A stretch of DNA of 64,000 bases from Clostridia bacterium (GTDB taxonomy: Bacteria; Bacillota; Clostridia; Oscillospirales; Acutalibacteraceae). A program made the translations under genes and the position numbers. The notes beneath the pieces are model-generated. The model saw nothing but the letters and a program-made list of their open reading frames with translations, was not told the DNA's origin and did no database searches. Below are positions 1 to 64,000 of this stretch, piece by piece. Within the stretch, counting starts at the first letter, position 1; every line of letters starts with the position of its first letter. Where the stretch lies: NCBI GenBank assembly GCA_030526115.1, contig JAUNDK010000002.1, positions 29,236 through 93,235 of the forward strand. The letters run 5' to 3'.

Positions 1-86
1 TATATTATATAGTATAAATATAAGAAATTCAACAAAAATAAAAGGTGGCACCGGATAACCGGTACCACCGTAAATTCGCTTTAAAA

Positions 87-902
87 TCAGCCGACTGTTG
101 AGAGGTCCCACTCCTCGTTCAGCTTTGGAACGTCGGAGATAAGTCTCTTTGTGTAAGCTGCTTTTGGATGAATGATGCACTCTTCTGCAGAACCCTGCTC
201 TACGAATACACCGTGCTCCATGATGTAAACGGAATCGGATACATAGTATGCAAGACCGATATCATGTGTGATGAAGATGATTGTCATGTTCTCTTCGTCA
301 CGGAGCTTTAAGAGGTAGTCGAGGATAGTAGCACGTGAGCATGCGTCGACCATTGATGTTGGCTCGTCAGCGATAAGAATCTTCGGCTTGAGGAGGAAGA
401 TACGTGCGATCATAAGTCTCTGCATCTGTCCACCGGAGAGCTCGAACGGATACTTATTTGTAAGCTCGGCAAACTTCAGGTTAACGAAGGAGCAGGCCTC
501 CTCCATCATCTTATACTTCTCTTCGTAAGGAAGGTTCTTACCACCACGAAGGTTGATACAGTCGAGAAGAACTGCGTCAATCTTGAAGAACTGGTTGAAT
601 GTTGCGAACGGATCCTGGAAGATAGCCTGAATGTTTTTCCAGTACTCTTTTCTCTTTTTACCTGTGGAAATATCTCTTGGCTCACCGTTGAAGTAAATTG
701 TACCTTCTGTAATACCGATAAGGCCAAGGATCATTTTAGCAATTGTTGTTTTACCGGAACCGGACTCACCAACAATGGAGATAACCTCTCTCTCGTGGAA
801 GTCGAAGTTTACCTTGTTAACAGCAGTTGTTCTTACTTTACCCATACCAAAGATCTTAGTGACGTCTTCGCCTCTAAGAACTGACTTTCCTAACTCAGCC
901 AT
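87..902 (-). CDS. Opp/Dpp-type ABC transporter ATP-binding protein (OppF-like)
   Basis: 271-aa ORF. Walker [12 protein letters not shown] signature LSGGQ, Walker [10 protein letters not shown]. 8-nt overlap with the upstream ATPase gene. Confidence 0.9.
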
Positions 903-1902
903 TAGCGTACAACTCCTTCAGATATTTTTCCTCGAACAGGCAGCGATACTCACGGCCCGGTGCAGGCTTCTTAACAGGTGGTGCATAAACCATGCACTCA
1001 GGTGTTGCATACTTACAACGAGGAGCGAAGCGGCAGCCTGCAGGTGGATGTTTGAGGTTTGGAGGTGTTCCAGGAATAGCCTCGAGCTTGTTAGCCTTCA
1101 TGCCGTCCTCAGGAACGATGATGGATCCCATAAGGCCCTTTGTGTAAGGCATGATCGGGTCGAATACCATCTCGTGAGCTGTGCCCTTTTCAACAATCTG
1201 GCCTGCGTACATAACCATGATGTCGTCAGTAACCTGATAGAGAAGTGGAAGCTCATGTGTGATAAAGATCATGGACTTAACGAGACCCTCGTGCATAAGC
1301 TGCTTCATCATCTTGATAACCATCTTCTGAGATGTAACGTCAAGAGCGGAGGATGGCTCGTCAGCAATAAGAACCTTTGGTGAAAGAATTGTGGAGATAG
1401 CAATAACTGTTCTCTGCTTCATACCACCGGAAAGCTCAACAGCGTGCTTCTGGAGAACATTCTCAGGAAGACCGAGCTTTTCGAATCTCTCTCTTGCCAT
1501 GTCATAGATATCACCCTTTGACATGGAAGGATCGTGAACGTGAATAACGTTATTGATAAACTTAATGATTTTCTGTGTAGGGTTCAGAGCATTCATGGCT
1601 GCCTGAGGAATGTAAGCAATCTCGCTGCCGAGAATGTGCTTTCTGATGTAGTCAGGCTCCATACCGGAGATGTTCTGTCCGTCTACAATGATATCACCGC
1701 TCATGTAGTGGAGTGGTGCAAAATAGTAACCCATAAGGCTGAGCGCGAGTGTGGACTTACCACAACCGGACTCGCCGGCAACACCGAGAGACTTGCCTTC
1801 TTCGATGGTGAGAGAAACGCCGTCAACAGAGTAAACGTCCTCTTTCATACGGGTAACATATTTGGTTTTTAAATCGCGAACTTCAAGCATTACTTTTCCC
1901 AT
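895..1902 (-). CDS. Opp/Dpp-type ABC transporter ATP-binding protein (OppD-like)
   Basis: 335-aa ORF. Walker A GESGCGKS, signature LSGGMKQR, Walker [10 protein letters not shown]-terminal oligopeptide-type extension with CRFAPRC. RBS AAGGGGG lies 9 nt upstream. Confidence 0.9.
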
Positions 1903-1920
1903 AATAGTTAACCCCCTTTA

Positions 1921-3219
1921 TTAGTCTCTTAACTGTGGATTGAATACCTGGTCGAGACCTGTATTCATCAGGTTGAGAGAGAATGTGATGAGAGCGATAG
2001 AGAAGATAACAGGTAAGAATGCCCACCACATGCCCTGAGTATGTGCGTTGAAGGAGAGTGCCCAGTGCATCATAAGACCAAGTGTTGAAACCTCAGTAGT
2101 TGCAGGTCCAAGGCCGAGCATGGAGAGCTGTGCCTCAGCAAGAATACCGGAGGAAATCTGGAGGATAAATGCCATTACAACGTAAGAAGCAACGAATGGG
2201 AGAATATCCTGGATGATGATCTTAACTGTGCTGTGACCGGAGATCTTGGACATGTTAACGTGGTCACGGTTTCTGAGTGAGAGAACCTGTGAACGAACGG
2301 AACGTGCTGTCCATGTCCAGCCGGTGAAGCCGATGAGAAGAGCAATGAGTGTAACACCTCTGTGAGATCCACCGACAGCGTTCGCAATGAGGATAAGGAG
2401 AACGAAGGATGGGATAACTGTGAAGAGGTTTGTGAAGAATGTGATGATGTTATCGAGAACGCCACCGATGAAACCTGCGAGAAGACCGAGTGTCATACCG
2501 ATGAGAGTTGCAATGCAACCTGCGATGAGACCGATTCTCATGGAAACAAGAATGGAAGATGTAAGCTCTGTGAAAACATCACGACCGAAGTTATCGGAAC
2601 CGAGGATGAGTGTGTATCTTGATGCAACGTCCTTTGTGTTAACGAATGCATTCATAGGTACCTTGCAGTCCTCCTGGAGACCGTTCTCGCCCTTGGAAGC
2701 AAGAATGAGAGCCTCGTTGGAAAGCATAGTCTGAACTTTCTTGTCGATCTGGTTGTACTTGTTTCTTTCAGCCTTTTTGATTGTCTTAGGCATTACGCTG
2801 AAGTCGTAGTACTTTTCCCAGTCTGCGCAAACTGCGTACATGTCGTCAATTGTGAGCTCCTGAATCTTTGCTGCATCGTCTGCGTTAATGTCAGGAATAT
2901 ACTCAGCTGTTGCGTATGTGTGGAGCCAGTCAACCATCATCTGACGGCTGTCGGCGTCAAGTCTGTGTGCGAGTCTGTTAGCGGATGTATCAACATCGAA
3001 CTTAACAGAGGAGTTGTCTTTTACAAGCTCTACTGCGTCAGCTACGTTTACGTATGTACCCGGAGCTGCGAAACCACCGTTCTTCTGAACAACGTTCTGA
3101 AGAGGACCGAAGTCTGCAAAGAGTGGCCATGCAAGAGATGTAATGAGAAGTACCATGAACAGGATGAAGCCGATCAGGAACTTAGGTGAAGAAAAAACGT
3201 TTTTTAATGTCTGTTTCAT
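1921..3219 (-). CDS. ABC transporter permease (OppC/DppC-like) with a large extracytoplasmic insert
   Basis: 432-aa ORF. N-terminal TM helix, then a hydrophilic stretch of about 170 aa, then a typical BPD-type permease core (five further TM segments). GGAGGG RBS. Confidence 0.85.
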   Translation of the reverse strand: MKQTLKNVFSSPKFLIGFILFMVLLITSLAWPLFADFGPLQNVVQKNGGFAAPGTYVNVADAVELVKDNSSVKFDVDTSANRLAHRLDADSRQMMVDWLHTYATAEYIPDINADDAAKIQELTIDDMYAVCADWEKYYDFSVMPKTIKKAERNKYNQIDKKVQTMLSNEALILASKGENGLQEDCKVPMNAFVNTKDVASRYTLILGSDNFGRDVFTELTSSILVSMRIGLIAGCIATLIGMTLGLLAGFIGGVLDNIITFFTNLFTVIPSFVLLILIANAVGGSHRGVTLIALLIGFTGWTWTARSVRSQVLSLRNRDHVNMSKISGHSTVKIIIQDILPFVASYVVMAFILQISSGILAEAQLSMLGLGPATTEVSTLGLMMHWALSFNAHTQGMWWAFLPVIFSIALITFSLNLMNTGLDQVFNPQLRD

Positions 3220-3235
3220 GTGTAAGCCCTCCTAA

Positions 3236-4252
3236 TCAAGACTCCATCTGGTTTGCCTTAACTCGAGGATCAATGAAGCCATAGAGAATCTCGATAACGA
3301 GGTTAGCGATAAGAACCATGACTGTGATGATGAGTGTGCAACCAGAGAGAAGTGGATAGTCACGTCCTGTTACGGAGCTGAGAAGTGCAGAACCGACGCC
3401 AGGATATGAGAATACCTGCTCAGCAATGATGTTACCGGAAAGCATAGTACCGAAGCTCATTGCAAGACCTGTAACCTGTGGGAGCATAGCGTTTCTGAAA
3501 ACGTAAGTGATGATCTTGCTGTCCTTGATTCCGAGGAAGCGGCTGTACTTTACATAGTCAGCGTTAAGCTCGTAAATGGACATAGATCTCATACCGATTG
3601 CCTGACCACCGATTGTGATGAGAACAACGGAGCAGAATGGAAGGATCCAGTGGCTGAGAACGGACTGAATGAAAGCCCAGCTCATGTTTGGAACCATATC
3701 GAAGCCGTAACCGCCTCCGGAAGGAGCTATCTTAAGCTGAATAGCGAAGAGCCAGAGGAGGATTGTTGCCATACCGAAAGCAGGCATGTTGGAAATGAAC
3801 ATGAAGACCGGCATAACAACCTTATCGAAGCCCTTACGAATGTATGCTGCGATACATCCGAGGAAGTTACCGAGGCACCAACCTACGATGATAGCCGGTA
3901 ACTGAAGTCCAAGTGTCCAAAGAACAGAAGAACCGATAATATTAGAAACTGTACGAGGATACTGGGAGAAAGATGTTCCCATATCACCCTTAAGTAAATT
4001 TCCTACATAAAGCCAGAACTGCTGGAAATAGGACTTATCAAGTCCGAATCTCTGAATGTACTGCTCCTGAATCTGCTTGATAGCTGAAGCATCTGTCATA
4101 CCTGCGGTAGCGTTGCTGACGATTGTAGCAATCGGGTTACCCGGCATAAGACGAGGCAGTATAAAGTTAAGAATCAGTGCACAGAAGAATGTAACGACGT
4201 ACCAAGCGATTCTGCCGCCGTAGTACTTAATATATCCTTTCAATACCATCAC
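3236..4252 (-). CDS. ABC transporter permease (OppB/DppB-like)
   Basis: 338-aa multi-TM ORF with a binding-protein-dependent permease core. The start is uncertain: GTG 4252, ATG 4249, or TTG 4243 (the TTG is best spaced from GAGGTG). Confidence 0.85.
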   Translation of the reverse strand: MMVLKGYIKYYGGRIAWYVVTFFCALILNFILPRLMPGNPIATIVSNATAGMTDASAIKQIQEQYIQRFGLDKSYFQQFWLYVGNLLKGDMGTSFSQYPRTVSNIIGSSVLWTLGLQLPAIIVGWCLGNFLGCIAAYIRKGFDKVVMPVFMFISNMPAFGMATILLWLFAIQLKIAPSGGGYGFDMVPNMSWAFIQSVLSHWILPFCSVVLITIGGQAIGMRSMSIYELNADYVKYSRFLGIKDSKIITYVFRNAMLPQVTGLAMSFGTMLSGNIIAEQVFSYPGVGSALLSSVTGRDYPLLSGCTLIITVMVLIANLVIEILYGFIDPRVKANQMES

Positions 4253-5138
4253 CTCATAAATACTGAAGATTATTTACGGTTTTTAATTGATAACCGACCA
4301 AATTCGGTTCCAATCTTTTCCACCCATGCACTTGGGTGTCCCGAATGCCGTATCATCCGGATTTGCGGAGGGGCGTTTCTTTCCGTTTTGCAACTTCGTA
4401 GGAGTTTCGTCCGAAAAGATATTTTTATCATTTTTTACATTATGCATTCCCTGCTTCATTGTAACCGGCGCCCCTTCTCGTGATTGTGGAGTTATCACAA
4501 TTCGGTTTACCCTGTCAGTTGAAGTCCCTGATGCAGCCTGTAAAAGCTGATAAATTAAAGTTCAAACCGGTTTGTTACCCGTCTTTTCCCTTAACCTGCC
4601 CGAAATCACTCGGGTATGTTATAAAGAAAAAACTTCGGAAATTTTCATTCACCTCAGACCCGCCAGTGCAGACAGATTTTCAGAAAATTACGATTTCACA
4701 AATCAGATTGAATTTTGTGCCATTTTCAATGCGGATAGTCTCCGGATTTATCGGCATGACTGCCGTGTACCGGCAAGGGACAATTCTGCTTATTTTTAAG
4801 ATTTAAACCTCAAAAAGGCGCAGTTTAGACGGTATTGACCCTTTGTACTATGAAATAATAACACTTTTGAAATTAAACTTCAAGGCAGATTTTGACCCTT
4901 TTGCACAGTTTTCTGTCATCTTGGCAAAATCCCATTTAGTCAATTTGTAATATTTGTATAAATTATGAACGTCTTTTTACATATTTTAATACCCATAAAA
5001 AATAAAACCGTCCATTATCCTCAAAACGATGTGGCTATTATCGCAAAACTTTTGACAACTCGTTTCGAAAGATATATATACCATAATTATACATAAAAGT
5101 TTTTCGGTCATTTTTGTGCATTTTTACAATCAGGAATA

Positions 5139-5174
5139 CAAAAAAGACAGCCGGGAAATTAATCTCAGCTGTCT
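5139..5174 (-). terminator. Rho-independent terminator downstream of solute-binding protein gene 1
   Basis: Stem AGACAGC/GCTGTCT (5145-5151 and 5168-5174), followed on the minus strand by TTTTTT. Confidence 0.7.
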
Positions 5175-5502
5175 CTGGCTTTTTATACTCTCGGTCTTTG
5201 GGAAAATCAGATGATAACAGAGGTTAAGGTGTCGCTCCGCATAAATACAACTGCCTGATAGCCTTCTGTTTTTCCGTTTCTCCGAATTTCATCAGCATTG
5301 CAGGGTATTGTGCCGTCTAACTCACTTTACCGGGCTTTGCAGTCTGTCTTCGGCAGTACATCAGTTGACCCTCATTCCGAAAATAACAATATTAATTTCG
5401 ATTTATTCTAACATATTTGGTCACTTTAGTAAAGCATGAGCAGATAAATTAACTATTTTACCCAAATTCTGATTTTGTCTTATATGCTGAATATAATCCC
5501 GT

Positions 5503-7299
5503 TTATTCCTCAATGGGAACGATATTGTAAAGTGCGGCGATTCCGTAACCGCCTACGCATACTGTGGGCGGAATATCGCTGCCGTCATCAGCTTCGGGAA
5601 AACCTGTCCATACAGTCTCATTAACCGTGTGGAAATAGGCAGGTCTGTACATAAGAGAGATGTTCGGGCATTCTGTGAGATAGATTTCGTTAAGCCTTGC
5701 CCATGCCTCGACATATCTCTCGGATTCAGGATCGAGAGTCGGAATCTCTGCGAGAAGAGCATCTGCCTCTTCGTTATACCATCTGCTGTATCCGTTTGTG
5801 ATTCTCTCAGGGAACTCTCCGCCCCAGCCGTAAAGACCGAGATATGCACCTGACCACGGCTGTGCCACACCGACACCACCCATGGAGTTCATGGCAATAT
5901 CAAAATTACCTGTCTGAATATCTTCGTTCCACACAGATGTTTCGGGAAAGTAGGTCTCCAGACCAAGACCTATCTCTCTTCCCGCCTCGGCAACAATCTC
6001 AAGGGCTGCGTTCCAGTCGGTAAAACCTGCAGGACACTCACATCTTGCTGTTATATTAATTCCGTTATATTCGCGTATTCCGTCGCCGTCTGTATCGATA
6101 ATACCTGCTTCATCCAGCATTATTCCTGCGCCCTCAACATCTCTGCCGGCAAAATTCAGCGCCTCGAGATCTGTTATTTCACAGCATTTCTGGTACAGGT
6201 CCTGATTAAGAGGGCTGAACAGCGATCTCGGTATTTCAGTAAATGTGTAGGAATATCCCGACATGGCAGATGCAATAATCTGATTGTAATCTATTGCCAT
6301 GCTCAGGGCACGTCTCACCACAGCCTGATTAAGCCCCTCTTTCTGACAGTTGAAGTAGAGAGAAGGCATCTGGGCATCGAGGTGGTACGGCGGCTCATAT
6401 AAATAGGTTGATATCGGAAGCCCTTTCTCTTCCCAGTAAGTCCAGACATTTGGCATGAACTGCTGGTTGACATCTATCTCCCCTGCCTCGAAAGCAACTG
6501 CCTGGGCATCGTTACCCGTGTAAATATTGTGGCAGAGGTACTTAGGATGCGGAAGCGCGACCCACATGGATTCAGCCTGACCCCAGTAATTGTCATCTCT
6601 CTCATAGAGAACCTTTTCATCGTTATGAACAGTTATATCATAAGGGCCGGAATGGGGAGCATCCCACCAGCCGTCATTTTTGAATCCCTCGGCATCATCC
6701 CCGTACTCGGCAGATTTAGCTTCAAGATATTCTTTCTGAGCCACAAACAGATAGTGGAGATACTGCTCCATTTTCAGAAAGTTATAATTTTTCTCATTTG
6801 CCCTGATTACAACAGTCAATTCGTCAACAGCCTCGACAGCAGAGATATACTTGCCGAAATCCACACCATAGGTGGACTTATACTTCTGATGTGTCTGCCA
6901 TGTCGCCTGAACATCAGCCGTTGTAAGAGGAGAACCATCACTCCAGTGGGCATCTTCCTTGAGCTTTACGGTAATACATGTTCTTTCCTCATCTGTTTCG
7001 GGGTCTCCATCTGCAAGAAGAGGATAAAGCTCACCGTTAAGCATATTATACATGTACAGGGTTTCGTAAACCACACAGTCGGCATTATCCGCCTGACCCT
7101 GTGCCATAAGCTGGGAAACCGAAGAAAACGGATTTGCATTGTTCGCCTTCACAGACTGAAGACCACCTATATATAATGTTTCGTTTCTCGGTGTGCTCAC
7201 AGGAACACTTTCCGCATCCTCTGCAAAAGCTGTAAAACTCAGTAACAGTGTCAGCACAAATACAAGAATCACAGCTGTTAATCTCTCAAACTTTTTCAT
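5503..7299 (-). CDS. Family-5 (OppA/DppA-like) extracellular solute-binding protein, paralog 1
   Basis: The ORF track gives 622 aa. I place the start at internal Met MKKFERL (7299), giving about 598 aa. It has a signal peptide ending AFA/ED and is paralogous to the three upstream genes (TPRNETLY.GG, AHWSDG.P.TA.DV, DDNYWGQ, ITNGYSRWYNE, LTECP motifs). Confidence 0.85.
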   Translation of the reverse strand: MKKFERLTAVILVFVLTLLLSFTAFAEDAESVPVSTPRNETLYIGGLQSVKANNANPFSSVSQLMAQGQADNADCVVYETLYMYNMLNGELYPLLADGDPETDEERTCITVKLKEDAHWSDGSPLTTADVQATWQTHQKYKSTYGVDFGKYISAVEAVDELTVVIRANEKNYNFLKMEQYLHYLFVAQKEYLEAKSAEYGDDAEGFKNDGWWDAPHSGPYDITVHNDEKVLYERDDNYWGQAESMWVALPHPKYLCHNIYTGNDAQAVAFEAGEIDVNQQFMPNVWTYWEEKGLPISTYLYEPPYHLDAQMPSLYFNCQKEGLNQAVVRRALSMAIDYNQIIASAMSGYSYTFTEIPRSLFSPLNQDLYQKCCEITDLEALNFAGRDVEGAGIMLDEAGIIDTDGDGIREYNGINITARCECPAGFTDWNAALEIVAEAGREIGLGLETYFPETSVWNEDIQTGNFDIAMNSMGGVGVAQPWSGAYLGLYGWGGEFPERITNGYSRWYNEEADALLAEIPTLDPESERYVEAWARLNEIYLTECPNISLMYRPAYFHTVNETVWTGFPEADDGSDIPPTVCVGGYGIAALYNIVPIEE

Positions 7300-7394
7300 A
7301 AAAATCCTCACCAGACAGATATATCTTTTAAAGTTTATTATACACCTATTTATAATCAAGTACATACACAAAAGTGCAATATTATCGTTTTAAC

Positions 7395-7429
7395 ACAAAA
7401 AATCTCCGGCAGTTGTGCTCTGCCGGAGA
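7395..7429 (-). terminator. Rho-independent terminator after SBP paralog 2
   Basis: 10-bp stem TCTCCGGCAG/CTGCCGGAGA, followed by TTTTTTG on the minus strand. Confidence 0.85.
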
Positions 7430-7486
7430 CATTGTTATTCACTTAGTCAGGTGAATCCCTGAATCATTTAATTGTCAAGTTATAAA

Positions 7487-9286
7487 TTAACCCTCAACAT
7501 TAACGATTTCATAGAGAGAAGCGATACCATAACCACCGATGCAGATCTGTGGAGGAATGTTTGTACCGTCGTCCTGCTCTGGGAAGCCAGTCCATACGCA
7601 CTCGTTAACCTCGTGGAAGAGAGCTGGTCTGTACATAAGAGCAACAGATGGGCACTCTGTGAGATAAATCTCATTGAGTCTTGCATAAGCCTCGATAGCC
7701 TCATCTTCGCCCATTGTTGGGATAGCTGCGAGAAGAGTATCAACCTCTTCGTTGTACCATCTGGAGTAACCGTTTGTGATTCTCTCAGGGAACTCGCCGC
7801 CCCAACCAAAGAGAGCATTGTAGTATCTGTTCCATGGCTGTGCATAACCACAAGCACCTGTACCGGTCATGATGATGTCGAAGTTACCTGTCTGGAGGTC
7901 TTCTGTCCAAACTGTGGACTCTGGGAAGTAAGTCTCGAGACCGAGGCCAATCTCAGAACCGCAGGCTGCAACGATTTCAAGAGCACCGTTCCAGTCTGTC
8001 CAACCGGATGGGCATTCGCATCTGAGAACGATCTTCTCGCCGTTGAACTCTCTGTATCCGTCGCCGTCTTCATCAAGGTATCCTGCCTCATCGAGGATAG
8101 CGTTTGCTGTGTCGTAGTCCTTGCCAGCGAAGTTGAGAGCCTTGAGGTCAACGATTTCGTTGCACTTCTCATACATAGCCTGCTCAGCGTCTGTTGGGTT
8201 GAAGAGGGAATGTGGAACCTCTGCGAATGTGTAGGAGTAACCGGACATTGCGGAAGCGATGATCTGATCGTAATCGATTGCGTTGGCAATAGCACGTCTG
8301 ATATCCGGATCGTTTGTAACATCCTGCTGGCAGTTGAACCAGATTGATGGCATGGAAGCATCTACGAAGTATGGAGCCTCAGGGATGTATGTGGAAACAT
8401 CAAGGCCCATGTCTTCCCAGTATGTCCAGATGTTAGCAACGAACTGCTGGTTAACGTCGATTTCACCATTCTGGAAAGCAACAGCCATTGTGTCGTTACC
8501 GGAGAATGTGTTGTGGCAGAGGTACTTAGGATGTGGAAGCTCGCCCCACATGGACTCGTCCTGGCCCCAGTAGTTTTCATCTCTTACAAAGAGAACCTTC
8601 TCTTCGTTATGAACAACTAATGTGTATGGACCGGAATGAGGAGCATCCCACCAGTAGTCTGTCTTGAATGCTTCGGAGTTGTCTTCGCCATACTCTGCCC
8701 ACTTGGAGTCGATGTATGCCTTCTGAGCAACGTATACATGAGGGAGATAAGCCTTCATCTTGATTGGGTTGAAGTTCTCTTCCTTAGCTGTGAATACTAC
8801 TGTGTAATCATCAGTAGCCTCAACTGTCATGTACATACCGTAGTCAGCACCGATGTTGGAGCCTGCCTTGACATGAGAATCAAATGTAGCAACAACGTCA
8901 TGAGCTGTAAGAGGAGTACCGTCGGACCAGTGAGCAGCCTCTTTGATTTTAACTGTGATAGTCTTCAGATCTTCGGAATACTCAGGCTGTCCGTCAGCGA
9001 GAAGTGGATAGATCTGACCATCGAGCATGTTGTACATGTAAAGTGTCTCATAAGTCTCAACATAAGAATAGTCGGACTGATCCTGAGCCATACATGATGA
9101 GTTTGGTGAGAATACGTTGATATCGTTGGCCTTAGCCTGGCTGATACCACCAAAGTAGAGTGTCTCATTTCTTGGAGTTGTACCGTTTTCGAGATCGGCA
9201 ACTTCGTCAGCTGATGCTGAAACGCCCATTGTGAGGGCCATGGCAAGAACGAGAACGAGTGCAAATACTTTGCGCCAGTTTTTCAT
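7487..9286 (-). CDS. Family-5 extracellular solute-binding protein, paralog 2
   Basis: Start moved to MKNWRKV (9286), preceded by GGAGGA. Signal peptide ends ASA/DE. Same conserved blocks as the other paralogs. Confidence 0.88.
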   Translation of the reverse strand: MKNWRKVFALVLVLAMALTMGVSASADEVADLENGTTPRNETLYFGGISQAKANDINVFSPNSSCMAQDQSDYSYVETYETLYMYNMLDGQIYPLLADGQPEYSEDLKTITVKIKEAAHWSDGTPLTAHDVVATFDSHVKAGSNIGADYGMYMTVEATDDYTVVFTAKEENFNPIKMKAYLPHVYVAQKAYIDSKWAEYGEDNSEAFKTDYWWDAPHSGPYTLVVHNEEKVLFVRDENYWGQDESMWGELPHPKYLCHNTFSGNDTMAVAFQNGEIDVNQQFVANIWTYWEDMGLDVSTYIPEAPYFVDASMPSIWFNCQQDVTNDPDIRRAIANAIDYDQIIASAMSGYSYTFAEVPHSLFNPTDAEQAMYEKCNEIVDLKALNFAGKDYDTANAILDEAGYLDEDGDGYREFNGEKIVLRCECPSGWTDWNGALEIVAACGSEIGLGLETYFPESTVWTEDLQTGNFDIIMTGTGACGYAQPWNRYYNALFGWGGEFPERITNGYSRWYNEEVDTLLAAIPTMGEDEAIEAYARLNEIYLTECPSVALMYRPALFHEVNECVWTGFPEQDDGTNIPPQICIGGYGIASLYEIVNVEG

Positions 9287-9625
9287 GTGAAAAATCCTCC
9301 TTAAAGAATGACCCTGCGCACAATCAGGACCTACGTTGTCATTATTATACATTAATGTTTTCAAATTAGCAATATAATTTTGTCATTTTTGCACAGTTTG
9401 TTAATATTGTGTAAACAGACAACAACATGTTTTTACCATATGCACAACCATATGATTCAGGTTGTCTATGCACAGTGTACATCTGTATTTCCGTCATGCT
9501 CATATTTATACTCTATTTATATGTTTCTGTCCAATATACCTCACTTTCAAACCAAAACAGCGGATAATCAGCTTACACACTTTTAATATAAGTTGTCAAA
9601 AGTTCTGTTCTTCTTACCTGAAAAC

Positions 9626-9660
9626 GCAAAAAATCCCCGACAGATTTCTCTGCCGGGGAA
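9626..9660 (-). terminator. Rho-independent terminator after SBP paralog 3
   Basis: Stem TCCCCGGCAG/CTGTCGGGGA (one mismatch), followed by TTTTTTG on the minus strand. Confidence 0.8.
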
Positions 9661-9705
9661 GTTTATTCAGCTAATTATTACAACTATAATTTAAGATGGA
9701 TTAAA

Positions 9706-11481
9706 TTATTCCTCTACGAGGTAGATGTTGTAGAGAGCAGCAATTCCGTATCCGTCTGTGCAGACTGTTGGAGGAATGTTGAGGCCATCGCCCTGCTCTG
9801 GGAAGCCGGACCATACAGACTCGTTTGTCTCGTGGAAGTAAACTGGTCTGTACATGAGTGCAACGGATGGGCACTCTGTGAGGTAGATAACGTTGAGCTC
9901 TTTGTAGAGAGCTGTGAGCTCTGCCTCGTCAGTTGTTACAGGGATAGTTGCGAGGATCTCGTCAACTCTCTCGTTGTACCATCTGGAGTAAGCGTATGTG
10001 ATTCTCTCAGGGATCTCGCCGCCGAAGCCATAGCATGTCTGGTAAGCACGGAGCCATGTACCATCAATAGCAGCACCTGTCATTGTAGCCATAGCCATGT
10101 CGAAGTTACCTGTCTGGATGTCTTCGTTGTAAACAGCTGCCTCTGGGAAGTATGTTGTAACGTTGAGGCCGATCTCCTTAGCTGCAGCTGCAACGATCTC
10201 GCAGGATGCGTTCCAGTCTGTCCAGCCTGTTGGGCACTCTACAGACCACTCGTAAGCGGAGAAGTCAATGCCTGTCTCCTCGAGGAGAGCCTTTGCACCC
10301 TCGATGTCCTTGCCAGCATAGTTGAGAGCGGAAAGCTCACCGTCTGCATCACATGCAGCATACATAGCCTGCTCAGCATCTGTTGGGTTGAAGAGGGAGT
10401 GTGGAACATCAGCAAATGTGTAGGAATAACCGGACATTGCTGTGGAGATGATCTGATCGTAGTCGATAGCCATAGCGATAGCTACACGAACATTTGCGTT
10501 GTCAAGACCTTCCTTAGTTGTGTTGAACCAAAGTGTAGGCATGGAAGCATCTACGAAGTATGGAGCCTCGTCGATGTATGTAGCAATGTCGAGACCCTTG
10601 TCTTCCCAGTATGTCCAGATGTTAGCAACGAACTGCTGGTTAACATCGATTTCACCGTTCTCGAAAGCAACAGCAACTGCATCGTTACCGGAGAAGATGT
10701 TGTGAACGATATACTTAGGAACTGGGAGCTGACCCCACATGGACTCTGCCTGGCCCCAGTAATTGTCATCTCTTGTTACGATAACCTTTTCCTCGTTGCC
10801 GAGTGTCCATGTGTAAGGACCGGATGTAACTGCATCGTACATCTCAGCTGTCTTGAAAGCCTCAGAATCTTCGCTTGTAGCCTCTTCAACTGTCTTTACA
10901 TAAGCAGCCTGTGTGATGTAGAGCTTTGGAAGATACTCAATAACCTTAAGTGGGTTGTAGTTATCCTTGTTAGCCTTGAATACTACTGTGTAATCGTCTG
11001 TAGCCTCAACCTCAGAGATGTAGAGAGCCATGTCGATACCTGTAGCAGACTGATACTTAACATGTGTATCAAATGTGTACTTTACATCGTTAGCTGTAAC
11101 AGGTGTTCCATCGGACCAGTGAGCGTCCTGATTGATCTTAACTGTTACCTCTGTCTGATCCTCGTTCCATACATAGTCACCGTCTGCGAGGAGAGGTGTG
11201 CATGTATTGTCGAGCATGTTGTACATGTAGAGTGTCTCATAGCAAACTACACGAGCAGAGTCGTTCTGAGCTACGAGATAGTTGTTAGAGTTGGATGAGT
11301 ATGGGTTAAAGTCATTTGGCTTGCCCCACTGCTGTCCGCCAATGTAGAAAGTTTCGTTTCTAGGTGTAGAAGAAATGTCAGCTTCATCGTTGACAACTTC
11401 GTTAGCACTTGCTGTTACGCTCATAGCAAAAGCCATAGCGAGAACGAGAACAAGAGCTAAAACCTTGCGCCAGTTTTTCAT
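9706..11481 (-). CDS. Family-5 extracellular solute-binding protein, paralog 3
   Basis: Start moved to MKNWRKV (11481), preceded by GGAGGA. Signal peptide ends ASA/NE. Confidence 0.88.
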   Translation of the reverse strand: MKNWRKVLALVLVLAMAFAMSVTASANEVVNDEADISSTPRNETFYIGGQQWGKPNDFNPYSSNSNNYLVAQNDSARVVCYETLYMYNMLDNTCTPLLADGDYVWNEDQTEVTVKINQDAHWSDGTPVTANDVKYTFDTHVKYQSATGIDMALYISEVEATDDYTVVFKANKDNYNPLKVIEYLPKLYITQAAYVKTVEEATSEDSEAFKTAEMYDAVTSGPYTWTLGNEEKVIVTRDDNYWGQAESMWGQLPVPKYIVHNIFSGNDAVAVAFENGEIDVNQQFVANIWTYWEDKGLDIATYIDEAPYFVDASMPTLWFNTTKEGLDNANVRVAIAMAIDYDQIISTAMSGYSYTFADVPHSLFNPTDAEQAMYAACDADGELSALNYAGKDIEGAKALLEETGIDFSAYEWSVECPTGWTDWNASCEIVAAAAKEIGLNVTTYFPEAAVYNEDIQTGNFDMAMATMTGAAIDGTWLRAYQTCYGFGGEIPERITYAYSRWYNERVDEILATIPVTTDEAELTALYKELNVIYLTECPSVALMYRPVYFHETNESVWSGFPEQGDGLNIPPTVCTDGYGIAALYNIYLVEE

Positions 11482-11619
11482 AGGAAAATCCTCCATTAAT
11501 ATTTTTTGTTTGTGAATCCATCCACAAGCATTATGATTATAGACCTATAAATTCCTTATGTCAAGCATTCTGTATAATTTTTCACAATTTCACAGAAATG
11601 ATAATTATTTTTGTGTATA

Positions 11620-11660
11620 ATTACAAACCCCGGCAGATAATCCATATCCACCGGGGTTAA
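11620..11660 (-). terminator. Terminator-like hairpin after SBP paralog 4
   Basis: Stem AACCCCGG/CCGGGGTT followed by a T-rich but interrupted tail (TTGTAATTAT). Confidence 0.5.
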
Positions 11661-11698
11661 GGTTATTTATTCAGTTGAAATCTTATCTTGTTATAAGA

Positions 11699-13486
11699 TT
11701 ATTCAGCCTCTGCTACGAGATTGTAGAGAGCAGCAACACCGTAACCGTCAACCAAGCATGTTGGAGGAATGTTGTCGCCGTCGCCCTGCTCAGGGAATCC
11801 GGACCATACGGACTCGTTAACTTCGTGGAAGTAAGCTGGTCTGTACATAAGAGCAACAGATGGGCACTCTGTGAGGTAAAGAACGTTGAGCTCTTTGTAG
11901 AGAGCAACAAGCTCTTCTTCATCTGTTGTTACAGGGATAGCTGCGAGAATCTCATCAGCTCTCTCGTTGTACCATCTGGAAAGACCGTATGTCTGTCTCT
12001 CCGGGAACTCGCCGCCGAAGCCGTAGCATGTCTGGTAAGCACGGAGCCACATAGCGTCTACGGAAGCAGCTGCCATTGTGTGCATGATGATGTCGAAGTT
12101 ACCTGTCTGGTAGTCTTCGGACCATACAGAAGACTCCGGGAAGTAAGTTGTGATGTCAACGCCGATAGCCTGACCTGCTGCTGCAACGATTTCGCAGGAA
12201 GCGTTCCAGTCGGACCAGCCTGTTGGGCACTCAACTGTGAAAGCGAGCTTTTCGCCGTTTACTTCTCTGTAGCCGTCACCGTCTGCATCAACGATGCCTG
12301 CCTCGTCGAGGAGAGCGTTTGCGCCGTCGATGTCCTTACCTGCATAGTTGAGAGCAGAGAGTGAACCGTCTTCGTCGCACTTCTTGTACATATCCTGCTC
12401 ACCCTCTGTTGGGTTGAAGAGGGAATGAGGAACTTCTGCGAATGTGTAGGAGTAACCGGACATTGCGGAAGCAATAATCTGATCGTAGTCGATAGCCATA
12501 GCAACAGCTACACGAACAGCTGTCTGATCAAGACCGTTCTTCTGGCAGTTGAACCAGATTGTTGGCATTGAAGCATCGAGGAAGTAAGGAGCCTCGTCGA
12601 TGTATGTGGAGATTGGGAGACCCATGTCTTCCCAGAATGTCCAGATGTTGGCAACGAACTGCTGGTCCATATCGATCTCACCGTTCTGGAGAGCAATGGC
12701 TGTTGTATCGTTACCGGAATAGATGTTGTGGCAGATGTACTTAGGTGTAGGAAGCTTGCCCCACATGGACTCGTCCTGACCCCAGTAATTGTCGTCTCTC
12801 TCCATGAGAACCTTCTGCTCGTTGTGAACTGTAAGTGTGTATGGACCTGTGTGAGGTGCATCCCACCATGTAGCTGTCTTGAAGCCTTCGGACTCAGGGA
12901 ATTCTTCTGTCATCTTCTCAAGGTAAGCAGCCTGGCAGATGTAGAGCTTTGGAAGATATTCCTTAACCTTAAGAGGGTTGAAGTTATCTTCGTTAGCCTT
13001 GATAACTACTGTGTAGTCATCTGTTGCCTCCATGGAAGCAATGTACATGCCCATGTCGTTACCTGTGTTGGAGCCAACCTCAACATGCTTGTTGAATGTT
13101 GCCTCAACGTCCTTAGCTGTAACAGGAGTACCATCGGACCAGTGAGCTGCAGGATTGAGCTTAACTGTGATAGTCTTCTGATCCTCAGCGATGTCAGGAT
13201 CGCCTTCAGCGAGGAGTGGTGTGAGAGAACCATCGAGCATGTTGTACATGTAGAGGGTCTCATAGATAATCTCACGTGCATTATCATTCTGGTTCATTGG
13301 GAAGCAGTTTGATGAAGGTGAGAATGGGTTGATGTCGTTTGGTGCGCCCCACTGCATACCACCGAAGTATAATGTTTCGTTTCTCGGTGTTACGTCAACG
13401 GATTCTTCAGCACTTGCGGAAACTGTCATGGCAAAAGCCATAGCAAGTACGAGCACCAGAGCAATTACTTTGCGCCAGTTTTTCAT
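11699..13486 (-). CDS. Family-5 extracellular solute-binding protein, paralog 4
   Basis: 595-aa ORF starting MKNWRKV. Signal peptide ends ASA/EE. Closest in sequence to paralog 3. Confidence 0.88.
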   Translation of the reverse strand: MKNWRKVIALVLVLAMAFAMTVSASAEESVDVTPRNETLYFGGMQWGAPNDINPFSPSSNCFPMNQNDNAREIIYETLYMYNMLDGSLTPLLAEGDPDIAEDQKTITVKLNPAAHWSDGTPVTAKDVEATFNKHVEVGSNTGNDMGMYIASMEATDDYTVVIKANEDNFNPLKVKEYLPKLYICQAAYLEKMTEEFPESEGFKTATWWDAPHTGPYTLTVHNEQKVLMERDDNYWGQDESMWGKLPTPKYICHNIYSGNDTTAIALQNGEIDMDQQFVANIWTFWEDMGLPISTYIDEAPYFLDASMPTIWFNCQKNGLDQTAVRVAVAMAIDYDQIIASAMSGYSYTFAEVPHSLFNPTEGEQDMYKKCDEDGSLSALNYAGKDIDGANALLDEAGIVDADGDGYREVNGEKLAFTVECPTGWSDWNASCEIVAAAGQAIGVDITTYFPESSVWSEDYQTGNFDIIMHTMAAASVDAMWLRAYQTCYGFGGEFPERQTYGLSRWYNERADEILAAIPVTTDEEELVALYKELNVLYLTECPSVALMYRPAYFHEVNESVWSGFPEQGDGDNIPPTCLVDGYGVAALYNLVAEAE

Positions 13487-13749
13487 AGGATAAAATCCTC
13501 CCTTATATAATTTGGCGGAGCATCTCCGTCATTTGCTCATTCATCATAGTTCTTATCAACTAAAAATGCAATATATTTTAATAACTTTTATTATATTTGT
13601 ACAAATAACCAAACTTCCATATTTTTCCATATATACTATGTAATTTCACTTGTGATAATGTGGTAAAAGTTTAGGATTGTTTAGACATATATCACAAACA
13701 AAGGGTCACAGTAAGCTCTGTAAGCCACCATGACCCTGTTTTTCTTTAT

Positions 13750-14232
13750 TTATTTATGGTATCTTGTTCCGGCATTTATGGAAAAAGCCCTGTAAATCTG
13801 CTCACAGAGCATTACTCTTGCCAGCTGATGAGGGAAAGTCATGGGCGACATGGATATTCCCCTGCCCGCTTTTTTCACCTCGTCACACAGTCCGTGGGAA
13901 GAACCTATTACAAAAGCTATGGCGCTGGTGCCCATAACAGCCTCCTGCTCAATCATTTTTGCAAGGTTTTCACTTGACTGCATTTTGCCCTCTATGACAA
14001 GTGGGAAGATTTTGCACCTTGCATCCTGGGCGATTTTGAGAATCTGTCTGCCCTCCTCGGCAAGTGCTTTTGATATATCCTTCTCCCCGGGGTTATCGGG
14101 AAGTTTCACTTCATTTATCTCATGAATATCGAATTTACAGAATGCGGAAAGCCTTTTGCTGTATTCCGCAATGGCATCTCTCCAGTATTTTTCCTTGAGA
14201 TTGCCGACACATATTATTTTAACCGTAAGCAT
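13750..14232 (-). CDS. rlmH: 23S rRNA (pseudouridine1915-N3)-methyltransferase RlmH (SPOUT)
   Basis: 160 aa. Typical RlmH length and C-terminal motifs (VIGSSHG, MTFPHQLARVML.EQIYRA). Confidence 0.9.
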   Translation of the reverse strand: MLTVKIICVGNLKEKYWRDAIAEYSKRLSAFCKFDIHEINEVKLPDNPGEKDISKALAEEGRQILKIAQDARCKIFPLVIEGKMQSSENLAKMIEQEAVMGTSAIAFVIGSSHGLCDEVKKAGRGISMSPMTFPHQLARVMLCEQIYRAFSINAGTRYHK

Positions 14233-14243
14233 AATTCACCCCA

Positions 14244-15035
14244 TCAGAATACAATGCTCGTACCCCTTGAGTTATCAACAGGAGCAAGATTCAATGTGAA
14301 ATCGTTGTTTTCGTTCATGCCCTCCATTGTAAGTCTGCACAGACTTGTCTGATAAGCAAGCTCGGGAAGGTTGTTCTCCTTGCTTATGTGGGCAAGCATG
14401 AACTTTCTTGTTCCGTCTTTTATCAGCTTTGGCAGAAGCTGTGCACAGGTCTCATTGGAAAGATGACCTACATCTGAGAGTATGCGCTTTTTGAGCTGAT
14501 ACGGATATGGTCCGCTTGTGAGCATACCCACATCATGGTTGGATTCCAGCACGAGATAATCGGCACCTTTTATTCCATCCATAACCTCATCCGATACAAA
14601 GCCGAGGTCGGTAGCCAGAGCCATAACCCTGCCATCCGCAGTGTGAACACGGTATCCGCAGCTCTGGGCGCAGTCGTGGCTTGTCGCAAAGGAGTAAACC
14701 TCCATACCGGCAACGCTGATTCCGCTCTCCATCTCATAAACAGGGAATTTTCCGTTAATCTCGTTCATGGCATCCAGTGCCCTTATGGTGCCCGGTGTGG
14801 CAAAAACCGGCAGGTTATATTTTGAAGCGAACACCCTGAGACCCTTTACATGGTCGGAATGCTCATGGGTGATAAAAATACCCTTGACTGCTGTGGGTCT
14901 TATTCCGCAGTTTTCCAGCATTTCCACAGTCTGCTTGCAGGATCTGCCTATGTCAAGAAGAACACCTTCTTCCGAATTTCCCACATAGTAACTGTTTCCG
15001 CTGCTTCCGCTGAAAAGCGGCACTAATCTCGCCAT
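14244..15035 (-). CDS. MBL-fold metallo-hydrolase (YycJ/WalJ-like)
   Basis: 263 aa. HxHxDH motif (THEHSDH). Classic position beside rlmH. Confidence 0.85.
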   Translation of the reverse strand: MARLVPLFSGSSGNSYYVGNSEEGVLLDIGRSCKQTVEMLENCGIRPTAVKGIFITHEHSDHVKGLRVFASKYNLPVFATPGTIRALDAMNEINGKFPVYEMESGISVAGMEVYSFATSHDCAQSCGYRVHTADGRVMALATDLGFVSDEVMDGIKGADYLVLESNHDVGMLTSGPYPYQLKKRILSDVGHLSNETCAQLLPKLIKDGTRKFMLAHISKENNLPELAYQTSLCRLTMEGMNENNDFTLNLAPVDNSRGTSIVF

Positions 15036-15089
15036 ATATCTCTCCTGAAAAATACAATAAAAACAGCCCCAAAAAGGGGCCGTATGTTT

Positions 15090-16376
15090 TTATCCTACGT
15101 TTGCTTCTTTGCTGTCCGGCTTTTTCTGCAGATAAATATCTGCGCCGAGCTTGGTAAGCTTTCCTACAATATCTTCATATCCACGCTGAATATGTCTGAT
15201 ATCTTCAACCGATGTTGTTCCCTTTGCGATAAGGCCCGCAATAATCATTGCAGCACCTGCACGAAGGTCAACTGCCTTGACAGGGCCGCCCTTGAGCTCT
15301 TTTACGCCCTCGAAAACAGCGATTCTACCGTTTACGGTGATACGTGCGCCCATTCTTTTAAGCTCTTCAACATAACGGAAACGATTTTCCCATACATTCT
15401 CGTTGAGAATGCTTGTTCCGTTTGCGATGCTTAAAAGAACACCAATCTGAGGCTGCATGTCTGTCGGGAATCCCGGGTGAGGCATGGTTTTTACGTTGCA
15501 CTTTTTGAGAGGGCCTGTGCGGGATACTCTCACTGCATCGTCATATTCATCAACTCTCACGCCCATCTCCTCAAGCTTTGCGGAAATGGATTCGAGATGC
15601 TTAGGTGTTACATTCTTAATGAGAACATCTCCTCCGGTGGCCGCAGCTGCAACCATGTAGGTTCCAGCCTCAATCTGGTCAGGAATAACGGAGTATGTAA
15701 CACCCTTAAGGTGCTGAACACCACGGATTTTGATTGTATCTGTACCGGCACCGCTGATATTGGCTCCCATGGTATTGAGGAAGTTCGCAACGTCAACAAT
15801 GTGCGGCTCTCTTGCGGCATTCTCGATGATTGTAAGGCCCTTTGCCTTAACCGCCGCAAGCATGATATTAATGGTAGCACCTACGGTGACCATATCGAGA
15901 TAGATGTTTGCTCCCTTGAGATTATCTGAACTGACCTCAATCTGGGCATTTTCTTTTACATTATAGGTACAGCCGAGAGCCTCAAAGCCCTTTAAGTGCT
16001 GGTCGATAGGTCTAACACCGAAATCGCATCCGCCCGGAAGCGGTGCCTCAGCCCTGCTGTAACGGGAGAGAAGAGCTCCTATGAAATAATAGGAACCTCT
16101 CATTTTTCTGCCGAGCTCAGACGGAACCACATGAGTGTCAACCGGTCTCGGGTCTATCTCAAGAGTATTTTTATCAACGAAATCTACTTTTGCGCCCATC
16201 TCGCTGAGTATTGCCGCAAGAATTCCCACGTCGGAAACATCAGGCACATTTTCGATTCTGCAGGGGCCGTCAGCCAGAAGGACAGCAGGTATTATTGCAA
16301 CGGCAGCGTTCTTGGCACCGCTGATATTAACCTCTCCCTTGAGGACATTGCCTCCCCTGATTATGAATTTCTCCAA
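15090..16376 (-). CDS. murA: UDP-N-acetylglucosamine 1-carboxyvinyltransferase
   Basis: 428 aa. N-terminus MEKFIIRGGN.L.GEV.ISGAKNAAVAI, active-site loop PGGCDFGVRPIDQHLKGF, EPSP-synthase-fold repeats. Confidence 0.95.
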   Translation of the reverse strand: MEKFIIRGGNVLKGEVNISGAKNAAVAIIPAVLLADGPCRIENVPDVSDVGILAAILSEMGAKVDFVDKNTLEIDPRPVDTHVVPSELGRKMRGSYYFIGALLSRYSRAEAPLPGGCDFGVRPIDQHLKGFEALGCTYNVKENAQIEVSSDNLKGANIYLDMVTVGATINIMLAAVKAKGLTIIENAAREPHIVDVANFLNTMGANISGAGTDTIKIRGVQHLKGVTYSVIPDQIEAGTYMVAAAATGGDVLIKNVTPKHLESISAKLEEMGVRVDEYDDAVRVSRTGPLKKCNVKTMPHPGFPTDMQPQIGVLLSIANGTSILNENVWENRFRYVEELKRMGARITVNGRIAVFEGVKELKGGPVKAVDLRAGAAMIIAGLIAKGTTSVEDIRHIQRGYEDIVGKLTKLGADIYLQKKPDSKEANVG

Positions 16377-16564
16377 AATTTTACACTTCCCAGTAATTTT
16401 TATGTTGTCTTATCTGTTTATCTGAATATAGGTACTATCTTAGGTAAACCCATTTTGGGCAACAGTAATATTACCATTTTTCTGTAAATATGTCAACCTT
16501 TACACCTTTCGGAATCTTATGGTATGCCCATTATTTACAGCTTTTTTGCGTCTTTTGGGGATTA

Positions 16565-17287
16565 TTACTTCTTTTTTACTATTGGTTTCTCTGTACCGGC
16601 AAGAAGTCTGCCGATGTTGGCCCTGTGCATAAACATAACAGTGCCGCCGATTAAAGCGGAAATAACGGTTACCGCTATGAGATACAGCATTGATTTATCT
16701 CCGTGATTTGCGAGAGGACTGCCTGTGTAATCAAAGAGATATGTGATGATAAAGTTTGCAATCGGGTAGACAAATGCGCCTATTACGGAACCGAGGGAAA
16801 TAATCTTCTTCCAGATGAAGAGTATTGCGAAAACCGCAAACACCACGAGGAAGCATCTCCAGTCAATGAAAAGGATAAGGGCTGTGCTTGTTACAACACC
16901 CTTTCCGCCCCTGAAACCGAAGTAAACAGGGAACATGTGACCGAGCATACATATATATCCCGCAAGGTAACCGCTTACCGTTACAACAGAAGAGCTTAAA
17001 GCGTTGGCTTCCACCACATTTGCGATAACGGCTCTTGTGATAAGAATTGCCACAGCACATTTTATGAAGTCCATGACAAACACAAGAACAGCCGCCCACT
17101 TTCCGTAGGTTCTGAGGGTGTTGGTCATACCTGCGTTGCCGGAGCCGTGCTTTCTTACATCATCGTTTCTGAACTTTGACAGTATTATTGAAAAATTTAG
17201 GCTTCCGAGCAGATAGGAAACCAGAAGGCAGATTAAACCCGGAACTGCAACCGGTGATAAATCCGCAATGCTGATATTCAGCGGCAT
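16565..17287 (-). CDS. plsY: Glycerol-3-phosphate acyltransferase PlsY
   Basis: 240-aa multi-TM protein with the GSGN.G.TN and FRGGKG motifs. Confidence 0.9.
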   Translation of the reverse strand: MPLNISIADLSPVAVPGLICLLVSYLLGSLNFSIILSKFRNDDVRKHGSGNAGMTNTLRTYGKWAAVLVFVMDFIKCAVAILITRAVIANVVEANALSSSVVTVSGYLAGYICMLGHMFPVYFGFRGGKGVVTSTALILFIDWRCFLVVFAVFAILFIWKKIISLGSVIGAFVYPIANFIITYLFDYTGSPLANHGDKSMLYLIAVTVISALIGGTVMFMHRANIGRLLAGTEKPIVKKK

Positions 17288-17301
17288 AATATTTCCTCCA
17301 A

Positions 17302-18636
17302 TTAAAGGCCGGCATTCTTCTCGCCGCGTTCTCTTATGATGAATCTTACAGGGGTTCCGGTAAGTCCGAATACTTCACGGATTCTGTTCTCGAGATAACG
17401 CTGGTAAGAGAAATGGAAAAGTTCCTTATCATTTACAAAGAATACGAATGTTGGCGGCTTTGTGCTTGCCTGAGTCATATAGTAAATCTTAAGGCGCTTG
17501 CCCTTGTCTGTCGGAGGCTGAACTCTTGCTGTTGCCTGCGCCAGAATATCATTGAGAGTACCTGTGGTGATTCTCATGGAGTTATTATTTGCAACGAGCT
17601 TGATCATCTCGAAGAGCTGGTCAAGGCGCTGACCTGTCTTTGCGGAAATGAACACGATAGGAGCATAGCTCATGAAGGAGAAGCTGTTCTCGAGGCTCTT
17701 TCTGTATTTTTCGAGAGTACCTGTGTCTTTCTCGATGGCATCCCACTTGTTTACGGCAATGATACATGCCTTGCCTGCCTCATGGGCGATGCCTGCAACC
17801 TTGGAATCCTGCTCTGTGAACCCAACCTGAGCGTCAATCATGATAACGCAGACATCTGCTCTGTCAACGGCCATCTCGGCACGAATGTTTGAGTATTTCT
17901 CGATGTTGTCGTTAACTCTTGACTGACGACGGAGTCCTGCTGTATCGATGAATGTAAACAGACCATGTTTGTTCTCGATGGTCATATCGATTGCATCTCT
18001 TGTTGTGCCGGCTATGTCGGAAACAATGCATCTGTTTTCGCCGGAGATTTTGTTTACGAGGGATGATTTGCCTACATTAGGCTTACCGATAACGGCAACC
18101 TTGATTCTGTCGCTCTCCTCTTCCTCATCTGTTTCAGGTGGGAAGTGCTCAAAAACAGCATCAAGAAGATCACCTGTGCCGTGGCCGTGAACGGAAGAAA
18201 CCGCAATAGGGTCACCGAGACCAAGATTGTAGAACTCCCAGAAATCTGCCGGTGGCTCACCGACTGAATCGCTCTTGTTTACGCAGAGTACAACCGGAAC
18301 ACCGGATCTCTGAAGCATATCAGCAACTTCCATATCTGTTGCGACAAGACCTGTCTTGAGGTCTGTTACCATTATGATAACATCTGCGCTGTCCATGGCG
18401 AGCTGAGCCTGTGCTCTCATCTGAGAGAGAATAATATCTTTGGAATCAGGCTCAATACCGCCTGTATCTACGAGTGTGAACTTTCTGTTCTGCCATTCAC
18501 ATTCTCCGAAAATTCTGTCTCTTGTAACACCCGGAGTATCTTCAACGATGGAAAGTCTCTGACCGATGAGCTTGTTGAAAAGCGTAGACTTTCCCACATT
18601 CGGTCTGCCAACTACGGCAACAATTGGTTTTGCCAT
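17302..18636 (-). CDS. der: Ribosome-biogenesis GTPase Der (EngA)
   Basis: 444 aa with two tandem G domains (GRPNVGKST and GKPNVGKSS) and a KH-like C-terminus. Confidence 0.95.
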   Translation of the reverse strand: MAKPIVAVVGRPNVGKSTLFNKLIGQRLSIVEDTPGVTRDRIFGECEWQNRKFTLVDTGGIEPDSKDIILSQMRAQAQLAMDSADVIIMVTDLKTGLVATDMEVADMLQRSGVPVVLCVNKSDSVGEPPADFWEFYNLGLGDPIAVSSVHGHGTGDLLDAVFEHFPPETDEEEESDRIKVAVIGKPNVGKSSLVNKISGENRCIVSDIAGTTRDAIDMTIENKHGLFTFIDTAGLRRQSRVNDNIEKYSNIRAEMAVDRADVCVIMIDAQVGFTEQDSKVAGIAHEAGKACIIAVNKWDAIEKDTGTLEKYRKSLENSFSFMSYAPIVFISAKTGQRLDQLFEMIKLVANNNSMRITTGTLNDILAQATARVQPPTDKGKRLKIYYMTQASTKPPTFVFFVNDKELFHFSYQRYLENRIREVFGLTGTPVRFIIRERGEKNAGL

Positions 18637-18654
18637 ATTCTTTCCTCCTTTTAT

Positions 18655-19071
18655 TTAGAGTTTCTTTAATTCTTCAAGTATATCTTTATCAGCCGGACAG
18701 AAGGTGTAATTATCCGTCTCGGCCGGAGTCATCCATTTTATATCGTTGTGTTCCAGCATTTTTATTTCACCGGAAACAATTTTACAGTTGAAAAGTGTGA
18801 GATGAATGGTAAGGTCCGGGTACACATGGTCAAGCTCCATGAAAACATCATCAACCCCGATATTTACCGCAAGTTCCTCTTTACATTCCCTTACGAGAGC
18901 CTCTTCGAGGGTTTCGCCCTTCTCCTGTTTGCCGCCGACAAACTCCCACATAAGTCCCCTTGACTTGTGGGCAGGACGCTGACAGGCGAGGAATTTCTCT
19001 CTGTTTTCATCCCATATCAGGGCAGCTACCACCTGAACCACTTTGCCGTATCGCTCTTCAAATTCAGTCAT
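18655..19071 (-). CDS. NUDIX hydrolase (MutT-like)
   Basis: 138 aa. Nudix box GG.QEKGETLEEALVRECKEEL. Confidence 0.85.
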   Translation of the reverse strand: MTEFEERYGKVVQVVAALIWDENREKFLACQRPAHKSRGLMWEFVGGKQEKGETLEEALVRECKEELAVNIGVDDVFMELDHVYPDLTIHLTLFNCKIVSGEIKMLEHNDIKWMTPAETDNYTFCPADKDILEELKKL

Positions 19072-19073
19072 GA

Positions 19074-20435
19074 TTACACCTTCTGATAGTAATAATGTCT
19101 TGAACCTGTTTCGAACTCAATTCCCAGCATACTTTTCAGAATAGTGTCGCCTGTGGTGCCGCACTGTCTGACACTCACGTTGAGTTTTTCGGAAAGCTGA
19201 GGAATCGAGATATCATCGAGGAACACATCTTCATTTGCCCTTATCATCTCAGACGGAATGAGAAGTTCGTCGAAATCTGATAAATCCTTCAGCTGGTCGA
19301 TTATATCCGTACCTGTGATAAGGCCGGTTACGTTTATCTCTCCGCCGAAGAAGTTATTTTTTATCGCACGGATTTCAACCTCCAAATTCGGTGCTTTTTC
19401 CTTAAGACTGTCTCTCAGTCCCATAATATAAGGAGCAACGGCTTCACCGGTTACCATCATGGCTCTGCGTTTTACGGCAAAAGCCTCGGGGTTCATCTCT
19501 TCCATATCCTCGGTAGCCCACTCAAATTCATCCTGAAGGTTTCTTATCATACCAACGCCGTTTTCAATCTGTGGGAAATCCTCATAAAAATCAAGCTCAG
19601 GCAGTTCACGCTCTGCTATGATATAGAATTCATCGGAAGGATAAACGGTTCTTGTACCTCTCTCCTCCCTGAATTTATCACCGTAGGCCTCGAGCATATC
19701 GATAACCGCATTTGCTTCTTCCACTGTATAGGGACGAAGCGGGAAAAGTCCGTCACGGTATCTTGTCAGGCCTACCGGAACACACGCAAGGCTCTGAAGG
19801 CTGTCGCCCAGTTTATACATCTCCTCAAGGGTGAACCTGAGCTCTTCGCCGTCGTTAATTCCCGGGCAGAGAACCAGCTGGGCGTTTATTTTTATACCAG
19901 CCTCAGCAAGTTTGTAGATATAACGCAGAACATCACCGGCAAAGCGGTTGTTCATCATTTTACATCTGAGCTCCGGATTCATTGTATGAACAGAGATATT
20001 AATGGGAGATATATGCATTCTTATAATGCGGTCTATCTCGCTCTCTTTCATGTTCGTGAGAGTTACATAGTTTCCGAAAATAAATGAAAGTCTTGCGTCA
20101 TCGTCTTTATAGTAGAGAGTTTCTCTCATGCCCTTTGGGAGCTGGTCTATAAAACAGAACACACACTTGTTACGGCAGGAGCGCTCCTCATCCATTAGGA
20201 ATGAATCGAACTCGAGACCCATGGGCTCATACTGTCCCTTTTTCATCTTAAGCTCGTGAACACTGCCGTCTTTATCTTCTATGGTTATATCAAGACGGGG
20301 ATTTGTCTCGTAAAATCTGAAATCGAGAATATCGTTTATCTCGTAACCGTTAATCTGTAAGAGTGTGTCACCGGCTTCAATGCCCAGCATCTCGGCACGG
20401 CTTCCCGGGGTGATTCCTGAAATTACTACTGACAT
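19074..20435 (-). CDS. PDZ-domain / DUF512 radical SAM-like protein
   Basis: 453 aa. N-terminal PDZ-like region (GITPGSRAEMLGIEAGD), a CRNKCVFC (CX3CX2C) motif and a DUF512-like C-terminus. Conserved position upstream of der in Clostridia. Confidence 0.8.
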   Translation of the reverse strand: MSVVISGITPGSRAEMLGIEAGDTLLQINGYEINDILDFRFYETNPRLDITIEDKDGSVHELKMKKGQYEPMGLEFDSFLMDEERSCRNKCVFCFIDQLPKGMRETLYYKDDDARLSFIFGNYVTLTNMKESEIDRIIRMHISPINISVHTMNPELRCKMMNNRFAGDVLRYIYKLAEAGIKINAQLVLCPGINDGEELRFTLEEMYKLGDSLQSLACVPVGLTRYRDGLFPLRPYTVEEANAVIDMLEAYGDKFREERGTRTVYPSDEFYIIAERELPELDFYEDFPQIENGVGMIRNLQDEFEWATEDMEEMNPEAFAVKRRAMMVTGEAVAPYIMGLRDSLKEKAPNLEVEIRAIKNNFFGGEINVTGLITGTDIIDQLKDLSDFDELLIPSEMIRANEDVFLDDISIPQLSEKLNVSVRQCGTTGDTILKSMLGIEFETGSRHYYYQKV

Positions 20436-20542
20436 GTTCTCATCTCCTTTTTAATCTCACGACTACATATTATAACAGATTTTTTGTGAAATTCATATAG
20501 TTTATTTTATAATTTTTCGTATAATATTTTCTGCATTTTGGC

Positions 20543-20575
20543 AAAAAAATAGAGAAGAGGAAAAACCCCTTCTCT
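20543..20575 (-). terminator. Rho-independent terminator after rpmF
   Basis: Stem AGAGAAGGGG/CCTCTTCTCT (one mismatch), followed by ATTTTTTT on the minus strand. Confidence 0.8.
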
Positions 20576-20599
20576 AATCGTGCATTACAAAACCGGAAA

Positions 20600-20782
20600 T
20601 TAAGCTTCCTTGTTTATAACCTGTCTGCCGTTGTAATATCCGCAGTTGCCACATACTCTGTGAGGTGTCTTGTACTCACCGCACTGAGGGCATTTCATGA
20701 GGGCAGGAGCGCTGATCTTCCAAACGTTGGATCTTCTCTTATTCTGTCTTGCACTGGATACTTTAGCCTTTGGTACAGCCAT
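20600..20782 (-). CDS. rpmF: 50S ribosomal protein L32
   Basis: 60 aa starting MAVPK.K.S..R...RR, with a CPQCG...CGNCG zinc ribbon. Confidence 0.95.
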   Translation of the reverse strand: MAVPKAKVSSARQNKRRSNVWKISAPALMKCPQCGEYKTPHRVCGNCGYYNGRQVINKEA

Positions 20783-20805
20783 GGCTTAGCACCTCCTCTT
20801 ATAAT

Positions 20806-21312
20806 TTAGTCATCTATTAATTTTCTCAGTATCTCCATTCTTGGATCTATCTGAGTTTTGCTGCATTCACAGGGACCCTGATTGAGGTTTGCTCCGCAAG
20901 TTGGGCAAAGTCCTTTGCAATCGTCTCTGCATAAAAATTTGACAGGCATTTCGAGGATTATATCGGAATAGATGAGTTCATCCAGATCGAGCTCATCGAA
21001 TTCGGCTACAATGTAGGAATCGTCATCTTCTTCATTGCTAAGCTCTCTTACGATAGTGTGAGATACATCGAAAGAATAGTGCTTAGTGAATTCCTCTGCA
21101 CATCTGTCGCAGTTTTTGGTCAGATCATACTCCACAGTAGCGTCGAGCACCGCGGAACCTGCGAACGGCTTAATCACACCTTTCACACACACCGGAGTGC
21201 GGAAAGGATATTCTCCGTCAATTTCGGTATCCTTCATGCTGAAGCTGTAATCTATGTTCATAGATGCCGCTTCATCAGCGAAGAACTTTCTAAGGTCTAT
21301 AAGCATAAACAT
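20806..21312 (-). CDS. YceD/DUF177 family protein
   Basis: 168-aa acidic protein with a C-terminal Cys cluster (CRDDCKGLCPTCG), immediately upstream of rpmF as in most bacteria. Confidence 0.85.
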   Translation of the reverse strand: MFMLIDLRKFFADEAASMNIDYSFSMKDTEIDGEYPFRTPVCVKGVIKPFAGSAVLDATVEYDLTKNCDRCAEEFTKHYSFDVSHTIVRELSNEEDDDSYIVAEFDELDLDELIYSDIILEMPVKFLCRDDCKGLCPTCGANLNQGPCECSKTQIDPRMEILRKLIDD

Positions 21313-21488
21313 ACCTCGAACCGTACTTGTCTATTATACTTATCGCATTCCCGTTTGTCAAGAAAAATAACGGCGTATTTCACGAAAATTTAGGAAAATA
21401 TTTGTCATTTCTTTTAAACGGATTTTCGGTTATTACCGAAAATTACCGGCAAGCGAGGCCTGCCGGTAAAATCTTATCGTTTGATAGA

Positions 21489-21890
21489 TTATTCAGCGAT
21501 ATAGTTTGTAAGGGATGCAGGAACATCTGCATTGTCGAGAGAAACGAGGAGAACAATGTTTGTCTCCTTGGCTGCAGGTGCAATACCTGTTACGAGAGCC
21601 TCGAGATCTGCAGCATCAACAACCTTGAGTGTGGAATCTACAAAGATGTCTGTGATGTCGTAGTTACCTGCGAGAATACCGCAGATGAAGCCCTTAAGCT
21701 CAGCTTCGCCCTTAACTGCGTAATCGTCAACATTGATGAGACGTGCGCCGTGGTCTATATCATAAGTAAGCTTGGAGCCCTTCTCGAGAACAACAACGCT
21801 TCCCTTGTCAGCTGCAACTGCTGCGTTAGCGAGTTCGATGAGCTTCTTTGTCTTGCCTGTGCCTTTTTTGCCTGTTAAAAGAGTAATCAT
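21489..21890 (-). CDS. Small P-loop protein of unknown function
   Basis: 133 aa. N-terminal Walker A GKKGTGKT, possible Walker B-like VVVLE, no other recognisable domain. Confidence 0.6.
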   Translation of the reverse strand: MITLLTGKKGTGKTKKLIELANAAVAADKGSVVVLEKGSKLTYDIDHGARLINVDDYAVKGEAELKGFICGILAGNYDITDIFVDSTLKVVDAADLEALVTGIAPAAKETNIVLLVSLDNADVPASLTNYIAE

Positions 21891-21962
21891 AATATTGCTC
21901 CTCCTAAAAGATTTATTTGGTATCGGGGCCGAAGCGTTTCTCCGGCCTCGTAAAATACTTGA

Positions 21963-23318
21963 TTAAAGTTCGGACTGAGCCTTTGCGATCTGAGCTTCGA
22001 GAACTTCTCTCTCTGCCTCATAACCCGGCTTGCCGAGAAGAGCGAACATCTTCTTCTTGTAGTTCTCAACACCAGGCTGGTTAAACGGGTTAACAGCGAG
22101 GAGATAACCGGAGATTGCACATGCCTTCTCGAAGAAGTAGATGATTTCACCTAATGTGTACTCTGTAAAGTCAGGGCACTCAAGAACGAGCTGAGGAACA
22201 CCGCCCTCTGTGTGAGCGAGAACTGTTGCCTCGAAAGCCATCTTGTTAACCCATGACATCTTCTTGCCCTCGAGGAAGTTGAGTCCGTCAACATTCTCAG
22301 GGTCGAAGCCTATTGTAAAGTCTCTTGTTCTCTTGTCGAACAGGACTGTTGTTTCAAACATCATGCGGGTTCCTTCCTGCATGAACTGACCTAATGAGTG
22401 AAGGTCTGTGGAGAATACAGCGGAGGATGGATAGATACCTCTGTTGTTCTTGCCCTCGGACTCACCGAAGAGCTGCTTCCACCACTCGTTCATGAGGACG
22501 AATCTTGGAGAATAGGATACGAGAACCTCAACTGTCTTATCCTTTCTGTAAAGGATGTTTCTGATTGCTGCATACTTGTATGCATCGTTGCTCTCGATAT
22601 CAGGATCGTCATACTTGTGCTGAGCGTCTCTTGCGCCTGCCATGAGGGCATCGATGTCAATGCCTGCAACAGCAATAGGAAGAAGACCAACAGCTGTGAG
22701 AACGGAGAATCTGCCGCCTACATCGTCCGGAACTACGAATGTCTCATAACCCTCTTTGTCTGCGAGGTGCTTGAGTGTTCCCTTTGCTCTGTCTGTTGTG
22801 CAGAAAATTCTCTCTTTTGCGCCTTCTTTGCCGTACTTCTTCTCGAGAAGCTCACGGAAAATTCTGAAAGCGATAGCAGGTTCTGTTGTTGTACCTGACT
22901 TGGAAATCATGTTAATGCAGACATCCTTGCCCTCACAGATCTCTACAAGCTCTGAAAGGTGAGAGGATGAAAGGGAGTTACCTGCATAGTAGATAGCAGG
23001 AGTATCCTTGCGAAGGTCGTTGTACTTATCGGACTTCATGAACTCGATAGCAGCTCTTGCACCGAGGTAGGAACCGCCGATACCGATAACGATAAAGATA
23101 TCGCAGCTGTTCTGAATCTTCTTAGCGGCAACCTTTATTCTTTCAAATTCTTCTTTGTCGTAATCTGTTGGGAGTGTAACCCATCCGAGGAAATCGCTGC
23201 CAGGGCCCTTCTTGGACTTTAAGAGCTCGTGAGCACATGTAACCTGGGACTGAATAGCCTCATACTCATCTTCACCGATGAAGCTTTTAAGATAACCTGT
23301 CTCTAACTTTAAAGACAT
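21963..23318 (-). CDS. pgi: Glucose-6-phosphate isomerase
   Basis: 451 aa. SIS domain motifs ([19 protein letters not shown]) and Firmicute-type PGI length. Confidence 0.93.
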
Positions 23319-23559
23319 TATATATCATTCCTTTCACGAATAAATTCGTTACATTATTTTTAGATAGGATTATTCTACAATAAAGCTCGTCACATTGCAA
23401 GAAAAACCCACAGTATTTTTGAGAATTTATAAATTCGTTACAATTTGACAAAAGTAAGATTTAGTTTATGTTCAACAAATACAGGCTTTTAAGTCTATTT
23501 TTCTGTGGTAATTATGCTTTATATATGCTAATATTATTACACTAAATGTATAAGGATGT

Positions 23560-24810
23560 GTGAGTATGGAAACTACCAGAAAGAACAAAAGCCTTTATCA
23601 CTGGCTCATACTGCTCAGCTGTACTCTTGCAATGGGAAGTTCCATTGGAATCATGATAAACTGCTCGGGGCTTTATTTTGCCCCGGTATGTGATGAACTG
23701 GGCCTGAGAAGAGGTGACCTCTCCCTTTACAGCACCATATGCAGTCTTGTGGGCGGTTTTTTCAGCCCCGTTGTTGTAAAGCTGATGGATAAATTCAGGG
23801 TGAACCTCATAATGGCCTCAGGCATAACCCTTCAGAGCATTGCCACGGCATGCCTTGGGCTTTCCCACAGCGTGTGGATGTTCTATATACTCGGAGCATT
23901 TATAGGAATGGGATACTGCCTGTGCACCACCATTCCGCTGGTCATCATCATAAATAACTGGTTCGAAAAATCCAACGGACTCGCCATGGGAATAGTAATG
24001 AGCGCCTCCGGTATTTTCGGAGCGATATTCACAAACATAATAAGCACACTTATTTCAACCTGCGGATGGCGAATGAGCTACCTGATTGTATCTGCCATAA
24101 GCCTTGCGATTTCTCTGCCCGGCATGATTTTCATAATAAGACTCACACCGGAAGAAAAGGGACTTCTGCCCTACGGCGCCAAAGAATTCCCCGTAAGAGA
24201 GATTAAATCCACCTCTCACAAAGTTAAGGTAAGCATATTCTCCGCCGCTCTGATAAGTTTCATACTGTACACCCTGTTTGCATCCTGCACAAACTCCATG
24301 AACTCCCACTTCCCGGGCTATGCCACCGAAACAGGTGCCGGAGCCGCCGCAGGTGCCCTCATGATGACAGGCTGTATGGTGGGAAACATCGTATCAAAGC
24401 TTATATTCGGTGTTCTTGCAGATAAAATCGGTCCTGTTATAACAGGTGCCGTATGGTCCTCGGTTTCCGCCGCAGCACTGTTCATTCTCAGCTTCGGACA
24501 TTTTGAATCCTCCGCTGTGCTGATGGTTCTGGGCTTATTCTACGGTTTCACCTATGCCATATGCCCGGTTGCCATGCCGCTTATAGTAAGAAAAATCTGG
24601 GGCATAAATAAATACGCCAAAGTTTTCAGCGTGGGCAATATGTTCGCAAGTGTCGGTTATGCGATTTTCCTCAGTGTAATCGGTTACATCTACGATTTCA
24701 CAGGAACTTACAGAATAGCAACCGCCGCATGTGCCGTATGCAGTCTTATGGCTGTTGTATTCATGTTTGTTACCCTGGTCCTTGGCAGAAAAGAAAAACA
24801 CAACTCATGA
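23560..24810 (+). CDS. MFS transporter (paralog A)
   Basis: 416 aa with about 12 TM segments. ATG at 23566 is better spaced from the AAGGA RBS than GTG 23560. Confidence 0.85.
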   Translation: MSMETTRKNKSLYHWLILLSCTLAMGSSIGIMINCSGLYFAPVCDELGLRRGDLSLYSTICSLVGGFFSPVVVKLMDKFRVNLIMASGITLQSIATACLGLSHSVWMFYILGAFIGMGYCLCTTIPLVIIINNWFEKSNGLAMGIVMSASGIFGAIFTNIISTLISTCGWRMSYLIVSAISLAISLPGMIFIIRLTPEEKGLLPYGAKEFPVREIKSTSHKVKVSIFSAALISFILYTLFASCTNSMNSHFPGYATETGAGAAAGALMMTGCMVGNIVSKLIFGVLADKIGPVITGAVWSSVSAAALFILSFGHFESSAVLMVLGLFYGFTYAICPVAMPLIVRKIWGINKYAKVFSVGNMFASVGYAIFLSVIGYIYDFTGTYRIATAACAVCSLMAVVFMFVTLVLGRKEKHNS

Positions 24811-24816
24811 TTACAG

Positions 24817-24849
24817 AATCCGCAATCTCCCCCGGTTGCGGATTTTTTG
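24817..24849 (+). terminator. Rho-independent terminator after MFS paralog A
   Basis: Stem AATCCGCAA/TTGCGGATT followed by TTTTTT. Confidence 0.85.
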
Positions 24850-24947
24850 TGCTTTTCAACAAACGAAGACACTTCTTTTTGTGGCGCATTTTCTTAACTT
24901 ATGTGGTATTATTTAGTTGACTATATCTGAAAAAAGAGGCGAATTAT

Positions 24948-26192
24948 TTGGAAACTCATATGAAAAACAAATCTCTTTACCACTGGCTTGTGGCTGTGTG
25001 CTGTGCAATCATAATTATGGTTGCCGTGGGAATGGTGGTAAACTGTGCGGGACTTTTCTACACCGCAGTTGCGGATGACCTTGGTATAAGGCGTGGTGAT
25101 GTTGCTCTTTACGGAACCATAGTCAGTCTGCTGGGCGGCTTTTTCAGCCCTGCCGTCGCAAAGCTGATGACAAAGATGAACTTCACCCTCATGCTTACAG
25201 TCGGACTTGTCATGGAATGTGTATGCTACGGAGCTTTATCCTTCTGCAGTGAGATATGGATGTTCTACATTCTTGCGGTGTTCATAGGTACGGGATTCTG
25301 CTTGTGCACATCAATGCCCCTGCTTATGGTGGTAAACAACTGGTTCGAGCAGATGAACGGTCTTGTCACAGGTATAGTAATGGCATCAACCGGCATAGGC
25401 GGTGCAATATTCACTCAGATTCTTAATGCACTCATCAGCAATCTCGGCTGGAGGGCTTCTTACAGAACAGGTGCCGTAATAGCCCTTGTTCTTGCTTTGC
25501 CGGGCATATTGTTTGTCATAAGGCTCACCCCGGAAGAAAAAGGATATCTGCCCTACGGTGCAAGTATGAGCAGAAGTGCTTACTCGGCAAACATCACCGG
25601 CACGGAAAAGAAAGAGAAGATAATTTCCGTTCCTCTCATAACCCTGATTATTGCGGCAATAGCAAGTGCCTGTGTTACTGCACTTAACTCTCACTTTTCC
25701 GGATATGCAACAGAAATCGGCGCAGGCGTTGCCATGGGCGCCATGATGATGACAGGATGTTCTGTGGGCAATATAGTTTCCAAACTGCTCTTCGGCATTC
25801 TCAGCGACAGAATAGGCCCCTACATTACAGTTGTCGCATTCGGAACCATAACCGCCGTAGATTTATTCATTATCGGCATTTCGTCTTTTAATAATCCCGT
25901 TGTGCTGTTCACACTCGGTTTTCTGTACGGTGCGAGTTTCGCCTACTGCTCCGTTGCAATTCCCCTTATCGTAAGAAAAATATTCGGGCCTGAAAGATAT
26001 GCCAGAGCCTTCAGCATAGTAAATATTTTCACCAACGGAGGCTTTGCCGTATTCCTCAGCGTTATAGGATATATTTATGATTTCACGGGAACTTACAGAA
26101 TATCGGTATTCATCTGCCTTGCATTCACTATAATCAGCGTTGTTTTCGTGTTCGTTGCTGCAGCTTCCGGAAGAAAGAAATTTTATCGCTGA
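24948..26192 (+). CDS. MFS transporter (paralog B)
   Basis: 414 aa, collinear with paralog A (NKSLYHW, RLTPEEKG.LPYGA, IGYIYDFTGTYRI). Start is TTG 24948 or ATG 24960. Confidence 0.85.
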   Translation: METHMKNKSLYHWLVAVCCAIIIMVAVGMVVNCAGLFYTAVADDLGIRRGDVALYGTIVSLLGGFFSPAVAKLMTKMNFTLMLTVGLVMECVCYGALSFCSEIWMFYILAVFIGTGFCLCTSMPLLMVVNNWFEQMNGLVTGIVMASTGIGGAIFTQILNALISNLGWRASYRTGAVIALVLALPGILFVIRLTPEEKGYLPYGASMSRSAYSANITGTEKKEKIISVPLITLIIAAIASACVTALNSHFSGYATEIGAGVAMGAMMMTGCSVGNIVSKLLFGILSDRIGPYITVVAFGTITAVDLFIIGISSFNNPVVLFTLGFLYGASFAYCSVAIPLIVRKIFGPERYARAFSIVNIFTNGGFAVFLSVIGYIYDFTGTYRISVFICLAFTIISVVFVFVAAASGRKKFYR

Positions 26193-26206
26193 ACCACTCA
26201 TACATA

Positions 26207-26247
26207 TAAAAACAGGACCTCGGTTTTTCCGAAGTCCTGTATTTTTA
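26207..26247. terminator. Bidirectional terminator between convergent genes
   Basis: 12-bp stem ACAGGACCTCGG/CCGAAGTCCTGT (one mismatch), flanked by an A-run on the left and a T-run on the right. Confidence 0.8.
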
Positions 26248-27519
26248 TCAGTTCTTATATACACCCGAATAAGCAAAGGTTCCGCAGTTGTTCCAGTACC
26301 AGCTCTGGTTGCTGTACTCATAGAAAGATCCGAAATAAAGCTTATCGGGGTAATATAAATCAGAGACCCAGCACCAGTTTCTGATGCCCCCGTCCCATGC
26401 GGAATTCTTACAGCACTGCTCCACCTGAGGGTCGAACAGATACCACTTTGAACCCAGCTTGATATTTACCCAGTAATGCTGCTGATACTCAAGAGAATCC
26501 GTGTAGACTATTCCGCCCTCCTGAATGACAGCCTTGAATCCGAGGCGTCTTGCAAGTATTGTGAATGCACAGGAGAAACCGTAACAGGTGCCCTTGTTCC
26601 TGAAAAGAGAATCCTTACCGTTGCGGTAAATTTTGGAATCAAGTGAATTCTTATGATATACGGTATATTTTCCGTAGTATGTATCAGGGAACCCGAAAGT
26701 AAAGTTATTGATAAGATAATCATAACATGCCTTAAGCTTTTCAGCTTTTGTCATGGAGCCTGTTGTCACGCTGTCGATTATCTTCTTTACAAGAGCATCA
26801 AGCTCCGGGTCTCCGGTTGCCCTCGGAGTAAGGGTTACTGAATTCAACAGTTTTGCCTTTGAAGAGCTCATAGTGTCTGCGGCCTTTGGTGCGGTTCTTG
26901 TAACCGTATTGCTGTAAGAACCATAGCTGTTTCCCGCAGGACCTGTGGCAAAGGCTCTCACTTTATAGGTATATTTTACACCGGCACTTGCATTCTTGTC
27001 GGTGTAACTGACAGCCGTAGCACCCACAGTTGCAATGCACTTATAACTTCCGCCCGCGGGTTTTCTGTAAACCCGATAACCTGAACATGCCGTTCTGCCC
27101 CAGGATATTTTCATCCTGTTCGGCATGGCAATAATACTTGCTCTTACGGCTTTGGGTGTGGTTGTAATACTCAGGCAGACCCTGTTGGGCGATCTGTATG
27201 TTTTTCCGTTTACTTTTCTGTAAGCCCTTATGTAGTACTTATATGTTGTGGCAGGGCTGAGATTGTAAATTTTTGCGGTAGTGTTTGTTCTGCCTTTTAC
27301 CGTCTTGATTATCTTTCCGGAGGAGTTATAGATATTATAACCGTCGCTGTAAGATGCCGAATTCCATTTAAGGGTGACTGTGCTTGCAGTTACCGCTGTT
27401 TTCCTGAAACCTGTGACATTCTTCGGAAGTGTCACGGCACCTGCGCTGCCTGCACCGATGAAAATCACAAGAAACATCAGCATGATGACTATACTGTGTC
27501 CGATTCTTTTTCTGCCCAT
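26248..27519 (-). CDS. Secreted protein with two FN3-like repeats and a C-terminal transglutaminase-like (Cys-His-Asp) domain
   Basis: Start moved to MGRKRIGH (27519) behind an AAGGGGA RBS. Signal peptide present. Two FN3-like modules (VTLKWNS...YKYYIRAY and MKISWG...YTYKVRAF), then GTCYGFS...HYWV...LFDPQ. Confidence 0.75.
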   Translation of the reverse strand: MGRKRIGHSIVIMLMFLVIFIGAGSAGAVTLPKNVTGFRKTAVTASTVTLKWNSASYSDGYNIYNSSGKIIKTVKGRTNTTAKIYNLSPATTYKYYIRAYRKVNGKTYRSPNRVCLSITTTPKAVRASIIAMPNRMKISWGRTACSGYRVYRKPAGGSYKCIATVGATAVSYTDKNASAGVKYTYKVRAFATGPAGNSYGSYSNTVTRTAPKAADTMSSSKAKLLNSVTLTPRATGDPELDALVKKIIDSVTTGSMTKAEKLKACYDYLINNFTFGFPDTYYGKYTVYHKNSLDSKIYRNGKDSLFRNKGTCYGFSCAFTILARRLGFKAVIQEGGIVYTDSLEYQQHYWVNIKLGSKWYLFDPQVEQCCKNSAWDGGIRNWCWVSDLYYPDKLYFGSFYEYSNQSWYWNNCGTFAYSGVYKN

Positions 27520-27595
27520 ATTATCCCCTTCTTTTCTATATGATTTTAATAATATCATTATATCATATGCTCTGTGACAATAACGGCAAAATATA

Positions 27596-27633
27596 TGCAA
27601 AACCGCAGGAAGAAGCCGTTTTCCTCCTGCGGT
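27596..27633 (-). terminator. Rho-independent terminator after the oxidoreductase gene
   Basis: Stem ACCGCAGGAGG/CTTCCTGCGGT (one mismatch), followed by TTTTG on the minus strand. Confidence 0.75.
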
Positions 27634-27641
27634 AAAGAATC

Positions 27642-28925
27642 TTATTTATTTCTGAACTCATCGAGGTCAATAACCTGACCGTCATTTACTCTGGATTCCT
27701 CTGCGGCGAGGGCAATGAAGTGGCTCTCCATGCTTCTTCCGAGGGATGTTGTTCTGTGGTTTGGCTCCTCTTCGTTGATGAGCATATCGACAAACTCGCT
27801 GATCATTCCGCTGTCTCCGCCACCATGGCCTCTGAGGTCTGCGGAAAGGAGAGTTACGTCTATTTCTTCCTTTGGCTGACCGAAGGTTTCAACTGTGATG
27901 ATGTTGGACTTCATGTCGGCTGTGATTTCTCCGCCTGTACCCATGATGTGAATGTATCTGTAACACTTCTCTGTGAATGCGCACATTGTGAATGAAATTG
28001 TGCTTCCGTCTGTCATCTCCATGTTGATAACCTGATGATCGACAACATCGTTATCGCACATATATACACATCTGCCGTAAGGGCCGTGCGCAATTGCATC
28101 GTAGATATTCTCTCTTGTAGGATTTACTGAGAGAACCTCGCTCATAAAGCTGACTGTGTGGTCAATGCCTGTACCCTCGTTGGTAACGTAAATCTTCTCG
28201 GCATCGAATACGCACTTATCCTTAGCCTTGCAGCCGCCCATGCAGTAAGGTGTTGCGCCCTCGGGTGCACATTCTTTTCTGAAAAGTCTTGTGGAACCGA
28301 AAGAGCTTATCTTCTTGCAGGTTTTGCCTGTGAGCCAGAGAAGTATATCCATGTCATGGCAGCACTTCTGAAGTATCATAGGGCTGCTCTCTTTGGAGTT
28401 TCTCCAGTTTCCTCTTACGAAGGAGTGAGCCTGATGCCAGTAAGCAACATTCTCGTTTGCTGTGACGGATACTACATCGCCTACTCTGCCGCTGTGAATG
28501 AGATCATAGAGCTTGTTGTAGAATGCTGTATATCTTAATACGTGGCAGACAATAATTCTGGAGTTTGTTCCCTCTGCCGCTTTAAGAAGTTTCTGGCACT
28601 GATCGAGGTCAGGGGAAATAGGCTTCTCGAGAACAATGTCATATCCCTTCTCAAGGGCGAGAACACCTTCGTCAACATGCTGGCGGTCCATGGTGCAGAT
28701 GCATACAACATCGGCAAGTTTCGGCTGAGCGAGCATTTCCTCTGCGGACTCAAAACACATATCGTCTGCAATATTATAAAGTTCCTTTGCCTTCTGTACC
28801 TTCTCCGGTACGATGTCGGCAACAGCAACAACCTTGATTTTCTCCGGGTATAAATCTGCCATGGATGCATATGTGGAGCCACGGCTTCCGAAACCTGCGA
28901 TGGCAAAAGTAATCGGTGCTTTCAT
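27642..28925 (-). CDS. Gfo/Idh/MocA family oxidoreductase
   Basis: 427 aa. N-terminal Rossmann GFGSRG motif and the EKP signature (VLEKPIS). Confidence 0.85.
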   Translation of the reverse strand: MKAPITFAIAGFGSRGSTYASMADLYPEKIKVVAVADIVPEKVQKAKELYNIADDMCFESAEEMLAQPKLADVVCICTMDRQHVDEGVLALEKGYDIVLEKPISPDLDQCQKLLKAAEGTNSRIIVCHVLRYTAFYNKLYDLIHSGRVGDVVSVTANENVAYWHQAHSFVRGNWRNSKESSPMILQKCCHDMDILLWLTGKTCKKISSFGSTRLFRKECAPEGATPYCMGGCKAKDKCVFDAEKIYVTNEGTGIDHTVSFMSEVLSVNPTRENIYDAIAHGPYGRCVYMCDNDVVDHQVINMEMTDGSTISFTMCAFTEKCYRYIHIMGTGGEITADMKSNIITVETFGQPKEEIDVTLLSADLRGHGGGDSGMISEFVDMLINEEEPNHRTTSLGRSMESHFIALAAEESRVNDGQVIDLDEFRNK

Positions 28926-29042
28926 AATTAAATATCCTTCTTTCCGTATATTTACACTTAAGTTTCCTAATTAAAGTGAATTTACAAGTGAAATATATCA
29001 CGCCATTATACCAATGTCCACACATAAGAATCTTACAAAAGC

Positions 29043-29074
29043 AAAAAAATTTCGGAGCGAATATATCGCTCCGA
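29043..29074 (-). terminator. Rho-independent terminator of the 41-aa small gene
   Basis: Stem TCGGAGCG/CGCTCCGA followed by AAATTTTTTT on the minus strand. Confidence 0.8.
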
Positions 29075-29141
29075 CAGATTATCCTATATCTTTTCAGAAA
29101 CCGCTGTGCTGTTTAAGATTAAATGCATCCGCTTTGGTTAA

Positions 29142-29267
29142 TCAGAACTTTACGTAGCCGCAGTTGAAACCTGTGCTGTAAAGCTCGCCTGTCTGAATCT
29201 TGTGTGCATCCTCAACGTAAACCTTCTGAACGTTGTGTCTTCTGAATAAATTCATGATCTTCTTCAT
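29142..29267 (-). CDS. Small protein, 41 aa, unknown function (not in the ORF track)
   Basis: ATG 29267 is preceded by GGAGGAAAAGAAA. Translation: MKKIMNLFRRHNVQKVYVEDAHKIQTGELYSTGFNCGYVKF. It has its own promoter and terminator. Confidence 0.65.
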   Translation of the reverse strand: MKKIMNLFRRHNVQKVYVEDAHKIQTGELYSTGFNCGYVKF

Positions 29268-29382
29268 TTTCTTTTCCTCCGATATAAAACTTTATTTATC
29301 AAAAGCTTCATAAGGTGAAGCTCACACCTTTGTATTTATCTCAAGGACATTTGTATTTGTTCTGTCCTTAACTGACAACCAG

Positions 29383-29411
29383 AGTATACTACTAAGATCT
29401 CTGTTTGTCAA
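29383..29411 (-). promoter_or_regulatory. Sigma-70-type promoter for the 41-aa small gene
   Basis: TTGACA (29411-29406), 17-nt spacer, TATACT (29388-29383). It leaves a leader of about 110 nt containing two hairpins. Confidence 0.65.
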
Positions 29412-29751
29412 CACCCCAAAAATCGCAGAAAACTGCATGAAAAAGGCATTTTTTGCATTTTTTGAAGTCAGATTATTCTGATTTTAACGGGTAAAAGTGT
29501 TAAACGGTGTCAGCGTTTGAAAGTCATAGTTTTCCGGCTTTCAGAATTCAATGAAATCGCATTCAAATCAGCTTTATTTTGAATAATAGAAATGTGATTA
29601 TTCATGAGAAAAATTGATAATAGTTTATCAATGCAGGAACTTGCAAATTTGCCCATCTGAAAAAAATCTGCAAACAAAAAAATATTTTTTATTCGTTATA
29701 ATTTCCCGTAAAATTCTGCAATTTTTTCAACAATTACAGTGCATTAAGTTG

Positions 29752-29789
29752 AAAAGTAAAAGAAAATCGCAGCATATTTCAGCTGCGAT
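29752..29789 (-). terminator. Rho-independent terminator after ribU
   Basis: Stem ATCGCAGC/GCTGCGAT followed by TTTTCTTTT on the minus strand. Confidence 0.75.
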
Positions 29790-29801
29790 GAATGTATCTT
29801 A

Positions 29802-30401
29802 TTAATATTTACCCTTGATTATCGGGCTGAGCGGTTTGTAAATTACAACAGTAATTGCTGCGGAAAGAAGACCCTTGATTGTTGTGAAAGGTACATTAAA
29901 GATTATCAGACATTCTTCTATGCTCTTTACTTTAGGGAGTATGGCCTGATATGCCTGAATGATGGCATCCTTCGGCATAAAATTATAGTAGATAGGATAA
30001 ACAAGCCAGAGGTTTGTGATAAAGCTCATAAGTCCCATTGCAAGAGCACCGACAATTGCAGAGATTACAGCAGCCTTCTTTGTCTTGTTTAACTTGTAAA
30101 TCAGACCGGCCGGAATAACAAAGAAGCATCCAAGTATAAAGTTGGAAAGTTCACCGACATAACCTGTTGTGGTACCTCTGATTACAAGGTGAAGTACTAT
30201 TTTAATAAGTTCTATTACACAACCGGAAACGGGACCCATAGCGTATGCACCAATAAGTGCAGGAAGATCTGAGATATCCATCTTGATAAATGCAGGCATA
30301 AACGGAACGGAGAAATCTATGAACATGAGTGCGAATGCAACTGCACCGAGCATAGCGGATACAACTAAAAATCTTGTGTTTACTCTTTTATTTGCTTTCA
30401 T
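29802..30401 (-). CDS. ribU: ECF-transporter S component, riboflavin-type (RibU-like)
   Basis: 199-aa six-TM protein. Directly controlled by an FMN riboswitch. Confidence 0.8.
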   Translation of the reverse strand: MKANKRVNTRFLVVSAMLGAVAFALMFIDFSVPFMPAFIKMDISDLPALIGAYAMGPVSGCVIELIKIVLHLVIRGTTTGYVGELSNFILGCFFVIPAGLIYKLNKTKKAAVISAIVGALAMGLMSFITNLWLVYPIYYNFMPKDAIIQAYQAILPKVKSIEECLIIFNVPFTTIKGLLSAAITVVIYKPLSPIIKGKY

Positions 30402-30469
30402 GATTTTTACCTTCTTATAACTGAATATGTTGAAAACTCTGGAAACGATAAATTCGGTTTATGAAACGC

Positions 30470-30512
30470 AAATAAAAAAGTAAAAAGCCCTGAAGATTGC
30501 TCTTCAGGGCTT
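30470..30512 (-). terminator. Expression-platform terminator of the FMN riboswitch
   Basis: Stem GCCCTGAAGA/TCTTCAGGGC followed by TTTTTACTTTTTT on the minus strand. Confidence 0.85.
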
Positions 30513-30544
30513 AAATACCAAATTATATCAGAAATAACTCTGAC

Positions 30545-30670
30545 ACCTTTGCATTTCTTCTATCATCCGGACTATACCGTCGGTTCGGGAATTTCACCCG
30601 ATCAGCTCATAATGAGGTCGCGGACTATACCGCCGGTGAGGAATTACACCTCGCCCCGAAAAAATGTTTA
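30545..30670 (-). promoter_or_regulatory. FMN riboswitch (RFN element)
   Basis: The minus strand reads TTCGGGGCGAGGTGTAATTCCTCACCGGCGGTATAGTCCGCGACC...GATCGGGTGAAATTCCCGAACCGACGGTATAGTCCGGATGATAGAAGAA. This matches the conserved RFN core. Confidence 0.9.
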
Positions 30671-30695
30671 TTTAGACATAAATGTCTGGTGTTAA

Positions 30696-31898
30696 TTATT
30701 CGTTGATACCTGTAACAACACCGGAACCAACTGTTCTACCACCCTCACGGATAGCGAAGCGGAGACCCTCTTCGATAGCGATTGGAGTGATGAGCTCAAC
30801 GTCCATAACAACGTTGTCACCAGGCATGCACATCTCTGTGCCCTCTGGGAGGTTGATAACACCTGTAACGTCTGTTGTTCTGAAGTAGAACTGTGGTCTG
30901 TAGTTGTTGAAGAATGGTGTATGACGGCCACCCTCGTCCTTAGTAAGAACGTAAACCTGGCCCTTGAACTTTGTGTGTGGGTGAATGGAACCTGGCTTAG
31001 CAAGAACCTGTCCACGCTCGATGTCAGATCTCTGAACACCACGGAGAAGTGTACCGATGTTGTCACCAGCCTCAGCGTAGTCGAGGAGCTTTCTGAACAT
31101 CTCGATACCAGTAACAACTGTAGATCTCTTCTCGTCGGAAAGACCAACAATCTCAACTGTATCGTTCATCTTAACCTGTCCACGCTCAACTCTACCTGTT
31201 GCAACAGTACCACGACCTGTGATTGTGAATACGTCCTCAACTGGCATAAGGAATGGAAGGTCAGCTTTTCTCTCTGGTGTTGGGATGTAAGAGTCAACAG
31301 CATCCATGAGCTCGAGGATTGGAGCATACTCTGGGGAAGAAGGATCCTGAGATGCGGACTCGAGAGCCTGGAGAGCGGAACCCTTAACGATTGGTGTATC
31401 ATCACCTGGGAACTCATACTCGGAGAGGAGGTCTCTGATCTCCATCTCAACGAGCTCCATGAGCTCTTCGTCGTCAACCTGGTCAGCCTTGTTCATGAAT
31501 ACTACGATGTAAGGAACACCAACCTGTCTGGAAAGAAGGATGTGCTCTCTTGTCTGTGGCATTGGGCCGTCAGCAGCAGAAACAACGAGGATAGCGCCGT
31601 CCATCTGTGCAGCACCTGTGATCATGTTCTTAACATAGTCAGCATGGCCTGGGCAGTCAACGTGTGCATAGTGTCTGTTGTCTGTCTCGTACTCAACGTG
31701 AGCTGTGTTGATTGTGATACCACGCTCTCTCTCTTCTGGAGCCTTATCGATCATGGAATAATCCTCGAACTGAGCCTGGCCCTTAAGAGCGAGAACCTTT
31801 GTGATAGCAGCTGTAAGTGTTGTCTTGCCGTGGTCAACGTGGCCGATTGTACCAATGTTAACATGTGGCTTATTTCTTTCAAACTTTGCTTTTGCCAT
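30696..31898 (-). CDS. tuf: Elongation factor Tu
   Basis: 400 aa. [40 protein letters not shown]. Confidence 0.99.
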
Positions 31899-31985
31899 TG
31901 GAATTGCCTCCCTTAATAGTCAATTTAATGTATGATTACATTTAGCTTAATTTTACCACAAAGTGGCAAAAAATCAAGCATTATT

Positions 31986-32030
31986 TAAAACCCCTGTTAA
32001 GTGCGCCGTTTGAATAGCGCACTTAAGGGT
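31986..32030 (-). terminator. Hairpin between fusA and tuf (partial terminator/processing signal)
   Basis: 13-bp stem CCCTTAAGTGCGC/GCGCACTTAACAGGG followed by GTTTTAAAT on the minus strand. Confidence 0.55.
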
Positions 32031-32051
32031 TGATTTATTATTTAGTAAGAA

Positions 32052-34175
32052 TTACTTCTTAGCTCTTGCGGAGATGATAGCCTCACCAACAGACTTCGGA
32101 ACCTCAGCATATGTGTCTGGCTCCATTACGTATGCGCCACGACCCTGAGTCTTGGAACGCATGTCTGTTGCATAACCGAACATCTCGGAAAGTGGAACCT
32201 GAGCGTTGATCTGCTGGCCACCTGCGATAGCCTCCATGGACTGGATCATACCACGTCTGGAGTTAAGGTCACCGATAACATCGCCCATGTAATCCTCAGG
32301 TGTTGTAACAACAACCTTCATGATAGGCTCCATGAGAACAGGCTTAGCCTTGCCCATAGCTTCCTTGAAAGCCATAGAACCGGCAATCTTAAAGGCCATT
32401 TCGGAGGAGTCAACTTCATGATAAGAACCATCATAAAGTGTTACCTTACAGTCAACAACGTTGTAACCTGCAACAACACCGGAAAGCATTGCGCCCTGGA
32501 TACCTGCATCAACAGCTGGGATGTACTCCTTAGGAATGGAACCACCGACAACAGCGTTAACGAACTCGTAGCCCTTGCCTGGGTTTGGCTCAAGACGGAT
32601 CTTAACGTGACCGTACTGACCCTTACCACCGGACTGACGTGCATACTTGCAGTCAACGTCGGAGTTGCCGAGGATTGTCTCCTTGTAAGCAACCTGTGGC
32701 TTACCAACATTAGCCTCAACGTGGAACTCACGGAGAAGTCTGTCAACGATGATTTCGAGGTGAAGCTCACCCATACCAGCGATGATAGTCTGTCCTGTTT
32801 CCTCATCTGTATAAGCCTTGAAAGTTGGGTCCTCTTCAGCAAGCTTTGCGAGAGCGATGCCCATCTTCTCCTGGCCGGCCTTTGTCTTAGGCTCGATAGC
32901 AACACGGATAACAGGCTCCGGGAAGTTCATGGACTCAAGAATGATTGGATGATCTTCGTCACAGAGTGTTTCACCTGTTGTTGTGTTCTTAAGACCAACA
33001 GCAGCAGCGATATCTCCGGCGTAAACTCTTTCGATATCCTTTCTCTCGTTAGCGTGCATCTGAACGATACGGCCGATTCTTTCCTTGTTGCCCTTGTTGC
33101 AGTTATAAACTGTTGTACCGGCCTCAATTGTACCGGAGTAAACACGGAAGAATGCGAGCTTACCAACGAATGGGTCTGTTGCAATCTTAAATGCGAGAGC
33201 TGCGAATGGAGCTTCATCGCTGGATGGTCTCTCTTCCTCTTCCTCTGTATCTGGGTTTACACCCTTGATAGCAGGAACGTCGAGTGGAGATGGCATGTAG
33301 TCAACAACTGCATCGAGGAGCTTCTGAACGCCCTTGTTTCTGTAGGAAGTACCACAGCAAACAGGAACCATAGCATTGTCGATTGTTGCCTTACGGATAA
33401 CTCTCTTGATGTCATCCTGAGGAATCTCTTCACCCTCGAGGTAAAGCATCATGATGTCCTCATCCTGCTCAGCAACAGCCTCGATGAGCTTCTCGTGCCA
33501 CTCTTCTGCGAGGTCAGCGAGATCTTCCGGAATATCCTCTACGCTGATGTCCTTACCAAGGTCATCGTTGTAGATGTAAGCCTTCATCTCGATAAGGTCG
33601 ACGAGGCCCTTGAATGTATCTTCAGCACCGATTGGAATCTGAATCGGAACAGCATTACACTTAAGTCTGTCCTTCATCATCTGAACAACTCTGTAGAAGT
33701 CAGCACCCATGATGTCCATCTTGTTGACATAAGCCATTCTTGGAACACGGTACTCGTTAGCCTGTCTCCAAACTGTTTCAGACTGTGGCTCAACGCCGCC
33801 CTTAGCACAGAGAACTGTAACGGAACCATCGAGAACTCTGAGGGAACGCTGAACCTCAACTGTGAAGTCAACGTGTCCAGGAGTATCAATGATGTTGATT
33901 CTGTGTCTGTTAGCTGCGATAGCCTTCTTGTCACCGGAGTTTACAAGGTCAGTGTGAGACCAGTAGCATGTAGTAGCAGCGGATGTGATTGTGATACCAC
34001 GCTCCTGCTCCTGAGCCATCCAGTCCATTGTAGCGCCACCCTCATGAGTTTCGCCGATCTTGTAGTTAACACCTGTGTAATAAAGAATTCTTTCGGTTGT
34101 AGTAGTTTTACCGGCATCGATGTGAGCCATGATACCGATATTTCTGGTCATTTCCAGTGAAACTTCTCTTGCCAT
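32052..34175 (-). CDS. fusA: Elongation factor G
   Basis: 707 aa. [28 protein letters not shown], and EF-G domains IV/V. Confidence 0.98.
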
Positions 34176-34194
34176 GATTTACCTCCTTATCACA

Positions 34195-34665
34195 TTACCA
34201 TCTGTAGTGTGCGAAAGCTCTGTTAGCCTCTGCCATTCTGTGTGTATCGTCACGCTTCTTAGCTGCGCCGCCTGCACCGTTAACAGCATCGAGGATCTCG
34301 TTAGCAAGACGCTCCTTCATTGTTCTCTCAGAACGAAGTCTGGAGTACTGAGTTAACCATCTGAGTCCGAGTGTCTGGCGTCTCTCTGGGCGAACCTCGA
34401 TCGGAACCTGATAGTTAGCACCACCAACACGTCTGGACTTTGTCTCAACTGTTGGCATTACGTTTTCCATAGCTGCCTCAAAAACCTCTAATGCATCCTT
34501 ACCGGACTTCTCCTCAATGATTGTGAATGCATCGTAAACGATCTTCTGAGCTACACCCTTCTTACCGTCGAGCATGATGCTGTTGATAAGACGTGTAACG
34601 AGCTTTGAATTGTACATTGGATCTGGCAAAACATCACGTTTTGCAATATTGCCTCTTCTTGGCAT
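34195..34665 (-). CDS. rpsG: 30S ribosomal protein S7
   Basis: Start moved to [12 protein letters not shown] (34665) behind GGAGGGAAG. 156 aa. Confidence 0.97.
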
Positions 34666-34842
34666 AGTCTTCCCTCCTTCATAAAATGATATCATAGGTA
34701 CTCGAAAGTTCAAACTCCCGCCTGGCTAAGATAGGCATTTATAATCTATATATAAACGCCTCACCGGATTTTCCGGCCGGAATATCCGGCAAGCCATAGG
34801 TATTGACTTAACGATTGTGAATAATTGGGCTGTGAATTTTAA

Positions 34843-35265
34843 TTACTTCTTACCAGCCTTTGGCTTCTTAGCGCCGTACTTGGATCTGGACTGCATTCTC
34901 TTAGCAACGCCCTGTGCATCGAGTGTACCTCTGATGATGTGATAACGTACACCAGGAATATCTCTTACACGGCCGCCTCTGATGAGAACAACAGAGTGCT
35001 CCTGAAGGTTGTGGCCAACACCCGGAATGTAAGCTGTAACTTCCATACCGTTGGAAAGTCTTACTCTGGCAATCTTTCTGAGAGCGGAGTTTGGCTTCTT
35101 AGGTGTTGTTGTCTTAACTGCTGTGCAAACACCACGCTTCTGTGGAGAATCCTGATTGATAGCAACTCTCTTCTTGGAGTTCCAACCCTTAAGAAGAGCA
35201 GGAGCCTTAGCTTTCTTCTCTCCGGAAGCACGACCACTGTGAACTAACTGATTAAATGTAGGCAA
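34843..35265 (-). CDS. rpsL: 30S ribosomal protein S12
   Basis: TTG start at 35265, 8 nt after GGGAGG, gives (M)PTFNQLV. 140 aa. [10 protein letters not shown] motif. Confidence 0.95.
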
Positions 35266-35368
35266 TATGTGCACCTCCCTTTAAAATTATTTTATTCAGT
35301 CATCTATATAATAAACAGCAGAGCTGTTCATTGCAATTTATATCAGGTCACTTTATAGGCGATATTAA

Positions 35369-35409
35369 CAAAAAAGTGTCCTGACGGCGATAAGTTTCCG
35401 TCAGGACAC
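35369..35409 (-). terminator. Strong intrinsic terminator in the rpsL leader region
   Basis: 12-bp stem GTGTCCTGACGG/CCGTCAGGACAC followed by TTTTTTG on the minus strand. Confidence 0.85.
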
Positions 35410-35441
35410 ATATTGTCCTTCTGTTTATCGCCCGAGTAAGA

Positions 35442-35470
35442 ATTATATCAAACCGAGCGGTATATGTCAA
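35442..35470 (-). promoter_or_regulatory. Consensus sigma-70 promoter upstream of rpsL
   Basis: TTGACA (35470-35465), 17-nt spacer, TATAAT (35447-35442). Confidence 0.7.
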
Positions 35471-35560
35471 GCATAATTTTTGGCTAAATTCAGCGATTTT
35501 TTATGCTTTTTCACTGCACTCCTTTAAAGGTGTGACACATGAATTTCAAAAGGATTATTA

Positions 35561-35582
35561 AGGGCAGTTTTCAGGCTGCCCT
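35561..35582 (-). terminator. Terminator-like hairpin directly after rpoC
   Basis: Stem GGGCAG/CTGCCC followed by a T-rich but interrupted tail. Confidence 0.45.
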
Positions 35583-35592
35583 GTTATATTTA

Positions 35593-38500
35593 TCAGTCAC
35601 CTGCAACTGCTGTTTCAACAGCCTCTGCGGCATCCTGCTTGTCTGCAGGCTCGATTGTAACATCGTTGTAGCACTGCATACCTGTACCTGCAGGGATAAG
35701 GTTACCGATGATAACATTTTCCTTGAGGCCGAGGAGCTTATCAACCTTACCCTTGATAGCTGCATCTGTGAGAACTCTTGTTGTCTCCTGGAAGGAAGCA
35801 GCGGACATGAAGGAATCGGTTGCGAGAGAAGCCTTTGTGATACCGAGAAGAACAGGCTCGTAAGTAGCGAATTCAAGCTCGCTGCCGTTAAGTGCCATAT
35901 CTCTTGCAAGCTTCTCGTTAGCTGCGTAAACATCTGCCTTGTCAACCATAGCACCCTTGATGAGGTCTGTGGAGCCCGGCTCGTCTACTCTTACCTTGCG
36001 GAGCATCTGACGAACGATAACCTCGATATGCTTATCGGCGATATCAACACCCTGCTGACGGTAAGTCTTCTGAACTTCGAGAATCAGGTAATCCTGAACT
36101 GCCTGCTCACCGAGAACTGCGAGAACATCATGTGGGTTCTTGGAACCTTCTGTGATTGTAGCACCCTTCTGGAGGTGATCACCGGCCTGTACGGATGGGT
36201 GAGTACCGAATGGGATAGGATACTTTCTTGTGTCGCCATCCTCACGGTTTGTAACGATGACGTTAACTGTCTTCTTGTTATCCTCGATTGTAACATCACC
36301 CTCGATCTCGGAGAGAATTGCGAGCTTCTTAGGCTTTCTGCCCTCGAAAAGCTCTTCAACTCTTGGAAGACCCTGAGTGATATCTTCGGCGGAAGCAACA
36401 CCACCGGTATGGAAGGTTCTCATTGTAAGCTGTGTACCAGGCTCACCGATAGACTGAGCGGCGATGATACCAACAGTTTCACCAACCTGAACAGGCTTCT
36501 GGTTTGCAAGGGAAGCACCATAGCACTTCATACATACACCGCGCTTTGCACGGCAGGAAAGGATGGAACGAATCTTGATTCTCTCAATACCGGCCTTCTC
36601 GATGGACTTTGCATCTGCCTCTGTCATGAGCTTGTCCTTGCTTACAAGGAGCTCGCCTGTCTCCGGATGGAAGCAGTCCTCGAGGAGGTAACGGCCGACA
36701 AGACGCTCGGAAAGCGGCTCGATAAGCTCGTGACCGGATGTGATTGCGGAAATCTCGAAACCTTCGGATGTATGACAGTCTTCGTCGTGGATGATAACTT
36801 CCTGAGAAACGTCAACAAGACGTCTTGTAAGGTAACCGGAGTCAGCTGTTCTAAGAGCTGTATCGGCAAGACCCTTACGGGCACCACGGGAAGAAATGAA
36901 GTATTCGATGATGTTAAGACCTTCACGGTAGTTAGCTCTGATCGGAATTTCGATTGTCTTACCGGATGTGTTTGCGATAAGACCACGCATACCTGCGAGC
37001 TGACGAATCTGAGACATGGAGCCTCGAGCACCGGAATCGGCCATCATGTAAATCGGGTTGTACTGGTGCAGACCCTTCTGAAGTGCGTCTGTAACCTTAT
37101 CTGTAGCTGCGGACCACTCGGCAACAACCTGCTGGTAACGCTCGTTGTTGGAGAGGAGACCGTAATCGTAGTCTTCACGAATCTGATCGATATTTCTCTC
37201 AGCCTCGGCAAGAATATCCTTCTTCTGTGCAGGAATTGTAGCATCGCAGACAGCAACTGTGATAGCACCGATTGTGGAGTACTTGTAACCCTGAGCCTTG
37301 ATGTTATCGAGAACCTCAGAAGTAATCTCTGTACCGTGGCGCTGAATGCACTTGTCGATAATCTGACCGAGCTGCTTCTTACCAACGAGGAAGTCTACCT
37401 CATACTTGAGAACATCCTCAAAGTTATTCTTGGATCTGTCCTTAAATCCGAGATCCTGTGGAATAGCACGGTTGAAGATAATCTTACCCATTGTTGTATC
37501 GACTAAACCGGTGAAGGTTTCGCCGTTATATTCAACAGTCTTTCTGACTCTGATTTTTGTGTGAAGTGTGATGTTCTTAGCATAGTAAGCCATCTCTGCC
37601 TCGTTTACATCTCTGAAGTAGAGAACAGGCTTAATGCCCTCATCAACTGTTCCTCTCTCACCTGCATCACGAAGGAGACGGTTGGAATCGTAGTTAACGT
37701 AATTGCTGATGCCGTCTACGAGGTTACCGTTCTCGTCGCAATACTGACCCTTATCAAGTGTGAGGTAGTAGGAACCGAGAATCATATCCTGAGAAGGAAC
37801 AGCAACAGGCTTACCGTCGGCAGGCTTTAAGAGGTTGTTTGCAGCGAGCATGAGGAAACGTGCTTCTGCCTGAGCCTCTGCGGAGAGCGGTACGTGAATA
37901 GCCATCTGGTCACCGTCAAAGTCAGCGTTGTAAGCTGTACATACGAGTGGGTGAAGCTTAAGTGCACGACCCTCAACAAGAACAGGCTCGAATGCCTGAA
38001 TACCAAGTCTGTGAAGTGTAGGAGCACGGTTGAGAAGAACCGGATGGTCCTTGATTACAACCTCGAGAGCATCCCAGACTTCAGGCTTAGCTCTTTCAAC
38101 AGCCTTTCTGGCTGCCTTGATGTTGTTTGTGCCTGTCTCAACAAGGCGCTTCATTACGAAAGGCTTGAACAGCTCGAGAGCCATCTCCTTCGGAACACCG
38201 CACTGATACATCTTGAGCTCAGGACCGACAACGATAACGGAACGTCCGGAATAGTCAACACGCTTACCGAGAAGGTTCTGACGGAAACGTCCCTGCTTAC
38301 CCTTGAGCATGTCGGAGAGAGACTTGAGAGGTCTGTTGTTAGGACCTACAACAGGTCTGCCGCGTCTGCCGTTATCGATGAGAGCGTCAACAGCCTCCTG
38401 GAGCATTCTCTTCTCGTTTCTGACGATGATGTCAGGAGCACCGAGGTCGAGAAGTCTCTTAAGACGGTTGTTTCTGTTGATAACTCTTCTGTAAAGATCG

Positions 38501-39276
38501 TTAAGGTCACTTGTTGCGAATCTGCCACCGTCGAGCTGAACCATTGGTCTGATGTCAGGTGGGAGAACCGGAACAACATCGAGGATCATCCACTCAGGTC
38601 TGTTACCGGAAACTCTGAAAGCCTCAACACACTCAAGTCTCTTGAGAAGGCGGACTCTCTTCTGTCCGGAAGCACCCTCGAGCTCCTCTTTGAGCTGAGC
38701 TGCAAGTGCCTCAACATCTATGTTTTCGAGAAGCTTCTTGATGCTCTCTGCGCCCATTCCGGCCTCGAAATCATCATCATACTTCTCTTTCATCTCTCTG
38801 TAATCATTCTCGGAAAGAGTCTGCATTACGCTGAGCTCCTTCTGTGCAGCGGAACCGTCTGCAACAGAAGTAACTATATACTGAGCGAAATAGAGAACTC
38901 TCTCGAGGATACGAGGGGAGATATCCAGCATAAGGCCGATTCTGGAAGGAATGCCCTTGAAATACCAGATGTGGGAAACAGGAGCTGCAAGCTCAATGTG
39001 ACCCATTCTCTCACGTCTTACCTTTGAGCGTGTAACTTCAACGCCGCAACGCTCACAGACCTTACCCTTGTATCTGATTCTCTTGTACTTACCGCAGTGG
39101 CATTCCCAGTCCTTCTGTGGTCCGAAAATGCGCTCGCAGTAAAGGCCGTCTTTTTCCGGCTTTAATGTACGGTAGTTGATAGTCTCAGGCTTTTTTACTT
39201 CGCCGTAAGACCATTCTCTGATCTGATCGGGAGAAGCCAGACCGATTTTAATTGAATCAAATGCATTATATTCCAT
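35593..39276 (-). CDS. rpoC: DNA-directed RNA polymerase subunit beta-prime
   Basis: 1227 aa. NADFDGDQM catalytic motif and a zinc-binding CHCGKY...CERCG. Confidence 0.99.
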
Positions 39277-39297
39277 TTACGCTTTTCTCCCTTCTGA

Positions 39298-42200
39298 TTA
39301 TATAAGATCATCGCTTCCGAAATCGTCGCCGCCGAAGAGGTCGTCCTCATCTGCTGCGCCTGCCATCTGGCTGAAGAAATCGGAACCGTCGTCACTGTCG
39401 AATGGATTTGAGAAGCTGTCGTCTTCTGCATCCTCAGGATTTTCCTCGGTGTAACCGTCGAGGTTATCGACTACTGTCTTCTCCTCGAAATCCGGAGCTG
39501 CGTTTGCGTAGCCCTCATCGTCATCCTCAAATGTCTGTCTGAGATCAATCTCGTTGTTCTCCTTGTCGAGAACCTTCATATCGAGACCGAGAGCCTGAAG
39601 TTCCTTGATGAGAACCTTGAAGGACTCAGGAATGCCAGGTGTAGGAATGTTCTGACCCTTAACGATAGCCTCGTAAGTCTTTACACGGCCTACAACGTCG
39701 TCGGACTTGACTGTGAGGATTTCCTGAAGTGTATAAGCAGCACCATAAGCCTCGAGTGCCCAAACTTCCATCTCACCGAATCTCTGACCGCCAAACTGAG
39801 CTTTACCACCCAGAGGCTGCTGAGTAACGAGAGAGTATGGACCTGTGGAACGGGCATGAATCTTATCGTCAACGAGGTGATGCAGCTTGAGGTAATACAT
39901 GAAACCTACTGTTACAGGGTTATCGAAGTACTCACCGCTTCTGCCGTCACGAAGCCAGAACTTACCGTCCTGTGTGAACGGAACACCACGGAGGAATGTT
40001 CTCTCGTCCTTAACTCTGTTAGCCTCTGCGAACCATGCACGGATGTCATCTTCGTGAGCGCCGTCGAATACAGGAGTCATAATCTTCCAGCCGAGTGCTG
40101 TTGCTGCCATACCGAGGTGAACCTCGAGAACCTGTCCGATGTTCATTCGGGAAGGAACGCCCAGTGGATTAAGAACGATATCGAGCGGAGTACCATCCTC
40201 GAGGAACGGCATGTCTTCTGATGGGAGGATTCTGGAAACAACACCCTTGTTACCGTGACGACCCGCCATCTTGTCACCGACGGAAATCTTTCTCTTCTGA
40301 GCAATGTAGCAGCGAACTACCTTTTTAACTCCAGGGCTAAGCTCCTTGGAGTTTTCGCTTGTGAATTCCTTAACCGCAACAACTGTGCCGTACTCACCGT
40401 GTGGAACACGAAGGGAAGTATCTCTTACTTCTCTTGCCTTCTCACCGAAGATTGCACGAAGGAGTCTCTCCTCGGCTGTGAGCTCTGTCTCTCCCTTTGG
40501 TGTAACCTTACCGACGAGAATGTCACCGGCTACAACCTCTGCACCGATGCGGATAATACCTCTCTCATCGAGATCACGGAGCATGTCTTCGCCCACGTTA
40601 GGAATATCTCTGGTAATATCTTCAGGTCCGAGCTTTGTGTCTCTGCACTCAATCTCGTACTCTTCAATGTGAATGGATGTGTAGATGTCGTCTCTTACAA
40701 GCTTTTCGTTGAGGAGAACAGCATCTTCGTAGTTGTAACCTTCCCAGGTCATAAAGCCGATGAGAGCGTTCTTACCGAGGGCAATCTCACCGTTCTTGAT
40801 AGCAGGACCGTCAACGATAACCTCGCCGGCCTCTACTCTGTCACCCTTGTTAACAATCGGAATCTGGTTAACGCAGGTGGACTGGTTGGATCTTAAGAAC
40901 TTGATGATGTCGTATTCATCCATACGTCCGTCGTCTGTCTTAATCTTAACCTTGTCAGCGGAAACATACTCTACAACACCGGCATGCTTTGCAAGAACGC
41001 AGACACCGGAGTCAACAGCAGCCTTGTACTCCATACCTGTTGCAACAACAGGAGACTGAGTCTTGAGGAGCGGAACAGCCTGCTTCTGCATGTTGGATCC
41101 CATGAGAGCTCGGTTTGCGTCATCGTTCTCAAGGAATGGAATCATAGCTGTTGCAACGGAAACAACCATCTTCGGAGAAACATCCATGTAATGGATTTTC
41201 TCAGGACCGACTTCGATAAACTCATCCTTATAACGGCAGACAACACGGGCATTGACGAACTTGCCGTTCTCATCAACAGGCTCGTTTGCCTGAGCTACGA
41301 TGAACTCATCCTCAGCATCGGCTGTCATGTACTCAACCTCGTCTGTTACGCAGTGAGTTACAGGGTCAACCTTTCTGAAAGGTGTCTCGATGAAGCCGTA
41401 GTGGTTGATTCTTGCGAATGTAGCAAGGTAGGAGATAAGTCCGATGTTAGGACCTTCAGGAGATTCGATAGGACACATACGGCCGTAGTGTGTGTAGTGA
41501 ACATCTCGAACTTCGAAGGAAGCACGGTCTCTGGAAAGACCGCCGGGACCGAGGGCGGAAAGACGTCTCTTGTGTGTGAGCTCGGAAAGCGGGTTGTTCT
41601 GATCCATGAACTGTGAAAGTGGGGAGGATCCGAAGAACTCCTTGATAGCTGCAACAACAGGACGGATATTGATAAGTGTGTGTGGTGAAAGCTGCTCGGA
41701 ATCCTGAGCCTGAAGAGTCATTCTCTCACGGATAACTCTCTCGAGTCTGGAGAAGCCGATTCTTACCTGGTTCTGGAGAAGCTCACCGACACATCTTGTT
41801 CTTCTGTTACCGAGGTGGTCGATATCATCGGTTGTGCCGAGACCCTCATAGAGGTTGAGCATGTAGGAAATTGTGGAGAAGATATCCTCAATTGTGATGT
41901 GATCCGGAATGAGGTCCTTCTTGCGGAGTCTGAGCTGGTTCTTGAGAGCGTGCTCATCGTCACCGCACTCATCGAGAATCTCACGCAGAGCAGCATAGGA
42001 AACTCTCTCGTTGATGCCCATCTTCTCGAGCTCCTCAACTTCAAAAGGTACATACTTTGTGATATCTACCATGCCGTTGGAGAGAATCTTTCTCTTCTTC
42101 TCGCCAACCCATACGAAAGCCTCTGTTACACCGAGGTTATCGAGCTCTGCAGCTCTCTCTCTTGTAATGCGGGAATTAGCCTCCTCGAGGATTTCGCCTG

Positions 42201-43128
42201 TGTATTTATCAATGATAGGCTCAGCGAGAGTCTGACCTGTAAGTCTGCCCTCAAGGTTGAGCTTCTTGTTGTACTTGTAACGACCTACTCTTGAGATGTC
42301 GTATCTTCTGGAATCGAAGAAGAGACCCTCAATGTGGGACTTTGCGCTTTCTACTGTCGGTGGCTCGGATGGACGAAGCTTCTTGTAAACCTCGAAAAGA
42401 CCACCCTCGTAGTTCTTTGTTGTATCTTTTGCGATGGTTGCCTCGAGCATGTCGCTCTCACCAAACATCTCTCTGATTTCCATATCGGATCCGAGACCTA
42501 AGGCACGGATAAACTGTGTGATAGGAAGCTTTCTGTTCTTATCGATTCTTACATAGTAAACATCGTTAACATCGTTCTCATACTCGAGCCATGCACCACG
42601 GTTAGGGATGACTGTTGCGGAGAAGAGCTCTTTACCGGTCTTGTCGTAATCCATCTTGTAGTAAACACCAGGGGAACGAACAAGCTGTGAAACGATAACA
42701 CGCTCAGCACCGTTGATAACGAAAGTACCGCTCTCTGTCATGAGAGGGAAATCACCCATGAATACCTCACTGGTCTGAACCTCGCCTGTCTCCTTGTTGA
42801 AGAGACGTGCTGTAACCCTGAGAGGCACACTGTAAGTAGCGTCACGCTCCTTACACTCTGTTACGCTGTAGTTCGGCTGATCATCGAGTCTGTAATCCAC
42901 GAAATCGAGGACGAGATTGCCGTTGAAATCTTCGATACCGGAAACATCCTCAAAAACCTCTTTAAGGCCCTCTTTGAGGAACCACTGGTAGGATTCTTTC
43001 TGGATCTCGATGAGATTAGGCATGTCGATGACTTCATCAATCTTGGAAAAGCTCAGTCTTTCGCCTCTGCCGAGGGGAACTCTTTTGACTGTGGTGCTTC
43101 CAACTTTGACTTTTTCATAATTTGCCAT
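39298..43128 (-). CDS. rpoB: DNA-directed RNA polymerase subunit beta
   Basis: The ORF is open to 43149. Met at 43128 (MANYEKV) is better placed relative to GGAG. Conserved RpoB blocks are present (GRHGNKGV, the rifampicin-cluster region SQLSQFMDQ-like), plus a C-terminal acidic tail of about 80 aa. Confidence 0.97.
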
Positions 43129-43491
43129 TACATTGACCACTCCATTCATCAGAATTTTAATTTATATGGATCAACGCGACAACTTTTCTTCAAAATAACC
43201 ATAAGAACAGGTATCGCTGAACTAACATATTATCGCCGTTTCTGACGTTTGCAAAAATTTAACTTGCAATTTAAATTGCTTTGTGCTATTATCTTTACGA
43301 ACCTGAAAAAGGCATAATATCCATATTGATACAGTTTAATATTATAGTGATTTTGTGAAAGTTTGTCAAGCGTATTTTGTGCAGATTTTCACTTTTTTCA
43401 TACCTTTTTTGTGGAAAACACAGAACAGAAGTAGTATAATTTTCAAAGTGATTAAGCAATATTTCCATTCGGGAAAATTGAGGAGGATAAT

Positions 43492-44880
43492 ATGGCAAAA
43501 AATGCAAATAAAACCGAGCTGTTTGAGAGCATGCCGATACCAAAAGCGGTCATGAATCTCTCTATACCCATGGTGCTCTCTTCCCTTGTGATGGTTGTAT
43601 ATAACCTGACGGACACCTATTTTGTCGGAATGCTCAACGATCCGATTCAGACAGCGGCTGTAACTCTGGCGGCAACACTTCTTCTCGCCTTCAATGCGAT
43701 TAACAATCTTTTCGGTGTTGGCGGTTCCAGCATGATGAGCCGAGCCCTCGGCGCAAAGGATTTCGACAGAGTGAAAAGAAGCTGCAGTTTCTCTTTCTGG
43801 TGCTGTTTTGTGTTCTCCCTTGTGTATTCCGCTGTCTATATTGCAGCTGAAACTCCTCTGCTCACATTACTCGGTGCAACAGGTGAAACAATAGGTGCCA
43901 CCAAAGACTACTGTCTGTGGACCGTAAGCATAGGTGCTCTGCCTGCAATACTCCATGTTGTTATGGCTTACTTCATTCGTTCCGAAGGAAGCGCCACCCA
44001 TGCCAGCATAGGTACAATATCAGGCTGTGTTGTAAACATGATACTCGACCCGATATTCATTTTACCGTGGGGCCTTAACATGGGTGCCTCCGGTGCGGGA
44101 CTTGCCACTTTAATAGGCAATACATTCGCCACACTTTATTTCTTCGGCTTCCTGATTGCAAAGCGCGGCAAGACCTTTGTATGCATAGACCCAAGAAAGG
44201 CAGTTCCGAACAAAGATATTGTAAAGGGCGTTTTCGGTGTAGGTGTTCCCGCTTCCATTCAGAATCTTCTGAATGTTGTTGGCATGACCATACTCAACAA
44301 CTTTGCCGCAGGCTACGGACCTACCGTTGTTGCATCAATCGGTATCTCTTATAAAGTATATATGGTTCCCATGCAGATTACCCTCGGTGCCAGCCAGGGT
44401 GTTATGCCGCTCATCGGTTACAACTACGCCAGCGGCAACATAGCAAGAATGAAAAAGGCTCTGTTCTTTACCTATAAAGTTTGCCTTTCCTTCCTTGTAG
44501 TGTTTGCTGTGGGAATGTTCGCGCTCTCCCCCAAGCTCATCGCTTTATTCATGAAAGATTCGGAGGTTATCCGCCTCGGCGGTTTCTATTTAAAAGGTTA
44601 TGCTCTCGGACTTGTTTTCCTGTGCATAGACTTCCTCGGTGTGGGATGCTGTCAGGCAATAGGCAAAGGTGGACTCACTCTGCTGTTTGCCGTACTCCGT
44701 AAGATAGTGCTGGAGATTCCTTTCCTCTTTATCCTCAACCACTTCTTCCACGAAAAGGCTTTGAGCTTTGCTCAGGGCTCTGCGGAGTTCATACTCGCAA
44801 TAGCCTCTCTGATTATCCTTATCAGACTTATCAGAAGCCTTGAGAAAAACCATACTCCCAATTTAAAATCCGACGAATAA
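43492..44880 (+). CDS. MATE family efflux transporter
   Basis: 462 aa with 12 TM segments. N-terminal P.AV..LS.PM motif typical of MATE. RBS GAGGAGGA. Confidence 0.88.
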   Translation: MAKNANKTELFESMPIPKAVMNLSIPMVLSSLVMVVYNLTDTYFVGMLNDPIQTAAVTLAATLLLAFNAINNLFGVGGSSMMSRALGAKDFDRVKRSCSFSFWCCFVFSLVYSAVYIAAETPLLTLLGATGETIGATKDYCLWTVSIGALPAILHVVMAYFIRSEGSATHASIGTISGCVVNMILDPIFILPWGLNMGASGAGLATLIGNTFATLYFFGFLIAKRGKTFVCIDPRKAVPNKDIVKGVFGVGVPASIQNLLNVVGMTILNNFAAGYGPTVVASIGISYKVYMVPMQITLGASQGVMPLIGYNYASGNIARMKKALFFTYKVCLSFLVVFAVGMFALSPKLIALFMKDSEVIRLGGFYLKGYALGLVFLCIDFLGVGCCQAIGKGGLTLLFAVLRKIVLEIPFLFILNHFFHEKALSFAQGSAEFILAIASLIILIRLIRSLEKNHTPNLKSDE

Positions 44881-44885
44881 AAATT

Positions 44886-44922
44886 ATCGGGATGCCGTTT
44901 CTTTGGCATCCCGATTTTTTTA
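44886..44922. terminator. Bidirectional terminator between MATE and pdxK
   Basis: 11-bp stem ATCGGGATGCC/GGCATCCCGAT with flanking A-run and T-run. Confidence 0.85.
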
Positions 44923-45789
44923 CATTGTTGATAAAGTTTTGAGTTCAGGCTCAAAGATAACACCCTCGAGAGGATTGAAACCGCTCTCCACAGTGTTGGA
45001 TATTGCCTTGCCTGTGAAGCTAACCGCTTTTTCGAGGCTCTCCTCTATGCTCTTTCCGCTGAGTAACTGACCTAGCATAACTGAGGCGAACACATCGCCT
45101 GTACCCTGGAAAAATCCCGGGAAGCGCTTTGCAAAGGCTGTGAACATCTTTCCGTCTGTGCCCATTGCTGCCGCACCGATTTCTTCATCGTTATATCTTA
45201 CGCCTGTGAGAACAGCACACTTTACACCGAGACCGAGTAAGCCCTTAAGCACACTCTCAACATATTCAGGTGTGTACGGACCCTCGTTATACTCTATGCC
45301 GAGTATTCTTGAGGCCTCTGTCATGTTAGGAGAAATAATATCCGCCTTCTCGCAGAGGGATTTCACACCGTCCGCCATTTCATTGGTGTAAGTTTTATAG
45401 AGAACACCGTTATCTCCCATTACGGGATCGACAAAAACAATCTTGTCCTTTCTGTTCTCCTCTGTGAACATATCGATTATATCAGAGACAATCTGAATCT
45501 GCTCAAGACTGCCTAAAAAACCTGTGTAAACCGCATCAACCTTAAGGTTTAATTTCTCCCATGTCTTTGCTATTGGCATCATATGCTCGGTTAAATCGTG
45601 GGCATAATACTCAGGAAAAGCTGTGTGGTTGGAGAAAACAGCTGTGGGAACGGATGCTGTCTGAACACAGCAGGCGTTCATGATGGGAATTACCACCGCA
45701 AGGGAGCATTTTCCGTAACCTGAGAAATCATGGATTGCGGCACATTTTTTTATTCTGTATTTGTTTTCACTTAAATTTACTAAAGCCAA
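44920..45789 (-). CDS. pdxK: Pyridoxal/pyridoxamine kinase (ribokinase superfamily)
   Basis: 289 aa. IHDFSGYGKCSL, DPVMGD and GTGDVFAS motifs. Confidence 0.85.
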   Translation of the reverse strand: MALVNLSENKYRIKKCAAIHDFSGYGKCSLAVVIPIMNACCVQTASVPTAVFSNHTAFPEYYAHDLTEHMMPIAKTWEKLNLKVDAVYTGFLGSLEQIQIVSDIIDMFTEENRKDKIVFVDPVMGDNGVLYKTYTNEMADGVKSLCEKADIISPNMTEASRILGIEYNEGPYTPEYVESVLKGLLGLGVKCAVLTGVRYNDEEIGAAAMGTDGKMFTAFAKRFPGFFQGTGDVFASVMLGQLLSGKSIEESLEKAVSFTGKAISNTVESGFNPLEGVIFEPELKTLSTM

Positions 45790-45808
45790 TTTTTATTCTT
45801 CTTTCTTT

Positions 45809-46525
45809 TTATTTTACAAGCTCTGCTATGTAATTCATGAGGTCATCGAAACTTCCCTGAGGGTAAGAGCTTAAATCTCTGCCGTTCTTATTAAGCAGAC
45901 AGTCTGTGACGAGAAATACCTTCATGCCGATTTTCTCCGCCGCCGTATCCTCATCGGCATCGTTGCCTACCATGAGGCACTCCTCCGGTTTTACGCCGAG
46001 CCTGTCACAAACCTCCTGATAATAAGCAGGGTTAGGCTTGCAGAAGTGGGAATTCTCGTAAGTGGTAAAAAGCTCAAAATCATCGGTGGTTAAACCTGCC
46101 CATGAAATTCTCTGCCCGGTTGCACTTGAAGGGAAAATCGGGTTTGTGGCAAGGGCTACTCTGAAGCCCTTGGACTTTATGAAATCCACAGCTTCTTTTG
46201 CCTTAGGGTTAAAAGAACAGCTGTCCTTTGCCTTTACAAAATACTTCTCGTAAAATTCATCGAAAAGCGGCATATCTTTCTTTGCCTTCTCTCCGTATAT
46301 GGAGCAGAACTTATCCCAGAAGGCATCGTAATTTGTGCAGGTACCGTCATTCATAACCATGGCTTTGGTGCCTGACCATATGGCTCCGATTACATCATCG
46401 GGAACATATCCGTGGGGTGCAAGATGCTTTGCCATTGCACCGAAATACATTTTTACAAATAAATCATAATCCATAGGAAGCAGAGTTCCGTCAAGATCGA
46501 AAAGAACTGTTTTAATATCTCTCAT
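45809..46525 (-). CDS. HAD-superfamily hydrolase
   Basis: 238 aa. Motif I FDLDGTL and motif IV GNDADED. Confidence 0.85.
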   Translation of the reverse strand: MRDIKTVLFDLDGTLLPMDYDLFVKMYFGAMAKHLAPHGYVPDDVIGAIWSGTKAMVMNDGTCTNYDAFWDKFCSIYGEKAKKDMPLFDEFYEKYFVKAKDSCSFNPKAKEAVDFIKSKGFRVALATNPIFPSSATGQRISWAGLTTDDFELFTTYENSHFCKPNPAYYQEVCDRLGVKPEECLMVGNDADEDTAAEKIGMKVFLVTDCLLNKNGRDLSSYPQGSFDDLMNYIAELVK

Positions 46526-46558
46526 TATAAAATTCTCTCTTTCTTTTTATAAAATAAA

Positions 46559-47485
46559 TCAGAGCTGATAAAGCATTACCATTATCGGCATGGTAACAAG
46601 ACACAATAAGGTTGTGACAACATTAATCGCACTGGCATATTTTTCATCATTCCCGAAAATCTGTGCCATCTGGGTTACCGTGGATGCCGCCGGAGTCATA
46701 CAGGCAAGGAAGGTGACAAGCAGTATGTTTTTGCCGTTATGAACAAGGGTCCATATCGGGAAAACCTTCAACAGTCCGAGAATAATAAGCGGAAAAACCA
46801 GGAGTCTGAAGAAAGTTACCAGCCACACTCTGCGATAGGTGAAAACCTGCTTAAGGTTCATGCCACCTATGAGCATACCTATGACAAACATTGCGGATGG
46901 ACCTATCATGGCACTTACGGAGCTTAAAGTATCCTGCACAAGGGACGGGAACTTAAACTGGGTGAGAAACAGTATTACACCTATGACTATACATATTAAA
47001 TTTACATTGGTTACAATCTTTTTCCAGTCAAATCCGCTTTCGCCGCTCATGGATGACTTGAGGTGAGTCCACATGAAGAAAAGCTGAACCGCCATGAACG
47101 CAACCGAGTAAATTACCATGTGCTCACCAAGCACACTTGTTACCAGCGGAATAATCAGATTTCCGGCATTCGTGTACATTATGGAACATTTTTCCACCAC
47201 ATCCATTCTGAAAATCTGTCCGAGCAGGTTTGTCAGGAACAGCCACAGAAAATGTATTACCAGCGCAGCGGCCGCCGCTATGCCAAGGCCCTTGAGAACC
47301 GTAGGTGTGTAATCCACCTGAAAAGAATTGAGTATGGTGCAGGGAACAACAACATACAGCATGAGCACCGAGAGAGTTCTGGAATCCTCGGTTTTCAGGA
47401 AACCGAGCTTAACAACGAGAACACCCAGCATCATAATGATAAAAAGGGATACTATCTTTTTTATGAGAAGCAGAGTTATGGTCAT
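46559..47485 (-). CDS. AEC (auxin efflux carrier) family permease, paralog 1
   Basis: 308 aa with about 10 TM segments. Collinear with the paralog at 62397..63323. Confidence 0.85.
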   Translation of the reverse strand: MTITLLLIKKIVSLFIIMMLGVLVVKLGFLKTEDSRTLSVLMLYVVVPCTILNSFQVDYTPTVLKGLGIAAAAALVIHFLWLFLTNLLGQIFRMDVVEKCSIMYTNAGNLIIPLVTSVLGEHMVIYSVAFMAVQLFFMWTHLKSSMSGESGFDWKKIVTNVNLICIVIGVILFLTQFKFPSLVQDTLSSVSAMIGPSAMFVIGMLIGGMNLKQVFTYRRVWLVTFFRLLVFPLIILGLLKVFPIWTLVHNGKNILLVTFLACMTPAASTVTQMAQIFGNDEKYASAINVVTTLLCLVTMPIMVMLYQL

Positions 47486-47808
47486 GCTGTTACCTCCCCG
47501 GGAAGATAATGAGACACAGCTAAAATTCGACCGCTGTCTCTCTCACACAGTACATACTCACATATATATGAACACACGCATGAATTCTCATCGGATTTTT
47601 CACGCACGGTAAGATAATATTTCTTCTCATCGGAATAGAAAGCCGAGTTTGCCTCTTCGAGAGTATCGAAGCTCTCGAGAAGATCTATGTCTTCCTCATC
47701 GGCATATTCAAGGGCATAACCCTCATAAATAACTTCGCTTTCATCCAGATCTGTGAGAGTGAAACTGATAATCTCAAAAGCTCCGCCCTCTCCTTTATAT
47801 GAAGCCAA
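47482..47808 (-). CDS. Small acidic hypothetical protein, translationally coupled to the AEC permease
   Basis: ORF open to 47841. Likely TTG start at 47808, 7 nt after GGAGGTG (about 108 aa). Its stop overlaps the AEC ATG (ATGA). Confidence 0.55.
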   Translation of the reverse strand: MASYKGEGGAFEIISFTLTDLDESEVIYEGYALEYADEEDIDLLESFDTLEEANSAFYSDEKKYYLTVREKSDENSCVCSYICEYVLCERDSGRILAVSHYLPGEVTA

Positions 47809-48056
47809 ATATGCACACCTCCAAACAAATCTAAGTAGCATTATATCACCACACTAATCAAAAGTACAAGAGTAAAAAAGGTACAGGTTTCCCTGATTTT
47901 TTCAGAGTATATTCGGAAATAAACCATAAAAACATATATCACTTATTTTCCACATTTACACCATGAGTTACCCGGGAAAACCAAATACGGTTGAAATTTT
48001 ATTTAATTTTGCTATAATCAAAATAATTATTAATTTCCATATATAAGGAGACAGGT

Positions 48057-48461
48057 ATGAAATACGAAAAATCCTGCGGTGCCGTGGTATATAAATTCGA
48101 GAGCGAAAACAGGCTGTATTTAATAGAACACATGGCACTGGGACATATCTCACTGCCAAAAGGTCATGTGGAAGACGGTGAAACAGAGGCGGAAACAGCC
48201 CTGAGAGAGATAAGGGAAGAAACAAACCTTGAGGCTGAACTTGATACAAACTTCAGAAAAACAATAACTTACTCACCATTTGAGGGAATAACAAAGGATG
48301 TCGTATTCTTTACAGCGAAGGCAAAGGAAGGCGCACTCATAAATCAGGAGAGCGAAGTTTCGGGTCTTGAATGGCTCAGCTTTGAAGATGCCATGAATAT
48401 TCTCACCTACGATACAGATAAGGAGGTACTCACCGCCGCTCATGAGTACCTGAACGGGTAA
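48057..48461 (+). CDS. NUDIX hydrolase
   Basis: 134 aa. Nudix box GHVEDGETEAETALREIREETN. RBS AAGGAGA. Confidence 0.88.
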   Translation: MKYEKSCGAVVYKFESENRLYLIEHMALGHISLPKGHVEDGETEAETALREIREETNLEAELDTNFRKTITYSPFEGITKDVVFFTAKAKEGALINQESEVSGLEWLSFEDAMNILTYDTDKEVLTAAHEYLNG

Positions 48462-48558
48462 GGCCTATGCTATCGGTTATACTCGATGCAACTCATTTTC
48501 TTCTTATGACGAGTTTCACGGTGGCAATCACCCTGAGCCCTTAATCTGTTATTCATAT

Positions 48559-48610
48559 AAAAACAAAGGGCTGTTCCCACGGTAAATACCTCTGGGGACA
48601 GCTCATTTTT
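48559..48610. terminator. Bidirectional terminator between convergent genes
   Basis: 12-bp stem GGGCTGTTCCCA/TGGGGACAGCTC (one mismatch, one G-U), flanked by an A-run and a T-run. Confidence 0.75.
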
Positions 48611-49578
48611 CAGTCTTCTTTAAATGTTTCGATGAGGCTAAGCATCATGATTATTATCGCCATCTCGAGTAAGATAATGCGGCACAGAAAATCACCGTAT
48701 TTCTCTGACGCTGCCATATTGTGCTTTATTTCTTCGTCTTCGAGAACCAGCATTGCAGCGTACATCATGCGGTGTTCCTCCGAAATATTTTCCGTTGCAG
48801 ATTTAATGTAATCATCCGCATTCTTTATTCTTTCAGCCGCTTCTTCCGCACTCAGTTCTGTAATGGTAAGCGCTCCCAGCACAGCGAGTTCATGGTCTCT
48901 GCCATAATCTTTATTTCTTATTCTGAGTTCTTCGCTCAGTTTCATGAGCTTATCACACTTTTCCTCGCAGTCATTACCACTGAGTGCAAGTACATGGCTT
49001 AAGCTCTGCACCGCATTATTATTGCTTATTCTGTGGCGAAGAATCTCATAGCACTCCTCTGTCTCGAGACCTATGCAGTCTATGTCTGCCTTGGAGGCCG
49101 CAAGCAATGCCGCAAAGGGCATATCCTCATCTTTTGTGAGAAGAGGATGCTCTTTTTTCATTCTTCCGAATATATCGAGAGTATCTTCAACTTCATCCTC
49201 TGCTGTCATACAGCCTGTGTGATCCATAAGCACCATGGCTGAAATAATCTTATACACCGAGGCCCCCGATCTGTTGCCGCTCAGCATATCGCAGAGTATT
49301 TTCACTCCGTCAAGATATGCCTTCGGGTCGGCACTCATTGCCATTCTTGCCGCCAGGGGATGACGGATATGCCCTCTGTAACCGGAAAAAGTTCCGGTTT
49401 CCTCTTTTATCAGTTTTTCACAGTCTCTCAGTTTTTCCGCATCTGCGGTTTTACCTGCCAGAGTGTACAGTGTGCTTACCAGGAGATACATCTCCTGGCT
49501 GTCCCATCTGAAGCTTTCTTTCAGTATATTTCTGTTTTCTGTAAATTTCTCACATCGTGACTGAAGTGACAGTTCCAT
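48610..49578 (-). CDS. Hypothetical protein (possibly DUF4003-like), C-terminal TM helix
   Basis: Start moved to MELSLQS (49578) behind GGAGAAAAGG. About 322 aa. The family assignment is from memory only. Confidence 0.6.
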   Translation of the reverse strand: MELSLQSRCEKFTENRNILKESFRWDSQEMYLLVSTLYTLAGKTADAEKLRDCEKLIKEETGTFSGYRGHIRHPLAARMAMSADPKAYLDGVKILCDMLSGNRSGASVYKIISAMVLMDHTGCMTAEDEVEDTLDIFGRMKKEHPLLTKDEDMPFAALLAASKADIDCIGLETEECYEILRHRISNNNAVQSLSHVLALSGNDCEEKCDKLMKLSEELRIRNKDYGRDHELAVLGALTITELSAEEAAERIKNADDYIKSATENISEEHRMMYAAMLVLEDEEIKHNMAASEKYGDFLCRIILLEMAIIIMMLSLIETFKED

Positions 49579-49639
49579 ACCTTTTCTCCTTTTCCGAGAA
49601 TATATTCCGATTATACCACAAATAATATAAATAACCATA

Positions 49640-49679
49640 CAAAAAAGCGGTTCCGATGCATCTCTGCACAGAACCGCTT
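49640..49679 (-). terminator. Rho-independent terminator ending the Mrp-like operon
   Basis: Stem AAGCGGTTC/GAACCGCTT followed by TTTTTTG on the minus strand. Confidence 0.85.
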
Positions 49680-49685
49680 GAATTT

Positions 49686-51629
49686 TTAGAATATCATGAG
49701 ATAAAGAACCGTCATCATAAGACCTATACCAAAGAGAAGGAAACCGTAGGAAATGCTTCGCTCAATAATCTTAATGCTCTCATCAAGATACTGTCTCTTG
49801 AGATTTCTGGGCTTTCTGACAGGTGGAATGGAGCTGTCTTTGTAAAGAGTTTTTCTCAGTACCAGAACAAGCAGATCTATGAAGCTGTCACATATTCTGC
49901 AAACAAATGTGAGTACCGCAGGAATAACCTTTAAGATAATCGGGCGGTAAACAGCGTTCTCAAGATCCCACCACTTCGGCCAGAGATTTACATATCTGTC
50001 ATTTTTCATGAGCAAACCTCTGATGATGAAGATGTAAACGAGAGCACCGATTATTACGGAGATAATCGCACCCTTGAGGTTTACAAAGCTGAAGTAGTGA
50101 ATTGTGTGACCGCTTTCCTCCAGCTCAAAGAACTTCTCACCTAAAACTGCCACCTTGTCCATGGTCTGATGTGGGAAAAGTCCCCATACAAGAAGAACAA
50201 GGGCTGAACCTGTAAGAGCAAAACCCGAACCGAAGTTCATATAATTTTTCTTTGCATCATACTTCTTCTGAAGTTCCCCGTCGTCATTCTTTTCTACAAA
50301 GATTGCAACAAAGAGCTTTGTCATGTAGGCAAGGGTAAGTCCGCCGCTGAAAAGGAAGATAATCTCTATGATTCTTGTCATGTAGCCGAACTCCATGAGG
50401 AGCAGACCTTCGTGAAGCAGGGTCTTGCTGACATATCCGCTGAACATTGGGATACCGCCGATTGCCAAAGCACCGATAAGGAAGATAATTTTGATAAGCG
50501 GTTTCTTTCTTCCCCAGCCCTTTATTCTGTTGAGGTCGAGGGAATGTGTGTTCATGTAAACAACACCGGCCGCCATAAAGAGAACCAGCTTGATGAGTGA
50601 GTGGTTTACCATGTGAAGCATGCTTCCGTGACCTGCAAGGAACTGCTCCTCGTGAACTATGTTTGCTGTTCCGAGACCCACAAGAATGAAACCGACCTGT
50701 GACATGGAGGAACAGGCTAAAGTTCTCTTTAAATCAACGGAGAACACAGCGAGCATCGCACCGCCGAACATGGTAAGCACACCGAGGGCGAGTATCCACT
50801 TGCCCCATGCGACATCACCACGGAAAATCTCGAAGCTCATTACTATGATTCCGAAAATACCGGACTTTGTGAGAATACCTGAGAGCAGTGCGGAAGCCGG
50901 AGCCGGGGCAACCGGATGAGCCTTTGGGAGCCAGATATGAACAGGGAAAGCACCTGCCTTTGCGGCAAAACCGAAGGTTACGCATGCGCCTGCAAGGTAA
51001 AGTATCTGTCTGTTCTCACAGGCTTTTGCGGCTGCAAAGAGTTCGCTCATCTCGAGGGTACCGAGCTGATTGTAAAGGATGAACACACCCATCAGCATTA
51101 CAAGACCACCGATAACCGCAACGCCCAAATAAGTTTCTGCGGCTCTGAGTGCCTCTTTTGTCTCCTCCTGAGCTACCCACACATAGGATGTGAAAGACAT
51201 AATCTCGAAGAAGATGAATGTTGTGAACAGATTGCTTGAGAGGAAAACTCCCATTGTTGCCCCAAGGGTAAGGAACATGAAAACATAGAATCTTGTTCTG
51301 TTCTCGTGGTGGGCAAAATACTGTCTTGAAAGTATGGTGGTCATCATCCACATGAGGGCGGCGACAAGACCGTAAACCAGTCTGAAACCGTCAAATGTAA
51401 ACTTAAGACCCATACCGCATATTTCGTTAATCACACAGCTGAAGCTCTCGCCTGCGCTTACGGCAGGGTAAAGAGTGATGAAAGCGACTGTCATGATTAT
51501 GAACTCGATGATTGCACCGAAGTCTGCAAAGTAGTCTCTTGCGTTTTCGTTTATCATTCCGATGAGTCCGCTCAGAAGAGCAAACCCGAAGGGAAGAAAT
51601 ACCAGAACCGCAGGTAAAATTGTAGTCAT
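49686..51629 (-). CDS. Antiporter-like subunit, NuoL/MrpA-type (proton-conducting membrane transporter family)
   Basis: 647 aa, multi-TM. Conserved WLP.AH..AP.P.SALL block and a C-terminal extension with additional TM helices. Confidence 0.85.
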   Translation of the reverse strand: MTTILPAVLVFLPFGFALLSGLIGMINENARDYFADFGAIIEFIIMTVAFITLYPAVSAGESFSCVINEICGMGLKFTFDGFRLVYGLVAALMWMMTTILSRQYFAHHENRTRFYVFMFLTLGATMGVFLSSNLFTTFIFFEIMSFTSYVWVAQEETKEALRAAETYLGVAVIGGLVMLMGVFILYNQLGTLEMSELFAAAKACENRQILYLAGACVTFGFAAKAGAFPVHIWLPKAHPVAPAPASALLSGILTKSGIFGIIVMSFEIFRGDVAWGKWILALGVLTMFGGAMLAVFSVDLKRTLACSSMSQVGFILVGLGTANIVHEEQFLAGHGSMLHMVNHSLIKLVLFMAAGVVYMNTHSLDLNRIKGWGRKKPLIKIIFLIGALAIGGIPMFSGYVSKTLLHEGLLLMEFGYMTRIIEIIFLFSGGLTLAYMTKLFVAIFVEKNDDGELQKKYDAKKNYMNFGSGFALTGSALVLLVWGLFPHQTMDKVAVLGEKFFELEESGHTIHYFSFVNLKGAIISVIIGALVYIFIIRGLLMKNDRYVNLWPKWWDLENAVYRPIILKVIPAVLTFVCRICDSFIDLLVLVLRKTLYKDSSIPPVRKPRNLKRQYLDESIKIIERSISYGFLLFGIGLMMTVLYLMIF

Positions 51630-51643
51630 GATTTAACCTCCCA

Positions 51644-53119
51644 TCAGAATAAACCGGCAGTAGCCGAAGAAATTGCATTGTTCAGATAGCTCGGGTTGAG
51701 ACCTATGATGAACATTACTATTACGAACACAACGAGCGGAAGCACCATTCTCCATGTTGGATCCTGAATCTCGGCATCCTTTGAGAAGTCGAAATCCTTA
51801 CCCGGGAAGTATGCTCTTACACTTATTGTCATCATGTAAATAGCTGTGAGCAGAGCGGAAATGAGTATTGCACCTATTCCGAGATAGCCCCAGAGTGTGC
51901 CCTCAGCCGCTGCGGCTTCAGCCAGATTCCACTTGCTGACAAATCCCGCAAGTCCCGGAACACCCATAAGGGCAAGTCCTGATAAGGTGAACACGGAGAA
52001 TATCTTTGGCATTTTTCTGCCGAGACCGTCAAGCTCGTGAATATAATTCTTGTTGGCCTTATGTATAACCGCACCTGCACAGAAGAAGGCTGTAATCTTG
52101 ATGAGTGCGTGACATACCATGTGGCTGAGTGCGGCATCAAGTCCTGCCGGGGACATAATGAGCGCACCGAAAAGAATATAGGAAAGATTTGAAACTGTGG
52201 ACCACGCAAGTCTGCGCTTGAAATGGGTTTCCTTTAAAGCACGGCTGCAGCCGTAAACTATGGTGAACATGGTTAAACCGAGCAGTAAGTACTGTGCCCA
52301 TGTTCCCTTTAATATCTCTGTGCCGAAACAGAAGTAGGTTACTCTGATACAGGCGAATGCACCGGCCTTAACAACCGCAACCGCATGAAGCAGAGCTGTT
52401 ACCGGAGTAGGAGCAACACCGGCTTTCGGGAGCCATGAGGAGAACGGGAACATTGCGGCTTTTACGGAGAAACCGCAGAAGCAGAGAACATACACAATGA
52501 GAATGAGGTTTACTCTGTCGCCAACGGCTGTCATATCAAGCACACCGCCTGATGTAAAGCTGGAGGATGTACCGAACATCAGAAGGAATATCATTCCTAT
52601 GAATGCGAAAGCCGCACCGCCTAAAGAGTAATACATATATGTTCTTGTGGCGTAAACCGACTCAGGATTCAGCTCATGAATAACAAGCGGAATAGTAACC
52701 ATGGTGAGCATCTCATAGAAGAAGTAAAGGGAGATTATACCCTCGCTCATGGCGATACCTGCTGTTACGCCGTAGGTAATCATGTAGAAGCCGAAGAAGA
52801 AGTTCTGTCTGTGCTCGTGCTCCATATACTCAAAGGCATAGAGTGTGGCAAACGGCCAGAGGAAGGCGATAATCGCACAGAAAACCTTGCCTGTGCCGTC
52901 CAGCTTAAGTCCTATTGTGAGCTGACCTGTGAACTTGAATATAGTCAGGGCTTCTTTCGGGCTTTTGAATATGAGCATGAAGATAATAATCGAAGTGATT
53001 ACAGTCATCAGCTCTATGAATGTATTTCTTGTTTTTGTTTTGCTGTGGGGCATTGCCATTACAATGATTCCGCTGATAATCGGAAGAAGCACAGCAATCA
53101 ACATCATTTTGTTAGACAT
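51644..53119 (-). CDS. Antiporter-like subunit, MrpD/NuoN-type (copy 3)
   Basis: 491 aa. SWLPKAGVAPTPVTALLHA block. Confidence 0.85.
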   Translation of the reverse strand: MSNKMMLIAVLLPIISGIIVMAMPHSKTKTRNTFIELMTVITSIIIFMLIFKSPKEALTIFKFTGQLTIGLKLDGTGKVFCAIIAFLWPFATLYAFEYMEHEHRQNFFFGFYMITYGVTAGIAMSEGIISLYFFYEMLTMVTIPLVIHELNPESVYATRTYMYYSLGGAAFAFIGMIFLLMFGTSSSFTSGGVLDMTAVGDRVNLILIVYVLCFCGFSVKAAMFPFSSWLPKAGVAPTPVTALLHAVAVVKAGAFACIRVTYFCFGTEILKGTWAQYLLLGLTMFTIVYGCSRALKETHFKRRLAWSTVSNLSYILFGALIMSPAGLDAALSHMVCHALIKITAFFCAGAVIHKANKNYIHELDGLGRKMPKIFSVFTLSGLALMGVPGLAGFVSKWNLAEAAAAEGTLWGYLGIGAILISALLTAIYMMTISVRAYFPGKDFDFSKDAEIQDPTWRMVLPLVVFVIVMFIIGLNPSYLNNAISSATAGLF

Positions 53120-53131
53120 ATCTGTACCTCC

Positions 53132-54646
53132 TTATATTAATCCTGCGGCAATACCGCTGACAAAGTTTACAAGTGGATTCGGAACAACTCCCAGCATGAG
53201 AGTTACAAGAGCGACAATTACAAGAATAACCGTCATGGAATCTACCTTCTCCCTCTCCTTTGCAAGTCTGCATTCCTCACCCGGGAGAAAGCCCTTGATT
53301 GTTATAGGAAGAAGATAGCCTGCTGTGAGAAGTGCGGATACAAGAAGAATCGCAGGTCCGATATATTCAATAAGTCCTGTGCCGGACTGTAATGCACCCT
53401 GAGCTAAATACCACTTGCTGATGAATCCGCTGAAAGGCGGAATACCTACAAGCGCAAGAGATGCAAAGGTATATGCCCATAGGGTAATCGGATATTTTCT
53501 GCCGATTGCATAGTAATCATCAACCATGGTATTGCCTGTACGGAAGATGAATATACCTGCTGTGAGGAACAGTGCGGTCTTGATGAAAGCGTGGAAAACA
53601 ACGTGGAGCATTGCACCCTGAACCGCTGTTTCTGTGAGGCATGAAAGACCGAACATGATGTAGGAAACCTGGCTGACTGTGGAGTAGGCAAGTCTCTTCT
53701 TGAAGATTTTCTCTTTGTATGCGAGCATGGAACCCATGAGAACCGTCATGAGGGAAAGGCCCATCCATGCAACATGTACCCAAGTGCCTCTGATGAACTC
53801 TGTGCCCACGATGTAGTATATGCTTCTGAATACAGCAAGCACACCGCCCTTTACGATGATAGCGGAAAGCACTGCAGATGCAGGAGCCGGAGCAACAGGG
53901 TGAGCGGACGGAAGCCATCCGTGAAGCGGAAGCATACCGGCCTTTGCACCGAAACCGATGAGAATGAGGAACACACCGACCAGAATTACAGGTCTGTTAC
54001 CTGACGCAAGGTTGATGTCAATTGTTCCACCCGGTGTGAAATTGAGGGTAATGCAGTTGCGGTAAAGTATATATATTCCGAAGAGTGCGCTGTATGCACC
54101 TGCCATGGAATAGAAAAGATACTTAAGGGAAGCCATTATGGATTCTCTTGTTCCGCTGTGAAGAACCAGAGGCATGCTGGTTACGGTCATAAGCTCATAG
54201 AAGAAATAGAGAGTGATGAGGTTGCCTGAGAAACAGAGAGCCACAAGCACCGCATATACTATGAGATAGAAACCGTAGAATCTTTTCTCGTTGCCCTCGT
54301 GATGCATATACTTGAAAGAATATATGCACACAAGAACCCACATGATTGTAACAACCGTTACGAAAAGTGTGGAAACTTTGTCCACTCTGAAATAAATCGG
54401 AATAAGTCCGACAAATTTATTTAGGTGAAGCTGACTTCCCTGCTGCTTAAAAGCAGAGAAGAGAGTTATCAAAGCTGAAACAATCAGCACAGCAAGAGTA
54501 AGAATGTGAGTGTTTCTTATCTCTTTGGCTGTCTTTTTTCTGCCCATCCAGTCATTTGACCAGCGGTGGTCGTTAAATGAAGATATGAGCATTCCTGTTC
54601 CGAAACCTGCCGAGAGCAGTGACGGAATCAATAAGATTAAGTTCAT
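53132..54646 (-). CDS. Antiporter-like subunit, MrpD/NuoM-type (copy 2)
   Basis: 504 aa. GWLPSAHPVAPAPASAVLS block. Confidence 0.85.
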   Translation of the reverse strand: MNLILLIPSLLSAGFGTGMLISSFNDHRWSNDWMGRKKTAKEIRNTHILTLAVLIVSALITLFSAFKQQGSQLHLNKFVGLIPIYFRVDKVSTLFVTVVTIMWVLVCIYSFKYMHHEGNEKRFYGFYLIVYAVLVALCFSGNLITLYFFYELMTVTSMPLVLHSGTRESIMASLKYLFYSMAGAYSALFGIYILYRNCITLNFTPGGTIDINLASGNRPVILVGVFLILIGFGAKAGMLPLHGWLPSAHPVAPAPASAVLSAIIVKGGVLAVFRSIYYIVGTEFIRGTWVHVAWMGLSLMTVLMGSMLAYKEKIFKKRLAYSTVSQVSYIMFGLSCLTETAVQGAMLHVVFHAFIKTALFLTAGIFIFRTGNTMVDDYYAIGRKYPITLWAYTFASLALVGIPPFSGFISKWYLAQGALQSGTGLIEYIGPAILLVSALLTAGYLLPITIKGFLPGEECRLAKEREKVDSMTVILVIVALVTLMLGVVPNPLVNFVSGIAAGLI

Positions 54647-54661
54647 ATATCACTACTCCTG

Positions 54662-56170
54662 TTAAGCAAACATTTCGAGGCCCTTCTGAATCAGATTTAC
54701 TATCGGATCAGAGGCAAGGCCGAGAACAAAGTTGATTACGATTAAAACTGCCATTGCAATGCTCTTTGACGGCTGTGAACTTACGGTTAAATGAGTGTAA
54801 CCTGTCTCATCCACATGGAGTCTCTTTGCAGGTGTGTAAATTCTGATAACGGTCTTCATGAAATAAACCGCATTGAGAATTGTACTGATGGCAAGGGCAA
54901 GGAAAGTGAGAAGCATCTTGTGAGCACTCTCAACACCCGCCTGAGCAAAGAGGAGCTTTGAGATGAATCCCGCAAAAGCAGGGAAACCGATCATGGACAT
55001 GGAACCTACTGTGAAAGTAAATCCTGCCAGCTTGTTTCTGTAACCGGAACCTGTAAGGCTGAGGAAATCTCTCTTGCCGCAGGATGTGTCCGTAAGGCCG
55101 GAGGCCGCAATAAACAGCAGTGACTTTGTTGCCGCATGAACCAGAATATGATAGATGCTGGCAATCATACCGTTTGTTGTACCGAGACCGATGCCCATGA
55201 AGATGTAACCGATCTGAGCTATGGATGAATAGGCAATCATTCTGCGGATGTCGTTTTCACGAATAGCATCGAGGGAACCGATAATCATACCCACAATACC
55301 GAACATGAAGAGCACATTTATCATCTTATCGTTTACGATAACATCAAAGCCGAAGACTCTGTAAATTATCTTGATGAGAATGAAAAGGTAACCCTTTGAT
55401 ACGAGGGATGAAAGTATGGCCGCACTGGAAAGAGTGGAGTAACCGTAGGCATCCGGGAGCCATGTGTGGAAGGGGAACAGCGCACACTTGATGCACAGAC
55501 CGACAACCATAAGGCAGATTGAAATGAGCAGCGGAGTGTTATAAGCTCCTGTTGCAACGAGGTTTGTTACAGCCTCTTTAATGTTGCTCATGAGAAGCTG
55601 ACCTGTAATTCCGTAAAGCCAGCACAGACCGAGCAGAAGAAGACCGGAACCGAGCAGGGACATAACCATGTATCTTGTTGCCGCGTAGGCGTTTCTGCCA
55701 CGCTGACGAATCATGATGAGTCCGCATGCTGAGATGGTGTTTATCTCAACGAAAACGTATGCTGTAAAGAGGTCGTTTGTGTAAACAAGAGCGATAAGGG
55801 AGCACATGAGAAGGTTAATCATGGCATAATAGAGGTTCTGTTTGGATTCCTCCACCTCGGCGGCTGTCTCGATTCTTCCGGCGATTACGCTGAAGAACAT
55901 AATCACGGAGAAGAACAGCGCCATGCCACCCTCGAGTATGCTGGCTCTTATCTCGTTACCCCATGGTGCCGGAAAATGACCCATGCGGTAAACAAAGCTC
56001 TCGCCTGTCTTTATGCAGTAGGCAAATACAAAGGCATTGAGCACACACATCATGAAAATCATGACTGTGTTTATGTATTTGACTTTCTTTCCCTTAAGTA
56101 CAGATGAGAGAGGACCTGTGAAAAGGGAAATGATTATGCAGAAAAAGGGAAAATTCTGAATAAAATCCAT
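54662..56170 (-). CDS. Antiporter-like subunit, MrpD/NuoN-type (copy 1)
   Basis: 502 aa. HTWLPDAYGYSTLSSAAILS block. Confidence 0.85.
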   Translation of the reverse strand: MDFIQNFPFFCIIISLFTGPLSSVLKGKKVKYINTVMIFMMCVLNAFVFAYCIKTGESFVYRMGHFPAPWGNEIRASILEGGMALFFSVIMFFSVIAGRIETAAEVEESKQNLYYAMINLLMCSLIALVYTNDLFTAYVFVEINTISACGLIMIRQRGRNAYAATRYMVMSLLGSGLLLLGLCWLYGITGQLLMSNIKEAVTNLVATGAYNTPLLISICLMVVGLCIKCALFPFHTWLPDAYGYSTLSSAAILSSLVSKGYLFILIKIIYRVFGFDVIVNDKMINVLFMFGIVGMIIGSLDAIRENDIRRMIAYSSIAQIGYIFMGIGLGTTNGMIASIYHILVHAATKSLLFIAASGLTDTSCGKRDFLSLTGSGYRNKLAGFTFTVGSMSMIGFPAFAGFISKLLFAQAGVESAHKMLLTFLALAISTILNAVYFMKTVIRIYTPAKRLHVDETGYTHLTVSSQPSKSIAMAVLIVINFVLGLASDPIVNLIQKGLEMFA

Positions 56171-56553
56171 TATCTGTCCTCCTCCTCTTTTTCTATCATG
56201 GCTGAAATTATATCGAGGTCAAGGCTGTGGTAACGGTCATAAAGTCTTATGGTAAGACCAAGCATTACAGCGGTAACGGAAACCGAAACAACAATACCTG
56301 TAAGAACCAGGCCCGAAGGAATCGGGTTGATGTAAGCTTCTACACTCTGAACACCGTCAACGACTATCGGAGCAACTCTGCCTGTTATGTAACCCTTGAG
56401 GGCAAGGAACAGGTAAACCGAGGTATCCATGATGTTCATACCGATGATTTTCTTTATGAGGTTGTGCTGCATGAGCAGATTACAGAAGCCTATACCGAAC
56501 AGTATCATTGAGATGGCCTCTGCATAATTTGTGAGGAGATTTGCAAAATTCAT
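56170..56553 (-). CDS. Mrp subunit C (MnhC/NuoK-like)
   Basis: 127 aa with three TM helices. 1-nt overlap with the downstream D-type gene. Confidence 0.85.
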   Translation of the reverse strand: MNFANLLTNYAEAISMILFGIGFCNLLMQHNLIKKIIGMNIMDTSVYLFLALKGYITGRVAPIVVDGVQSVEAYINPIPSGLVLTGIVVSVSVTAVMLGLTIRLYDRYHSLDLDIISAMIEKEEEDR

Positions 56554-56554
56554 A

Positions 56555-57508
56555 TCAATAATCTCCTTTCCTGAACATTACATAGAAGGTATACATTGTT
56601 CCCGCAACAACAATACCTACGCAGATATTGAGTATGAGTATGAGACCGGAGGAAATGATGTTTCCAGGTGTTCCCTTTGGAATAATGCTCTCTATGTGGT
56701 TTGCGCCTGTGTAGAAGGAATAGCTCTTGCAGAGGGCATAGGTTCCGAGAGCGGCAATGCTCATAATCTTGTAGGTTTTTGAAGTGAAGAAACGCTCTGT
56801 CTTGGCAAAGCCGAAGGCATTGATATAAAGGATAAGTCCCGCACCGATGATGGCACCGCCGGAGAATCCGCCGCCCGGTCCCAAATGACCACAGAGAATT
56901 ACATAAATACCGAAGATGAAAATCGGAGGAACAAGAACCTTTGCCACAACCTGAAGAATAGCGTCATTCTTAGGCTCGTAAATACGGTCGGAAATATTCG
57001 CCTTCTTCTTGTTGTCTTTTCTTAAAAGAATGAGAACCGCACATGTTGCAATAAAGAGAACATGGCTTTCACCCAGAGTATCGAAGGCTCTGTAATCGAG
57101 TATCATGCCTGTAACAATGTTTACGGCGCCTGTCTCCTGAAGGCCCTGCTCAATATAACGCTGAGCGACCTCATTATTAACAGGATTATCCGCATTACCG
57201 AAAGGTGGAAGCGCCGCTACACCGTAAAGCAGCATACCCACAAGGAACACACAGAAAACTATGCTGAAAACCTTGTATGTTCTTGAGAACCTTGCAACAC
57301 CCTTGTTATGGGTGACATCAAGAGCTCTTACCCTGATTTCGTGGGCATCTTTCTCGCTCTTTTTAAAGGCTTCGTCACTTATTGTCTTTTCTTTCTGAGG
57401 CTTCATCTCAAGCTCGCCGACAAAGTAGTCCTTTGTTCCGTCATACCATGACTTAAGCTTGTATGAAACGGTCTTTTTATATTCGCTCTCAGGAATTCTC
57501 CTCGACAT
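56555..57508 (-). CDS. Mrp subunit B-like (MnhB domain) with an N-terminal hydrophilic extension
   Basis: 317 aa. NIVTGMILDYRAFDTLGE and GHLGPGGGFSGGAI motifs, preceded by a charged region of about 70 aa. Confidence 0.8.
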   Translation of the reverse strand: MSRRIPESEYKKTVSYKLKSWYDGTKDYFVGELEMKPQKEKTISDEAFKKSEKDAHEIRVRALDVTHNKGVARFSRTYKVFSIVFCVFLVGMLLYGVAALPPFGNADNPVNNEVAQRYIEQGLQETGAVNIVTGMILDYRAFDTLGESHVLFIATCAVLILLRKDNKKKANISDRIYEPKNDAILQVVAKVLVPPIFIFGIYVILCGHLGPGGGFSGGAIIGAGLILYINAFGFAKTERFFTSKTYKIMSIAALGTYALCKSYSFYTGANHIESIIPKGTPGNIISSGLILILNICVGIVVAGTMYTFYVMFRKGDY

Positions 57509-57794
57509 CGTTTTCTTCCTCCTTTCCTTCGTCGTTCATATACTCATCGTCGTTGTTTTTCTCGATGGAGTTAATCTTCTTGAGTGTTACGAAGAAGAGA
57601 ACCGTTGTAACACCGGCACCAACCGCCGCCTCGGTTATGGCGAGGTCGGGGGATTCAAGAAGCACCCATACTATGGACATGACAAGGCTGTATGTCATGA
57701 ATATGAGAATTGAGTTAAGCAGACTTTTTGTGAAACTGGCGGCAATCGCACACACCACCAGGAATATGAGGAGAGATGCAAAAAAGATATTCAT
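57489..57794 (-). CDS. MbhD/DUF4040-like small membrane subunit (MrpA C-terminal-region homolog)
   Basis: 101 aa. SPDLAITEAAVGAGVTT motif and an acidic C-terminal tail. Confidence 0.75.
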   Translation of the reverse strand: MNIFFASLLIFLVVCAIAASFTKSLLNSILIFMTYSLVMSIVWVLLESPDLAITEAAVGAGVTTVLFFVTLKKINSIEKNNDDEYMNDEGKEEENDVEENS

Positions 57795-58174
57795 TATTTC
57801 TCCTCCTTTTCTTCGCTGTTTCTGTTCTCGAGCGCCTCAACCTCTTCGATTGAATAATGCTCATAGTGTCTGTCAGGTTCTTCATCGGTTGTAACCTCAA
57901 GTCTTGTGATAAGGTGAGATGAAACCGGAGAGGAGAACCAGAGGAAGATTATGACAACAAACAGCTTGAGACTTGTGAAGTTAAGTCCGCTCATTATGAT
58001 AAGACCCGCAAGAGCAAGACCTATGCCCAGAGTATCTCCCATGGCGGCGGCGTGCATACGGTTGAGAACATACCTGAATTTAAACACGCCTATCATCTCA
58101 ACGATGAAGATAAAAACACCGGCACATATGAACGCAGCGCCGATTACGAATCTAAGCCAGTCCAGAATGCTCAT
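57794..58174 (-). CDS. Mrp subunit G (MnhG)
   Basis: 126 aa with three TM helices. Start and stop overlap the neighbouring genes. Confidence 0.8.
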   Translation of the reverse strand: MSILDWLRFVIGAAFICAGVFIFIVEMIGVFKFRYVLNRMHAAAMGDTLGIGLALAGLIIMSGLNFTSLKLFVVIIFLWFSSPVSSHLITRLEVTTDEEPDRHYEHYSIEEVEALENRNSEEKEEK

Positions 58175-58473
58175 CTGTGATCCTCCTCATCTTTTCTCTG
58201 CAGATATACGCCCATATAAACCTTGCACAGTACAATAACGGCAAGGAAGCTGATGGCGGCATAAATTATGCAGATATCAGCAAGGTAACCTTCGTGCATC
58301 ATAACCGCAAGCAGAGCGATTATGGTGATAACCATGGTACCCATCATGTTTGTGGCAACAATTCTGTCAGCAACCCTCGGTCCGATAATAGCTCTTACAA
58401 GGCAGAGTATTACAAGAATTGAGAGTATGACAAGTATTACCACGAAAAATCCCATTACATTTGTAAGATCCAT
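58171..58473 (-). CDS. Mrp subunit F (MnhF)
   Basis: 100 aa. IGPRVADRIVA motif. Confidence 0.8.
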   Translation of the reverse strand: MDLTNVMGFFVVILVILSILVILCLVRAIIGPRVADRIVATNMMGTMVITIIALLAVMMHEGYLADICIIYAAISFLAVIVLCKVYMGVYLQRKDEEDHR

Positions 58474-58496
58474 TTTTCTACCCTTTCTTATAAAGC

Positions 58497-59009
58497 TTAC
58501 CAGTTACCGTTGGAGTTGCTTCTTCTTTCTCCCCTTAATGCCTGCTTTGCGACATTTTCCATCTCTCGGAGCATTTTCACGAAAACGCTCTCGCTCATGC
58601 CGACGGCAAGGGAGGTATCAAGGCAGTGGATGAGGTAATCATCCTCTTCAAGCATAACGGTGATTGTTCCGGGTGTTAATGTGATGGCATTGGCAAGCAG
58701 AGCCCTGCCTGTCTTTGTTTTGAGGTCTGACTTGAAATAGACAAGGGCCGGAACAGGCTCCTCACGCTCGGTGAGTATCATTTTCATGACATAGCCGTTT
58801 GCCTTGAAAATTTCAATGACCAGAACTATCACATACTTAACGCCCTTTGCGGCATTTCTGTAAAGAGCCACCTCTTTTTTGATGCTGTGATCCATAAATG
58901 CACACACAAAGGCAAACACAGCGGCGGCTACTATAAGACCGATGACCGCAATCTCGAGGGTAAGATTACCGTTGAATATTACCCATACAAGAAAAAACAG
59001 CAGATACAT
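58497..59009 (-). CDS. Mrp subunit E (MnhE)
   Basis: About 170 aa. ITLTPGT motif. ATG 59009 is best spaced from GGAGGA (the ORF track starts at 59015). Confidence 0.8.
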   Translation of the reverse strand: MYLLFFLVWVIFNGNLTLEIAVIGLIVAAAVFAFVCAFMDHSIKKEVALYRNAAKGVKYVIVLVIEIFKANGYVMKMILTEREEPVPALVYFKSDLKTKTGRALLANAITLTPGTITVMLEEDDYLIHCLDTSLAVGMSESVFVKMLREMENVAKQALRGERRSNSNGNW

Positions 59010-59160
59010 ACACATATCCTCCTGATATATATAGTAATGTGATACAGTAAAAATAACTCTTGCACATAGTTTTATATTATACCACTTTTGCCCCTGCTTA
59101 GCGGTGTTATTATGTACAAATCAATGCCGAAATTTTGTCCTGTTTATGAACTATTTTTGT

Positions 59161-59203
59161 AAAAAAAAGCGACGGTATAAGGATTATCTCCGAATACCGC
59201 CGC
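59161..59203 (-). terminator. Rho-independent terminator ending the peptide/radical SAM operon
   Basis: 10-bp stem GCGGCGGTAT/ATACCGTCGC followed by TTTTTTTT on the minus strand. Confidence 0.9.
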
Positions 59204-59209
59204 AGAAGC

Positions 59210-60766
59210 CTATTCAATTATTCTGAGGCCCGCCTGTTTTATTTCTTTTCCGCTGTATGCACCTATTAAATCCTCCTCGGGATTAATAAGTATGCCCATG
59301 TAATGCCCCAGCTTTTTCATCAGGTAATTATGAATATTCTCGTCCCCTGTGCTGTACTGCAGTTCCCTCTGTAAAGGGTGACTGTGGGCAAAACCGAGGA
59401 ACACAAGACCGTCTCCGATGAAATCATCACGGTCATCGGAATACGGAAAATTCTTCCTGATAATTTCTGTCTCTCTTACAGCGTGCTTTAATGTATCGGA
59501 GGCAAATTTTGCCGTATCCTCGTTTATTCTTACAGTAAGGGATGGAAATACATATTTCACAACCCATGAATCACCTGTTCTGAAGCCGACAAGTCCCGCC
59601 TGCTGTTCATACATGGAATAAGGATTTCTTCTGCCCATGTGGAAAAGACTGCGAAGTTCTTTATAAGCATCGGGCTCTATGTAAATTACCTCGCCCACAT
59701 CTTCACCGCTTATCTCCGTTATACCGAGTTCGGGATATTTAATCCTGATATAATCCTTATAATCAGCTGTTTTTGAAAAAGTATCTCTGTAACAGAAGCG
59801 TGGTTCGTTCTTCTCGAAGTCCCATGTGTGCAGACTGTCTCCCACGCATTTATCGAAGTATTCACAGCCTTTGCATTTTTCGGAAACCGGGCGGTTTCTG
59901 AAGTACTCAAAACCGTTTTTCCATTTTTCCGAGAATGAATCTGTTTTAATATTACCCTGAATGAGAAAATCTTTTCTCGGCACATTCGGGCACACGAAGA
60001 TATCTCCGTTATACAGCACACTCGCCGCATGAATACCTGCAAAGCAGTCGAAATCTCTGCCCGGAAGCAGATTGCCGAGAAAATGCGGACAGCCCCACAC
60101 AACGGGGGTTCTGTGCTGTGCATTCACTTTTACAATGAAATCCGTAATGAACTTTATATCCTCCGCACTCACGGCAAGATCAAGGTTATCCTCAGCTCTG
60201 CCTATTGGGTCCACTATGCTGGTGCGAATGGAATCAAGCCCTATTTTATCAAGTTCCTCATAAAGTGCCGGGAATTCCCTGACATTCCTGCTGTTTGATG
60301 TGAAAGTTACCTGAATATGGTCGAGAAAATCCGCATCTTTCAGCTTTCTTAAATTGCGCAGTATCACATCATAGGAACCGGGCAGATGGCGCAGACTTTC
60401 ATGGGTTTCTCTAAGTCCGTCAAGGCTTATCGTAATGGTTTTCATACCGCTTGTTTTCATCTTTTCGATGACTGCATCGCTTATAAGAACACCGTTTGTC
60501 ACCATGCCCCAGTCAAAACCCATCCCGGAACCTTCAGTCATAATCTCGAACAGATCTTTGCGCATAAGTGGTTCCCCGCCGCTTATGTTAATCATGACAT
60601 CGGTTCCGATGTTTTCTTTCACATCCCTGAGACACGCAAGAATTTCCTCTGCGGTGAGAAGCTCTTCGCTGTCGATATCACAGCGGCTTCCGCAGTGGTC
60701 ACATTTTGCGTTACATTTCTGTGTTACCTCGAAAAGCAGTACTCTGAGGCTGTAATCTTTAATCAT
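59210..60766 (-). CDS. Radical SAM / SPASM-like enzyme fused to a C-terminal JAB/MPN (JAMM) metalloprotease-like domain
   Basis: 518 aa. CNAKCDHC (CX3CX2C), GGEPL, and the SPASM-like pattern C-x12-G-x4-C ... CKGCEYFDKCVGDS ... C. The C-terminal 160 aa or so carry YEQQAGLVG ... HSHP-x8-STGD. Confidence 0.8.
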   Translation of the reverse strand: MIKDYSLRVLLFEVTQKCNAKCDHCGSRCDIDSEELLTAEEILACLRDVKENIGTDVMINISGGEPLMRKDLFEIMTEGSGMGFDWGMVTNGVLISDAVIEKMKTSGMKTITISLDGLRETHESLRHLPGSYDVILRNLRKLKDADFLDHIQVTFTSNSRNVREFPALYEELDKIGLDSIRTSIVDPIGRAEDNLDLAVSAEDIKFITDFIVKVNAQHRTPVVWGCPHFLGNLLPGRDFDCFAGIHAASVLYNGDIFVCPNVPRKDFLIQGNIKTDSFSEKWKNGFEYFRNRPVSEKCKGCEYFDKCVGDSLHTWDFEKNEPRFCYRDTFSKTADYKDYIRIKYPELGITEISGEDVGEVIYIEPDAYKELRSLFHMGRRNPYSMYEQQAGLVGFRTGDSWVVKYVFPSLTVRINEDTAKFASDTLKHAVRETEIIRKNFPYSDDRDDFIGDGLVFLGFAHSHPLQRELQYSTGDENIHNYLMKKLGHYMGILINPEEDLIGAYSGKEIKQAGLRIIE

Positions 60767-60945
60767 CTTCTCTTCTTACCGAGCAGAAGCTTTTTGATTC
60801 TGTTTGAGGCCGGAGCACCGTAATAAACCTGAGCCTGAGCCTGGGATTCTCCGTTTTTGTCAACTGAGGTCTTTCCGCTGTTGCATCCTGCCAATGCGCC
60901 GAGCATTAATGCAAGTGCCATGATTATTGCTATGATTTTTTTCAT
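60763..60945 (-). CDS. Small lipobox peptide 1 (60 aa), candidate radical SAM substrate
   Basis: MKKIIAIIMALALMLGALAG/C lipoprotein signal. C-terminal VYYGAPASNRIKKLLLGKKRR. ATGA overlaps at both ends. Confidence 0.7.
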   Translation of the reverse strand: MKKIIAIIMALALMLGALAGCNSGKTSVDKNGESQAQAQVYYGAPASNRIKKLLLGKKRR

Positions 60946-61154
60946 GATTCTGTTCTCCTTCTTTTTAACAGATTTAGTTTTGAAATACGCTTTGAATTCG
61001 GACAGCCGTAATATTCCACAAATTCGGATACGGTCTGTTCCTCTGCTTCCAATGGAATTTCGGCAGAGGAGTCATCTGATTTTCTCTCGGCATTACATCC
61101 GGCAAGCAGGGCAAGCGACAGCAATGCCAGTAACAGACTCAGAATTTTCTTCAT
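60942..61154 (-). CDS. Small lipobox peptide 2 (70 aa), candidate radical SAM substrate
   Basis: MKKILSLLLALLSLALLAG/C lipoprotein signal. C-terminal EYYGCPNSKRISKLNLLKRRRTES. RBS AAGGTG lies 8 nt upstream. Confidence 0.7.
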   Translation of the reverse strand: MKKILSLLLALLSLALLAGCNAERKSDDSSAEIPLEAEEQTVSEFVEYYGCPNSKRISKLNLLKRRRTES

Positions 61155-61184
61155 ATTATCAACACCTTTATAAAATGTAAGTTT

Positions 61185-61213
61185 ATTATATTCCTATTTT
61201 ATATCTCTTTCAA
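61185..61213 (-). promoter_or_regulatory. Sigma-70-type promoter of the peptide/radical SAM operon
   Basis: TTGAAA (61213-61208), 17-nt spacer, TATAAT (61190-61185). Confidence 0.65.
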
Positions 61214-61215
61214 TA

Positions 61216-61244
61216 TTGAAAAATATACATATTTCAGATAAACT
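61216..61244 (+). promoter_or_regulatory. Sigma-70-type promoter of the DUF1643/phosphatase-like bicistron
   Basis: TTGAAA (61216-61221), 17-nt spacer, TAAACT (61239-61244). Confidence 0.5.
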
Positions 61245-61267
61245 CTTTATTGAAAGAGAGGGATTTT

Positions 61268-61879
61268 ATGCACATACCAAAAGGAAAATCTCAGGACGAG
61301 AATATTCTGAGTTTTGAAGAAGCGCTTACTCATCGGGAGGACAGCAGTATTTATGACAGAGACAGATGGCTTTATATTCCGGATTTTTACTCCGAGTATC
61401 GTTACATACTGGGCACAAAGGGCAAAAAGCCGCTTATCTGCATAGGAATAAACCCGTCAACAGCGGAACCGGATAACCTTGACAATACTCTTAAATCCGT
61501 GCAGAGAATAGCAGACGGCAACGGCTTCGATTCCTTTATCATGTTCAATGTTTACGCCCAGAGGGCGACAAACCCCGATGACATGGACAAAGAACTTAAC
61601 CTCGAGATGCACGAAGAAAACATGAAGGCTTTTCGCTATATCATGAAGTTCAGCTGTGAAAGCCCTGCCGTATGGGCGGCATGGGGAACCATAATCGAGA
61701 AAAGAAAGTACCTGATAGACTGTGTTGCCGACATGATTAAAATCGGCGAGGAATTCGGCGCAAAGTGGTACAGGGCAGGAAAAGTCAGTGCAAAGGGTCA
61801 CCCTCACCACCCGCTGTATTTGAGAAAAGATTCCGTTCTTGAGCCTTTCGATGTGGTTGGAACTTACAACATAAAGTAA
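61268..61879 (+). CDS. DUF1643 domain protein
   Basis: ATG 61268 behind GAGAGGGA (the track's TTG 61250 would lie at the predicted transcription start). ICIGINPSTA and FIMFNVYAQRAT blocks, recalled as typical of DUF1643. Confidence 0.7.
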   Translation: MHIPKGKSQDENILSFEEALTHREDSSIYDRDRWLYIPDFYSEYRYILGTKGKKPLICIGINPSTAEPDNLDNTLKSVQRIADGNGFDSFIMFNVYAQRATNPDDMDKELNLEMHEENMKAFRYIMKFSCESPAVWAAWGTIIEKRKYLIDCVADMIKIGEEFGAKWYRAGKVSAKGHPHHPLYLRKDSVLEPFDVVGTYNIK

Positions 61880-61885
61880 AACAAA

Positions 61886-62353
61886 ATGAAAAGAGTACTT
61901 GTTAAATCGGTTTTCGATGCTTTCGATTATGTAATGCAGCACTATTACCCCGCAGGGCTTGAGGATCTTGCGGAAAAAACTGACAGCTATGCGGTAATAT
62001 CCATTCAGGATACCCACACCGACGGTTTTGGTCTTACTTTTTCAAAGAGCAGATGCTGCAGAGATGTTCTCACCCTGAAATTTGATGATATTATCCGTCC
62101 TGTTGAGTTTGCGGTACTGTTCTCGGAAGATATGGCAGAAAGCATTATCCGTTTCATAGAGGATAATAAATCCGTCGATACTCTGCTTGTTCATTGCTAT
62201 GCAGGGCAGTCACGATCCATGGCTGTGGGTGCCTTTGCCGTGTGGATGCTCGGCGGTGACAATTCAAAATACTTTGAAGGACACTGCCCCAACGAATATG
62301 TATATGACATGCTGACAACAACATATTTAAGAAAACAGATTTTATCCGAATAA
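61886..62353 (+). CDS. Cys-based phosphatase-like protein (HCX5R(S/T) motif)
   Basis: 155 aa. VHCYAGQSRS active-site-like loop. Starts 6 nt after the DUF1643 stop. Confidence 0.65.
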   Translation: MKRVLVKSVFDAFDYVMQHYYPAGLEDLAEKTDSYAVISIQDTHTDGFGLTFSKSRCCRDVLTLKFDDIIRPVEFAVLFSEDMAESIIRFIEDNKSVDTLLVHCYAGQSRSMAVGAFAVWMLGGDNSKYFEGHCPNEYVYDMLTTTYLRKQILSE

Positions 62354-62396
62354 TCAGCAAAGCTGCGGCTCCATTGTGGAAAACCGCAGCTTATTT

Positions 62397-63323
62397 TTAT
62401 AACTGATATAACATTACCATTAAAGGCATGCTTATTATACTGAGCAAAGTTGTAATGACATTTATCGCACCGGCGTAGTCGTAATCTCTGCCGTAAATCT
62501 GTGCCATCTGGGTTACGGTTGAGGCACATGGTGCTGTGCATGAAAGGAAAGTGACAAGAAGAATCTGCTGTCCGTTACTCAATAGAGTATAAAGCGGAGA
62601 GAATTTCAACACCGCAAGCATGGCAAGGGGGAAAACTATCAGCCTTAAAAAAGTAACGAGCCATGCCCGGTTGTAGGAAAACATCTTCTTAAAGTTCATT
62701 CCGCCGATAATCATACCTATTACCACCATGGAAACAGGGCCTATACATGCGCCTGTGGAGGACATGGTATCAACTACAAGATTTGGAAGTTTAACCTGAA
62801 ACGCAAACAGCAGGGCTCCCACAAACACGCAGATAAGATTGATATTCGTGAGTATCTTCTTCCAGTCTATTTTGGGCTCACCGCTGAAAACTATTCTGCA
62901 GTGGCTGAACATGAGAACGGTCTGAACAGAGAGAAATGCTGTGGAATAGATTATCATCTCGGCACCGAGAACCGATGTTACTATCGGTATAATCAGGTTA
63001 CATGCGTTGGTGTATAAAACAGAGCACTGCTCTATTGCGTCGAGCTTCAACGGCTTCTTGAGTATGGCTATCATCACGAACCACAGGCCGTAGGCTATAA
63101 CCGAGGCGAGGGCTGCGAGAAGAAGTCCGTTTCTTACCTCCACGCTGTATTCCACCTGATAGGCATTGAGGATTACGCATGGTGTCATCAGGTACAGGAC
63201 CACCATGGATATTACCTTTGAGTCCGTACTTTTCACCAGCTTCAGTTTTACCATGAGCACACCGAGGAACATTACTATGAACAGGGATACTATTTTCTTT
63301 ATGAGTAAGAGGGTTATTTCCAT
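62397..63323 (-). CDS. AEC (auxin efflux carrier) family permease, paralog 2
   Basis: 308 aa, the same length as 46559..47485 and collinear with it (M.ITLLLIKKIVSLFI, VTQMAQI.G, MPLMVMLYQL). Confidence 0.85.
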   Translation of the reverse strand: MEITLLLIKKIVSLFIVMFLGVLMVKLKLVKSTDSKVISMVVLYLMTPCVILNAYQVEYSVEVRNGLLLAALASVIAYGLWFVMIAILKKPLKLDAIEQCSVLYTNACNLIIPIVTSVLGAEMIIYSTAFLSVQTVLMFSHCRIVFSGEPKIDWKKILTNINLICVFVGALLFAFQVKLPNLVVDTMSSTGACIGPVSMVVIGMIIGGMNFKKMFSYNRAWLVTFLRLIVFPLAMLAVLKFSPLYTLLSNGQQILLVTFLSCTAPCASTVTQMAQIYGRDYDYAGAINVITTLLSIISMPLMVMLYQL

Positions 63324-63396
63324 TACTGTCTCCTTGAAAGTTTATTACCAATAGATTATACTTTAGAAAGCTACAAAAGAAAAGAGGCAGATTCAT

Positions 63397-64000
63397 TTGA
63401 ATACTCTTACCATAGAAAGAGCGACAGCTTTAAGGGCAAAACTGCATGAAATTCCGGAGCTTTCCCTGAACGAGGACAGAACAAGAAAAGCGATTAAGGA
63501 TTTTCTCTCGGAATATAATCTTGAAGTTCACGAACACGGCAAGGCAATTTATGCCGTATCAAAGGGAACTGAAGCAAAGCAGAACACGGCCTTTCGTGCG
63601 GACTTTGATGCCGTGGCAGGAGCCGACGGCACACCCGGACACTACTGCGGTCATGACGGACACACAGCAATACTTTGTGCTTTTGCCGCCTATGTCTCTG
63701 AGCATGAACACAGGGATAATATCTATTTCATATTCCAGCCTGCCGAAGAAACCGGAGAAGGTGCTGTACTCTGTACGGATATACTCCGTGAAAACAACAT
63801 AGATAAAATTTACGGCTTCCATAATATTCCGGGCTATGCTTTGGGAAGTGTTCTTACAAGGGACGGAACCTTTGCCTGCGCATCCACAGGTCTTGAGATA
63901 AGTTTCACCGGGGCACCAAGTCACGCCGCCTACCCCGAGCTGGGAGCAAACCCATGCACTGCAATATCCGAGCTGATTGTATATATGAACGGACTGCTGA
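63397..64000 (+). CDS. M20-family amidohydrolase/peptidase (5' part; runs off the window)
   Basis: TTG 63397 lies 9 nt after AAAGAGG, with an in-frame stop at 63364. Translation: MNTLTIERATALRAKLHEIPELS...FRADFDA...GHYCGHDGHTA...FIFQPAEETGEGA. Not in the ORF track because no stop falls inside the window. Confidence 0.8.
   Translation, partial: MNTLTIERATALRAKLHEIPELSLNEDRTRKAIKDFLSEYNLEVHEHGKAIYAVSKGTEAKQNTAFRADFDAVAGADGTPGHYCGHDGHTAILCAFAAYVSEHEHRDNIYFIFQPAEETGEGAVLCTDILRENNIDKIYGFHNIPGYALGSVLTRDGTFACASTGLEISFTGAPSHAAYPELGANPCTAISELIVYMNGLL

Follow-up and report, generated by a model that had tools for sequence, protein, structure and literature searches.

What does a bacterium make with an operon in which two short genes for lipoprotein-like peptides overlap each other and the gene for a radical SAM enzyme fused to a protease-like domain? 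Such an operon is present in the window, the whole 64-kb stretch of DNA from Clostridia bacterium analyzed here. Radical SAM/SPASM maturases are a main source of new peptide chemistry. Large-scale mining is guided for the most part by precursor families already known or by fused RRE domains; the present system has neither, and so it has escaped cataloguing. Public annotation goes no further than “radical SAM protein”, “hypothetical protein” or “lipoprotein”. The preliminary description of this DNA proposed a peptide-maturation system. As set out below, the system appears to be an uncharacterised variant of radical SAM/SPASM peptide maturation.

Organization of the operon

The operon is encoded on the minus strand and runs from a promoter through a 70-aa ORF, a 60-aa ORF and a 518-aa enzyme gene to a terminator, a layout that had been described before, together with the two ATGA overlaps, and that was recovered in full and to the coordinate. 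The sigma-70-type promoter (TTGAAA-17-TATAAT; 61185..61213, minus strand) matches the consensus at 11 of 12 positions and lies 31 nt upstream of the gene 1 start codon. The region contains no excess of promoter-like sites (4, compared to 5.5 expected), so the argument for this promoter is its position and quality rather than the count. The first ORF (70 aa; 60942-61154, minus strand) has the ribosome-binding site AAAGGTG ahead of its ATG, and that of the second ORF (60 aa; 60763-60945, minus strand), GAAGGAG, is located within the 3' end of gene 1. Stop/start overlaps of the form ATGA join gene 1 to gene 2 (60945..60942, minus strand) and gene 2 to the enzyme gene (60766..60763, minus strand; the 518-aa enzyme ORF spans 59210-60766 on the same strand), and these overlaps appear to couple the translation of the peptide and enzyme genes. 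The operon ends in a strong intrinsic terminator (59161..59203, minus strand) that combines a 10-bp G+C-rich stem (59203..59169), an inner 3-bp helix and U8, with a predicted folding energy of -21.3 kcal/mol (z -4.27; 0 of 200 shuffled sequences equally stable); the terminator scanner made no call at the operon end because of the long apical loop.

The two window peptides and their family

Both short ORFs encode a lipobox signal, a linker and a C-terminal block. Peptide 1 (P0228; 70 aa; 60942..61154, minus strand) begins with MKK and a hydrophobic stretch ending in LLAGC, followed by an acidic linker with a charge of -7 and a C-terminal block, YYGCPNSKRISKLNLLKRRRTES (60945..61013, minus strand), that includes the family motif and a cationic tail with a charge of +6. 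This peptide scores 58 bits against the family profile, and the distance between its motif Tyr and the C-terminus is 22 residues, compared to the family mode of 20. Peptide 2 (P0289; 60 aa; 60763..60945, minus strand) has the lipobox signal ALAGC, a neutral linker and a divergent C-terminal block, YYGAPASNRIKKLLLGKKRR (60766..60825, minus strand), in which Ala occupies the position of the motif Cys. The portion of the C-terminal block common to both peptides is YYGCPNSKRISKLNLLKRRR and YYGAPASNRIKKLLLGKKRR, respectively. Within the 64-kb window, the YGxP motif occurs in only two real ORFs, both of them the peptide genes, which is far above the chance expectation.

The lipobox, previously noted in both peptides, is present in each: MKK, 14-16 hydrophobic residues and LLAGC or ALAGC fit the pattern [LVI][ASTVI][GAS]C after a basic n-region and a hydrophobic h-region, which predicts lipidation, although the Pfam model LPAM_1 gives a sub-threshold match to the window peptides (17.2 vs 20 bits). 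NCBI annotates peptide 1 as a 'lipoprotein'.

Homologs of these peptides, gathered with 40-45-aa segment queries, form a family of 111 that is defined by its C-terminus. The motif reads [YH]YGCPNSK[KR]xxKLxL, followed by a basic tail, at the 8 homolog loci described below; all 111 peptides retain its Y, G, P, S and L..L, and Cys is found at its position in 110 of them, the sole Ala being that of the atypical peptide 2. In 96 of 110 peptides, the distance between the motif Tyr and the C-terminus is exactly 20 residues, and the N-terminal part is variable, from 29 to more than 160 aa; some members are proteins of 130-195 aa. A three-part layout recurs, in which the head is followed by a linker of negative charge (mean -4.1) and then by a cationic tail of about 18 aa (mean +5.8), and the tail is the most conserved and most length-constrained part. 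The lipobox, initially taken as a defining feature of the system, turned out to be a minority trait: about 10 of the 111 peptides possess it, and most have an amphipathic, non-signal N-terminus. The complementary proposal, that the C-terminal block rather than the N-terminus is recognized and modified, is supported, given that the enzyme has no RRE and the distance from the block to the C-terminus is fixed.

Pairing of the enzyme with the peptides

The preliminary description regarded the short ORFs as substrates and named as a refuting outcome that homologs of the enzyme would generally lack adjacent motif-bearing peptides. The opposite was found. In all 8 homolog loci fetched, motif-bearing genes adjoin the enzyme, from 1 to 7 per locus, the maximum being 7 tandem paralogs (locus L085). 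The reverse look-up, starting from a peptide (P0186), led to a 528-aa fusion encoded by the adjacent gene, and the gene of a distant fusion (P0138) overlaps that of a 195-aa protein whose end reads ..LYGCPNPK... Together with the window, these loci display the co-occurrence typical of RiPP precursors and maturases, and the short ORFs almost certainly encode the substrates of the enzyme. In the partner of the distant fusion (locus L090), the tail is non-basic, so not every member requires a cationic one. Some peptide genes are orphans, e.g., P0248, with no enzyme within 3.5 kb.

The module is compact, with one enzyme and one peptide, and self-contained, without accessory genes nearby: no transporter, exporter, immunity gene or second protease was found next to it in 9 different genomic contexts. 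Homology searches indicate that the enzyme-peptide pairing recurs in more than 100 related bacteria, and it is found in gut- and rumen-type Clostridia and Lachnospiraceae genomes; this recurrence suggests that its function lies in envelope biology or cell interactions and not in a rare secondary metabolite.

The radical SAM/SPASM part of the enzyme

Residues 1-330 of the enzyme (59777..60766, minus strand) comprise the radical SAM core and the SPASM domain, as indicated by Pfam, NCBIfam, invariant Cys residues and Foldseek. The profile check of the domains proposed earlier placed both above the Pfam cutoffs: Radical_SAM (PF04055) at 78.4 bits against 29.5, and SPASM (PF13186 / TIGR04085) at 30.1 bits against 21.5. 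The cluster motif CX3CX2C corresponds to C18-x3-C22-x2-C25 and is invariant in the homologs. The conserved SPASM cysteines are C226, C241-x12-G254-x4-C259, C298-x2-C301-x5-C307 and C325, with the cluster ligands assigned by motif alone since the alignments to PDB sequences stop short of the SPASM region. The signature of the domain is Cx9-15Gx4C ... Cx2Cx5Cx3C ... C, within a Cys-rich extension on which auxiliary Fe-S clusters are bound. The fourth Cys of the SPASM middle block (CX2CX5CX3C) is replaced by Ser311 and is likewise absent in TIGR04133. A test for covariation of this loss with the presence of a substrate Cys, which would have pointed to thioether chemistry with an auxiliary cluster ligated by the substrate, does not discriminate: both clades are equally devoid of the fourth SPASM Cys. 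Pfam and NCBIfam profiles detected no RRE or PqqD-like domain in the enzyme, and the radical SAM motif, starting at residue 18, leaves no space for an N-terminal domain.

The best 3D matches of residues 1-330 in Foldseek are SuiB (streptide), SkfB and CteB (sactipeptide/ranthipeptide, SCIFF), anSME and PqqE. These are enzymes of solved structure with SPASM auxiliary clusters, and their cytoplasmic substrates are short ribosomal peptides or proteins. The similarity to SCIFF extends to the genomic level, both being small, widespread clostridial modules without an exporter. Unlike these enzymes, to which its identity is 14-23%, the window enzyme lacks an RRE, and none of them is fused to a protease. 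An anSME-like formylglycine modification was rejected because the window motif, C-P-N-S-K-R, with Pro right after Cys, does not fit C/S-x-P-x-R, or the broader anSME signature C/S-x-P/A-x-R.

The JAB/MPN domain

Residues 345-518 (59213..59734, minus strand) are assigned to an MPN/JAB domain of the JAMM type on the evidence of fold, profile and motif. The structural model of this domain has a pLDDT of 89.6 and a pTM of 0.88, and its best 50 Foldseek matches in the PDB are all MPN/JAMM proteins (probability 1.00, E down to 8.7e-8), including CSN5/6, Rpn11, BRCC36, AMSH and a bacterial Ubl-deubiquitinase, with moderate TM-scores of 0.48-0.63 to the solved MPN domains. A profile search with the domain retrieves JAMM proteases only (AMSH, sst2, BRCC36), aligned on the zinc motif. 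The residues of this motif, E387, H461-S-H463, S472 and D475, do not vary in any of the 32 homologs (53-65% identity) and follow the catalytic pattern E-x(n)-H-x-H-x7-S-x2-D, but with a spacing of x8 instead of the canonical x7 between HxH and S.

The earlier suggestion of a JAB domain and its profile check fared unequally. The Pfam JAB models (PF01398, PF14464) give nothing above threshold with the window enzyme, either at full length or as the isolated C-terminus, and phmmer against PDB sequences yields no match; the lone Pfam match from this search for JAB, Dyp_perox_C, was dismissed as spurious. Two remote relatives from this domain family (P0146 and P0155), in contrast, pass PF01398 at about 23 bits, compared to the cutoff of 22.5. 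Profile, fold and transitive homology combined confirm an MPN/JAB fold for the C-terminal domain, so that the claimed radical SAM/SPASM-JAB fusion is borne out by Pfam for the first two domains and, for the third, by the predicted fold, the alignment on the AMSH zinc site and the relatives passing PF01398.

Standalone homologs of the domain exist as well; in one of these (P0128), HSR replaces the HSH of the fusion, and another (P0126) is encoded on a 1-kb contig without usable context. The prophage-like appearance of one locus (L083) raised the possibility of a phage origin, which was discarded because the JAB domain family has no match in IMG/VR.

Relationship to TIGR04133 and TIGR04134

The preliminary description knew of no described RiPP class of this kind. 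That statement has to be amended, because a close relative exists in NCBIfam, namely, TIGR04133 (rSAM_w_lipo, “radical SAM with lipoprotein”) and TIGR04134 (radical SAM-associated putative lipoprotein), a computationally defined, uncharacterised pair found mainly in Bacteroidota, Fibrobacter and spirochaetes, with which the window system has YGxP in common. Searches of the literature on TIGR04133 and on radical SAM/SPASM enzymes in connection with RiPPs, lipoproteins, lipoboxes or JAB/JAMM/MPN domains, and of overviews of radical SAM RiPPs, turned up no account of the system. TIGR04133 is by far the best NCBIfam match of the enzyme, at 240 bits vs 137 for the next family. The 240 bits are below the curated cutoff of 425 bits, so the enzyme falls outside the family; true members score 430-621 bits, and intermediates (L001, L002) about 320. 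The comparison set came from a contig scan with full-length alignment, which found no close fusions and was saturated by generic radical SAM patterns.

The two groups share the radical SAM/SPASM architecture, a seven-Cys pattern without the fourth Cys of CX2CX5CX3C, an invariant His and the location of the enzyme gene beside genes for small membrane-anchored proteins, mostly lipoproteins, with Y-G-x-P. Upstream lipoproteins with YGxP were found at no fewer than 22 of 35 loci of true TIGR04133 enzymes, against a background of 0.011 per 100 aa. Unlike TIGR04133, the window enzyme contains an additional JAB domain of 190 aa. The partner proteins differ as well: in the window type, the motif lies C-terminally, ahead of a basic tail of measured length, whereas in TIGR04134 it comes directly after the lipobox, near the N-terminus of folded lipoproteins that lack a cationic tail. 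The TIGR04134 profile matches neither the window peptides nor the other clostridial ones, and only the YGxP core and the minority lipobox are common to the two sets.

A link of the JAB domain to the basic tail, as previously proposed, and to the Cys is supported by a clade-level correlation. Of the 111 peptides beside fusions, 110 have Cys as the x of YGxP, but the residue is V, T, M or A beside JAB-less enzymes (Cys in 1 of 38 motifs), whose partners lack the basic KLxL tail, although a correlation drawn from essentially two clades could be due to common descent instead of function. We regard the JAB fusion, the Cys of YG[C]P and the measured basic tail as features that the Clostridia added to an older radical SAM system modifying YGxP.

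A model of peptide maturation and its alternatives

We think it reasonably probable that the operon is a two-component peptide-maturation module in which a cytoplasmic bifunctional enzyme acts on the C-terminal block of membrane-targeted peptides. The conserved 20-22-residue C-terminal block would be the site of action, and, given that the enzyme has no RRE, the radical SAM/SPASM module would bind this block directly. The radical modification would be introduced within Tyr-Gly-x-Pro. Its most likely form, although in itself less probable than not, is an intramolecular cross-link involving the invariant Tyr and the x residue, producing a small ring of the cyclophane or thioether type. The fused JAMM domain would then hydrolyse a single peptide bond within the motif or immediately past it, at a best guess the Gly-Cys bond, removing the cationic tail, i.e., the C-terminal recognition sequence or follower. 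The N-terminal product would remain membrane-tethered, in the sub-clade of the window via Sec export and lipidation at the lipobox Cys, and in the majority class via the amphipathic helix. Peptide 2 has no motif Cys, so if the Cys is essential, this peptide would not be a normal substrate. The more specific proposal, a new maturation class in which a radical SAM-catalyzed change in the Tyr-Gly-Cys-Pro of membrane-tethered peptides is followed by a fused-JAMM cut, probably at Gly-Cys, strikes us as close to balanced, leaning slightly to the negative side.

The opposite assignment of the product, to the tail rather than the head, is favored by the tail being the part of the peptides under the tightest conservation and length constraint. 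A JAB cut after YYG would free 18-20 residues starting with (modified) Cys-Pro, an antimicrobial or signalling peptide, with the amphipathic or lipobox head and the acidic linker as a charge-neutralising pro-piece. The opposite charges of linker and tail, the tandem paralogs (up to 7), which are typical of bacteriocin-like loci, and the classical cleavage by JAMM enzymes after a C-terminal Gly all fit. We nevertheless deem it unlikely: no exporter or immunity gene accompanies the module in the 9 contexts, the sister TIGR04134 proteins have YGxP near the N-terminus and no cationic tail, and the distant fusion has a partner with a non-cationic tail. In the lipobox sub-clade, moreover, a cytoplasmic cut would keep the tail inside and export the variable part only, which would render the lipobox pointless.

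A reading in which the MPN domain does not cut at all, but docks the C-terminal tail of the peptide in place of an RRE and leaves the radical SAM modification as the sole chemistry, would account for the lack of an RRE or PqqD-like domain and for the fixed 20-residue distance, which suggests an anchored C-terminus. MPN domains bind extended C-terminal tails, and the HSR variant of the standalone homolog is compatible with such a role, but the invariance of E387, H461, H463, S472 and D475 among 32 homologs is unexpected for a structural MPN- domain like those of Rpn8 and CSN6 and makes this reading quite improbable. Least credible, and in our assessment only barely so, is a cofactor-type radical SAM enzyme acting on tetrapyrroles, similar to AhbD or NirJ, with the short ORFs encoding unrelated small lipoproteins. 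These two families are indeed the second and third NCBIfam matches (137 and 119 bits, respectively), but the scores are far under the respective cutoffs (500 or more), the surroundings of the window operon contain no heme or siroheme genes, the best fold matches are peptide maturases, and the motif peptides accompany the enzyme across unrelated genomic contexts.

If the two-component model is true, JAMM would be a new type of protease in RiPP processing, recognition would be C-terminal and RRE-independent, a new cross-link would likely form inside the four-residue motif, and TIGR04133/TIGR04134, a pair common in Bacteroidota, would gain a functional handle. If the narrower new-class proposal is true, the enzyme would be without precedent both as a radical SAM-protease fusion and as a JAMM domain acting as a RiPP follower/leader peptidase, and, jointly with TIGR04133/04134, the system would delineate a family of envelope peptides modified at YGxP that is widespread in gut anaerobes.

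Parallels in mycofactocin and JAMM pathways

The sequence of steps proposed here resembles the mycofactocin pathway (MftA/MftC/MftE), in which a radical SAM/SPASM enzyme acts at the C-terminal end of a peptide and a metallopeptidase then cuts beside the modification; MftC is itself among the NCBIfam matches of the window enzyme (105.6 bits). The systems differ in that MftE is a separate creatininase-family enzyme rather than a JAMM domain in the same polypeptide, MftA has a Gly-Val-Tyr terminus and depends on the RRE chaperone MftB, and what the pathway yields is a soluble redox cofactor.

The MPN fold and the E..HxH..S..D zinc site are shared with prokaryotic JAMM peptidases that process C-terminal extensions, i.e., Mec+ (acting on CysO), QbsD (QbsE), archaeal JAMM1 (SAMPs), CBASS Cap3 and bacterial Ubl deubiquitinases, none of which is fused to a radical SAM domain and from which the window domain differs by being too divergent for the Pfam JAB models. 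The substrates of these peptidases are beta-grasp, ubiquitin-like proteins with a Gly-Gly end, as opposed to the unstructured peptide with Tyr-Gly considered here. Of these peptidases, Mec+ on CysO and QbsD on QbsE cut between Gly and Cys, a specificity that matches the invariant Gly-Cys pair of YGCP.

The operon and its fusion enzyme

The operon occupies positions 61213-59161 on the minus strand, and all the elements attributed to it in the preliminary description were recovered from the sequence and the ORF listing. The promoter (TTGAAA-17-TATAAT; 61213..61185, minus strand) matches the consensus at 11 of 12 positions and is followed, on the same strand, by the genes for a 70-aa peptide (peptide 1; 60942-61154), a 60-aa peptide (peptide 2, P0289; 60763-60945) and a 518-aa enzyme (59210-60766), each preceded by a purine-rich ribosome-binding site and linked by two stop/start ATGA overlaps. 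The terminator consists of a 10-bp stem, rich in G+C, and a U8 tract behind it; its folding energy is -21.3 kcal/mol (z -4.27; none of the shuffled sequences was equally stable), and a simple scanner overlooked it because its apical region is long.

The radical SAM and SPASM domains proposed for the enzyme are both recognized by Pfam HMM search (residues 13-155, 78.4 bits, and 241-302, 30.1 bits, respectively). The CX3CX2C motif begins at residue 18, leaving no space for a PqqD-like leader-recognition domain (RRE). The AlphaFold model of the enzyme, built from 32 homologs, is confident (pLDDT 86), and the closest folds to its N-terminal two-thirds are those of the peptide-modifying radical SAM/SPASM enzymes SuiB, SkfB, CteB, anSME and PqqE.

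The C-terminal JAB metalloprotease domain, also part of the original proposal, is detected in the window enzyme neither by Pfam nor by a PDB sequence search but is upheld by other evidence. When the last 190 residues are used as a profile against the PDB, only JAMM proteases (AMSH/STAMBP, sst2, BRCC36) are recovered, with weak E values (0.12-1.4) and with exact alignment across the zinc site. The 50 best fold matches of the domain-only model (pLDDT 89.6, pTM 0.88) are all MPN/JAMM proteins, with probability 1.00, including Rpn11, CSN5/6, BRCC36, an archaeal Rpn11 homolog and a bacterial Ubl-deubiquitinase. All 32 aligned homologs retain E387, H461-x-H463, S472 and D475, and distant members of the domain family pass the Pfam JAB threshold. 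Together, these lines of evidence establish the domain as JAB. The family is small (66 representatives in 1.84 billion proteins, with no match in the viral collection) and mostly takes the form of this fusion and occasionally that of a separate protein of ~200 aa; it also occurs at the N-terminus in an unrelated architecture. In four proteins, P0142, P0146, P0152 and P0155, the same JAB sub-family forms the N-terminus, ahead of low-complexity or unknown sequence (200-250 residues), and the radical SAM domain is absent.

A peptide family associated with the fusion

More than 120 full-length homologs of the fusion (516-548 aa, 53-65% identity) are found in metagenome-assembled genomes of Clostridia and Lachnospiraceae. 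Eight homolog loci with unrelated genomic contexts were fetched, and all eight carry 1-7 adjoining short genes, upstream or downstream of the enzyme, the products of which end in [YH]YGCP[NAS]S[KN][KR]xx[KR]LxL and a basic tail; thus, the homologs do not generally lack motif peptides. Reverse look-up from one such peptide (P0186) yields an adjoining 528-aa fusion and a second peptide. The gene of a distant 548-aa fusion, P0138, overlaps that of a 195-aa protein (L090, 439-1026; L091, 144-554) that has a zinc ribbon at its N-terminus and whose C-terminal region, ..AFLYGCPNPKMINNCSV.., includes AFLYGCPNPK. This partner retains the YGCPN core with a non-basic tail, so the substrate may be other than a short peptide. 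These findings identify the motif proteins as partners of the enzyme. Orphan precursor genes exist as well: a 50-aa class (P0248; MASIFALLKSLFQKL..EEAVDYYGCPNSKKAQKLQLKKNILK) is encoded between GH3 glycosidase and CitMHS transporter genes (L092-L094, 3501-3653 or 1923-2075), with no fusion enzyme within 3.5 kb.

Profile search yielded 111 motif peptides of 40-79 aa, all devoid of Pfam domains and annotated only as "hypothetical protein" or "lipoprotein". The Tyr, Gly, Pro, Ser and both Leu residues of the consensus GEVVCYYGCPNSKKAQKLQLxKKxYR are invariant, the Cys is present in 110 of the 111, and the distance from the motif Tyr to the C-terminus is exactly 20 residues in 96/110 peptides. The N-terminal part spans 29-59 residues in this set and exceeds 160 at some loci. 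In about 100 of the 111, the N-terminal segment, MRSIFALIKSWFKKL.., is amphipathic (mean hydrophobic moment 0.47 vs 0.24 ± 0.13 in shuffles) and is followed by an acidic Pro-rich linker with a mean charge of -4.1 and by the cationic block, with a mean of +5.8. The lipobox, an element of the original proposal, is no general trait of the family and is limited to the sub-clade closest to the window; the common property of the heads is membrane targeting.

Both window peptides consist of an MKK n-region, 14-16 hydrophobic residues and an AGC lipobox, and end in the related blocks YYGCPNSKRISKLNLLKRRR and YYGAPASNRIKKLLLGKKRR; no other real ORF in the 64-kb window contains YGxP. In peptide 2 (block 60766-60825), the motif reads YYGAPAS, with Ala in place of Cys, unique among the 111, and the linker is neutral, not acidic. 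Peptide 2 could be a paralog in decay, a variant that resists cleavage or a regulator.

Some loci are more elaborate. At L085 (4617-6090), the fusion gene is directly followed by a tandem array of seven peptide genes and then by a desulfoferrodoxin gene; the amphipathic heads all differ, and the tails carry [HL]YGCP[NSA]S. At L083 (571-2989), five motif genes precede one enzyme gene amid small ORFs without Pfam matches. One of their products is a 187-aa lipoprotein, the linker of which is long, acidic and of low complexity; another, of 131 aa, has a single transmembrane segment. In two contig sets (L084, 2544-2744; L095-L097, 1189-1389), a gene for a 66-aa zinc-ribbon protein stands upstream of the fusion gene in divergent orientation, which may reflect a conserved neighbor or contigs from close relatives.

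Relationship to the TIGR04133 enzymes

The best NCBIfam match of the window enzyme is TIGR04133 ("rSAM_w_lipo"), at 240 bits, below the cutoff of 425, with AhbD a distant second at 137 bits. The true members of TIGR04133 (from Bacteroidales, Fibrobacter and Treponema) reach 430-621 bits and, at ~355 aa, have no C-terminal extension. The two clades share the same SPASM Cys pattern, in which the fourth Cys of CX2CX5CX3C is missing and an invariant His follows two residues on. In at least 22 of 35 loci, the TIGR04133 enzyme is encoded just downstream of a lipoprotein with Y-G-x-P (background, 0.011 YGxP per 100 aa); the motif often stands directly behind the Cys of the lipobox, as in QACYGTP, or takes the form EYG[VMT]PxADY. 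Some of these lipoproteins give weak matches to TIGR04134 ("radical SAM-associated putative lipoprotein"). In a sub-type from Bacteroidota and spirochaetes (L009, L010, L011, L018, L022, L031 and L034), encoded immediately upstream of the enzyme, the lipobox Cys, with YG[TMP]P immediately after it (FQACYGTPQD), precedes a domain of ~100 aa with the pattern G-x-V-x-D..G.PI.G(I/V); other partners contain two to three KYGxP repeats. Where the motif stands with respect to the lipidated Cys appears not to be random.

The most fitting view of the window system is that it branched off, in Clostridia, from a radical SAM system directed at YGxP. In this branch, the fused JAB, Cys at x of YGxP and the measured basic tail occur together: Cys is present in 110/111 peptides beside fusions vs 1/38 YGxP motifs beside JAB-less enzymes, and the partners of the latter lack the tail. 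At the JAB-less clostridial intermediate L001, the sequence AYGVPAQ is close to the N-terminus of a two-helix membrane protein that lacks the tail. The correlation is clade-level and does not represent independent events; it is the best available pointer to the role of the protease.

The preliminary description is, then, supported in part: domains, motif and co-occurrence stand, and the lipobox as a family trait and the absence of relatives do not. The searchable literature yielded nothing on TIGR04133, radical SAM-JAB/JAMM/MPN fusions or lipobox precursors of radical SAM enzymes. The claim that no such class had been described overlooks the named relative and its YGxP lipoproteins. One compendium of RiPP-associated radical SAM enzymes, with 15,000 members, drew on RRE-fused enzymes and contains no mention of lipoproteins, JAB or MPN. 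Because radical SAM/SPASM peptide maturation is known as a kind and a computational relative exists, the system is not categorically new. As a variant it is substantial, with a JAMM protease fused to the enzyme, a measured C-terminal block that would be recognized without an RRE, and a new peptide family.

Proposed mechanism and alternatives

We consider it fairly probable that the operon encodes a peptide-maturation module in which both enzyme domains act on the YG(C)P block. The radical SAM/SPASM module would bind the C-terminal block directly and modify it within Tyr-Gly-x-Pro. In the sister clade without JAB, x is V, T, M or A, so the ancestral chemistry cannot require a thiol; our favored guess, a tentative one, is a cross-link involving the invariant Tyr, the main alternative being a thioether particular to the Cys-bearing clade. 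All catalytic residues of the JAMM domain are invariant, and its most likely action is hydrolysis of a bond within or beside the motif. The invariant Gly-Cys pair suggests that the cut would fall at this bond and remove the cationic follower. Precedents for such a cut are Mec+ (with CysO) and QbsD (with QbsE), prokaryotic JAMM enzymes that cut Gly-Cys. For the lipobox peptides of the window, modification and cleavage would have to take place while the peptide is still in the cytoplasm, ahead of Sec export and lipidation, an order consistent with post-translational export of a 60-70-aa peptide and with translational coupling of the three genes.

Cleavage could instead serve to release the cationic tail as the product, but this is unlikely given that no exporter was found in nine genomic contexts and that such an outcome is at odds with the logic of the lipobox. 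Still less probable is an MPN domain that solely docks the tail, given the invariance of its catalytic residues. The possibility that the protein is a cofactor-type radical SAM enzyme and the short ORFs are unrelated to it is very remote.

Genomic neighborhood

The genes flanking the operon are unrelated to it. Directly past the terminator begins a minus-strand operon for a multi-subunit cation antiporter of the Mrp/Mnh/Mbh type (56555-59015; MnhE, MrpF, MnhG, MbhD and MbhE fused with MnhB). Upstream lies a divergent DUF1643 gene (61250-61879), and an AEC-type transporter gene follows. Right behind the DUF1643 gene is a plus-strand gene for a 155-aa protein (61886-62353). The 155-aa protein has no Pfam match and contains HCYAGQSRS, which is similar to the Cys-phosphatase signature HCxxGxxR(S/T).
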